Shown one piece after another: positions 1-64,000 of a stretch of DNA of 64,000 nucleotides (position 1 is the stretch's first letter; the number at the start of each line of letters is the position of its first letter). Location of the stretch: contig CM102285.1 of assembly GCA_046563655.1 (NCBI GenBank), forward strand, positions 13,330,001-13,394,000, read 5' to 3'. The position numbers were made by a program, and so were the translations under genes. The notes below the pieces were generated by a model, which saw only the letters and a program-made list of their open reading frames with translations, was not told where the DNA came from and did not search any database. Source of the DNA: Yuukianura sp. NJ FZ-2021 (lineage: Eukaryota).

Positions 1-3000
1 GTTGTACAGATTTTTTTTTCTGTGAGGCTGACCAGTTTGTGTTCAGTTTTCGGTTAGTTTGGTTTGAGTTTGGGGGAGAAAGTTGGAATTGTTGGGAGAA
101 AAGAATCGATGGGTCTCCTGCTGTTGATTCTAATTCAGAGTGATTTGTGGGTAGAGACAATGAGAGGGGAATTTAATTTCTGATAACTTTGATTCTGCGT
201 ATTGATTGTTCTATCGGTTGTACAGCCTGCTGTTCAAGTTAGGCTGGATCCACTTCCAGAAACCAATTGACTTTCACCATTCACTTTGTTTTTCAGTTCC
301 ATTTACTATTCCTTTTGTACATAATCTGCCAGCGTGACATTGTCGAAACCCGAACATTTTGTTCTGTAAGTAACTTTTGGTATATTCCACTTTCTATTGT
401 TTCGATTGTCTCCATTTTGGACTGTGAGAGTGACAGGGGTTATGATCCTAACGTTCTCTCCGTGGCAATGGGTCTGGAAATTAGTATCGATTTATTAATG
501 GGCTCACAGAGGACTCGGGCCGTCCATTGTCTCTCCTGCCTCATTCGTTTGTACTATAACTCACGTCCCATGCCAGAAAGCAGCATTTGGCCCATAATAA
601 ATTCTTCTAATAAAATAATATGGGAGGCAGCAGGAACTGCTATCCGTTTCCCATCTTTTAATAAGAAGACCACCACAAACAAGGGACTTTTACTTTGGTA
701 GAGAAAACGATTAGATGAGTAAGCAAAGAAAACCTGGAGAAAGGAGGAGGTGGATTAAAGTGACTCTGAATCTTGGACTACTAGGTTCCCATAAATCCCA
801 ATCTAAGTAAAGCCAGGCTTAATATTCTTAAGTGAAATCAAAATTAGTTCATAGAAAAGACGGCACATGGGCCAGAGATGGTCATGACCCGGGAAGAGTC
901 TTAGCCTTGTCGTTGTGTGCCTGTATTTTGGCAGTCACCCAAATGAGAATCAATGGATCTCCATCTTACTTTTATTATTAGTTTTTCCCTAAAGCAAAGG
1001 AAACAGCAACTTTTCTTGTTTTTTTGTGGTAAAAGTTCGTATCAAAACTTCCGCCAATCAAAATCCGGAATCTGAGTCTGCATTTTTAATAAATAGAGGT
1101 TGGTTTGCAGACTGGTGCTTACTTTCTCCTGGTTTTTATTAATCATCAGCGCACGCGAAGAATATTAGTTGGATGGATTCTTTTTATGGGACTTGATTAC
1201 AAAAGAGGTTTCGTGTGGAGCAGAATGCTTTTTCTTGTGGTTTTGGTGTTGGAAGCCTCCACCCTAACATGGTTTTGGCCTATCTTAATTCCTTGGCGTG
1301 ATTATTACAGGGGACAGGTGAGGGGACATTACAAAGAGTCCTCATTATACCTCAATCTAAAATTTATAAAGGTGAGGCTTGGAATTAATGGGCTAATAAC
1401 TGAGGAGGTTTCAGCTTTTTCCTGGTCGTGGACAATAGCAAGGGAGAAAGTAGGCCGTTAATTATGAAAACTAAGTTCGTGTTTCCTTGATTGGCTACTT
1501 TGCTCATTTTTGCCAAATAGTAGTTTAAATTGGACTTAATTGATTATTTTTTGTGCCGGGAGAGAAAGTTCTGCGACGAACGACAAACGAAAAAGTTTCG
1601 AAGGACGATGGAATTTTTTAGTCCGTTGGAAAATTTAAAAAAATTAAACAAACTCGTCCAAACATGCCATAATTTTGAAGATTTTTAATGCATTTTGAAA
1701 CTCTTTATGAAAAAAAAAACTAAATGAATCAATGAACTAAAAAGCAATGTTTAGCGTAATAATTTGTGCAAAATTTTATTTTTTCTGGCGGTGTCATGAA
1801 TTTTCAACTGAAACAGAAGTGAGGTTGTTTTTCTCATCAGAACTCATTAGGTTGTGTTTTTTCATTTTCATTTTGTTGTCAGAAATTTTGAAAAGATGTT
1901 TGAACACACAAAAAAGTTTAGAAATTCTGTTTTTCGTGGTGAAAGTTTTGTGGTTGGCTGGAACTGCGGCAGCACATGTGCGGATGCTTAAGGACGTTGA
2001 GAGGCGGGAGAGCGAATGACTTTGGTCTTTTGTGATTGATTTCCTGGTGATCCTCTTATGTATTTTCTTTTCTGTTGGGTTAATAAGCGTTTTGGTGGCT
2101 GGAGGTGACGGAGACTATTAGTTGTGTGGGTTTATTAGTTAGGAGAGAAAGAAGAAGAAGTGGTGAAAAGACTAAAGGCCTCGCTGGGCTCTGTTTGCTT
2201 TTGTCTTCCATTTTCTCATAAGGGACAAGGGAAAGTCTTCAGGAAAAGACAAGGAAAGTGAAGGAGATGATGTGAATGACGTCCTTCGGAGGCTCTGCAC
2301 TTTCCCATCTTATTATTATTATCATCTTCCAAACTTTTTCTTCTTCCTTCATCTCCACTTTCTCATTAACCAGACAAATCTACCAGCAGTTTCAGCAGTG
2401 GACAGTATAGCTTCACTCCCAGGCATTCTTCAACTTCCTTTCTAATTTCCTTCTTTTCTTTCTTCGTTTTTCTACTTTTTTCGATTTTTTTTTGCTCATT
2501 TTCGATTTTTGTTAGGTTTTTCTACTTTTTCTCGCTTTTTTTTTGTGAAGTTGAGTTAGGTATGTTTTTCGTCGTACAGAAAATGGGTGGTGGGTGGAGG
2601 ATGTCAAGAGAGTTCTGAGAATACATTAGTCTTGGACAGATCTTAGTGTTTTTGTGGATGTGTTTTGTTAATTTAGTGATTGTTGTAATGGGAGTGAGGA
2701 GAGACAGAATTTGGAGAATTTTGAAAATGGAACAACCAGTTGGTTCAGTTAGAAAGTAGTAAAAAAAAGTTTTGTTGAATTGAATCCAATCCTGAGGAAG
2801 ATTCATGGGAGAGTGAGGCAGTGCCAAATTGGTTCCTGATTGTAAAAAGTGAAGTAATTTGGGTAGTGTTTGGTCGCTGTTCCAATTTTTAAATGGTTCT
2901 TTTATGGCTTGAGTCACTTTTAGTTGATAGTTTAAGACTTTTGTAGAGGAACTAGCTAGAGCAGGAGTTGTGAAAAACGGAGGCGTTAATGTTAAAATGA

Positions 3001-6000
3001 GGCTAGAATGACAATTAACTTTCTCCCTCCTCCTCCTCCGTCGTCAATCAATTGTTTTCTCCAACTGGTTGCTGTACCTTGCTTTGATTGTTGTTTTGTT
3101 GGTGGTTGAATGGTGTGGTGGCGATGTAATCCTGGAGGATTAGACTTTTGGTAAACTAATCCTCTGAGGGATGATGACAATCCCAATTCCTTTTCGCTTT
3201 CTCTTCCTCGGAGAAAGTCAGATTTGTATCTCTTGTACTCGTGGTTAGTTTTTGGATCGAGGACGAAGCGGTCAGTAGTTTACGAGACCACTGTTCGGAA
3301 CGCGGGTTCAATTCCTTGTAAGTTTTGTATTTTTTTGGACTGTTGAACTCTCCTAAGAGGGAGAAGGAGTCACGTAGAAAGTTCCTGCTTGAGAGCTGCC
3401 CAGCTGACCTCGCTATCAATGGGAAATCAATGTTTTTTTTCTCATGTGGGTTTTGTGTAGCTGTAACATTGTGGAAGATACGCTGTACTGTTCAAATCCT
3501 GTGGGAGAAAGCGCAGAATCAATACTGACCTTTGGGTTGCAGAAAAACGTCTGCTGACATGAGGTGAATTTTTAGACCAAACGTAACCTACCTAACATAG
3601 GAGCTTTCACTATAGTTTTTTTTTGGACCTGCACTTGTTGATGTTGGGAAAAGTGCATTTGGAGAGGAATAGAACCAGTTTCCGTTTGATGGGTCCTAAA
3701 GAAAGGAGTGCGAAATCGTAAAGTCCAAGGCCATTTCATTTTTCTTGTTGCAATAAAACGGAAACTGCTGCACTTCCATTTTTTGCAAGAAAAGTGCTGC
3801 ACCGGTCGTGATCTTGAACTTGTTGGCAGCTTTGTGCGTTGCAGTTTGGATAAGATAGAGTCAATGAACTGCTGAAGTGCTGTTTCTATTTGTTTATGAA
3901 AAAAGTGTAACAGTTTTTTTTTGAAAATCGATGAACGTGCAGTTGCATTACGCAGTGGAGGTAGAGGGTTGTTGCAGAAGGGGATGATGACAGGCATAGA
4001 TGGATGTTTATGGTGACCAGAAGGGAAGGAGAGAACGTGGAGAAGAGATCCGCTGTTTCATATTTTTCTGCTGAAGGAGGAAACATCTTCATCTTCTGAG
4101 AGAGAGATGCAGTTTAGGAAGTTGGTCCTAAACGAATCTGGCATTGAATCTTTTAGTGTTAGTTTTCTTCAGCTAAAAATAGAAGATAGATTTTGAATCT
4201 CTCCCTCTTTCCAGTCTTTCTTGTTTGAGTTCTTGCATGGTTCGTGCTTATTGGATTGAATAGTTGAAATTAATAGCTCGTCTAAAACTGGCTCTCATTT
4301 TGACTTTTTTGCTTTTCGTTCTTAATTCTCCCTCCTCCACTTTTCCTAACTTATTTCTGGGAAGTCTAAAATTTAGGATTCTAAAATTCCTGGTTTTCAT
4401 TTATGTTGAAAATGTTCTCTGAAACGAGAGGATGATGTAAGAGATTAAAAGAATCTGTGAGGAAATTTTGCATAGCAGAGATCAATCGGGTTGTGCTAAT
4501 GTTTGGATGGGCAAATTGCCTATTTCTCTTTTCTCTTCTAATAAGTTTTAGGACTCAATTTCCAAAGTGCTAATTTGGTTTTAGAGTAAAAATAGAATCG
4601 GAGGAGGAAAAAATTTGAAAAAGAAGTTTTTTTTTTGGTTTTTGGAGCGAAAAAAGGGCGGAAATTATTAATAGCTCCAGTTTCTCATTTTATATAAATT
4701 AATAGACCTAATAAAAATGAAATACGGTGGAGTTTTCGGGTTAATATTTGAATGTGACAGGATTTTAATTTGTAAAATGAAACAGGAAAAACTCAAAATT
4801 CAGAAGCCAAAAATCACAACTTTTCCAGAATTAATTTCTTGGTTCATGGCGGGCGTATCTAACTTGTTTTTGAATTTAGTAATGTAAAATCTACACATTA
4901 GAAATCATCACAGAACTACAAAATTTGAAATCTCTCTAGTTCAAAATCATAAAAATATTAAACGGATTTAAACTTTGGGCAAATTAGTTATTTTCCAATT
5001 TGAAAATTTAAGTTTTGACTTTTTTGTTATTGTTTTAAAAGTAGTTTCGCAAAAATTGAAAAATAACACCTTTTTTTTAGTATTTCTGATTTGAATCGAT
5101 GTTATGGATTTTTATTATGATGGGAGTGCTGATCAATTTCTACTTTTTCTGGAAATAGATGATGATGAATGTGAGTTTTCGGATGGAATTATGAAAAACG
5201 GCCTGGAAGAACAAAGGGCGGAAGATTTTGTGTGTGTGTGTGATGTGGGATTACGTCATGAGTGGCAGGTTTCGTTGAAGTGACAAGTGAAGAGGATCGA
5301 TATGTTGTGTCGGCTGAGGGAGAAAGTGCACAGAGTGCAGTGCATGGGCTTTTATGGACTACTTCCCAGAGGAACACGAACATTGTTGTCCTATCTTACA
5401 CTTTATACCAAAAAACGAAGGTTTTTTCAGCATCGGGACATTTCTAGCCATAAAAAACTGCTAGGAGCAAGGGGGATGAAAATTTTCACCCTAAAGTTAG
5501 GGTAGGGTGAAAAAAACTGCATATGCATTGCATCTTCTGCTGAATCGATGGCTTTGACTCCCACTTCTTACCCTTTACATTTCACCCTCCCAAATTATTT
5601 ATCAGGCTTTTCTTTTTTTCTCCTTGGACGAAGGAAAAGTGGGGTGAAAAGCTTCCTTTTTTTCACAATTAGGAAATAGAAAAAAAAAGTTGAGTAAGGG
5701 CAAACAGAGAGCTTAGTCATACACTTTAGGAGGATGGAATTAGAAATTACGTTTTTTCTAAACTTTTTTCCCGCTAACTTTTTTACATTGGAGAAAGGAG
5801 GAAGGAGAAAGTTAGCATAGGCTTAATGCGTTGTTCCAGGAAACTGACGGACATGCTTAAAAACAAATCCCTGATTGTGTTCTTGTTCTAGGAGAGTTAA
5901 TGGGTAACGAATTAGATTTTGTAGGATTTGAGGTGGTAGGAACTTGGAGTTTTAGAAAATCTGGTTTTTCTCCTGGATTTAGAACAGCAGAGTGAAAATT

Positions 6001-9000
6001 TGGAGATTTGTGCTTTCCCTTTTCTTCGATTCTGGCTGGACTTGAAACATTTTTCTCCCGGGTTCTGTTCGTTTCTCTTTTAGTTTTACTTTTTTTGGAA
6101 GTAGCAGAGTAGTTAATTGAATAAAGTCCTTAATTCCCAGCTTGTTTTCCAAAATGTCCAGAGATTCTGGTGGATTCGTTCAGAGCTTTAGGAAGGAATT
6201 ACAGCAAACCAAGCAGAGTTTGTGTTTTGGGCAGCTGAGGCCGCGGAATGTGTCAAGTCCACCTTGGAAATGACTTTGGACAAACATGATTTGGACAATC
6301 GGTTTTGGTTTGGTTTTTAGCAGGAAAGTTTGAATTTGGGAAAGCTTTTTCGCGATGACGTATCTATGTACTAATGAATTTTACAGATGTGGGAAACTTA
6401 AAAACTTTTGAGTGGAATAATAATTATACAGTCGTTGGATTCTGATGGCTAACGGCCCATGTCGAAATGTTCTTGCCTTGTGAGTGTTTAATTTGCGTCT
6501 CTGTACTTTTTTGTTGAGAATTTGTAGAATTTAGGAGATTAATTTGTGAGCCTCGCCTCCTGTCAGAAGAGTGACAATATTTTATTTTTTAAAGTCTCAA
6601 TTTCTAATTGGCAGAGCAGAAGATGAGGATGATAGGTTGATGGCATATGGTCCGTGGAGAGAGGAAAAAAAGATGTTTGAGCAAGCAGCAGTGCTTAGGA
6701 AGCTAGTTTTTTAAGTAAAAAAAACCGGAGATGAGCAAAGATGTGCTTCTTTCGTCTTTTTTTTAATTGCACGAGTATTTAAAAATAGGCTGGCAGTCTT
6801 CCCCTGTTTCAACTTTTTTTGCCTCTGCAATCATAAAACTTTGGATCAGGAAAGGGAAGACACAAGACGTCAAGGACAACTTTTGCTAACCCCTTGTACA
6901 GATTTGAAAGAAATTTTTCAGTTTTTTTTCAAAATGCTTATGAAAACTGAAAACTGAAGCCCGACTTGAATTTGAACTGGAAATTCAGAATCTGGAAGTT
7001 TTCTTGTATTGCAACCGGAAACTAAAAATTCAAGTTTATTATCAATTTGAGTTACAAATCAGAAGTTAACTGAGACGCCCGTGATATGTGTTTTTTTTTT
7101 GGATTGTTTTTACAAAATTGAAAAATTGAGTTTGGGTTTTTCTGAATAACTTTTTTTTTTTGGGTAATTCTGTTTTCTTTTTCTTCTTAGGGTCGAAGGT
7201 CAAACGTTTTTTTACACTTCTTTTTTGAGGTTTGTATTTTCCAGTTGAAAGTGAAGATGCAGAGGATGTTAGAGTGAAGTTATGGTAGTGTAACTGCAAA
7301 AGTAGAAATGGTTAGGATTATTAGGAGAGATTTTTAGGGATTAAGTTTTTTGGAGGAGTTAAGGATGTAGGATGTATAAATTTAGAGGAAGAAGAAGATG
7401 AGAAGCAGCTAGTTCTTAATTGGGATCTCTCTCCAGCTCCTTTCTCCCTTCCCTTACTCTACATTGGCTTTAATCAACTGAAGAACATGAGCAGAGCCAC
7501 CAGTAAATTGGATTAAGGAACTTCCAGAATTAAGGCACAACAATTTTTAACCATTAATTACTCCCATCCAACTTTCTCTCTGCTACTACTTACTCGTAAG
7601 ACCTAACTTGACTAACAGAATTAAGAACTTTCTCTTTCCAATTGACAGCCAGGGTCACACGGGATCAGTTTCACAACTTCAACTTTTACTACTCTCCTCA
7701 ACTAATCCCTTAATTCGGAAATTACCAATTGATTAATTGGTTAATCTAATTAACTTGATGCTTTTTAAGCTAGGCCTAACTTATTCCAGCCTAACATTGG
7801 CTCAAAGGAATCTAAACTTGCTACCAACTTTTTAGTTCCAGAATGAGCATGTTCCACCTTTAAATTTGTGTGTGGAGGTTTTCAGTAACAATTTTGGAGA
7901 ATTTAACAAAACATGCAAAATGGATTTTTTATGAGTTTAACTGCGTCAAAAATATAAGTTTAGTGAGTTTTAGCGATCATTGACCAAATCCAAGCTAGTT
8001 TAGTGAAGATAGAGCCTTCAGTTGTGCTATCAAGATTTGGAAGTTTTCAGGAGGAAATCCGATTTGGATTGTGCTACGGTTAGCTTTAGCTTAGGTTTGA
8101 ACGTGAGCTGGAAAAAAGTGAGGGAAAGTTGAAAAAGTGAAAGTTGAAGTTGGAAACGAGGTAATTAGGCACATTTAATGACTCCAACTGCTTGTTCTTG
8201 GAGACCAAATGACCAGTGTCCTTTTGATTTCTTGTGTTTTGGCTACTACTTTCACTTGGGTTTTCTGACGGTGTGTCCCCTCCCCCAATGGCGACAGGCA
8301 AAGAAGTGGGCAGCGACATGCGAGAGACTCATTACGCTTTCTGTGACTCTAATCTCCAAAGACGTGTAATTACTTAAGAAGTTCCACACAAAAGTCCCAA
8401 CCACCACGAAATTCTGCCTTCTTATGCAACTCTCCGCCCCACCCGCTCCAAAGTTGTTGTTTTGTTTATTGGATTTTGCCAAAAACAAAAGGAAATTGGC
8501 ACTGGAGAGACTCTGGCGAAAGTTATGGGCTGAGCTTTAGGATTTCTGGAAAAACGAGAGGAAATTCATTTGTAGAAGAATCCGATGGGCGCGAGATGTG
8601 AACTCTGAACAAACATCTCTCTACGCCTAACAGTTGAGTTCCTTCTTCTGTTTTTTGGTAGATAATTAAATTTGATTAGGAGAAAGTAAGTTCTGGCGGG
8701 AGTGTTGAATGGGGAGAAAACACCAGGAAGTAGGAAGGAGAGCTTAAGACAGTGGGATTAGTTGAGGCAAAGGAAGGCTCAGTGCACTAATGGGATTAAA
8801 CAGTTCCCTTCCGATTTCCTCTACTGATACATCAGATCGCTTAAACAAAATTACAATTCCCACAGCGTCCGAAGTTCCACTTTGGAAGAACCAAAGAGAG
8901 AAAGCAGTAGAGCAAAGTGGAAAAATTTGGAAAAGAAAGTTTTCTGAGATGCTGTAATTAGTTCCTGTTCCGAGGAATTTTTTCAATAGAATTTCCAATT

Positions 9001-12000
9001 TTTGCAGTTTTGATTTTTGTGAAAAAAAACAACAAATTTTAGCAATGTGAATTGTAGCAGCTTTGAAATTTTGGTTAGAAAACAATGTTGGTCAAAACAA
9101 CAACTTAACTGAACTTTTCGATTCTTTTTTTTTTGTGTTTCTTTATTTGAAAATTTTGGAAATGGAATTTAATTTGTCAATTTCATTTGCAGAGAAAAAC
9201 TTAAGACAAAATGGTGACAGTGATTGATTTTTTTAGCAGTGTTTTTTAAATTTTAATTGAAAAGGATGATGGAGCAAGAGGTGTTGGTTGAGGATTGACT
9301 TGAAGAGGACACAGGTTCGAAGGCTCTGTTGTGTGGTGGGGCTGATGAATTGTGGATGATGTTAATCTTGGTAAATGACTCCTTCCAGATGAGGAAGATG
9401 AGGCAGGATTTTATTCATTCACACCTCTGAGATTTACAAAGTGTGCCTTTCATTCATCTTCTAATGAATGCGGGAATAAGGATGAGCAGATGCCACAGGA
9501 ATCCCATTCATTCAACAACAAACAACTTTCTGGTTTCATCTAATGTGGTTTCTTGATTCTTAATTGACATTTTCTGACTTTAATTGACAATTTCTGGAAA
9601 GTTGCACACTACACAGTTTCAAGTTGATTTGGGGTTTTTTATGCTGTTGATTAGTTGACGTTGTTTTATTGATTACTCAGATTTTTATGAATTCGCAAAG
9701 TTCAATGCCGGAAAAATTCAATTCGGTAAAAATGGTGCTGGGAAATGTTCTTTAGTTTTAGTTTTGCTCCAAGGAAGTTGGCTTTTTTCTATTTTTCTTT
9801 TCCTCTTTGATGTGCTAAGTTCAGAGAGGTTTTTGTACCAAACAAAATTAAAGTTTTAGTGTGAAACCACAATTTTGGCAGTTTTTAATTAAGTTGACTC
9901 CAGGTGAGCGAGTGTGGTTAATGTTGATCCATCTTCTTCCAGAATCCAGAAAGAGCGTAGATTGTACTTGTAGTGCTTGGAGTGAAACTGTAATTAAATG
10001 TGAGAAAAGCCGTGGGAGTTGGATTGTGGCAGTTCTTAATTTGAGGTTCTTTACGATGCAATTAAACATCTCCATTTAAGCTCTTTGGCTGCACAGCTCC
10101 ACACCTCCAGTGGAATTCATTGTTATTTTCTCCATTCCAATTCATTGTTAAGTTTCTCCAACTCCAAATGTAGCTAAAGTGTCAGTTCTCCCCAGGATTT
10201 TGCTGGATCTTGAGAAATAGAGACGCTGGAAGTTCCTTTTGCGGAGTCTAAATAATATAATAATAAAATATAATAAAACTCAGATTTGAAGTCGTTGAAA
10301 TAAAGACAATTGGATGGTTTTGACAAGAGTTTTGGAGGAATGCTGGAAGATCCGGGATGGGAGTTTAAATGAGGAGCATTGAACCGTGTTGCTCATTGTT
10401 AACACGAGTTCTTTGCATTTGATGGGAATGTGAGATAGAACGTTTGGCTTGGGAGGCTTCCTTCTCAGATGCTAATGAGGGAAGATGTGTGTGGTGACGA
10501 AGATTGTGATCTGGAGGATTCCTTCTGGAGAGGATCCAGGATGTTTAAACTTAAGGCTTAATGAGAGTTCACTCCAGCAGATCCAGATTCTTGTGAGGAA
10601 TTCATGCTGTGGTTCTCCTCTTGGCATGAAGTTTGACCCCAATTGGCCTCTTTAGCACCTGGAAATACCTCTGTGTCATGGACACAATGAGAGAACTTGT
10701 AAATTCCTACTATTTAATTGAGAAGATGAAAAATCTTCATTGTTCAGCACATCATCAGAGTTGTGCTTGAGCATACGTCGTCCAAAGGTTTAAATTTTGA
10801 ATTGTAAACTGTGAGGTTTTACTCGATTTTTAGGTCTACTGAATGCGAATCTTGGTTTTGAAGTTTTGGAATACTAAATCCAGTTTCAAAGTCGCAAAAA
10901 AAAGTTGTTGTTTTTTTTAAATTCAAGACTTGAATTCAGTTCTGGAAAGTTCACAGCATGCTGTTTGAGAAAAACGTTGGGGATGGCTTAAAACGTCATG
11001 TAAGTGAAAAAGAAGGGGAAAAAAAAATAAAAATTGTGTGAAAAATTTGCCAAAAAATTTTCTTTCGCGGGATCCAAAAAATTTTGGGTCCAGTTTGAAA
11101 ATTTCAAAAAAAAAATTTTTTTGGACTCATTCCACCTTTCCACCATTCCACGTTGCATGGTGTGAAAATAGGTTTGGAGTGGGTTCGGGAAAAAATGAAA
11201 AACATGATCTTTGATGGAAATGGTCACCTCTTCCCTCCATTTTCGGAAAGTTCATCATTTTTTTTTTTTTTTTGCGGAAAACGATTGGAAACGGCTTAAA
11301 ACGTCGTAAAAAGTTCAAGCGAAAAAAGAAAAAGCAGTTTCAACTCAAGTGAAAAATGAAAAGCAATACGGCTTTCTACGTAGCCTCAAATTGAATTTGA
11401 ATTTGAAAAATGTAAAAAAGCTAAGGCATTTTCGATTGAGTGTTTGAAGTCATCTGTCTTGAGTTTGAGGTCAAGTGGAGATGATGACATTCCTTGATGT
11501 TTTTTTCTTGTGATGTGGAATTTACGGGAGTTACGTGCAAAGTGTTTGCTCAAGGAATTACGTGCTTATGTTCATATTTATTTCCGATTTATGCTGTTGA
11601 TGGACTAGAAATTATGAGATGTTTCTTCTTCTCTCAGAGAGTAATAAGACAATGGAGAATGATGACTACGCTTTAAGGGTTGGTTGAGGAGATGGAATTG
11701 TTGTGGTTATGGACTTTTACCTTAATAAGAGCTTTATGATCTTTCTCTCAAGAGTGAAGAAGATCGTGTTGGAATTGGAGTCATTAATCCGTTCTTCATC
11801 TGCCAAAAAGTCATCGTACGTGGCAATTACATAATTCTCAGAGCTCAACAACACTTTACGTGCTCATGCCGTGAGTAATGAATTTTTGTGTAATTTTCCA
11901 CAACGTTCGATGAAATGAAGAACACTGGAGGGTGTAAGTAATTTTTAAGTTGGGTTTAAGTTCAAAGTGCGATAGAATAGTGGAAGTTCTGAGGAAATGA

Positions 12001-13232
12001 GGATTTTAGGGTGATTTGTTTACTTTGATCATTTTGCGCGTCTTGGTTATCTCTTCTCTTAACCAGAATTGTGTACATTACCTTGTCAAGAAGAACAAAC
12101 AAAAAGAGGAACAGAGTGCGAATCGGGTTTCTGTCTCGCCACAAAATTTTTTAAGTGGAAAAGTTGTAAAACTAATTAAAGTAAAATTTAAAAAAAATGA
12201 AATTTGAAATTTTGAAAATTTAAATTTTTTAAAGTGAAAAGGAAAGCGTCTCCGGATTTCCAATAGTAATTGGCATGAGTGAATCTACGTGTTAATTAAT
12301 TATATCTGTGTAATTTTTATGGTATTGATGAGAATTTTTTGTCAATTTTTTTAACCGACTCGAAACTTATTCAAACTTGAAATTTTTACTTTCCCGGTGG
12401 AAATTGAACAGTAATTGGTTGAGAATAGAATTTAAGTTTTTCTAAATAAAGGTGGATTGCTGCTCTCGGATTCTCTGGAGAGTGATTAGACGTCTTGTTC
12501 TGGAAACTAGTTTTTAATCAACGTTAGTCTTTTCTTTGTTCTAACTTTTCTAAAAAGAAACATTTTCTAAAAAAGGGAGCAGACTTTCCAAACTTCCAAG
12601 TTAACAAATGATTTCCTTTTGTTTTCTAGCCAAAACCAAAACTCAGAGAGTGAGATGTTGTTGTTTTTGGACGTAGATGAAGGCACGTTTGTTGTCAATT
12701 GATCGTATGGAGTTTTATACACCTTGGTTAGGTAAAGTGGCGGTTGAGTTTGACTAATCACTGGGTCAGACGTTAGGTCGTGATGTTTGGACTCGTGGTC
12801 TTATTTGGACGGAAGAAGTGAAATTGCATTGGATCTCCTGTTATGGTTAGAACACTCGCAGTATACTTGATTTTATTTGCATCCAACATGATTAATGGGA
12901 GCAGGAAGGAGGGCTCAGAGCGCCACAATCTAATTTCTTTTCCTTATTTCTCTGTCATGGAGGCTGTAATTAAAGGTGGAACGTGACTGTTGGACATAAT
13001 AACAACGAAGATTCGATTATCAAAGTGAAGATGAAATTAAAGGATGCTGTGTTTTTATTTATTTATGACGCTTTATAAAGACTCTTCCGATCTTCAACTG
13101 GGAAAATGTAGAGAAAGAGATCTAAAGAGACTATCGGCGGAAAAAATCTTGAATTAAAAAAAATTAGTCACTGGCTGTTTGAGCTCTTGCCGACTTGCTA
13201 CGGGACCCCACAATGCGAAAATGAGTTTTCTG

Positions 13233-13245
13233 AGGTCAGTGACCT
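13233..13245. promoter_or_regulatory. Perfect IR1 palindrome, ecdysone response element consensus (EcR/USP)
   Basis: AGGTCA-G-TGACCT, extending to GAGGTCAGTGACCTC and followed by another GGGTCA half site. Confidence 0.6.
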
Positions 13246-14892
13246 CGGGTCAACTTGATTTTTAATTTTAGTGATCTGTAGGATGCTGATATAGGAAAGT
13301 ATAGAATTCGTTTTGGTTTGAAGGGATTAATTGTTTTGTTGGTTAAACAAAAGATTTGATGAGGTCTCGACTAGTGTGGCTCTTGGCACTTGATTTATTA
13401 CGTCTGTGAGCAATTTTGGAAATTTTAGTTTGTTCTTTGTGAGATGCGGTTGTTGGGAAGACCGCCCTGGAAGATCTTTGTTTAATGAAGCAATGACATC
13501 TGAGAAGAGGCTGATTAAAAGTCTGGTGGTGGTGCATGGGCTGATTCTGAAAGTACTAGAAAAAGAGCAATTATCGCCTGGGCTAACAGATAACAATGGA
13601 AGTGTCCATTTTGACTCAGTCAGGAGTCAGGGTCACCTTAACTTTTGTTTGAACTGGCTCCCTAGGATTGTGCTGGGGGGTCCCTAATCTTAAGTGGACT
13701 GTTGAAGAGAGTTCTGGAAGCATAATTAATATGAAGGATGATGAGGAGAGGAGAGAGAAATGAATTGATGCAAAGATGAACTCAAAGTTGTTTGAATCTC
13801 GACTACTACTGGAGCCAGTCACCCTAACTAAAGTAAAGTATTAGGAGACGGGTTGGTTCGGAAGTCTCAATTCCTTGTTTCAAATTGAAACTTCCAATTC
13901 ATCATCTTTTTCTAAACGACTTGACTCTCGACTCATTCAGTTGGAATTAATAAACTTCATCTTCATTTCTATTTTGAACTTTATAAAGGGAGGCTGAGAT
14001 CCATTTTGTATGAGCTTCCTCGTCCTCGAGCGACTTCAGAATTGACTCATGTCAGTGTTGATTTTTTAAATTTTGGATTGAAATTTTGAAAATAGCACAG
14101 GAGAAAGTGTTAGTGACTGGTTTGTGCCAGAAAGAAAGTTTGCATAGGGAGATTACTTTGTAGAAATCAATCAGACAAGGAGAGAAAGTGACGACAATGA
14201 AAACTCTCTTCTTCTGTGCATCTTTGCATCATTTTGTGAACTAGGGAGAAAATATACTCAATTTCCGAGTCTTTTGTGTTCAAAAGAGGATCCTGTTAAA
14301 ACCAATTGAGATTAAGGTACGTTTTTTCATTGTTGTATTATTCAAACTAGGATTTTGGAAATGGAAACCTAGTGTATGTTAACATTGGAGAAGGCAAACA
14401 AGGTAAAAAGTGCTTTTGGTAAGGTTTTTCTTGAAGGAGAAAGTCTTGACAATGACTTTCTCTTGGTGGTGGTAAATATTCAACTGATTTGAGATTGGAG
14501 CTACCGTGTGATCCATTAGGTCGAAAGGAAGAAAAGTTGACTGGGTTTTCGGTGTAATTGATGAAACGGAAGGATAAGCGATGGCGGGTAAGAAGTGAGA
14601 GTCACATTGCTTCGCACGAAGTTCCGGGCAATATGATTTAAAGTTGCCGAGGGTGGCGTTGGAGGCGGGAAAAAGTGAAATTGGAGAGTAGTACAGAAGT
14701 AGAATGGAATTTATGACTATGACTTTTCACTTTGATTCTCCGTTTTTCCATTTCATGGAGATGCATTTGTAATTTAGTTGATTTGTTTTTATGTTCTGAA
14801 CACGTTTGAAAGCAAGAGGGAAGAGAGTGAGAATGTAGAGAGTTCAGAGGGAATCGATGGTTTGTGATGACAGTGCAGTTGGAGATGATCTA

Positions 14893-14905
14893 AGGTCAAA
14901 GGTCA
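14893..14905 (+). promoter_or_regulatory. Perfect DR1 nuclear-receptor element
   Basis: AGGTCA-A-AGGTCA. Confidence 0.5.
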
Positions 14906-17900
14906 ACTACAGAATGAGGAATGTTATGGCATGAGAGTTTGAGTGCGTATTTGAAACACAGGGAAAGCGGGAGGGTGAAAGGAGAGGGATGAAGGTTTGG
15001 TTGGCGTGTGTTTCGTAACTGAAAGGCGACTGGTGCGAAATCTAGAGGATCCGACTCTCACTGTTCTAAAACTTGAGTCGCTACTTTTTTGGCTCAACTT
15101 TCTCCTGCTTTGAGGAAACAAGGAACAAGAATTTGGCGAAAGTGTACAATCTAGAGTAAATTTCAAAATTTGAAGTTAAGCAAGACTAACCAAGTTGGGT
15201 TTTTAAATAATGTTCGATTTAGATTATGTGATTGAATTCATGTTAATTGAATTCATCTATTGTTTGCGTTTTACATTACACTGCAAACACATTAAAAATG
15301 CGTTTACAGAAATACTTCCAAACCCTTCCAAACCTAAATTTTTAAAATTATTTTTTGGATTGGATTTTTTTTTCCAGTTCGCTAGGATATTCACAGGTTT
15401 TTAGACAAGTTTTTGGTTTGGTTGAAAGATTTTTTTTTGTTGAATATTTTGGTTTGTCCGAATTTCAAGTTTAAAATTACACATTGCTCAAATTATTTGT
15501 CTTGTTTTTGTGTTTGTTGGGGAATTGTGACAAGCGTAGAATTGTGAATTAATTGATGTTGACATTTTGAGAGTTTCAAGACATTTCAAAAATGGGTTTT
15601 TGGATATTAATTTTATGTTAATTGTTCTCTGTCAGAAAGATGCGTTCTCAACCTGAAATTTTTTTAAGTTGAAATTTTTGACGTTTGTGAGCCAAGGCTG
15701 TATATGGAGATAGAAGGAATGTAATTTTTTAAATACTAAGAGGGAAAAGTTAGTTTAGTGATTTTGGGATTGTTGTCGTAAAAGGAATTAACCTTGGAGA
15801 GAGAGGGGCAGAGAGAAGATGCGTTTTGTTTAATTATTCCAGGTGTTTCCTCATTACCATTTTTATAATCTCGGAGGAAGGTGAGAATGAACGACCAAGA
15901 TCTCAAGTACTTCAGGAAATATTTATATTCTATATATAATTTTATATATTTTATTATATAGCTTTCCAAATTATTGCATATAGGCTCTCTCTTAAGTCTC
16001 TCCTGCTGTGAGATCTTTTTTGAAGATTTTTAAGTCTTCTTGGTTTCTTGAAATTTTTCAATTACTTGACCATGTTCCCTCTCTCCTGCGTCTGTTTACC
16101 TTCTCCACCTTGAACATATTTTTTAAATGTTGGAAGAGCACTTGGAGAGGCCCTTAGAAACTTACCGTAAAGTTCCGAATAGTAGCCTAGTGTGAAAATT
16201 TTATTTTAGGGCTTGGTTGTGGTGTATGAAGATGGTGTGATTTTAGGAATGGAATAATTTTGGAGATTTAGGGTAAGGGGGGCTTAATGAATGGCATGAC
16301 AGTTTGAGCATGGTAATGAGGGAAGTGTCAGGTGAAGAGAGTGGGATGAGAGCCCTTAGAATTCTAATTAAGGACCCTGGCCCTTATTTAAATCCAAAGA
16401 CTCTCCTCTGGATCTTGGGTGGTTCAAGTGATAGGTGGAATTTGAGGCAGGTGATTAAATCTGGCCTCTTTCCAAAACGCATCTTCTCTTGGATTATTCT
16501 GGAGTCCAGGAACTTGTTTTTTCGTTTTCAAGTTGGCGGTCCAAGTGACACTTACGAACTTTAATTCTTGTGTCCAAATGTGGGCCCTTTAATTCCCTGT
16601 CCAAATGTGGCCATTGGTTTGATTTTCAAAGGGAATCATTTAAGGGCGAGGAGAATGTTTTTTGAAGTGGACAGAAGAAAACGCGCCCTTTGGATTCCAG
16701 TTTCTGTTGTCCACTTGCCTTGAGTTATGGATCCAGTTGCCAAATGGGAATTTAATTGTAGTCAAAGATGTAAGCTAAGTGCTCATTTCCATTACACGAG
16801 GAAAGAAAATTTCACAGTGACCAACATTTTGAAAAACAACAAACTGCTCTTTCCATATGCTGGACTTGAACCTGATCCTTCATGCGAAAATCGACAATTT
16901 CAATTTTCCTAACGCTAATTTGTTAAATTCTAAAATTTTAAATTTTTCCACACACTGGTACCGCTCAAAATCGTTTTTTGATTAGCTTTCGTAAAACGAA
17001 TTATGAATCTGAATATTGCTTCGGCAAATTTGTAGAACACTTACGGTAGTGTTACTCGTCTAGTTTTAATCCAAAAATTTGAGTTGTGTTTCATATCTCA
17101 ATTTTTTAGAATAATTTTTAGTTCAATTTGAGTTTGACAAAAATTATGATTTTTTTTCTCTTTTCAAAAACTTTGGTTGAGGCTCATTGCCAGTTATATT
17201 TTTTTTTTATGTTTTCTTGTGGAAGAATTGCTAGAACAAAACGTAGTGCTAAAAGTTGTGCCTGTGCCGCTACCTGTGCCTTTTTCCATGGAATGGAATG
17301 ATGGAAAAGTTAAGTTGTTTTACGTGGAAGAGGAGGTTTTATTTATTTTTTAGTTTTTCATAAACATTTAAAAATTTCTGCGAAATTAAAATTTGGCCAG
17401 CTTTTGGCAAAATGGGACAATTCTGACCTGTGCTTTGGTTTGTTTTTGGCTTGAATTTTTGTCTTGTGGCCATTGACTGCCGTTGGCCTATTCACCTGTT
17501 GCAGAGGGAAGGGAAAGTGAAAGTGGAATTGGACAGGTCATTCGATTACTTTCGATTTGTGGGATTCATTGAACAGGGAAGTGGTTCGAAGGAGGTTAGT
17601 GGACAGGGGAGACCAAAAGCAGTTGCAAACCTACGCACTTTACTATATGCTTTCACTGGGAAGAACAAGAGGAGGAGCAGCACTTTGCATTTTATTAGGG
17701 GATAAAGTAAGAGTAAAAGTAATTGCAATTGTTGACAAGTTCACACTCCAAGTCAGTAGCAATTTGGAACTAAAAAAGTTTTTCTTTTGGTGAATTCTTG
17801 AGTCCTGTTCTGATTCAAGAGATTAAGCAGAACTCGGCTGCCTCGTTTGGGTAGTTCTGTGCCTGAGTTTATGACCAAAATCCTTTGAGAAACTGGCAAA

Positions 17901-20263
17901 CTTCAACTTGTGCCTGAATTTTAATGATGCTGCAAACTGGCTATGAAAAACTTTGATCTTGCAAGGACTCGAACACGCGTCTCTGTGAACATAAAATAAA
18001 AAGAATTGTTGCGCCAATTCTTTTTTGTTCTGATCTCGGTACATAGACTCTTTAGACCAATTTTTGAAGAATAAAATAAGACTGAAAACGAACTTTGTGT
18101 TTGACTTGGCTCAGTTTTTTGAGTAAGTGTAAAATAGAACATAAAGTTTCAACTTACTCTTTGTATAAACTTACACTAAATTACTGGAGAATTCCTCATA
18201 GACGGCTTTTTCTCCGCAGAAAATTTTGCTAAAATTTTTTTGTCTTTTCGTAAGAATTTGTGCAGTTTTTTACAGTTGGCTGCACAGAATCAAAGCTAAG
18301 GGAAAGTCGCTTTCAAAATTTCTCGGATTTTTATTTCGAGGGACTTAACTTATGTTTTTCAGTTTTCCTGTTTTTTTTTAAATGTTTTACCTTTACGGTA
18401 AAAATGTTGAAGTGAAAGTTAGATGACGTTAGTTTCGGTGAATGAACGACTGATTGAAGGTGGAAAGTAACGCGGGGGTGGAATTTTTTAATGGAAATGG
18501 TGATATTTGTTGGAAAAGTTACGGTAAGAGAGAAAGTTGGTGGGTTGTGATTGGTTGAAAGTCGTTGGAATTGGTCCAGGGTCTCCTTGTATTGATTTTG
18601 TAGCTTGTTAGGGATGCTAAGTCTAAAAGGGTTTTCTAACGAAGAGACAGAAGGAGGAAAAGGCTCTTGAAAGGGAAATCAGTCTCGCACCTTCTACTTT
18701 CCCCTGCTTCTTTTGAAGAAAGTTGAAAGTGGAAGTGGAGTGAAAGTGCGCAAGTATTCCCTGTATGCCCAGGATTTAAATTGGAGAAAGGCAGAATGGA
18801 ACGGAGGGAGAGTGGGGACATGCAAATTCCAAACTTGTCTCTTTTCTTCGGCTAAGTAAAGAGATGAGGAGGAAAATGGAATTGATTCTTTTCTTTGCTC
18901 TCAGAAAAAAAAGTACTTTCTAGCCCGTAGTTTCTAGCACATACTGTGTAGTTTTTAACATGTACTATGTACTTTCTAGCATATTCTGTGCCTTCATGTA
19001 CATATGGAGAAAGCACAGTGTACCTACACCATTAGACTTTCTTTTTTTGAGTCTAATGGTAAAGGCTCGTACTTTTGCCACGTTCGTTTAGGTTAGGCTG
19101 TTATGTTATGTTAGGTTGGAGGGAGGATGGAGTCCCTTTGATGAAATATATTATAAACACACATGCGCCTCATTCCAATTTCCTTCTTTTTTTCGTTCTC
19201 CTTTGGCGGATTTAAGGAGAAAGGAAGATGAGGAGAAAATTTTAAAGAGCCCGGCGTTCTCCTTTCTCCCGCGGAATTTTTTCTCTTCTTCTAACTTTGA
19301 GAAGAGAAAAAAATGGTTTGAGGGGTTAATAAAAAATTGAGGAGGGATGGGATGATGTGTGTTGGTCATGGCCGTACGTAGTACTAACTGAAGATACTCT
19401 CGGAACAACCTCGCCTATCGATCTAATCAACCACCACCTCCCCCCACTTTCTCCCTCTTATTATATATTTTTCAAATTGAACTTTTTTTTTCACCAAGAG
19501 TGGTCCATACTTTCTCGGTTAAAACTGGGAGAAGCAGAGAGGGAAAGCTGCTTTCACTTGAGAAAAAACTGACCAAAGTGGAGTTGGAGTGTGATATATA
19601 CTAAGCTTCAGCTATGATCTTTCCCGCTTTTTCTTCTTCCTCATTTTAAAAAAGAACATTGTAATATAATACGGACTGGAGGAAAGAGAGGAGGGAGTCC
19701 GGACTTTTTTTTTTTTACTTTCGTCGAAAACTCACACTACACCATTATATTTAATCATATCGATTTTAGTAGACTACGGCAGGGAAAAAAGTTCCACTCT
19801 CTCTGATCAAAATCAGCTTCCTCTTTTCTAGCATCTTTTTTGACGCAGTTCTCCACTTTTTTTTTTACTTTCCCTCACTTCACATACTGGTGAAAAACTT
19901 AAGAATTCAGAGGGAGAGAAATTCAATGTAGTGAAAATGTAGAGTGTGGAGGAGGATGAAAGGCGCCATTTTTGGAGCTAATGACTTCCCAGGGTGAATT
20001 TGGGAAGAAGACAAATCGGATTTTAGAGCCAAAAAAATTGCTGGGAGAATGAAGCTTATTCGCAAAAAATGTGAGGAGTTCCTCCTACATTTTGACAGTT
20101 CTGCGCGGCAAACATTAAGAAATGTTGGATTTTTTGAATTTTTGAAAGAAGTGAAGAGTGAAAGAACTTTTGGAAATTAAAAATCAATTTTTTGGAGGCT
20201 GGGAGAAAGCAAATGAAGCTGAAAGAACGAACTTTTAGAAACAATTTTTTTTTGTGGTTTCAG

Positions 20264-20356
20264 GTGAAAGCGATCCTAAAATTGATTTGAATGGTGAAAC
20301 TAAACCAAAGCTCGTTTCTTCGTAACAGTTTTTTCAAAACCTAATTCTACAAAATG
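20264..20356 (+). other. Candidate 93-nt 5'-UTR exon of zfh2
   Basis: Bounded by a long T tract plus gtggtttcAG and a perfect donor caaaATG|GTAAGT. No transcript evidence. Confidence 0.55.
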
Positions 20357-22172
20357 GTAAGTGAAAATTTTTCGTTTCTGTAAACGTTGATTTAAGTTTT
20401 TAGCTTTTAAGTGTTTGGTGGGTCGGTGAAAGTTTGTCCAGGGCATTTGGGATTCTGATGGTGGTAATGGAGAGAGTTGTGGTGGGTTTTGTTAACCTCT
20501 TGACTGTATGTTGTTTGTGATGGAAGTGGAGACTCTCCCTGGACGTTTATCCTTCCTTTGAAGAGGAAAAGCGGATGATGACATGACCCGGGTACTTAAG
20601 CTTCCTCTTCACCCGGGTATCATCCCCCTCTTTCAGTAATTAAGGCAGCACAGAAAGGACACAAACACCCACAAGTAGGATTTTCTCAGGGTTTGAAGCA
20701 GTTCAAGCCCATCTTCAGTCTAGGGGCACAAAACAAACAACTTTCTCTTCTTAAATTCACACCCGATTTAGCGAAACAATTTCAAAGTTTAGCAAAAATT
20801 TTACGGGTTCGGACAATAATCTCGTATGCAATCGAAGGTTTGAATTTACGACTTTTCGTGACTGTAAAATTCAACGCCGTCTGACTTTATCTTGGAAGTT
20901 GGTTGCTCTTCTGATCTTTAGTTTTCAGTTAGCCTATCGCCAAAGTCGTCGGAAGTTGGAATTTTGAATTTTTAAACCGCATGTATCTTTTCTTTTTGGA
21001 AATTGGATGCTCATTCAATTCAATTATTTGATTTTTCAGTTTTCTCCAATATCAGGATTGCCGAAATTGTGAGTTTTTGAAACTGTTTGAATTTTTCTGG
21101 GAACTTTTGGATGCTCTTCCAAATTTTAGTTTTCAGTTGTCTTGCTCTCTCCTAGGTTTAATTGTAAGTTTGAATTTGGAAAATGTTTGCCGCTGGTCAT
21201 CTGCTTTTGTCCAGAGATGTTTTTAATTGTAGTCAGGAAGAGAGGGTTGGTTCTGGACATATAAATTAAGCCTCAGGAATTGAACTTAAGGGAGGGTGGA
21301 TGAGGTTGAAGGTTGATTTTATTAGCAGATCGCAGAAGGTGTGAAGTGAAGGCCTTGATCAAAGGGAGTTTAGACTTGAGGTTGAAGTGCACCTAGGTTG
21401 AATTTGGACTTGAAAGCGTTCCAAGTCCAGAAAAGCATCTTTTTAATCACCCTTCATGTACTTTTTAGGAGGGATTGAGCATAAAAGTGTTCCCCCTCCA
21501 GGCTAAGCAAGTGGGAAAATGTTAATTTGGAGAGAGAGAGAGTTAGAGGGCGAAGTGATCTTCGTGCAGTTCAACAGAGGAACACCTTTTGGGATTTATT
21601 AATCTGTAATTAAGCCTCATTCCCCATTCCCCTTCAGTACACTATAGTAGGGTTAAGGAAACAAATGTTATTCATGATCTCAATTCACCATCATCATAAT
21701 TACCACGAAACGATCATAAGATTGTGAATCTCGATCAGAGAGGAATCATAGAGCACAGTCAAGAGTTTCTAAGAGATCATCCCTTGCTCCCAGGGCATCA
21801 TTACCCAAAACGTAGGCTGTTATTAAAGGCGATCCAGAATTTTCGAACCCCGCCCAAAGCGGAACTTTACTGAAGAGAGGAATTCTTGAGATCATCTGCA
21901 TGTTTTCTGTTGTAAAAGGAATGTGAAAATTTTTGAAAATGAGAGACTCTCCCGGGCAATTAAATTTTCTGAAAGTGCGAGCGGAGGTTGTAGAACAAAG
22001 TCAGAATTTATTGAAGAACTGTTCTGACAGCTTCATGAATCTGATCAAGAAATTACCTTACCTCCAGGTGACGCTTGCGTCGAGACGATTTATGAAGCTC
22101 GTTAAGTTGAGCGACTGCGCTGTTTTCTTAATCGGAGCACTCCGTTAGATTATTTATGGTTCACAGATTTCA

Positions 22173-22428
22173 TTTCTGTTGGTCAAAGTTTCCTGTTGGG
22201 CCAAAATTGTCCGTTTCTGCCGTGTCAAAGTTTCCTGTTGGGGCGGAGTTCCTGTTGGGACAAAAATTGTCCTGTTAGCTCCGGATCAAACTTTCATGTC
22301 GTGTTAAAGTAAAGTTTCTTGTTGCGTTAGAGTTTCCTGTTGGGCTAAAATTACTGTTGGGTTAAAGTTTCCTGTTGGGCGAAAGTTCCTGTTGGATAAA
22401 ATTCTCCTGTTACTGTTGGTGTAAAGTT
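22173..22428. repeat. Degenerate minisatellite, unit about 17-21 bp, consensus AAAGTTTCCTGTTGGGY
   Basis: 11 CTGTT cores counted, most as AGTT(T)CCTGTTGG, plus a few more decayed units. Confidence 0.85.
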
Positions 22429-22459
22429 AAGGACTGGTGATTGGAGAGAATTTGTCGGG

Positions 22460-22472
22460 AGGTCAGAGGTCA
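22460..22472 (+). promoter_or_regulatory. Perfect DR1 nuclear-receptor element
   Basis: AGGTCA-G-AGGTCA. Confidence 0.5.
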
Positions 22473-25116
22473 AACTTTGAAAGAAGCACATGCGGCTGGG
22501 CTAAACGTTTAGGTGAGGCAGTTAATGCGCATGAGCAAGGAAGACGTTTGATCCGACCACCCTCAATTAGCACCCTGTGCAGGGCTCTGGAAAGTTTTTT
22601 TTGGCTTGAAGGGAGATGGAGTTGAACTGGGGCCCTTTGCGCCGGTTAATAACTAATCAATTTTTCATGTGTCGCTTGAAGGGACGGGTGGTGGAGAAAT
22701 GCCTTGTTTTGACTAGTGCGAGAATAAGGCTTCAAGGGACAAGGAAAAGTTGAAATGCAGGAGAGTCACTTCATTGTTTTAAGGTTTTAGTTAGGTTGAA
22801 CTGGTTAGGTTAAGCTTAAGTCCAAAGTTGGCCTAATCTGCTTATTTTTGAAGCCGAGGAGTCGATTAAGGGCTCACGGCTGAGGGACTTTGACTTGTTG
22901 GTTGATTGGAGAGAGAGTCCTGATCGTGCATTTAAAGAAGGAAGCTGGTTCTCATTATAAGGTAATGGATTTCCATTGTTCAAAGAAGTAAATTGATTTA
23001 TTTTAATTAGTAAACCTCTAACTTCTCCATTGTTCTTTTTCCAAAGTCGATTTTCAGAGTTGACAGATGGAATGAGGTTGAAGTGGACTGATTTCCGAGG
23101 TTGTTGTGTTGGAGTTGCGCAGAAGAGGATTTGGACGTGTCCTTAGCTGATTCGAATCAGGGTTAGAAAAGTAATGAATTGGAATTAAGAAGGGATAATA
23201 AGGAGGAATCCGACTGATGACAAAGGAAAAATCGAGAGAATTCGTATCTTCGTGGATCTCCAATGAGAGATGAGCAAAGGAAAGAAGACTTTTCGAATGT
23301 TCGAATCTTTGTTCAAATCTTTCAAATCCTGACGGAAGAGAGAATGACTTCAAAGTCTTAGACTCACGGAGTCAACAGACTCCAATTGGAACGATCAGAG
23401 GAGTTTTTATTACAAAAGGAAATATTATAATACATAAATCTACATAAGAATAGAACGAGAGAGGAGAGATATTTATAAGCGTAGGAGAGATATTTTTATG
23501 ATAATCAGGTAGATCCAGGAGGTGGAGAAGGAATATGGAAATGACGGAAGATGACAATAGGAAAGAACTTTGATTGAATTGGAAGATGAAGAAGAATGAC
23601 AATCTTCGTATGCTTGGTTCATATAATGTTAAGGGTAGGCTATAACTTTGTTTCTCAACGGCCAAGACAAAACGTCTTTCATGTTTGGTCACTTTTGGTC
23701 AAAATAGGAAACTTAAAGATGCGTATCTTCGGACTACGAGTCGTCAAATGTCACTCTTTTGTCATCGACTACATTTGGTCAGACGGGTGACTTGATGGGC
23801 CCTTGATTTCTGACACTTTGAGGGGCCGGAATTGGTCAAAAGCGTTTTAAACTTTGTAAGCAGTCGGTAGGTGTCGCTGGTGTGCTTAGGAGGGATGTTT
23901 CGGTGAACTTCCCAAATGCATTTTCACATCAAACATAGTACTTCAAAGATTCGAAATTTTTCATCTTTTTGCATCAACTAAAAATGACAGTTTTGTTAGG
24001 AAAAGTGAAAGCTGTAAAAGTTAAAAGCTGGATAAAAGTTTTCAAGAATTGGGATTAGGAAAATTTTACAAGGTTTAGTTATGGTAGCCGTGATGTGAGA
24101 TAAATTTGGCAATGGAGAATTTGAAATTGTGTTTGAATTTTAGTTTTTTTGTTGAAATTTGACATTTTCGGAGGAATTAGAGAATTGGCGTTAGGATTTG
24201 GAGATCCCCGAGAGTCTCACCCCCGCTTCGGATCGGTGGTTGGGTGTGTTAATGAATCTCCCCTTGACTCTCTGTGGACAGATTAGTCTCTGAGTTTCCA
24301 GGTTGTTGTATTGTTGGGTTGGCGTTAATCGACATCCACTTTACCTGAGCATCATCAGATTCCAAGTGCAGAGTCAGTCGTTTTTAGTTGGATTTGTGTC
24401 TGTTGTGTAGTAGTGAGGTGGTGGATCTTAAGCCAACCTTCGTCTAAACCTCCCCTTCCTCCCTCTTATTGTGTTCTTAATTACTGACCAGTAGACAACA
24501 AACGACGGAGGGCAAGAGCCCTCTTCCCCAATTCACAAACACGGACTTACAACCAGTTCAAATTCACTCCCTCCCTAGTATCACTTTGACTTTCACGAAG
24601 AACGTGCTTCCACGGTGCACCAAACGTCCACTCAGCTATTGTTTCCTTGGGGTCAGCGGATCTTGGACCAGGGAAAGCGAAAACGTGTCTTTCGATCAGA
24701 AAAGACGCTTGGGGAAAGCTAGAAGAAAGAAATTATTGTTAGAAGTTGAATTTGAATTTTGCATTTTGGAATTGAGAATTTTAGGCACCTGTAATCAACG
24801 TTTCGTACAAAAAAAGACAAGAAGTTTCGTAAAAGTTTTAGTTATCAAAGTTGTGCCAAAGTATCAACTTGTTCCTTGTGACTTCGAAATTTTGAGAAAC
24901 GGGAGACTTTTGGTTTTTTTTTCTAAAAGAATGGAAATTGCGGAATTCTGGATTAAGAATAACCGAAAGTGAGCAAGTGCAAGTGAAAGTCTGTGACTTG
25001 GAGAAATCCATTTTTAGCACGACGAATTATTTAGTTTGAAGAGAAAGCGCCAACTTTTCGTTTTTTTTGTTACACGATTGACGGAATCTCAAAAGCTTGG
25101 AGAAAGCGGAATCCGA

Positions 25117-25146
25117 TTTTTTGTGAAATTTTTTCTCCAGGTGAGT
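25117..25146 (+). other. Candidate recursive splice site (ratchet point)
   Basis: ttttttgtgaaattttttctccAG|GTGAGT: a strong 3' splice site directly abutting a consensus 5' splice site, inside a presumed long intron. Confidence 0.55.
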
Positions 25147-28100
25147 GCAACTTTTCAAAAAAATCAATCGATTATGACTCGAATACACAAAAAAAATCAA
25201 ATTCAGAAATAGTGTCAGAAGGTCACATTTTGGATTAGGTTTACATTAGGACTGGAATGAAGCAGTTAAGACTTTTCCGAATTTGGAAAAATTGGATGAG
25301 ATTTTTTCAAAATAGAATTTTTGTTTCTTGTATTCCGGTAAACCGGTGAATGAAAATGTCGTGATTCAATTTTTTGAAAATTCTGCAAAATCGTTGCGGT
25401 TTTTTTGTGTTCTGGGCGCCTTAATTTCATTTCCTGTTGTTTTTGTATGCTGTCATCTTCCAAGAACAAAAAGGCGGCGGCAGAAGTTTCTTTCTTAGTC
25501 AGCGCCACCAGAACACCAATTTTCTTGAGATTTTTAATAGCCGTCAATTTTCATTTTCGAAAGATCCGTCTGTGAAGGATTTTTTTGGAAGATGGAAGGC
25601 GAAAGGTTTTCAGCTGAAAAAAAGAATGTTGGAATTAAAATTTCATTTCCCTTTGCTAATTACTCGTTTCGTGAAATCCTCCTACAGCCTAACATAGCAT
25701 AGCGTATAGCGTCATCAAACCATAAGCAATTGTAATTATTATTTCCCCCAAAGTCTCGAAAATTACTTCTGTTCTTCTATGTTCTGGAGGGAACAATAAA
25801 CGCTTTAAAAATTAAATTTTGAAAAACTTTCGTCCCCCTAACATGTGTTGTTCGACAGGCAGGTGAGGAGTAAACAATAGGATCTGCACAGAACTCATGT
25901 TTTTAGTTCAGGAAAAGTTCTATACAACGCTAAAATTGAATTGGAGCGATCCTACCTGTAATTACTTCTGCAACTAAACTCCCAACTTTAAGTTAAATAA
26001 TTAACAAATGGAGAATTAATAGGCTTGCGACCTTGAAAGTCTTTTTTTCATAAAGTATTAAATTACGTCAAAACAGAATCTGAGTTTTTCATCAAAAATA
26101 ACTGAAAACAAGGTTAATTGTTACAAAAACTGTGGAGTTTTAAAGTTGGAAATGGAGAGAGGAAGTACTTAGCTTATCGTACGGTGATGTGAACTACTAA
26201 GAAAAATGAAAATAATTAGAACTTTTTGATTTTTATCAGGTTTTTTGAGAGGGTTTGTTCGCTTGTTTCAGTGAAAAAATTGAAGAGTTATGTTTTCTGT
26301 GTTAAGACTTTTCTGGTCTAATTTTTAGTTTGTGAACTTCGAATGTTAAATTTTGTAAAGTTTGGCTTGTATTTTAATTTGAAATGAAAAAAATTACGTT
26401 TTGGGTTTGAATTGAAGGAATTAAGATAATTGCTGGATTTTAATTTATATGAGTTTTTCATTCAATTAAAGTCGAAACGTAGTTAAATTACATTTTTTCT
26501 TGAAAATTTTGATTTTAAGTTGGTAATTTTCCTGAAATGAGGAAAAAATTAACTCTGACTTACTGAAACTTTGGAAGTTTCAATGGAAGCGGCGAGTTAC
26601 CTTGAAATTTTAAGGGCTAAGGGCTCTCTCTCCTGCTGTTCCCTTCAACCTGTTAATTGCTTTGGATACACCAAATCCTTGCGCTTTTCTAATTATAAAG
26701 GGACTCCCAAGGCCGTGTCAAAGGGCATTTTGGAACAGAGACTTAAAATGAATAGGTTTTTATGACGGTTGTGCTTTTTGTGAAACTGTTCTGGAAGTTG
26801 ACAAGGCCTGAGAACAATTGAACATTTTTGAAAAGCCTTTTTTCTGAAGTTTCTTAATAATCCCAAAGGAATACTACGTGAGACCAAAGGATAATTAAGA
26901 AGGACACTTTTAGAGTTTTTCTAATTTACAGGTAGGACACTTAAGGGTCCCCCTATTTCTGAGCAGAAACGGCATTTTTGGTGGACGGGAGAAGGGCCCT
27001 TAGAAGAGTCCTTGAAAGCACATGAGACATTAAGTATAGGAACCGGCGAGAACAAAAGTAAAAATTTTCTTTTGTTCCAATTTTTCTGGACAAGAAAATG
27101 AGCCCTGACCAAACCGGGATTATTTTTTCCTTTTGCACCGAAAAATCCATTTTTGAGATGAAAAACTTTTGAAATTATCCACTTTTGAAATTTTGAAAGG
27201 AACCGTTTTCTGTTTTTTGGGTGAAGTGTGTGTGTCCTTGAGTGACACCTTTGACAAAACGCATTTTTTGAGAGAAAAAGAGAAATGGGGGAAAGACAAA
27301 AGGAGATTTTGTGTGGGTCACTGAGGGGAGCAGGACCAGGTAGAATTTTGAAATACCCGGGAGAGTTCGATGGCCGAAAATCGGTGCCCTTCACCTGGAA
27401 ACCTGGATGTTTTGGGGTTATAGTAAGTCAGTCAGAGGGCTATGACCACTTTCGGCTTGGCACTTTCTCCGACCGCAGGAGGCGGGAAAAGGCCTTGGAC
27501 TTGTGCGATTTGTGTTCAACATGAAGAGTCGTGTAACTTTCTCTTTCTTTTTTTGGCTTCCGAAAGTTCCAATGTCAGTCAGTCACTCAAATCCATGTCA
27601 GAGCAGAGTCCGGCTAGCTTGGGAGTTGAACTCTTCCGAGAAAAAAAAACCGGGAGTTTAGTCAACAAAGTTTTTTGAAAAAAATAGAACGAAAAAAGTA
27701 TGGTCGTACTCTACTGTAGGTTTTTTTTGGAACTTGGAGCGATTGAACCCGGCAGACAGAGCGTCCCCCCATTCACAGAAGCTTCTTCTGCTTTGAAAAA
27801 AAAGTTTCTTGTTTTGTGTTAAGGCCTGGAGGCTGTAGTGCCTTTCGATGCTACTTGGTTTGGCTGGACTCCTCTGGGAAACTAAATCGGAGATACTTTA
27901 TCTTCTGCTGCCCTTTTTTATTGTTTGTACTTCTCAGTAGTTTTGTGTACCTTGGAAGTCATGTTCCGTTCGGACATGTCAACGGAAACTACTACGATGT
28001 CCTATGTGTTAACACAAGGAGCCCTCTTAACCCACGCAATCGTTTCAAGGTGTCGCTACAACAGTAAACAACTTACAGTTTTTTTCAGTAATCAAATCAA

Positions 28101-30184
28101 ACCGCGTGTGAGCCAAATCGGAATTACTAAATTGTCATTTTTGAATTTTTTTTTGTAAGATATTCTGGTGAAAATGGGGGAGTTTTGTTTTTTGAATTTT
28201 TGCAAAAAACTTTCAGTGAAAGTTGATAGTTTCCAAAATGAACGCAAAATTACGTTTTAGAGATGGTGTTCAAAAAGAACGGGAAATTTTGAATTTTGAC
28301 CAAATTTTCGCGTTTCTTTTTGCTGCTAGCGGTTTTGTGAAAAGTGCTGGCGTTCGGTTACCAGCCTTTGGTTCTGCTTTCTCCATTTTTTTCTTTTCTC
28401 TTATTATTTACCCTTGTCTCGTCGTCTCCTTTTTCTTTTGTAAATTAAATTGAATTCATTTTGAAATAGGAAAAAGAGGGAGAGGGGGGAGGGGCAGACT
28501 GGAGAAAGTAAGGAGCGAAATTCTGTTTAAAATTGAAAATTCTTCCTTGTTTCCATTTCAATTCCAGAGGAAAGAGAGAGTTTTGTGCGTCTCTGGGAGA
28601 GAAAGTACCATCTGTAATTTTTCCCTCTCTCCAGGCAGATTCCCTTTCACCACCACCCAACCCCTTCTTTTTTCTATGCTAGAGTGAAGGAAAGCATTAC
28701 AAAAAATAGACTTGGAATTCTAATTCCATCTCTGTTGTCTTTTAGATCCATCTCCATTTTTTGCTTTCTTTTTTTGTGCTTGGAAAGCAGAGAGAAAGAT
28801 GAGAAGGCTTTCACTACTATTGATTTTTTCTTTTCGATTATAATTGAGTCCCTGAAATATCCCATTATGCAATACGTTTTTAGAGTAGTGGATAAAGTTA
28901 AGTAACATGTTTTTATAGTAGTCTCGTGGCATGTGTGGATGATGAGATTTTTAGTTAGGCTAGTTTTTTTTTTCTAAGTTAGTGTAGGTTTTTTAGTTAG
29001 ACGAGATTTTTTAGTTTAGTTGAGGATTTTTTGAGTGTTCTACGACATGTGTGTGAGTACTGCTGCATAGGGGAAGATCATTATGTTTAAAAAGAAAGAA
29101 GATTTTGGTTGTGTGTGTGTTTGAAGTGAAGGGAAGAAGGAGTGGGTAGATTGTTAGTGAGATTGGTAACGAGGCTGCTGAAGAAGAAAGTGGAGAGAGA
29201 CATGGGAGATAATGTAATGGAGGTACTTTCTTCTGGTGGGAGCCCTTAGATAACCAGAGAGTTTTCCTAAATTTATGCAAGTGCGAATCGTTATGAGAAG
29301 GAAGACGAAAGAAGGAAAATGGAAATGTCGCTTTCTCCTTGATTTTTGTGTTTTTTTCTGGTTCTGTTTTTTTGAGGAAAAGGAAAAAGAGAAAGGCTTC
29401 TCTGTGTGCTTCATTTTCATTTTAACTTTGTCTACCTCTGGTTCGGCTAAGAACTTTCTCTGCGCTTTCTTTCTTCTTCTTCGTCTTCTTCTTGGTGCTC
29501 CGTTGATAAGTGGCGCATGCTAAAACGAAGGTCTTTCGTCTATTAGCACACACGGGCTCACGCTCCACCCGATTCTGTCGCGATACCAAATCGGAGCAAC
29601 TTTTATCGTGCCTCGTTTGTTTCTCTCATCGAAGAAAGGTAGAGCTAAGAGTGCGGAGAGTTATACGGAGAAAGTATAAAGAAACTAGAGTGAAAGCATA
29701 GCCGAAACTTTTGGTGTTGGATAACAATACAAGGATAACGTTAGAGTAGCATGGAGTTTAGATGTAAGTTGGATTGGATGTAACTTTGGCTCAATGACTT
29801 TTTTCGGAAGAAGAAAGCATAAAAAGGAGGAGGCGTAAATCAATAGAAGTGAAAATGAAGGAATTCGGATTGTCTCTTTTTTTTTCATTGTTTTGGGGGG
29901 CAAGGGGAGAAAGAGAGTGGAGGTTTGATGAGTTAGTAGAAAGTGGAAAGCGTAGTGTTCGGGGAGAAAGGCTTAGTGTTGTATCTAGGCGGGTAGTTTG
30001 GAGAAAGCGGGGGTTTCCAGCGTTCCAGGCCTGGTCTGCATAAGCGCCGGCGTCTCATTTGCCTTCTTCTGTGTTCGCTTAAGGTTAGGTTTTTCGGAGG
30101 TTGCCTCATTCTCATTCCGTAAGTCCTCCCCATCCATTTGGAGCTGGCGGGAGTCGTTCCCACTTCCCGTTCTTTTTTAACTAG

Positions 30185-31041
30185 AAGCTCTACTCAAAAG
30201 CATAGTTCTGGCGGGGTCTCCTTCATCCTTTTGGCGTCTTTTTCTTTTCTGTCTTGCTCATTACGAAGAAGCACTTTCGGCGAGATCTCCCTCTCTCTGC
30301 TGAACTCCGAGAAAGGAGCCCCATTTTTTGTCGAGTCCCCGGCCTAAGAGCTCGTCTGGAGCAGCCAAAGACCAACCTGGCCACTTTCTCCTCAATCCCT
30401 CCAGAAAACTCCCAGTTTCTGAGCAGTTGAGGGCAGAGGAGGGTCCTCTAGGAGCTACGACTAATTACTTGGAAGGACTCATTAGGACAAGCGCAAGACA
30501 ATTGCACAAAAGCTCCGCCTTCCGTCTTCGCATCTTCAACCAATCTACGAAACCCCACGGAAGTGGTGGTAATTAGAAGGGCGGAGTTAGCACAGCCAAA
30601 AATGTAATTAAAAGCCAACGACACTACCAAAGCACAACTCACGCGCAATTTACTACACAAAGTTCCTAAGTGTACCTCTTTCAACAAAAAAAAGTTAAGT
30701 TAGTTTAGAAAAAAGTTAGGTTTAAATGTTGATCATTAGTCAAGGTTACTACTCCGTGTTGAATCAAAGTTCCTACTAGAGAAATCTAGAAAGTGCCAGT
30801 GGTGGTTATAACTACAAATCGACTTTGCGTTTTTGGACAAAAACGTGTTTTTTGAACAAAACGAAAAAATCAGTCATTAAAAATCAGTCTGTGAAAATTC
30901 AGTTCCTATTTCCAACTGTAATACAAAACTTGAACAAAAAAGTAATTATAGACAAAAACAAAGTTCAAAAAGACAATTTTCAGTAAATTTTAAAAACTAA
31001 GCAGTTTTGGAGGAAACTTTTGCAGCCGAATAAGAAATTTG
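30185..31041 (+). other. Candidate 5'-UTR exon or alternative first exon of zfh2
   Basis: Strong acceptor cccacttcccgttcttttttaactAG at 30184 and perfect donor TTG|GTAAGT at 31042. Composition shifts from T-rich to GC-richer and then A-rich. Three TCAGTY initiator-like motifs at 30870, 30884 and 30899. Confidence 0.5.
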
Positions 31042-33382
31042 GTAAGTTTCAAGTTAAAAAAATTTTTCTCGTTCATTTCAGCTTCAAATTGTAGGCCGGT
31101 TTCCGACTATTTAGAAATTTTTCAAAAAAAAAATTTTTTTTTCTTGTTGCGATTTTTTGCTTTCACTTTTTTTTGCACTTTTTGAGAGGTGAAGGTTTTG
31201 ACTTGAAACTGGAGAAAGTCGAGTTGGTCATGCGAAAAACCGGACAAGTTAGTGTTGAAAAAAGTTGAAATTTTAAAAAGTCAATAACCTCAGTGCAAAC
31301 TCTTCAAATTTTTTTGAAATTTTGAATTTTGAATTCATGTTCTTTGTATAACGGTTTGGGTTTGGTAGTACGCTGCAGTTAATGTTTAAAACGTTTGAGT
31401 TATTAATATTATTTTACGAGTAGCGGAATTGACAGAATTTGAAATTCTCAGTGGGAATTTGTGCGCTTGAAATTTGAATTTTTCTGAAAATCGTGTTTAA
31501 AAAAGTGAAATCTGAAATATTGGTTAGGATTTTTATAGACAGGTTGTGCCTCGACTTGTTTCGATTGATTGACAGGCGGGAGCGAGTTGTTCTGTGTAAG
31601 GCTTTGCTGCTTTACTCGTTCGGTTAGTAGGAGATGTGAACGTGTCATAAAAAGTGAATTGGATTGAAACCTTGATGTTTCACTGTTGTAAAATCCCAAA
31701 ATGTAAAAGGCTGAGAAAATTTCTTACTCATTTTTTTTTTCAAAAATGATTTTGTCTTATTTTGTTCTTACGGAATTTGATAGCTAGGGTTAGGGTGGTG
31801 TGGTAGAAATTTTTAGAGATGATTCAGACACTGCAGAGGGTAGGGTTAGAAATCCGGTTTTTTTGGACAAGAAATAATTACTTGTAAACCCGTTAAACTG
31901 AAGAGAAAAAAACTTGAACCTTTTTTAACACTTGTTTTTTATAATATTGAATCTTGAATTTTGAATTTTACGACTTTTGAACATTATTTCCATTTTGAAG
32001 AGCTGTAACTTATTCAAGTTTTGAGAACAGGCGTTTGGTAAGGTCCATAATTTAAAAAAACAAAAACAGAAATTTGGAATTCTGAAAAAGATTTTTATCC
32101 TACCGTCAAATATTGGAAAAGGGATGGGTTTGTTAGTCTCTTGAGAATTTTGAATTTTTGATAATCTTTTTTTTTCGTCGGGGAAAGTTTTTTCTTGCCT
32201 GGTGACGCCAATTTAAAAACAAGGGAGGAGAGGATTGATATTAAAAACTTCTTTTTCTCCCGGGTTTCTTGTCTCTGAATTTCATCTTTTTGGAAAAAAA
32301 AAAGTTTTATATTTTTTGAAGCTTTCTTAGTACCGCGGTGGTCCCCTCTCTCTCCGTTTCTTTTTTGGCATGAAGTAGGATTGATTATTAGAATAAAAAG
32401 GGCGACATTGGGAGTCCCTACTTTCCTTATAGTAAGTAGTTGTTGGTTCGAATCTCCCTTCCTGTCACTTTTTTTTCATAATATATTTTTCCTTTCCTTT
32501 TTAGGTTTTTGAAAATGAATAAGGGCAAGGTGGGTTTTTTTCTTCTGTAAAGTGGAGATGATTAAATTCCGTCTCCCCTTTCGCTTCCTTTCCGTTGTTT
32601 TCAAAGGAAGAAGAAAAAAGATCTAAAAATGTATTTCCATTTCTTTGCATTCTGAAACTTCAATTGGTCCAAACGATTCCGATTATAAGAATTCAGAGCA
32701 GACTTAAGTTTTTTTTTTCGTGTATAAAGTTCAAAGACAATCATTCAAAAGGGTTAAAAATATAGTATCGAAAGATTTTATGAACAATTGAAAATTTCCA
32801 AAAAATTATACATTTGAAAAGAAAGATCAGAACAAAAGAAAGTTTTAGAACCTTTTCAAACAAAAGTGAAACTTAAGCCCTAGTTCACACTGAAATCGGC
32901 GACTAACAAAAAATTGTCACAGACTTAAGGTCGTGTCACACCGGAAATAGCGGGGTCAAGGGTTACCGGCGCGCCATTTAAATTTTGCACACACCAGGAA
33001 ACGATTTTAAATCTAAATCTGGAATATTTAATACAAACGTTGCTGAATATTTAACAATCGCTTTACTACTGCGTTGTTTCGAAAATTGATTTTATTTCAC
33101 TTGAGTATATTTTTTGTATTTCATTTGAAAGTTTTTTTTTTCTTTTGTCACTGAGAATAATGTGAATCGATGTTGAAAGGCGTATGCATACCTAATGAGT
33201 TCATATTCAATTGGTTTGTGTATGTGGTGTAGAAAGAATAGCGTATGATGACACCAATTCTGCCTTAGAGTATTGTAAAATCCATCTTCCAATAATCACT
33301 CCCATCAATTCAACCAAAAGCAAACTGGTACCGTAAAAAAGTCGTAAGCTTTAAACATCTGAATTTCTGTTTGTACAATTCG

Positions 33383-33395
33383 AGGTCATTGACCT
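33383..33395. promoter_or_regulatory. Perfect IR1 palindrome, ecdysone response element consensus (EcR/USP)
   Basis: AGGTCA-T-TGACCT; the right half extends to TGACCTTG (CAAGGTCA, FTZ-F1/ERR-type). Confidence 0.6.
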
Positions 33396-35289
33396 TGTCT
33401 TTTTTTGTCGACTGACTGACTGATGTTCATGACTTTTGACACGGTGGCGCAAGATCACTTTGATTACGACTTAAAACTCTGAAAGTTGAGGGAGTGTGTG
33501 CTAATTTGGAAGTCTAATTCGGTATAAGCTGGGCTTAAAGTTGATTTTGCTTAAACTTTAGGTCCCCATGTGTCGCTTGATCTTGATAATTATGAAAGAC
33601 AATTCGAGTAGGCGTCCATTTGTCCCTGTCGCTCCGGACTGAAACTCGCTTTAACTTAACTAAAAAGTCTCTTCTCTGCATAAGGAATGAGAAAATTGAC
33701 AAGGCGTGTGAGATCATGACATACGATATGCTTTGACTTTTGGATTCTTGGTTTTGTTTGTGAATAAATCGTGGGTTTGGTTAACAAAGTTTTGGTAGGA
33801 ATGAGGCTTGAGGGCACGGCACGGCTGAACTTCAATTAAAAAGGTGTGTTAATTCCTTAACTAAAAGCTGAAAGTGAAACGAGTCTTTTGTTTAGGGTGA
33901 GCCTAGTGATTAGTCGGAATCAAGGTAGATTGGAAATTAAAACTGCTTCAGGAATGCAAACCTAAAACGTAACCTTTGAATTGAGGGGGGGGGGGGTCAG
34001 GTTATGGAGAAATACATTACCTTGGGGGGGGGGGGTTAATGTTAAGTTACGAAAGAGACGTACACACATTATACACCTCCAAGGTTTGAGTGTAATTATA
34101 CCATTTTTTTTGTTGTTGCGTTGTTGTTGTCTGATCTTCTTCTTCTGACTGAAGATCGTGAGGCGCGGAGATCTCGAAGATCAACTTTTGAATTTTGATT
34201 CTCATCATAAGTTGTTCCAGAGTTTTATGATGATGCATGAAATTTGTGTTTAGGGAAAATGTTTTGGAGGAAATTGATGCAGACGAATTTAGATGTTGAG
34301 CAGTTTTGAAAGAGTATTTAGCATTGTTTCAAAAAGCTTAAGTGACTGACGTGTTTGGCGTGACTTTTGGTTAACGTCAGAAGGAGTTGCGAAGAAGATG
34401 GACAGGGGCTGGGTGGGCGTTGGAAGCAGAACTCCGCCCCTTTGTATAATTACGAACTCCTGCTGAGCAAACTCTCTAATTGAGATGACAGGGAACAGTT
34501 AATGAGTGACAGAAGGAGGACCCACCAATTACAAAGCTTGATCCACTTTCTTCACCAATCACGTTAATTTAAATTCGGGAAACAGTTATTTCTGCACAGA
34601 ATTAGCGCGAAATCAGGCCAGTTTCAGCTTTGCTCAAAAGTTAAGGTAGAATTCAGATTTTGTTTTTTGAATTCGGTTGTTAGGTTGGTTATTCTCATGT
34701 TGAGTGAAAGCTAAAGTTAGTTTTGGACAATGGTAGTAGTGAGATGCGTATGGTAATTGAGAAATGGTTTCCGCTGCTGCTCAATTACTTGAGCTTCTAT
34801 TGTCTTTTGTGTGTTGGTGATGCTGGATGCTGGTGAAGCATCGTTTTGGGATGACTTGATCTCCGTGTCCTGTTCTGTGGGATTAGAGATGCTGGGAGAG
34901 CAAGGGAAGTTTGGACCATAAATCAAGCAAAAGCCTTTGAGCCTCCCATAAGATGTTTGTGCAGGTATGTTACAATGGGGAAAGAGACACAATGGCCCAC
35001 AGAGGCTATGATCCCCACTCTGATAAAAGTCTCGGTCCTTGTCACATGGAAAATGGTGGCCTTGGAACTTAACAGGGCCCTTCGTCCCCAAAAACAGTCT
35101 TCTTCTTATGTTTACAAACTGCTGCGGCAGATGAACTTAAACTTTGAGTGTGAAGAGGGTCCTTACCTGGAAGAGGGGCCCTTAGCCTACCTTCAAGGGA
35201 CACTTTTTGGTTAATTAGACCTCAAAATGAGTGTCTCAGAAAACAGGGACAAGATGGCCGTGAAGAACAGTATGGCTTCTACCCCCACC

Positions 35290-35552
35290 CACTTTAAGGG
35301 GGGGGGGACTTGTGGGGATATGTAAGGGGGGGGGGACTTGTGTTATTGAAAATTGATTAACATGGAAAAAGAATAAGGCAGGAAATTTTGATCGAAGAGA
35401 AAGTTGCAGGATGATGATGTGGGTGCAAGGAGAAAGTGAGGATGAAATGCTTATTTAGTCATCATAGGGTTAAAGAAGAAAGTTTTTCCCCTGTCAGGGG
35501 AAAATGAAGCCCCCCCCATGTTTTTTCTTCTAAGCCCCCCCCCCTTAAAGTG
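35290..35552. mobile_element. MITE-like or foldback element with 18-bp perfect inverted repeats
   Basis: CACTTTAA-G10 (35290-35307) is the exact reverse complement of C10-TTAAAGTG (35535-35552), with TTAA immediately outside each G/C run. No coding capacity. Confidence 0.4.
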
Positions 35553-38500
35553 ACGCGGAGGGGGTGGGGGTGGGTGGAGAAAGTCGGAGGTTTGTGATCT
35601 TGTACTTTCTACTTTTACTTACTGCGGGAACTTCATGAGCAAGAGTTGACTTAAGGGAGAAAGGAGGCGGCAGGCCCTCATTGGCGGAAGACTACCCGGG
35701 ACTTCATGCATATTTGATGGCTTTCCCTGGGTAATCTTCATCTGCCTTCACTTTCTCTCTTTTTTATTCTTGACTAAAGTAAAGTTGGGCAACTATGTTT
35801 GGTTTTGGGGAGCTCTCATATCATTATGATTCGGCCCTAGACTTTGCATACTTAACTCCTCTCTCTTCTCTCTCCTAACCTAACTTAGCTTTCCAGTTTT
35901 TTTTCCTGGATAAGTTTTTAGAGGGTTAGACTTTATAACTGGAACCTACTTCGTATTCTAGGAGCTAAGAAAAGCCAACCCATCGTCTCCAATTTCAAAT
36001 TCAGCCTTTTTATATGCATGATGTTGCGCCCTGGCTCCTTCCATGCAGCATCCAGCAGCTTCAACTTCCTGCCTCATCTTCCCTTTGATCCTTCTTTTTT
36101 TCTAGAAGATGAAGAGAGAGCTGGAAGCTTATATTTTTATTATAATAACACGCATTTTTAAAACGAGGAGAAAATCCTTTCATGAAGGTAACAAAATCTG
36201 CTAGAAACAGTCTAGTATAGGTTATACCTCGTCTGTGCTACTTGTTAGAAGAGGTTAGCAACGACCGTAAAGCGTCTGACTGTTTTTCGAGAAAAAAAAA
36301 TTGAAAAAATAGGAAATTACTTAAAAAAATTGCGTGGTTCACTTCGGAACATTTTTAATTCTGCCAACACAGAGATTCGTTGGAACGATCTGTAAAAAAA
36401 ACAGCTTGTCGGGATGTACGTTTCGAATTTGATTGAATGGCTGGGAAGGAAAGTTTTGTTTTAACAATTGAACAATTTTTTAGTTTTGAAGGTCGTAATT
36501 TCTGGATTTTTGAAAAATTTTTGAATTTTTAAATAATTTTTTGCACAAGTCAGAAATGCTTTAGTTATTGGCGTATTTTAGGCTGTTTCTCCTTGTCGGT
36601 GCATATCATCTTCAGTTTTTCAAGTTTTTTGTAAGTAATGAAAGGACCATTTGTCACAATTTTTTGAGAGAACGTTAGATATGGAGGGTTTTCTGTTGCA
36701 TATTGCACTTAAAACTTAAAACTTTTTTTCTTTCTAGAAATTTGGGGAAGTGTAATTTATTAGTTAAGCTGCAGGAGTTAAGGGAGTTCCCCTCCGGTTC
36801 GTGTCAACTTCTAAATAGAAAAGTTAAACGAAGAGTTGTTTCAGAATATTTTGAATTTAGGAAGAGGCTTGTGCTGGAAGTTTAAAGGGACGCGCGTTGA
36901 CATTTTTTGAAAATGAATGGCCGTTTTTTCTTCTTATTTTTCATGCTCAACATGTAAGGAATATAAGGATATGGCTGGAGAAAGAGGCAAGTCATTAATC
37001 AGTGCTCGTGTGTTTAAAAAAAGAGAGAGGAATTAATAGAAACTGTATTTTTGTAAAAGTGTTTCTAAAACCTGTTTTTAAAAAAGTTATTTTTAAAAAA
37101 GAGTCATTTCATGGAGCAACGGCTTTTGGCAGAGAAGAAAGATGATTTTATGAGAGGAAGTCAGTTTTTTGTAAAAATTAACGCCCGTGTCGTCGTCTTT
37201 ACTAAAATTACAACGGGGCTATTCACGTTTCGAATTTTTTTTCAAATGCCATGTTCTAAGCGAACTTTTTAAGATTTGTTGGTTCTGCGCGTCAAATTTA
37301 ACAACTAGAATTAAGTGGATTAGAAGCGTATCATTGGAGGAAGAAGAACAGAAGACGTCTTTGTCTTTTCCTGATTGTAAATAATTGTTGAATTGTTAAA
37401 TTTTTTGAAAAGATGACATTTGCCATGTCTCCACTCCTCCTCCTCATCCTCATGTGTCTCCATTAAATCTTTCTTCCTTGAATTTAATCAACTTTAATTA
37501 GGTTGTCATTTACGTACTTCTCAAGACAGAAGGAAGCCAGAAATCTTGATCTTCTGCTTCTGTGTGCTTAAGTGGACAGGCGCAAAAGGGAGTTTGTTAA
37601 AGAAAAAGTTAAGAAGTGTGTGCAATTTAAGTTTTAATTTTTTTGAAGTGTTGGTTTTGTGGCCTTGGAGTACAATTAAACTCAGAATTTTCTCAATTGT
37701 GTAATGGGAGAGATTGGAGCTAATCTTTGGACAGATCCGAGGCACTTTGGCTTAGTTCCTTAATTGCGGTTTATTAGTACTAATTCTCAGCTATTAATTT
37801 TTTGGGATTTTGGTTGAAGTTGGGCAGACGCTGTAGTTGTGTACCCACAGATTTAGGGTGGGTGTGAGAGTCAAGTCGCTTGATTTTAATAAAATGAGGT
37901 TGTTCCCAGCGTCTGGTTTTAATTGCGGAACAAAAGAACGAAAAACATATGTTAAAAAAACATTATGCATCTGGTTCATGTTAGTATGTTCCGCTCTTGC
38001 TCCTTTGTGTTGTTTTCTGGAGCGTTGGAGGGTATAAGTTTCGTAATTAACTGTAGGATTAATCACCACCACCAAACTCATGTTAAAGTGGAACAATTAA
38101 CTTGTAATTCCGCATTTTAAGTGGCATTTTTTTCAACATAGATTTTATAGCTTATTAGGGTATGCCATTGTGAAAATCGGAACAAAAGAGCTCCGTTCTC
38201 CCCTCATTTGAGTAAACTCTTAATTGTCGCATGTAGATTTTCGTGTTTTTGTTCCCCCTACGTTCATTAAGCGGTGAGCTTTAAGTTGTATAGTGGTGAC
38301 TTTGTGTTTAAAAAGGAGGGGTTGAACTAAACAGGCTCTCATTGTACTATTTGTAACCTCCTAGCCATTAATTCAACCACTCAGAATAATGGATTTATTA
38401 ATATTCAGACTGTTCTATTTTGCATCAACACGTTCATTTACTTTTACCTTTCAGACAAAAATTTTTGGAAACTTTTTTGGGGAACAACAGGAAAAATATG

Positions 38501-38651
38501 GATTTGAGTTGTACTTTTGTAGACTTTGCCAAAATAATAGAATTATGATGCATGAAAACATTCAAAAGTTTAGACTTTTTTGTTGCCTTAATTAACTTGA
38601 GAATAATGGACTTCCGATTTGCTGTTGGAATTATTTTCGTGTTTAGTTAAC

Positions 38652-38725
38652 TAATGATTAACCTAATCTAGGTTTACACTAACAAGAGAGTAATGATTAA
38701 CCTAACGTAACTCTAAACTAACAAG
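38652..38725. repeat. Two-copy tandem duplication, 39-bp period
   Basis: TAATGATTAACCTAA at 38652 and 38691, each followed by ACTAACAAG at the same offset. Confidence 0.75.
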
Positions 38726-41700
38726 GGATGTACAGTTGGTAATAGTCACAATGGACGGATGAAAAAAGAGTTCTCAGCAGGCGGCGCTCCTGCTGCGTGA
38801 ACAAACCGTAATTAACAATTTCCTAATTTCAGTTTTCAGACTAAAATAAATCGGTTTTCAAAATGGGAAGTAAGAAAATAGCGACAGTGAATGAGTGGAT
38901 TTTGGCGGGAAATGAAAATTTCAGCAAATACAAAAAAACGCTAAAAATTTACCCTTGACCCGAGAGAAAGTTACCCTAAAGTCCTGAGTTGATTGGTTCA
39001 ATGGGTTAATGAATAGGATGTGACGGACAGACGTACAGACAAGGTCATTGTTATAAGACAGTTTCCTGATTTATGTTAGTTACATCCGTAGTAGAAATTA
39101 ATGGTAGAAAAAAAACAGGGAGTTTACTCATTAAAGTTTTGAGTTTGATGATGTTGAGAACTTAGACTTACGTAGAGCATCCGGTGATTAATTTTTTACA
39201 TCTTCTTACGTTAGTACTTTTGAGTGTGTTGTGGGCAATGACATTCTCTACTTGTTTTCGTGCTTTTATGTTTACAAGTTTTACTTTAAAAAGCAACTGC
39301 GTAGCATAAGTTTAGTTTTATAAGAGAAAGATTGAATGAAAACTAATTTTGTTCGAGTAGAAGAGGAAGGTGAGGAGGTTAGTTAAAAGTTTTTAATGCT
39401 GCAAGAACACAATCAAGTGTTATCTTGTTTTCTTAATCTTTTTATATGAGAGTCTTAATCGGTTGTAACGATTAGTTAACTTGATTCTCGTACAAGTTAC
39501 AAACCAATGGTGGTCTGCCTCAAGACGTAAGAACATAGTTGTTTGCAAGATGGGAAAAGCTGATGAGAGTGTTTTAAGCGTAGCGTTATGGAGTGAGACG
39601 CTACGTTCCGTCATTACAAACTCAACTTCTAATGAATCCTAATGTTCTAGAACGAATAACTGAGAAAATAGTTAATTGTAGTCATTTAACTAAATCAAAT
39701 GCTCATCTCCTTCTTCCTCTCTTTTTAACTAACAGTAATGGCTTTTCCTCATTTAAGCTTAGCTTCGCTCCCTTGAACTTACGAGCTCTCAAAAAAGCAT
39801 CCAAGTTGCAAAAAACGTTACCTTGTAAAGCATAACTTTTTTTGGTAACCAGATTGCCAAAAAAAATCAACTAAAGAAAGAGAGAAAAAGTCTAATCAAA
39901 AGATCAAAAGTTTACCAAGCGTCGATTTTTGTTTCTTTTTATGAAAGTTATGAAGGGGCAAAAATGGCAAAAAGAGGAGTTAAAATTGGCAAAATTTGGA
40001 AATATGAAAGTTGGAATTTGGATGTGGAAAAAAATTTGAAAAATTGGTTTAGTCTTTCTCAGGCATGAGGAGTAAATGGTTGATTGAGTTTTTGAAATGA
40101 GGAATTGAATTGTGATTTGATTGGAGAACTGTTGAGTACAGGAGGTTTTAAAAAGGAAAGAAAATGAAGGCAGCTGAGAATGACATGCTTCAGAAGATTT
40201 GTTCTTGTTCTTTCCGCTTTTAGAATTTTTTCTGCTTCTTCTTCCTTTGTTGTAAGACTTCTTTTTTGTATTAAAAAAGGCTTTTTGGAAGATGATTACC
40301 TACTGTAAGGGCATAGTAGTTTCTTAAGTTCTAAGAACGAAGGAATAAACCATAAGCTTTTGTGTAAGAGCTAAATGAGGAAGAGGGGGAATTTGGGGGA
40401 GAAAAAAATTATTCTTTGGGTAAATTGATTGCGGCATGTCTCCCCTCATAGATTTTGGGTTGAATTTTTAAGTTTTTAGAAAACAAAAGATTAAAATGTT
40501 TGATTTTATTATATTTAATGGCATCACCGATGTAGGTATTTTTGGTGCAGTTTGTACTTTTCGAAAAGTGAAAGAAAAAACAATTCTTCAAGCTTTTTAT
40601 ACACTTTGTATTTTGTCTAATAATAAAAGTGGAAAAGACAATAATTTTCCCTCGTCTTTTGCTTTAATTTTCTTTAAAAAGGACTTTTTTCTTTTGTGTT
40701 TTCTTTTTCCTATTCTTTGTCATCAGTGTAAAGGTAATTTTCACATTAGCCAAGCCATCTTCTCTTCTGTTCTCTTTTCTTGTAACTAACTTTTCAGTTT
40801 TTGGTGAATGAATTTTTTTGAGTGAAAAAGTAAAGTATAATAATAATCAGGATTTTGAGTCCCACGAGATGCCGATTATCTTATTTCCTTTTGTCCTTCT
40901 GTCTGTGCGTCTTCTGCTGAAAGTTACAAAGTTTTGTAGCTGCTGCTGCCCAACCAGACTCTAAACGGCTTCGGCCATTGTACTTTACTTTTTGAAATTT
41001 TTTAACAGCAGAAGGCTACATGCAGAGTTCAGTTTGAACAAAAGCTCTTTTCTTTGTTGAGTTTATTGCACAAATTAAATTGAGGACTTAAAAGAGGGTG
41101 TGAAACTATTTAGCAAATGATGGAAAATGGCGAGAGATTGGAGACTTGCGGTTCTTTTTACACAATTTTGTACAGAGATTTTTTACGAAATGCTTGTGGT
41201 TAACCCCATTACTTTTGGAGAGTAAAAATGATCAATTGAAGGAACAAAACAGTGCTTCAATGCGTCACAATTTCAAAAACTAGCCTGTAAGTGACAGACA
41301 ACTAACTTGACATGCCTAGATTTCAAAAATCCCGAATCATGCTAAACTTGATAAGTTGAGTTTCGGACGTTATAGCTTTAACCCGGTATGATAATGTTCG
41401 GCATGAGAATTTGGCAGCAATGTAGGGAATTGTTACATGGTAAGGTTGACGTGTTTAAGCGACTGTTGAAAGTTTAGTTTTCGGTTTTAGCCGGGTAATT
41501 TCCCACGTCCCTATTCAATTAAGGCTTAGACTGAGGGGAAAAATTAAGTCGGAAATGGAAGTTGGGAAATAGTCGCTGGTTATTCGTCCCTCGTGGAAGA
41601 AAGTGATTTTGGAATGATGTAATAATGAGACTTGGTTCCTACTTTCCTTGGATCAACCTAACTAATTCCTAACCTCATCTTTACCCTAGGTCCACCTAGG

Positions 41701-43448
41701 GTAAAGCTTTCCCTCTTTTTTTGCTTATATTGTGTCCTTTTGATTTCGTTTTTCCCTGACTCAGCTCTAGTCGGTAATTATTATTTGCTTTTGGGAACAA
41801 AACTGAAATGAGTTTCCTGGGATGAGTTGGTAACGATTTTCCGATTAAGGAAACTACCCTAGGTTTTGGGTAGGAGAGACAATCAACCAAGTCACAATTG
41901 AGTCAGCACTCATTCAGTGCACAGAGAAAGTGGACTTTAATCGACTTTCCCTCGGTCGAATTACTATTTATGCCCATTTGAGCCTTAAGTGGAACCAAAG
42001 TATGGAGAAAGTCGAGTCCAGAAAGGACAACAACGTCTCAATTACCTGGTTGTTGGGCTGGGTGCTTCCTTTTCAACTTTCCAACAGTTCCCGCCCACTT
42101 TCTCCCATTTTGAATTTATTAAGGGCGCGCGCCAGTTTTTGAAACGCTACGGTAGTAGTGGTGACAAGGACGGACTGTTTGGTTTGTGTTTTGTACGAAA
42201 AAAAAGCCTTTGCTGGGCTGAGAAAACAAGGAAATTGGAAAATATAAAACGAACATGGTGGATTGGATATGTGATTTTTATGCAAAAAAAATTTTGTTTT
42301 TTGACTTTCGAAAAAAGTCCCAACTGGGTGCTTTCACTTCGGACGGCCGCGTGCGAGGAGATCCGATTGTTTAGAAAAATTGGAATTTCAAAATTTATCT
42401 TGTTCAAATATATTTTATAAAAAATCGGAATGGTCCAAGTAATAAATTTTCGAATAAAAAAGGCATGGACAGATCCGGGTATTCTCAAACTAAAAAAGTC
42501 TATCTGCGGTGGTTGCACTGTACTAATCTGGTCCATTTTTTTGAAAAAAGGTTTTTGTTTAAAATTGGTCGTTTTTTAAAATTGAAAATTTGGGATGGAC
42601 CTTATATCAAAATTACAATCACGAAAAAAGGCAACTCTTCGTGTCTTTTTTTTCAAAACCGAAATTGCCCTCAACCCTTTCATTGTCATCTCCTCTCAGT
42701 TTTTTTAGAATTCAAAGTTTCGTTTTTTTGAAACTTTTTTGTCTGTGTCCTTTAGAAGGAAATGATGACTTCATTTCAGGGTCGGAAGAAGTGTGTGTGT
42801 GCTCAATTTAAAAAAATTTAAACTCATAAATCACAAATAATTTTTGGGTGAACCTCCTCCCTTTAACTTTCTAAAAAAACGCTCCCAGTTCGGTTCCTGG
42901 CAGAAGTCAAACTTTTTTTTAGTTTCACTCACAAACCATTTAGCAGCCAACGTCAGGCCGTTTAGATTTTTTTTCTAGCAGGGGAAGAATATTGTTGTGG
43001 TAGGGAAAAAATGAAGTTAAAAAAACTGGGGAAAAAATTCGAACTAAAAACGGTTAGCCGAAAAATGGCAATATTTTATTGGGAATAATGGGCAGAGAAG
43101 CTTTACTTTCGGAGCGTAATTGAATGTTCCTGCCTTCGCTTCATTTCCTCTCTACCGTCTCTCTCTCCCTTTGTTCCTTTCTCCATTATTATTTTTTTCA
43201 GAACTTTGCGCGTTTTGAGTTTCGAAAAGTAAAAAAAAGACTATTGATTCTGTTCAAAACAGAGTTAATTTTTCATTTTTTAGCGTTTGTATGAAACTGG
43301 AGAAAGAGAAAGTTACAAGTGATGGGTTGACTTTGAAATGAAAATGAAAATGATGGTTGGACTGATTTTTTGGGTTAAAATTTTGAAACTCAAAATTTCC
43401 TGAAATTGATGGTTTATTAATTCTTTTTTGTTTTGTTTCTTTTTAGAA

Positions 43449-43529
43449 ATGGACTTGAGTGAATTGATGAGTAGCGTGGAAGGGCGGAGAAGCAGTAGGC
43501 GCTCGACGCTCAACTCGTCGTCGTCGTGA
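43449..43529 (+). other. Upstream ORF (26 aa) in frame with the zfh2 main ORF
   Basis: ATG at 43449, 2 nt after the acceptor at 43446, reads MDLSELMSSVEGRRSSRRSTLNSSSS then TGA at 43527-43529. It lies 102 nt (34 codons) upstream of ATG 43551. Confidence 0.6.
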
Positions 43530-43550
43530 CTCAATTTCCGACGACGGGAC

Positions 43551-46537
43551 ATGGAAGCGTTTCTGGCTCTGGCTTCAGCAGCACAGGGTGATGACTCGTC
43601 TCCGACGAATAGTCTAACGGACTTCCGGAAAAACAACAACAATAGAACCAAGAGTCCAAGTCCATCACGCTCACAGTTCCTCCTGCCCCACCTCTCTCCG
43701 CGAGGGGGCGGTGTTCTTGACAATGGTCACTACTGGAAGTATCTAGTGGGAGAAGGGGGGCGCGGAGGAATGGTACCGCAGGAGCCGGTCATGGCTGCTA
43801 CTACAGACAGTCCGGACGATCCTATTCTACGCCTCAAAAAATCCAAATCCATGAGTCCGACCGGTGAAACCGTAACAGACCGACTCGGAAGTTCAGAAAA
43901 TTTGACTCTGCGCGGCAACAATGTTCCTAATTGTATTGGATCGGCAAGACTCAAGAGTCCGGCGGCCGAATCCGTTGGAGATCGAAGTGACGTTGAACGA
44001 TTCGATGGGAAAATTGTGTACAATCCAGACGGATCTGCCTACATCATAGAAGATTCGGAGATGAGTGAAGAGGAGAGTTTACCAACATTGGAGGGAGCAA
44101 TTGTTGATGGACGTGGGGTGAGTTTGAGTTCGGCTTTACCGCAAATTGCCAATGCCTTCTACGTCTCACGGAATCCGGCTCTGGTTTCGGCTCTTTACGG
44201 TCAGGCCGTGACGAGTCTCCTGGGCGACTCCAAATCCAAAGTTCCTGACATACCGATTATGCATAGCTACAGGGTCTACTCTTGCCGTGATAATAAAAGT
44301 GGTGATAGCCGAGCAGTAACGAATGGAGACGAGGACGAAAGTCCCAGCGACAGAGATGAGCTCGACGACGAGGCGGAACGGAAAGACGCGACCCCCGCCG
44401 ACTACTCTTCAGTTCCTATCAAACCGATCCTAATGTGCTTTATGTGTAAACTCTCCTTTGGTTACACAAAGTCCTTTGTGGGCCATGCCATGGGTGACCA
44501 CAGTCTGAGTCTCTCGGACCAAGAGAAGCGCCTCCTCTCCCAGCGAAATGTTTCAGCCATCATCCAAGCCGTCGGCAAGGTCAAGGACCCACTCATCTCC
44601 TTTCTCGAGCCAATGGGCAACTCCGTTCCTATTACTACAAACAACTCCCCGGCACCAGTTCCTACTCTCGCACGGTCCTTGTCGGCTCATGCGCAGAGCA
44701 AAAATGATCTTGTCCCACCCGAAGGCCCACCGAACAACGTGGGAGCCAATCGCAAGTCACCCGCCTCGTCACCCGAACTACACTCTCCGCGGAAAGATGA
44801 CCAAGGCGGCAGTTCATCTTCGTTACCAATTTCGTCTCACTCGAGTAAGTTGTCGGCTCTTGTCGGAAGTGGAGCGGGAATGGGCATGGACTTGACCAGA
44901 AAAAGTCCAGTGAGTGGCAGAAGTAGTGTGAGTCCAGGAAATAGCGTTTCTCCAGCCCCAACGACTCCGAGCGCAGGCGTCGTGACCAGTCCTTCTCAAT
45001 ACTCTATGAATTTGACAATGGGAAACAACAATGGGCCACCTAACTTCATGACTGGGACTACAATAGGGGTTTGTCCAGAACATATGAATGGACGACCAAG
45101 CGGAGTCGACTGTTCCAAATGTGAACTCATCCTTAACTCTAGTCGGATGGGAGCTCTTGGAAGTCTCCATACGAGAAATAGTTGTAAAACACTCAAATGT
45201 CCCAAATGTAACTGGCACTACAAGTATCAAGAGACGCTGGAAATTCACATGAAGGAAAAGCATCCAGACAATGAAACGAGTTGTATCTACTGCATCGCAG
45301 GTCAACCGCATCCGCGATTGGCTCGCGGAGAAACGTATACGTGCGGGTACAAACCCTACCGCTGCGAAGTTTGTAACTACTCGACAACAACCAAAGGGAA
45401 TTTGTCTATCCACATGCAGTCAGACAAGCATTTGAACAACATGCAAGAAATTCAAAATGGCGGCGTCCCTCCTCCAGAGTCACTCGTCAACCAGTCACCA
45501 CAAGCTGCGCAGACGCAAGCGAAAGCTCCAGGCATGAGTCCGTCACCGAGTGCTGGGGGTGGAGCTAATGGTCAAGCTCTGTCTGTATCCCAGTCACCAA
45601 AACCGAAACCAACATTCCGTTGTGAAATTTGCAATTATGAAACCAATGTTGCTCGAAATTTGAGAATTCACAACACAAGTGAAAAACATACTCACAACTA
45701 CATGGTCATCCAACAAAATGTGAAGCATATGCAACATCTCAATGCTCTGCAGCAGCAAGCGCCCTTTGACCCCGCAGCTCTCCTGCAATTCCATCCGCAA
45801 CTGTCCGCTTCCTTGTCAGCAGCAGCAGCAGCTTCTGGAAGCGGCGGTGACAAAGGTGGGCCACATAACGAAGCAGCCCTAGCTGACATGGCGTACAATC
45901 AAGCTCTACTTATTCAACTCATGACTGGAGGTCAACTGCCACCCCACATTCCACCAGAATTGGCTCCTCATATGGACTTAGGACTCAATCCAGACACGAT
46001 GGAACCCCCTCCAGAACCACCAGATCCAAATCCAACTCATCTTTTTACATGTTGTGTCTGTACTTCCTTTAACACTGACAACCTGGAGTCACTTTCCCAT
46101 CATTTGACCCATGACCGAACCAAAGTCCGGGAGTCAGACAGTCTCGTCCTTGTCCATGGGAACTACTTGTGTAAACTCTGTTCCTACAAAACCAATCTCA
46201 AAGCCAACTTCCAACTTCATTGCAAAACGGACAAGCATCTCCAACGTCTCCAACATGTCAATCACATCAAAGAGGGTGGACTTCGTAACGAATGGAAACT
46301 AAAGTACTTGAGCATGAGTAATCCCATTCAAGTTCGCTGTAACGCCTGTGACTACTACACGAATTCGGCCCACAAACTCCAACTTCATGCTGCTAATCAA
46401 AGACACGAAATCTCTGTCCTCATCTTCCGCCATCTTCAGTCCCAAGAGGCTGTCATGCATGAAGACGCTCGAATCTACGTCTGCGCTCTCTGTGGCTTCA
46501 CTACGAGAGTCAAACTTCAACTTCTTCAACATACTCG
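43551..46537 (+). CDS. zfh2: zfh2 coding exon 1 (N-terminal zinc-finger clusters)
   Basis: Part of ORF 43551..46718. The exon probably opens at acceptor ...ttttgtttctttttAG|43447. It ends CAT ACT CG|GTCAGT (phase 2); the protein-like sequence stops at QHTR and the remainder of the ORF is intron-like. The start ATG is inferred. Confidence 0.9.
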
Positions 46538-49500
46538 GTCAGTACTTTTCATACTCTCTGAAGTACTTCCAAGTATAATTAATTACTTTTTTTTCATTAT
46601 CACCTTCCAACCACTTAACCTCTTTGGAAATTGGTATTTTAGAGGGAGTGGGCACTCGCAGATGAGATTCCTAAGGTTAATTCAATTGTGTTTCTCACCT
46701 AATGTGAAAAAAGTATGAGGTGGACTCTAGTGCAATTAGCAGATGAACAATAAGTTAAGGAAACTGGTCTCTCTCTCTCTTGTTTCCTTGTAATGAATAT
46801 TGAATTACGTCGTAAATTCCTTATCCATTAGTTGCTTGACAATTGAAATTACAAGGGAGGTAAAGAATAATACTCTTTTTTTTACTTTACTTTATGCTAT
46901 GTCCCAGAATTACCCTAACATTTTAACATATGCTATGCTTCTATGGCCTTAAATCCAGAGAGCAAGTAATTAAAGTCAAGGTGTCTCGTTTTTCCAACAA
47001 GTTCAATTCAGTTTATGAGAAGAGACGAGCTGTTTCGTCCATCTTCTGAGTGAAGATGGAGAGATTTAAATAAAACATCTTTGTACATTGTACAAAATAC
47101 AATAGGAATCTCTTGTAACCCATTTAACGTTTGTTGTACTTTGAGAGAGGGAGAGAAATTTAATTAATTTGAAAACCTTACCGTAATTTACACAAGTACC
47201 GTTAAATTTTTGTACGAAAAAAACACGAAACACGACAAGGGGAGGTTGTTGATCGTTGTTTGAAGTAATTTGAAAATGATTCAGCAAATTGACAATCATT
47301 CAAACTTGTAACATTTGTTGAATTGTTTAACAAAAAAGAAACTGAGTTACAAAAAATTAGTTTTGTGTTGATTAGTTAAGTTCAGGGTTTTAGTGTATTT
47401 GATGGTTCAGTAATTAGTCTAGAGTAATTATGATTAGTTAATTACACTAAAATTACTAATTGGAACTAATGTCAAATGTTTTCTTGTAGATCTCTAAAAC
47501 ATCTTCAACTGGAACAGCTTCATAGTCTCCAGCGACGTGCTGAGGGGAAAGATGGTATTCCAGACTTGGTTCAAATTTTTCGTGTTCTGGAACAACCCGA
47601 TTCAGCCGATTCTCCAGGCCCTCCAAATTCTGGACATCAACAGACGCTTCTGGACTACTTCAGTGATCCAGGTAAGCAAAAAATCCATTCGTTGCTTGAT
47701 ATCTTGTTCTCTTGTTTTTAATTTAGTACTTTATTTAAGTAGAAATGCTTTTAAGCAATGCAGCAGCAGCAGGAATTTATTAACTTGTTATGGTTAGGGA
47801 GTAATGTTGAGGCCATCGTCCATCCCAGAGACTCAAATTGTTGTTTTGAGATAATTAAGTTGATTTGTTGGTCATTTTCCCTAAGTTAAGACGGACGTAG
47901 AATATGGGATAGGTGCATTACTTTTAATTTAGTGCTTACGGCCCATTAGAGACTCATGGAAGATGAAGGAATTGTCACTTTATGGAAATGGGCAAAGGAT
48001 AACGTAACATGAACACCTTTACCCCCTCATAAAAGTCTCGACATTTAAAATTTTTCTGAAATTATGAGGGGACGTTAGGAGCAAAATGACATGGAAATTA
48101 GTAAATGGTTTTTAGGACATGAAAAACTGTCACTATTTTTTGAAAATTAATGCCCTGTAATCAATTACTAATTAAGAATTCACTAAACATGTCTACAGCC
48201 TACCCTAACAAAAAAATGCTTCAACAAAGCTTATGTGCGCATTCACTTATTTTATTAATAATGGAGGAAGTAACTATGACCATTAATGCGGAGGGAGTAA
48301 CTATTTGCACCTTAAGCACCAATCATCAACCCATGTTGTCACTCTTTTTTTTCCAGAATAAGTGTCCATAATTTTATTAATGAGTTCCATACTAAACTAG
48401 TTCCGCCACTATGCTAACTTTTTTTTCCTTTGATGTTTGGGGGTGGTGAGTCCTTAAGTTCGTTTTTGTGTGTCACTTGAGAGCTAGTGAAAATGGATTG
48501 ATTGTTATTTGTCCTAAAATTGGAAGGAAGGAGTATTTAGACGCTAGAGAAGGGAAGTGTTAGGAGAAAGTAATCATTTGTTAGTCCACGACATAAATAT
48601 TTAAGGAGAAAGTTGGAGTGGACTTTTGAATAATAGGGACAACCAAAACCATTACAAAGTTTGCTTACAAAAGGTGTAAAAACGAAAAAAGAAAGACGTT
48701 TTCAACGCGTACTAGCACAAGAACAATTCAAAACAAGAGGGTTTTGGAGTGGACACTTTGTGAAAGAAAAAAAAGTATGGGGGGATATTTATTTCTTCTT
48801 TTCTTTTTTCAAGATTTTTTTTCTTTTGGAAAAGACGAATTATGTAGGGTGTCAGGGACCAACGGTGAGATACAGACGGTTAGTGGTGTTAGCATATGTC
48901 CATTCGGATCAGGTTGCATCATCTTCAGCATCACAAAAGTTTTTATTTGAGACGTTTTGTTGTTTGGCAAGATTCGGAGGATAACCATATTTCCTATTTT
49001 TGGTGACATTCAAAGTGTCATGTACAGTTTGAAAAATGGGCGTAGATTTTCCATACATGTTGACGTTATTTTATTTTTGGGTGTTGAGAATTTTGAAAAT
49101 GATGCATAGCTAAAGTAAGATGATGCATCTGGAAAGAGAAACAAAAGGGGGCGATTAAGTTAGTGTTGTTATGTGTTGGAAGTGGAAATGAGAAGGTGTG
49201 AATCCTTAAGTGTCATTTGCCTACTTGAAAAGATCTTTTGTCTTGAACTTTTTAAGAGTCCATTCAACTAGGTAGAGGATATTAGTCTCAGATGAAATTA
49301 AGACTTGATGAGGGTGGAGAGAACAAAAGAGAGGAGAATTTTTGAGGACTGATTCTCCCCTCATGGAATCTGTAATGAGATTGGAAATAATTAACTTCAT
49401 GTTCTAATTAATTCTCACCTGGGAACTTACTAAAAGCTTAAGACTATTCTTCTCACGCTGAAAATTAAAGTGACTGAGCAGAAAGAACGGAAAGTCAAGG

Positions 49501-52500
49501 GCATGGAGGGGTGTGACATTAGACACAAAAAAAAAACAAGAAAAAACCAAGGTCAAAGAAATTAAATTTTAAGAAAAGTAGAATTTGGTTTGATAATTCA
49601 TAGTAAAAAAAATTAGTGGTTTAAGTGTTTATTAACGTTAATTTTAATTGACTTTGGTTTTAATTAACTTGTCCTTGAGAGGCACAAAGTGGTTTTTGGG
49701 AGGCGCTGGACAAATTGGCCAACTTTTTTTTTTGGTAATTTGCAATTTTGCAAATTTTCCAACTTTTAACATAATTTTTTGTATCTTCCAGACATAAGAT
49801 GAGATCAGTTTTTTGGTACTACAAGAGGTTAGGGTTGGATGATTCATTTTTGTCAGCTAGTCTTCTCTACTATTCTGTGTAATGATGAGAAAGTAGAATT
49901 TTTTGGCTAATTATCACCTCCACTGAAGCATCCGCTTTGTACAATCACTTTGGCCCCACCCAAAATCCACCCGTCCCACCATCACCTGCCTTGGCGTCTG
50001 TCATGGACAAAGTTTCTGCCTAATCGCTTCCCCTCCCCTCTGTTTTTGTTTTTCATGATCTTCAATATCCTACCCCTCCTCCTGTTTTGTCTTTTGATTC
50101 CTTTGAGAGCGGAAGGTTAGGCAATGCATCTGAAAGCAATTCCATTGTACTTTTCTTATTCCTCATCGGGATTCTTCTGTTTTCCATCATTTCATCCCTA
50201 GAAAACATTTTTTTTTATTCTTGAGGGATAATTTTGATCACGGATCAATGGTTTTTTCTTTTTCTTCATTTTCAAAAAAAGTGATACGCTTGAGTGCAGA
50301 AAAGGTTTCTCCGAAATGAGCTAAAAGACAAAAAGTAAAAAGAGATTGGAGAAGATGCCGCTCCATAGTTTTCGGTCTATTGGAAACAAAAGGAAATGCA
50401 AACAATTACAGTTTTTACATTAAGGATACTTCAGGTCGGTTTTCAAGAAAAAGATTAGAGGTTTTTGAAAAAGTTAAAATTTCTTTAAAAAAAAGTTTGA
50501 AATTTTTTTTTCTTAATTTTGGTGGTTGCATGACACTGAACTCAAGGTCTATTGTTCCGTTGTACCTGAAGGAATATGGCGAGTCTGTCTGGTTCCAAAA
50601 ATTTTTGGACATAATCCCAATTAGGACTTTTAATAACAATGGGAAATTAGAAAAAATTATAGGGAAGGTGGTAAAAAAAGAGTAATTAGATGCTTCCGAA
50701 GTCAGAGAACCCGCCTTGCCCTGTGCATTTACACTAGTAAGCATAGTATCTCCCACTAACATCTGAAACAAAAGCATTTAAGAACAACCTTTCTGTGTAA
50801 GTTCAAACACGAACTGACAAACTTGCTCATGAACTCTTCATTTTCATGACATCCATAAAAAGATGAACACGAAGGAGTCAAACTGGAACTTTGACGAACA
50901 GAACTTGTCCAAAGGGCATTTTACGCGAATTTGAGTTTTTGAGTGGAGGTGGAAGGTTTTTGCAATTTTGCAATTTTAGGAAGAGTTTGAAAAGCTGCTG
51001 CTGCAAATTAGGAAACAAAGCTTTTGGCAAGTTAGGTTATGTTTTTGCATGCATTTTCACCTTTTTTTGCTAAACCTTATGGCTTTTTGTAAAAACTAAT
51101 TGAAATTGCCCCCATCAAAACTAGATAAGGAGATGATTCTGAAGAAGGAAGCAGCCAGCGTCCTCAAACATGCCCTTGAAAAGGAATCCTCTGACCTCAA
51201 TGATCTCAGTTGTCCATATTGCACGTTCGTCACTGACTCGGAGACAAGACTCACACAACATTTGACCTCACAGCATTCTGGAAGCGATTTGTCATCTTCA
51301 CTCAATTCAAGTTCATCAGGCGGAAGTGGTCAACGCCCAAGAACATCCGATGGACCACGAGCACCTTCGACCTCCCCCGAATCAAAATCGGACAACTCCG
51401 GAATGACTTGTCCACTATGTCAAGAACCATGTCACGACCGACCTAATCTAGAGTCACATGTCATGTCAGTCCACTCTGTCAATGCCGAAGGACTTCAACG
51501 TATTCTACTGCTGGTCAACCACTCGGGGTGGATGAATCCGTCACCACCAACTAAACAACAGCAGTCAGCCAATCAGAGCTACTCGTCATCCGGAGATCTT
51601 AAATCAGACTCAAATGATGAAAATGAAAAAGACAAATCCGAGAGTGAGAGCTTCCAAGACGAAAATTTGGAGTCAGAAGATGTGAGATGTTCAACTTGTT
51701 CCAAACTTTTCCGAAGTCTAGATGACCTCTGTCACCATCAAAATGACCTTGGGCACTTTGAGGTCAAACAATCCCCTGGGGGCATAGTGTACCTCTGCTG
51801 GAAGAAAGGCTGTAACCAGTACTTTAGCAGTCCAACGACACTTCAAAATCACTTTCGAGAGATACACTACTTCCGACGCAGAAATTCCACGGCTGCGCCA
51901 GTCACCGTTTCAGAAAAGCATATCCACAAGTTTCGCTGTAACCAATGTTCACTTGCATTCAAAACAATGGAAAAACTTCAAATTCATGCCCAGTATCACA
52001 CGATTCGTGATGCTTCAAAATGTAATTTTTGTGGCAGAAGTTTTCGTTCTGTTTTGGCTCTTCAGAAACATGTAGAAACGAGTCATGCTGAACTAAGTGA
52101 AGAGGAATTGGCAACTTTCAAACAAAGAATTGCATCTAATCCACTCCTCCTAGCGGGAATAACTGGGCAAGTTTTGGATTCAGCTATGAATGAACTGTTG
52201 AAAAAAGAATCAGCTCGAGATGATCAAGAAATGATGGAAGTAGATGAAAGTGGAGAAGCAGTTGAAAGTGGAGATGGAGATTCTAATGATTCCGGAGGAA
52301 GTAAAGATCAGCAACAACTTTTTGAAGACTATTTGAACACACAGGCAATGGCTGAAGATTCGTACAATGATCCTACAAGAAAATACAAATGTCATAGATG
52401 TAAAGTTGCTTTTACAAGACAAAGCTACTTGACCTCTCATAACAAAACGTTGTTACACCGCAAAGGAGAGAAATTGAGTTACCCTATGGAAAAATACCTT

Positions 52501-55500
52501 GACCCGAATCGTCCTTTCAAATGTGAAGTTTGCAAAGAAAGTTTTACTCAAAAGAATATTCTTTTGGTTCACTACAATTCAGTAAGCCATCTTCATAAAC
52601 TCAAAAGGGCTATGCAGGAACAACAGGCATGGACACAAGGGAATAACAACAATACTAACGTCATGGTTCCACCAAGTCCACTCATGAGTCCAGCAAGTTC
52701 CAAAGGAACTCCAGTGACGACGCCAGGAATCGAACCGAAATTTAGCTCTGCGCAGACTCCGTCAACGGCTGAAGATGAAGACAAAAAACCGTTTAAATGC
52801 AACATTTGCAAAGTAGCGTACAGCCAAGGATCGACTTTGGACATCCACATGCGCAGTGTCTTGCATCAGACTCGGGCGTCAAAGTTACAAGAATTGGCAC
52901 TAAGCGGACAAATTGACCTGTCAAAACCACTAATTGAACAACCAGAAGTCGGCAGAGGCGTTACTGATCAACACAAAAAGTTAATGCAGGACATGATGAG
53001 TCCCAAGGGCGATGGATCATTCAATTCCACTTCCACGCCTGCGCGTTCCTCTTCTCCAGCTTCCAGTTCCAGTCCACAAACGACACTTTCCAGCGTGTCT
53101 CCAGCCCAAGCCGTTCCATGTTCCCGATGTGGAACGATCTGTTCCTCGCAAGAATCTTTGCTCCAGCATCAGCATCTCTACTGCCTCTTCTCAGCTAATC
53201 CACTAGCATTATTTCCACCTCTACCGTCACCCAATTCCACTTCAACTCCAAACACTTCTCTATTGGCTGAAAGTGGACGAGAACGCAGTGGATCTCCAAT
53301 GGACTCCTCGGATGCAGTCGGAATCAGTCGGTTTGTCCTGCCGAGTCGAAAGTCATCTCAACTGTACAAGCACATACTGGAGTCATATGGTTTTGAGATT
53401 GTAATGCAATTCAACGAGTATCATCAGAAGCGACGAAGGGAGGCGGAGCGTGGAGAGGAAGTCGAGGAAAGTGAATTGGACGAGCGAATCCTCAAGGAGT
53501 TTCCAGAACTGGCCAAGTCCACGTGCCCATTTTGCAAAAAAGTCTTTTCTTCTGTTTGGATTCTGAAGGCTCACTGTGAAGAGATTCACAAGGACGTTGT
53601 ATCTATGGAGACACTGGAGAGTTTTGCAGAAATATTTCGGTGTTCCTATATCAAAAAGTTGGAATCCTCTGGAGACAGTCCTTTTGAAAATGAAGAAAGT
53701 ACTAATGGTAATCAAGGAAACGGACAACAGAGTCAGAAGGAAGACCGAAATAATCAACTCAGAGCACCATCTCCGCCTACAGCTTCTGTCACACCAGCTT
53801 CCAGTGCTGAATCGGTGTCTGGTGGTCCAGGATCTGGAATGCCAAATATGACAACGCCAGTTCGAGACAGAGAAACACGAGAAAGTCCGGCCAGTGGACC
53901 ATCAAATCTTAGTTCAACATTTGCTCAGCAAATGAGTGATGTCCAAGCAGCTTTGGCTTCAATGGCAGCAGCATCTCAACTTTCTCAACATTTACATCCA
54001 ATGATGAATCCAATGATGATGGCCAGTCTGGGCATGGCTCTGCCGCTTGGACTGAATATGAATGCCCTGGCTGCGATGAATCTGCAACCACCGTTAGTTC
54101 CTATGATGATGCCAAGTCCATTTGATCACCCTATGAACTCACTCCAAAATCAAAACATGAATAATCAAAATGCTGCTCTCTTCTCTGCAGCCGCGGCAGC
54201 ACTTGAGAATCAAAATCATCCAAGAGAGCAACATACCAAACAGCAGCAACAACAACAAGCTCAACAGTCTATGCCCAACGTCCCCGTTCCGCCACCGACC
54301 ATTCCACCTCCAGCTCCTAGTGGTCAAGGACAACAAAAACGAGCACGAACGCGCATAACTGATGATCAATTGAAAATTCTAAGAGCACATTTCGACATTA
54401 ACAACTCTCCATCTGAGGATCAAATTTCTCAAATGGCTGCGCAATCCGGTTTACCACCGAAAGTTATCAAACATTGGTTTCGTAATACTTTGTTCAAAGA
54501 GCGTCAGAGAAACAAGGACTCACCCTACAACTTTTCCAATCCACCTTCAACTACATTGAATTTAGAAGAATATGAAAAAACAGGAGAAGCCAAAGTGAAA
54601 GCAATTGATCCCGAGGAACAAAAACACTACGAGAATCCTACTCCGACACCTCCTCCACCAATCAAAAAAGAAAATACCAAGAAACCAACTAATCAAGAAA
54701 AACAGGCAGCGACAATTAGTCAACAACAATTGGCTCAACAGCAACAACAGCTACAACAACAATTGTTGACTTCACATCTCCAAGCACTTCAACAACATCA
54801 CCAAGAGTCCCTGACTGCCTACAGTCATCATCCCGATCTACACGAAATGCTTATGGGTGGAGAATTTTCTGAAACGGAATCTCGGAGTGAAGAAGAAGTT
54901 GTGGCAAAGGCAAAGAAAACACCGAAACAACATTCTGCTCCGAAAAAACCGAAAATTGACCATCATCACGACGGAGTCACTTCTCCAGGCGGAAGTTTAA
55001 ATTTGTCAATGAATGCCCATGCGCATGAAAGTTCTTCCTTATCATCATCCCCATCACCCCAACAAATGCTTCCACCACCTAAAGGCTTTGCTACACCAAC
55101 TTCACTACCAACAGCCAACAGTATGCTGTCATTAGCTTCTCCAGTCAATCTCAATAGTCCTGGAAGTAGTTCTGGAAGGGGCGAAGGCAATTCCATGACA
55201 ACTCCACCACTTTCCAACTGCCCAAGTCAAAGTTCAGGAAAAAGAGCTAATCGAACGAGGTTCACTGACTATCAAATCAAAGTCCTCCAAGAATTTTTTG
55301 AAAACAATGCGTATCCAAAAGATGACGATTTGGAATATTTGAGTAAACTACTTGGGCTCAGTCCGAGAGTAATCGTCGTTTGGTTTCAAAATGCAAGGCA
55401 AAAGGCTCGAAAAGTTTATGAAAATCAACCTCCAGTGGATGCACCAGAAGAAGGAGCTGGAAGATTCCAAAGAACGCCAGGACTCAACTACCAGTGCAAA

Positions 55501-58500
55501 AAATGTTTGCTTGTCTTCCAACGCTACTATGAATTGATTCGACATCAGAAAACACATTGTTTCAAAGAAGAAGATGCCAAGAGATCGGCACAGGCGCAAG
55601 CAGCAGCAGCCCAAGTAGCAGCGGCCATGTCTTCAGAAGATTCAAATTCCAGCGCCATTACGGACAACAATAGCTTGACTTCCAGTTGTGGTCCGAGTCC
55701 TGGAGCCCTTGCGATGGCCAACTGCAATTCAAATCCAGCAGGGATTTCTCCAGGATCAGCAAATTTTGGTGGATCTAATGAAAATTTGAAACCAATTCCA
55801 GTCAATTCCAATTCAGAAGAAACTTTTCAATGTGAAAAGTGTAACCTCGTTTTTCCAAGATTCGAACTTTGGCGGGAACATCAGTTGGTCCATCTCATGA
55901 ATCCGAGTCTCTTTCCATCATTTCCTGGTGAAAATCCATTTGGACTGTTGCAACAACACGCGCAGGCGCAACAACAAAATCAGTTGCTCAACCAGCAACA
56001 GCAACAACAAATCAAAATGGAACCGAAAGAGTCACAACAGAGTCCAAGTGAAACAAGTTCAATTGCAGGAGACGCGACTTCGGGCAAGCGGAAATGGTCA
56101 GCTGATGAGCATACGGAAGATGACGAAGTAGGTCACGATGGTCAAGCAAGAGACAAGCGTCTGCGCACAACCATTCTTCCAGAACAACTCGACTACTTGT
56201 ACCAAAAGTATCAAATTGAAAGTAATCCAAGCCGAAAGATGTTGGAAACAATAGCACGAGAAGTTGGGCTGAAGAAGAGAGTTGTTCAAGTTTGGTTTCA
56301 AAATACAAGAGCAAGGGAGAGGAAAGGACAATTTAGAGCTCATGCGCAAGTCATCAACAAACGCTGTCCATTTTGTCCAGCACTGTTCAAGGTCAAGTCG
56401 GCACTCGAAACTCATTTGGCAGGAAAACATGGAGATCAGTACAGCAAAGGAGAGATTAACATTGATGCAATTCCAGACGAAGACTATGATGCGCCTGCGT
56501 CACCTTTGGCCAGTGGTGGTGACAGTTCAAAGGGAGGTCACGGTGGATACGGATCGAATCCAACTGGATCCGGCTCACCTTCACCAAATATCTTGATGGC
56601 TCCGTTTCTTCATGGACTTTCGACTCACACCGACCTTGAATCGAACATGAAACTGTACGAGGAAAGTTTGAAGCGATTTGCAGCTCAAGTTCAACAACAA
56701 CATCAGCAACAACCGAGTCACAACGGCCGATCCGAACAGATGATGACCGATCTTCGGATGCTAAAAGGCGAACCGGGCGGGGGAGGAGGCGGATCGGCGG
56801 AATTTCCACTTGACCTCTCCAAACCAGTTGACCTGTCGAGAACAGTCGTGCCAAAAGTGGAAGACTCGATTGACAATGACTACATGTCAGGTGAGTAAAA
56901 TTTGAAATTTGTTTTTGTTCGTTTTTTGAAATTTTGAATCTTGTCTTTCTCTGTTTTTGTGTATGAATGAAAATATATATGGAGAGGTCGAGGAATGTTT
57001 TTACCCTGTGCACTGCACTTGCGCTCTAATTACAATCAGCGCTTTAGCTTTCATCCTCTTTCTCAAATCCGAAAACTGAAATTTTGAAATCCTGTCCTGA
57101 ATTTTTTTTTTGCGATGACTTTGGAGGCTTGACCTTTGACATATTCGGCCTATCATGAGGGAGCGTCCGAGTGAAGTGCACAGAGGTGACAGCATCCCTT
57201 AAGTCTCACTAGAAACTCAAATTGTAATTCTGGCGCTGCCCCACTCTTAACAGATGATGATGATGACGATATACTGGACGCCTCTCATGATAGCATTCCA
57301 AATTCACCAGCATCGAGCACTGCGTCGGCGCAGAGAGAGTGGTGGTTCTGGAGGGGGAGACGGTGGGTCAGCCGCCGTGGGGTCAAATGGTGGCAAAAGA
57401 TTTCGAACTCAAATGTCAAGTCTCCAGGTCAGCTGAAAAGCGTTGACTTCTTCGTTACTTCAAAAAAGATTTCGGTTAACCATTTTTTCTTTTATTTTGC
57501 AATTTGCATTTTGCACATTTTTTGCGAAAGGAGAATGTGAACATTGTGCATTGTGTGGTTTTGGATAACGATGAGAATTTGTGTGCTTTATGTCTTCTTT
57601 TTCTGTTGACTTCATCTTTAAGTTCCCAGTTCCGTTGGAAGCTTTTTTCTTGCATGAGAATTTTGAGCATTCTCAAATGGAAGAATTTTCCGTTTTTTCA
57701 CATTTGACTTTTTTCGGTCGTTTTTTCTTCTTGTGGAAAGGAAAAGTGATTGAGATGATGTTTTATGGCTCATAAGACGAGGAAATTCCTTCATAAAAAG
57801 TTTCCAATCTCTTGTTATTCGACTGGCGACAAGAGACACACGCGGGAGTGGCGCTTTGCAATTTTTTTTTACTTGTTTTTGCTGGGAAATCGGCTCTGTT
57901 TGCATAAAGTTGTCACAAATTCAGCATTTTTTTTAAATTCCTGTTTTGTTTTCCTGCTTGTCCACTTTGTTCTTGTTTGTATGATGCTTTTGTATAGTTG
58001 TTAATCCTGCGGATTAAATCGTGGATCAGAGGCTTTGTATTTTAGCTAATTGCTGCATTTTTTTTTAAATTTAAATTTTCAATTTTTTTTTCCAAAATGT
58101 TCAGGTGAAAGTGATGAAGAATCTGTTTGCTGACTACAAAACTCCGACAATGGCTGAATGTGAAATGCTTGGAGAAGAAATTGGGCTACCAAAGCGCGTA
58201 GTTCAAGTTTGGTTTCAAAATGCTCGAGCAAAGGAGAAGAAAGCCAAACTTGTACTGCAAAAAGCAGGGGTCGTTGACCCCTCTGACCTCACTCCCCCCA
58301 AACCACTAGAACTCTGTAGACCCTGTGACTTTACTTACTCTCCCAAAGTATCCGTTCAAGATCACATTTTTACTAGAGGTCACATTGACTCTGTCAAGGC
58401 TTCAATTCAAAACAACAAGTCCATCAAGAAGGTCAAAGTTCATGCATCACTTCCACCTCCACCTAGACAGAAGAACATTGCTTCGTCGAATCTCGTCACT

Positions 58501-58530
58501 GCTGGTAAGCCAAAAAATCTCCACAGCTGA
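43551..58530 (+). CDS. zfh2: Zinc finger homeodomain protein 2 (ZFHX3/ZFHX4/ATBF1 orthologue), multi-exon gene, about 3,180 aa
   Basis: Family-typical motifs: [118 protein letters not shown]. Four homeodomains at about 54334-54513, 55240-55419, 56152-56331 and 57392-57427+58105-58245. Exons join by GT-AG introns with compatible phases, apart from the frame anomaly in exon 4. Confidence 0.96.
47490..47671 (+). CDS. zfh2: zfh2 coding exon 2 (completes a zinc finger: QHTR|SLKHLQLEQ)
   Basis: Acceptor ttttcttgtAG|A gives CG+A=Arg then SLKHLQ, supplying the last His of the CALC...H...H finger. Donor CCA G|GTAAGC (phase 1). Confidence 0.9.
51125..56890 (+). CDS. zfh2: zfh2 coding exon 3 (5,766 nt; many C2H2 fingers, homeodomains 1-3)
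   Basis: Within ORF 51100..56898. Acceptor ctAG|AT gives G+AT=Asp in frame, with a CTAAT branch-like motif at 51096-51100. Donor TCA G|GTGAGT (phase 1). Confidence 0.92.
54721..54761 (+). repeat. CAA/CAG polyglutamine-encoding tract within zfh2 exon 3
   Basis: Encodes QQQLAQQQQQLQQQ; similar tracts at about 54241-54258 and 55993-56010. Confidence 0.8.
57254..57427 (+). CDS. zfh2: zfh2 coding exon 4 (acidic/Ser-Pro linker and N-terminal arm of homeodomain 4); internal frame discontinuity
   Basis: Acceptor ctcttaacAG|AT reads DDDDDILDASHDSIPNSPASSTASAQRE in the incoming phase, but SGGSGG...GGKRFRTQMSSLQ is in the +1 frame. Donor CAG|GTCAGC (phase 0 in the homeodomain frame). Confidence 0.8.
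58105..58530 (+). CDS. zfh2: zfh2 coding exon 5 (remainder of homeodomain 4 plus C-terminal zinc finger)
   Basis: Acceptor ...aaatgttcAG|GTG. Reads VKVMKNLFADYKTPTMAECEMLGEEIGLPKRVVQVWFQNARAKEKK then CRPC...HIFTRGH; TGA at 58528-58530. A donor G|GTAAGC after 58504 may be used instead of this stop. Confidence 0.88.
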   Translation: MKVMKNLFADYKTPTMAECEMLGEEIGLPKRVVQVWFQNARAKEKKAKLVLQKAGVVDPSDLTPPKPLELCRPCDFTYSPKVSVQDHIFTRGHIDSVKASIQNNKSIKKVKVHASLPPPPRQKNIASSNLVTAGKPKNLHS

Positions 58531-61500
58531 TTCTGCCTGCGCTGAAATCGCTTCAAAACCAATCATGCCCACACACATTCGCGCTAAATTTTTGGAAAAC
58601 TGGACAAAAGGGGTTGAAAAGACTGATGGAGTCAAAAACAAAAGTTCCCATATTTTAGAAAATGTTTGTGCCAGAGTAATGTGCTTCTCTTTTTGAAAAA
58701 AGAGAATTTAGAATTTTAGAAAAAAGTGTTGAGGTTTTTTGTGTCGAAGGAAAGTGAACAGAAGGTTAGTGTTTAGCATTTGTCAAAGAAGGTAGCTAAA
58801 AACTATTTTAGAACAAGAGAAGTGATTTTTAGACGAACGTTGTTTAGATAAACGATTGAAAAAACCCAGTGGCTAAATTATGTATTCATATTAACAAAAA
58901 GGTCAACAGAAATAAGGTCAACAACTAAAATTTACTAAAAATAGGTAAAGTTATAGTCTAAAATGAAAAACTAATACAAATCATGGTTCAAGATTCCTAG
59001 TACGCTTGACGTACAAACTTTTTCTTTTGTTATATTTTCCTTTTTTGCTTTTTGTTAATTATTTAAGTTATTAGTTAAGTCAAGTTTAATTAATTAATTT
59101 ATATTTTAAGTTTATGGTTTTTATTAGTTCTCTAAGTTTACCATTTTTTATAAACTTAAGAATTCGTTTTGTTTAGGTTTTTCGAAGAGAGGAAATTCAA
59201 ATTGTTTTGTTCATTTTGTCTTTTTTTCAGTTTAGTTTGTATACACACAGTTTATTAATTTCCAGTGATTTTTTTTTCTCTCTCGAAAACATGACACGTT
59301 AAAAAACAAAATTTTGAAAAACGGAAATACAAGGAAATTGAAAAGTTGAAGCAACTGGATGAACAAGAAGATTATCTTTTTATTTCATTTTTTGCATAAT
59401 TTTTGCTAATTTTCCGCAACTGTTTTTTATACTTGGGTTTTCACTTTGTTTTTTTCGGGGGGAGGAGGAAGGGGCGGAGGCATTTTTGGCACATTGTTAA
59501 AAGATGCAAAAGAGAGGAGGCTGGAGGGCATTGCCCTTCTTTTTGTGTAAGTTTCTTCGTGGCTAATAATGAGAAGGTTGTTGTTGAAATTACATGCGAA
59601 TCTTTTCCTAGTGAGAAGAATTGAAAAGATGTTTGAAAAAAAGAGACTGAGGAAGATGCGATTAAAGTTGGTTTTTCTCAGGTGAATTGGTAACATAAAA
59701 AAGCAGTAAGATGGTGGTGCCAATTAGATGTTCTCGCCTCAATGCCCATGGAGACAATGCAAGTGTGAAACAGTGTCTCTCTGCAATAATTCAAAGATTT
59801 TTCAACACTGTTCTGCTGCTAGACACTTAAATTTTTAGAGTTGTTCGATGGAACTAATTTATTGTGTAGAAAAGAATAGGAAATGGCAGAAGTAGTCGAT
59901 TAATTGGAGCAACCAGCCAATCAAAAACCGAAGTAGCAGTTGTCAACGAATCAGAACGTGGCGGTCGATTTTGCAGTTTTTGAACGGAAAATTTTATTTT
60001 TGCATATATCCTTCTTCCTTCCAGCAAAACTGTTGTTCTTTCTTTTCTCCTGACCGAAAATCAGAATCTTTCTACACGGCGTTTGGATTATCCAACAATT
60101 AATGTTTTAAAATCTTCTTCGTTTTTCATGTTTTTAATCCATTTTGAAGCGTTAGGTACCCGTAGTCTGGTGTGTTGTTGTGTTTCTGGATTTGAAAAAA
60201 TTGAAATTTTGAAAAGTTAGAGATCTGACAGAAGAGACGGAGAGCGGTTTAGGGAAAATGTTTCTCAGTATGGAGCTAAGCATGTGCTCAAAGGGGGGTA
60301 TCAGGAGGCATAGGGTTTGTTTCTGTATTTGCCAAGTCATCTTTCACAGTTCAAACGGAAAGATTTTGACCCTTAAGTGTCCCCCTTCCCTTAGGTGAAG
60401 TAATTACAAAAGACTATTGGAATTTTGAATTGAGATTTTGGAAATTTCCAAGAGCGATTGAGCAAGATTTCCAAGACAAAAGTTTCCGATTCGGATCTGG
60501 ATTGAAACTGAAACAATTTGAGAGGCATTGTGTTTTAGTCCAACTGCTGGGCCTAAGTAGGGTTCCACTTCCTATGTTAAGTTAAGGTTATCCTAAATCA
60601 AACATTTTGAATTCGGATGTCGAGATCTCCTGAAATCTACATCTGAAGCATCTGCTGGTTACTGCTGAGTGGCTCAATCAAAGGAATTGTTGAACCTGGC
60701 ATTTATTTAGGGAAATAAAGGCGGGAAGGAACTCTCCATTGAGCGGTGGATTTCAATTGATACGGATATGCCCCCACAACAGGCTTAAAATCACACGGGG
60801 ACTATGTTAGGCTAAGGTTAGGTTAGGCATAACCTAACATTAGGTTTTAAGAACAAGGACGAAGACGACCATCAGATCCAGATGGAACAGCATCCGCCAA
60901 AGCACTTTCCAACCGACGACAGACGAGAATTCAAACATCTTGAACGAATGGTCTCCGCTGGCTCAATTTCAAAACGGTGTAATTGTACTGGCGTAGGGTT
61001 TGGAGTTTTTTAGAAAAACTTTTGAAAAATTGTCATTTTTTAATTAAAGGTTCCTCTTTGAAAATGACATTTTGGAAATATGAAGTTACGAGAGTGGAAT
61101 GAGGAATTGGAGATGTTGTGTTCATGTAGGCGTTGTTGTCGTTAGGCTTAAGGGACGCGATAAGTACACCGGGCTTTCTCTTTTTTTCTAATAAGGGACC
61201 CCTTTAGTCGGAGCTTGATGATGATGAAGTAAGTCAAGGGAAGAAAATGCCAAGTTTGCCTGAGATTAGTGTTGTGCAGGCCCTTCATGACGTTAGGCTA
61301 GGTTATGTTAGGTACATAACGTAAGGTTAGTGTGGACTTGGATCTTTGTGTCCTCCAAGGGCCCTTTATCAATCACTTTTATCTATAACCACTCAAGCGT
61401 CACAAAGAAGAGCCCTTCGACCGGTTCTTAAAAAGACACGAAAACTTTTCCTTAGCATGGGTACCCTTGTAGCATGTGTATGCTACGCCAAGGTACCCTT

Positions 61501-64000
61501 GTGATGTTGAAATCCAGGGACTTAAGGGATGACAACAGTTGAAATTCCTATGGCACAGCTTCTCATCTACCTCTGAAGGAGACCCTTAAGTCCTTGTTCA
61601 TTATCTCTTAAGGAACAGTGCCGGATTTTACTTGTTTTCACTAATTCCTCTACACATTTATTTTTTGTTAACGAATTTGGAAGAGTTGAGGGGCCCTTCG
61701 TAGGTGGAGAGATCAACCTCTGACCCCTTGGAGTACTTTGGAGAAAAAAGTTGATCGGAGGAATGGAATCGGGTATCAGTTTCTTGTAGGAAGTTGGTTG
61801 TGCTGGATGTGGAGGGGGTCAAGGGACCACATTCCAGAGACCCTTAAGCTTAAAGCCTAAGCTAACCTTTGGATCAATCATAACCTGCCTGTCAGATTAC
61901 TTTTCAAGATCCATTGTTAGGTTAAGAACGAAAAGAGGCCAACCAAGGAGTGAGCCCCCCATGGGTCCCCCTCCATCTTTCTAAAACTTAACTCTGGACA
62001 TGTACAAAAGTCTAATTTGGAAAAAGTACATGGACAAGAGAGTACTTTTTAAAAGTTGTAACTTTAGGGGTCAAGTTACATTTTTGGAATGGAAATGTTA
62101 CCAATTAAACAAAAGGAATTCAGGAGTGTGGCTTCATCTCCCTTCCTTCATCTCCAGAGGTGTTGGAATTTTACATTGTTCTTGTTCTAACATAGTTTTG
62201 AAGTGTTTGAATTCCGATGAGATCACATGATCACTTGTACTAATTCACAACTGAATTTTATAGTTATTAGTTTCCAAATAATTGCTAATTACTTTGATTA
62301 ACCTAAACACTAACTTCTGACACTATTCCTTCTGTGTTTTTGAAAAATAAAACAGTCGGTGATACTGTTCAAACAAGATTTTTTGTGGTAGAAACAAATG
62401 ACATGCAAAACCTATGGCTTTGACCCCACTCGAAGTGGTTGTGCCACTTAACACCTTGTGCTTGCTGCTTTTGCTTTTAAACCCTTAGCATATTGAATGT
62501 TAATTAAAAGTTGGACTAGTGATTTAAGTCCTTCATAAATTTTGGCGTGAGAGATGACTAACGATCCCCAATTTCAATTTTCATATTCAGAACAAGGTGG
62601 GGACAAGATTTATGAAGAGCATTTCGGTCGTTTCCACTTTCAACGTATTACACGAGTACTTTTTAGTGAATTTTTCTAGCCGTGAAGTGACGCCGCTCAA
62701 AACAAAGTTTTGGAGAATTTGCTCATTTGCTAAAAATTTTGTACAGATTATTCGAAGAATTGTTGCTTGTACATAATACCACTTTCAAAGGATTAGACAA
62801 GTATTTTTGATTTTTGATACTAAGGGTAATGTAACATAACTCGATGTGCCATAATTTGCAAATTGTTGTTGGATTTTGCGTGTTGGTAATTGTGATTTTT
62901 AAGTAATTTGACTCCTAATGCCAAAAAGTTAATTTTTATGACCGTAGTTTTTTGGTGATGTGAATGTGATTTTGGCCAATTTTGAAAAACTTGAGAAAGA
63001 GTTGATTCCGTTAGGATTTTGGTAACTGCAGGACTCAAAAAAATTTGTGCAAAATAATTAACAACTTTTGTGCTTTTCTGTTGATTTCGTGTTAGGGAAG
63101 TTCGTGTTGGTTGTGGTTGGTTTGTGTTTTTGTTGAATCTCTTATTAAATTTTGTCTCCACCGGGTGGGGAATGGGCTCCACCAAGAGACATTTGCTCCA
63201 CCACCTTCATTATTATCATGTTGCACTAAAAGGCGTAAGCGTAGACAACAGGAAAATGTTAGGCAACGTTAGGTTATCCCCCTAACATTGTAATTACCAA
63301 TGTGACAATAACTGGGGAAGCCACGAGATGAAACATAAAGTTTGAACCCTGCAATTTGCTAACTGAATAATTTTAAATTTGCAAACCTTGTCAAATTTTG
63401 GGTTGAAAATGAGTTTTTTGCTCAGGTTTTTTGAACTTTCGATGACAACTGTAAAGTTTTTAGGCAGTAAGTCGTGTACATCTCATTTTGCTGAGGTCCG
63501 AAGTATTTTTTAAAATTTCAAAATTAATGCTCCTTTTTCATGTTTTAAAGAAAATGGTGGTGATTTGAAGGTTTGTTGCGTAACTGTTTAGGTTATGGCG
63601 TTTGTTGTGTGCGGAGGCGCTTAATTCCTGTCCGAGACGATTATCCTCGTCATGCCTCTTGTTTGTTCCTCAAAATGAAAATAATGGGCAGAATCTGGTG
63701 GAATTGTATAAAGAGGCAGCGGAAGTTGGAGGCTTCACACAAAGGGAAAATCTCCTAATTCATTCCTGTGCTGTAAGTGTAATGGGGACCTCTCAAATCA
63801 TTGTTAACTTCAATTAATTGTCATTAGGCCATTAGTCAGCCAGAGAACACAAGGAGAGCCGACCTCTCTCAGACTTTTCCGGCTTCCAATCACGAATCAT
63901 CATTACTCACTTCCATAAAGTTTCATCAAAATTTACAACTTTTCATACCGAACATGTTAGGCTGTACGTTTCAGACTAGAATTCTCCAAATCCACATGTC

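What the first reader, a model, noticed from the sequence alone, without database searches (positions are those of the whole stretch)
57254..57427. Frame switch in zfh2 exon 4 gates the fourth homeodomain
Seen: the five exons sum to 9,535 nt (3n+1). Entering at 57254 in the phase set by the 56890 donor gives protein-like DDDDDILDASHDSIPNSPASSTASAQRE, then implausible WWFWRGRRW..., and after splicing to 58105 ends SPGESDEESVC*, with no HD4. The intact HD4 arm (GGKRFRTQMSSLQ|VKVMK) is in the +1 frame, which is open across the whole exon, so both frames are stop-free for 174 nt. The switch most likely falls at CAGAGAGAGT (57331-57340), where one extra AG would give Q-R-E-S-G-G. Inference, three options: (a) an assembly or polymorphic 2-nt deletion in the AG repeat, the simplest; (b) a second acceptor cctctcatgatAG|57294, 40 nt downstream, that restores the HD4 frame with no indel, giving a splice switch between 3-HD and 4-HD proteins; (c) transcriptional slippage or +1 ribosomal frameshifting. 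Known: Drosophila Zfh2 has three homeodomains and vertebrate ZFHX3/4 have four.
Basis: partly seen in the sequence, partly recalled or inferred. Interest (0 to 1): 0.75.

Follow-up and report, generated by a model that had tools for sequence, protein, structure and literature searches.

The report
Missing bases break zfh2 reading frame
The apparent frame switch in this animal zinc-finger homeobox gene comes from a few DNA bases missing in this one copy, while other copies and relatives read straight through, so it is an ordinary sequence defect and not a regulatory device.

Summary
The five-exon model sums to 9,535 nt (3n+1). Exon 4 (57254-57427) starts in the frame set by exon 3 and ends in the frame of homeodomain 4.

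A profile of 115 orthologues matches the entry frame up to about 57339 (E 1.3e-6) and the other frame from 57365 (E 1.5e-10). One protein therefore needs both halves.

The cause is in the DNA. Allelic contigs of two public runs carry 11 extra bases behind 57337 (3n+2), which joins the two frames. Two related genomic loci with the same introns have exon 4 lengths of 149 and 164 nt, both 3n+2. The window has 174 nt, which is 3n. In 54 of 58 related loci with a hit, the segment lies in one frame; in none does it lie in two.

The 57294 acceptor would read the conserved NSPASST motif out of frame. Recoding is not needed. I could not tell an assembly or consensus error (about 0.5) from a real deletion allele (about 0.4). 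No RNA run and no reads of the assembled individual were available.

The intact gene is an ordinary four-homeodomain Zfh2/ZFHX3-4 orthologue. Interest is low.

The parts
43551..46537 (+). zfh2-like exon 1 (coding part, from the first in-frame ATG)
   Evidence: The ORF 43530-46718 holds PF24056 zf-C2H2_ZFHX3, E 3.7e-17. It is colinear with orthologues in tblastn. The donor TCG|GTCAGT lies at 46538. The choice of ATG was not tested.
47490..47671 (+). exon 2
   Evidence: tblastn match at 47488-47598. The acceptor is ttgtag|ATCTCT and the donor CAG|GTAAGC.
51125..56890 (+). exon 3, with three homeodomains and many C2H2 fingers; ends in phase 1
   Evidence: Pfam Homeodomain, 3 stretches, E 1.5e-50. 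The acceptor is aaaactag|ATAAGG and the donor CAG|GTGAGT follows 56890.
57254..57337 (+). first part of exon 4, coding in the entry frame (positions = 1 mod 3); holds the conserved NSPASST motif
   Evidence: Orthologue profile positions 33-60 match this frame, E 1.3e-6. L001 and L003 have the same acceptor position.
57337..57338 (+). break point: bases missing in the window (3n+2)
   Evidence: One search lists 11 letters (TTGGTGGGGGC) put in behind 57337. They are in X1 (1 contig, depth 114.7 of 114.7) and X2 (1 contig, 30.8 of 30.8). One search places a 2-nt gap in the window here against L001 and L003.
57338..57427 (+). second part of exon 4, coding in the other frame (2 mod 3); Gly/Ser-rich spacer and the first 12 residues of homeodomain 4
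   Evidence: Orthologue profile positions 63-83 match GSAAVGSNGGKRFRTQMSSLQ, E 1.5e-10. The donor CAG|GTCAGCTGA is the same in L001 and L003.
58105..58530 (+). exon 5: rest of homeodomain 4, a C2H2-like finger, stop codon
   Evidence: Pfam Homeodomain profile 13-57, E 4e-14. BLASTP to orthologues gives up to 71% identity. The ORF ends at 58530.
57292..57293 (+). AG of the proposed second acceptor (exon would start at 57294)
   Evidence: It restores the HD4 frame only in the window's broken version. It lies inside codons for the conserved SHDS.

Best explanation
The gene is an ordinary four-homeodomain Zfh2/ZFHX3-4 orthologue. It is read exon 3 -> 57254 acceptor -> exon 4 -> exon 5 in a single frame.

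The window's copy lacks a 3n+2 stretch at 57337/57338. That is 11 nt against allelic contigs of the same or a very close organism, and 2 nt in the alignment with relatives. This shortfall alone produces the apparent frame switch.

Shown: the defect is at DNA level and is private to this sequence. It is not a regulated switch. I put this at about 0.9.

Inferred: I lean to a consensus or assembly error at a G-rich stretch beside a short AG run, where alleles differ in length. Under that reading the animal makes the normal protein of about 3,181 residues.
For: -: one orthologue profile matches the entry frame up to about 57339 (E 1.3e-6) and the other frame from 57365 (E 1.5e-10). The third frame scores E 1.
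- contigs of X1 and X2 that are about 99% identical in the flanking introns carry 11 extra letters behind 57337. By my reading of the codons, GAG becomes GTT, three Gly codons follow, and AGT at 57338-57340 joins the HD4 frame. The neighbouring G>A at 57333 is synonymous in the entry frame (CAG>CAA).
- the X3 contig places 650 letters on 642 positions with 14 gap letters. That is 11 inserted and 3 removed by my arithmetic, net +8 = 3n+2.
- exon 4 is 149 nt in L001 and 164 nt in L003 (both 3n+2) against 174 nt (3n) here. 174+11 = 185 = 3n+2.
- of 80 related loci, 58 gave a profile hit. In 54 of these one single-frame hit spans both halves. In 0 are there hits in two frames.
- the other 9.3 kb of coding sequence is intact. 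Exon 5 is undamaged, so any real deletion would have to be recent.
- length variants in exon 3 (56445-56610) are net multiples of 3 in all listed contigs, as expected for a gene under selection.
- For the artefact reading specifically: two window-private differences (57333 and the indel) lie within 5 nt of each other, in a G-rich stretch beside an AG run.
Against: - No read of the assembled individual was seen, so an error is not shown.
- The window has other private differences where no error is suspected (57884, 58292-58293). It is therefore a truly distinct haplotype and could carry a real deletion.
- L001 shares the window's G at the 57333 position, so that difference need not be an artefact.
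- 9.3 kb of coding sequence without another frameshift argues against an error-prone assembly.
- The row for X3's own indels was not shown (28 rows were cut), so X3's state at the break is inferred only.
Confidence: 0.5

Rival explanations
1. The missing bases are a real, recent deletion allele in the sequenced animal or line. Spliced at 57254, its mRNA runs out of frame after ...ASAQRE and stops early in exon 5. Because this is the last exon, the transcript likely escapes nonsense-mediated decay. The product would have three homeodomains and lack HD4 and the C-terminal finger. It would probably be carried heterozygously.
For: - The window is a distinct haplotype with other private differences (57884, 58292-58293).
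- Indel polymorphism is common among the haplotypes laid. One search lists 12 indel rows in 2.3 kb and cut 28 more.
- The Gly/Ser spacer before HD4 varies from 9 to 41 residues among orthologues, so the tract is prone to length change.
- The window's G at 57333 is shared with L001.
- The rest of the coding sequence shows no sign of a poor assembly.
Against: - The allele is not seen in any contig of the 3 runs that cover the site (X1, X2, X3), although contigs drop rare variants.
- The segment and HD4 are conserved in all 115 orthologues examined.
- Other coding length variants in the same data keep the frame.
- Exon 5 is fully intact.
Confidence: 0.4
2. A regulated choice between the 57254 and 57294 acceptors switches between a protein without HD4 and one with it. 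A variant of this reading is that the 57294 acceptor rescues the deletion allele.
For: - AG|57294 restores the HD4 frame in the window's sequence. Its upstream pyrimidine share (0.55) lies within the range of the gene's other acceptors, 0.50-0.70.
- Thirteen nucleotides around it (TCTCATGATAGCA) are invariant in the window, L001 and L003. That is three sequences only, and the stretch codes for the conserved SHDS.
Against: - It reads the conserved NSPASST motif out of frame.
- In the intact alleles, and in L001 and L003, the same AG would remove 3n+1 nt (40, 28 and 31; my count) and destroy the HD4 frame. So it cannot be a conserved switch into HD4.
- Two other AGs (57318 and 57336) restore the frame equally well, so the arithmetic is not special.
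- All 115 orthologue proteins keep both halves in one chain.
Confidence: 0.04
3. Programmed +1 ribosomal frameshifting or transcriptional slippage at the AG run joins the two frames on an mRNA with the window's sequence.
For: Both frames are open across the exon, and the break lies at a short AG repeat.
Against: - Other DNA of the organism and related genomes encode the junction in frame, so no recoding is conserved or needed.
- There is no stop codon in the entry frame near the shift site. That frame stays open to 57540.
- Rfam gave no match in 56000-59000.
- No repeat or notable hairpin was reported in the exon.
Confidence: 0.01

Closest known systems
Arthropod Zfh2 / vertebrate ZFHX3 (ATBF1) and ZFHX4 zinc-finger homeobox proteins
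   Same: - Very large protein with many C2H2 fingers, including the ZFHX3-type finger PF24056.
- Three homeodomains in the big exon and a fourth at the C-terminus, followed by a finger.
- Colinear with insect orthologues.
- The pre-HD4 motif ...NP.SPASST...KRFRTQMSSLQ|VKVMK is shared.
- All 8 arthropod orthologues scanned have 4 homeodomain stretches.
- The class is described as having three to four homeodomains (PMC13078641, passages read).
   Different: The best protein identity is only 54-58% over the last 491 residues of exon 3, so no close relative is annotated. This copy has the frame break in exon 4. It was not checked here.
Frameshift artefacts or frameshift alleles in low-complexity coding tracts of draft assemblies
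   Same: A single 3n+2 length difference sits at a short AG run beside a G-rich stretch. It is private to one sequence, while other individuals and relatives are in frame.
   Different: Against the other contigs the difference is 11 nt with a neighbouring substitution. It is not a simple one-unit slip.
Alternative 3' splice-site choice (tandem or nearby acceptors)
   Same: A second AG 40 nt downstream could be used, and it changes the frame.
   Different: It would destroy a conserved motif, and it would break the frame in intact alleles and relatives. There is no RNA evidence.
Programmed +1 frameshifting of the antizyme / RF2 type (recalled, not tested against a model)
   Same: Two overlapping open frames in which the downstream part is conserved.
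   Different: There is no stop codon in the entry frame at the shift site. The shift is not conserved, because relatives are in frame at DNA level.

Membership tests
ZFHX2/3/4-Zfh2 class of zinc-finger homeobox proteins | Several homeodomains (three to four) in one very long protein | tested here: met
   There are 3 Homeodomain stretches in exon 3 (E 1.5e-50). Exon 5 holds profile positions 13-57 of a fourth (E 4e-14). Its first 12 residues are in exon 4. The class definition comes from PMC13078641 (passages read).
ZFHX2/3/4-Zfh2 class of zinc-finger homeobox proteins | Many C2H2 zinc fingers, including the ZFHX3-type finger | tested here: met
   PF24056 at E 3.7e-17 in exon 1, and zf-C2H2 at E 1.6e-25 in exon 3.
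ZFHX2/3/4-Zfh2 class of zinc-finger homeobox proteins | Colinear similarity to named orthologues over the whole length | tested here: met
   tblastn of P0053, P0041 and P0059 covers exons 1, 2, 3 and 5 in order. In one search, 787 proteins had E <= 0.001, and the named ones in the listed 120 are Zn finger homeodomain 2 or ZFHX3/4.
ZFHX2/3/4-Zfh2 class of zinc-finger homeobox proteins | Uninterrupted reading frame | tested here: not met
   The window's exon 4 is 174 nt (3n) where 3n+2 is required. The requirement is met by the allelic contigs of X1 and X2.
Programmed ribosomal frameshift site | The frame shift is conserved at DNA level in relatives | tested here: not met
   L001 and L003 have exon 4 in one frame. 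In 54 of 58 loci with a hit the segment is in a single frame, and in 0 it is in two. X1 and X2 contigs are in frame.
Programmed ribosomal frameshift site | Stop or pause codon in the entry frame at the shift site, plus a stimulatory element | tested here: not met
   The entry frame is open to 57540. There is no Rfam match, and no notable repeat or hairpin was reported. Rare-codon pausing is not testable here.
Regulated alternative 3' splice site | Both products keep conserved protein segments, and the site works the same way in relatives | tested here: not met
   The 57294 acceptor puts NSPASST out of frame. In L001 and L003 the same AG removes 3n+1 nt (my count).
Regulated alternative 3' splice site | Junction reads in RNA | not testable with these tools
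   No listed run is on record as RNA. No contig joined across an intron.

The most novel reading that the evidence does not exclude
The missing bases are a real allele in the sequenced animal, and the 57294 acceptor is used on that allele to regain the HD4 frame. That would be a natural splice rescue of a frameshift in a large developmental transcription factor. The invariant 13 nt around that AG in three species would then mark a latent acceptor.
Probability: 0.03. Interest if true: 0.5.

Novelty: not a real feature. Interest (0 to 1): 0.07.

Why it matters
It matters mainly for annotation. A gene caller run on this sequence will either truncate the protein before HD4 or invent an odd splice. 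The correct model is the five-exon, four-homeodomain protein with a note on the break at 57337/57338.

If the deletion proves real, it would be a natural C-terminal truncation allele of a dosage-sensitive developmental regulator. That would be of modest interest. Nothing here bears on new mechanisms of recoding or splicing.

Tried and rejected
- **RNA evidence:** no RNA holder was listed among the 5 runs found. None of the contigs laid joined across an intron. Splice use could therefore not be observed.
- **Own genome:** none is held for this window.
- **Earlier notes of this scan:** nothing by place or by sequence.
- **The window's frameshifted peptide or an intact short ORF in the protein collection:** a 78-aa query in the entry frame, lengths 'near', found 2 candidates and none scored.
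- **Same-species transcripts:** exon 5 as query with lengths 'longer' gave at best 70% identity. The exon-3 search gave at best 58% over near-full coverage.
- **Exact 36-mer of exon 4 in metagenome contigs:** 0 matches.
- **X4 (second study):** it does not cover 57324 onwards, so there is no independent study at the break.
- **X3:** its own indel rows were among the 28 not shown.
- **Rfam on 56000-59000:** no match.
- **Repeats in 57240-57440:** no direct repeats, only two short palindromes.
- **Acceptor strength by pyrimidine share:** it does not separate 57294 from the real acceptors.
- **Rejected:** the 'goes back' joint 58243->56400 seen in all four runs. It fits a contig of homeodomain 3, just left of the laid stretch, whose helix-3 bases resemble those of HD4.

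Full report
**What is there**

The region belongs to a large gene on the + strand. Its open frames carry a ZFHX3-type zinc finger, many C2H2 fingers and three homeodomains. A C-terminal exon holds Pfam Homeodomain profile positions 13-57. Orthologue proteins from a mayfly, a beetle and a thrips align colinearly with five coding blocks.

With canonical splice sites the model is 43551-46537, 47490-47671, 51125-56890, 57254-57427 and 58105-58530.

Exon 3 ends CAG|GTGAGT after 56890 with one base of a codon left over. Entering exon 4 at 57254 in that phase gives DDDDDDILDASHDSIPNSPASSTASAQRE and then WWFWRGRRW.... The other open frame gives ...SGGSGGGDGGSAAVGSNGGKRFRTQMSSLQ and continues into exon 5 as VKVMKNLF...WFQNARAKEKK.

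**Both halves belong to one protein**

A search with the last 491 residues of exon 3 returned 787 proteins at E <= 0.001 among 8,000 scored candidates. Of these, 120 were listed. The best were 54-58% identical, and the named ones are mostly insect 'Zn finger homeodomain 2' or 'zinc finger homeobox protein 3/4'.

I took the 70 residues before the exon-4/5 junction equivalent from 115 of the 120 listed proteins. I dropped P0101, whose match was to a different homeodomain. I also dropped the proteins whose BLAST match did not start at residue 1 of exon 5; P0036, P0061, P0058 and P0011 are the ones visible.

- All 115 have KR[FY]RTQM[ST].
- 99 of 115 have an xP.SP motif upstream of it.
- In the 104 that match both patterns used for the spacing count, the spacer between them is 9-41 residues, median 20.

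A profile built from these segments matches the window's entry frame with profile positions 33-60 (E 1.3e-6). It matches the other frame with positions 63-83 (E 1.5e-10). The third frame scores E 1. An orthologue-like protein therefore needs the entry frame up to about 57339 and the other frame from about 57365.

**The cause is in the DNA**

Five public runs from two studies hold parts of the stretch, and none is on record as RNA. I laid four of them. No contig skipped an intron, so they behave as DNA.

- **X1:** the only contig over the site has depth 114.7 of 114.7. It carries 11 letters (TTGGTGGGGGC) put in behind 57337 and A for G at 57333.
- **X2:** the only contig over the site has depth 30.8 of 30.8 and carries the same two differences. 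It spans 57106-57488 with only three other mismatches, so it is allelic and not a paralogue.
- **Effect on the reading:** by my reading of the codons, CAG>CAA is synonymous and GAG becomes GTT. Then GGT GGG GGC follow, and AGT at 57338-57340 falls into the homeodomain frame. The spacer becomes 32 residues, within the orthologue range.
- **Total length:** 9,535+11 = 9,546 = 3 x 3,182.
- **X3:** the contig is not counted with that insertion, but its own indel rows were cut from the output. It places 650 letters on 642 positions with 14 gap letters. That is 11 inserted and 3 removed, net 3n+2. This is arithmetic, not observation.
- **X4 (the second study):** it does not reach the site.

**Relatives**

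A scan of metagenome contigs with exon 5 gave 80 loci. The orthologue profile found a hit in 58 of them. In 54 of these a single hit in one frame spans both halves. In none were there hits in two frames.

L001 and L003 keep the same introns and the same donor context, CAG|GTCAGCTGA.

| Sequence | Exon 5 identity | Exon-3 tail identity | Exon 4 length | Length mod 3 |
|---|---|---|---|---|
| L001 | 84% | 80% | 149 nt | 3n+2 |
| L003 | 70% | 55% | 164 nt | 3n+2 |
| Window | (query) | (query) | 174 nt | 3n |

A phase-1 entry and a phase-0 exit require 3n+2. MAFFT places a 2-nt gap in the window between GAGAG and TGGTGG against both relatives.

- **(a) A DNA-level indel.** It is right in kind and place. 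The size is 11 nt against the other contigs.
- **(b) The 57294 acceptor.** It restores the frame only because this copy is broken. It would read NSPASST out of frame. In the intact alleles, and in L001 and L003, the same AG would remove 40, 28 and 31 nt, all 3n+1 (my count). Two more AGs, at 57318 and 57336, would restore the frame equally well, and pyrimidine content does not distinguish any of them.
- **(c) Recoding.** It is not needed. It also lacks a stop codon in the entry frame at the site and any Rfam or repeat signal.

Four homeodomains are the norm. All 8 arthropod orthologues scanned have four, and the class is described as having three to four (PMC13078641, passages read). Nothing is being 'gated'.

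**Error or allele?**

I could not settle this.

For an artefact:
- Two private differences lie within 5 nt of each other, in a G-rich stretch beside an AG run.
In X1 the flanks have depths 172.8 and 207 against 114.7 at the site. In X2 the flanks have 156.6 and 122.3 against 30.8.
- The window's version is absent from the contigs of all three covering runs.

For a real allele:
- The window has other private differences where no error is suspected (57884, 58292-58293).
- It shares G at 57333 with L001.
- Its remaining 9.3 kb of coding sequence is clean.

Contigs drop rare variants, and a filter removes some records, so absence from the contigs proves little. I put the artefact at about 0.5 and a recent deletion allele at about 0.4. 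If the allele is real it probably yields a three-homeodomain protein truncated early in the last exon.

**Verdict**

This is an ordinary four-homeodomain Zfh2/ZFHX3-4 orthologue from an arthropod-like animal with no close annotated relative. Its exon 4 is broken in this sequence by missing bases. It is not a new mechanism, and interest is low.

Noticed in passing
window 57283-57295: Thirteen nucleotides (TCTCATGATAGCA) are invariant in the window, L001 and L003, while neighbouring third codon positions vary. The stretch codes for SHDS and holds the AG of the 57294 site. With only three sequences, this could be chance, a splicing enhancer or a latent acceptor.
   Followed up: partly
window 56445-56610: In the Gly/Ser-rich part of exon 3, contigs of all four runs differ in length from the window by net -3 or +3 letters (table 8). 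These are in-frame length polymorphisms.
   Followed up: partly
window 58292-58293: Adjacent double difference CT>TG in all three covering runs. By my reading it changes Thr to Met in the window's exon 5. It is one of several alleles private to the window (also 57333 and 57884).
   Followed up: no
window 57106-57488: In X2 the only contig laid here has depth 30.8, while the flanks have 156.6 and 122.3. In X1 the contig over 57297-57408 has depth 114.7 between flanks of 172.8 and 207.
   Followed up: no
window 58201-58243 and 56400-56450: A 'goes back 1844' joint appears in all four runs. It fits a contig of homeodomain 3, which starts left of the laid stretch. Its helix-3 bases resemble those of homeodomain 4. 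It is a cross-match and not a rearrangement.
   Followed up: partly
window 57428-58104; L001 2331-3000; L003 2328-3000: The intron that splits homeodomain 4 between profile positions 12 and 13 is kept in L001 and L003 with nearly the same length (677, 670 and 673 nt) and an identical donor context, GTCAGCTGA. Many other loci have no intron at this place.
   Followed up: partly
window 1-43500: Only 11 stop-to-stop frames of 130 aa or more lie in the 43 kb upstream of the gene. This may be a long gene-poor flank. It was not annotated.
   Followed up: no
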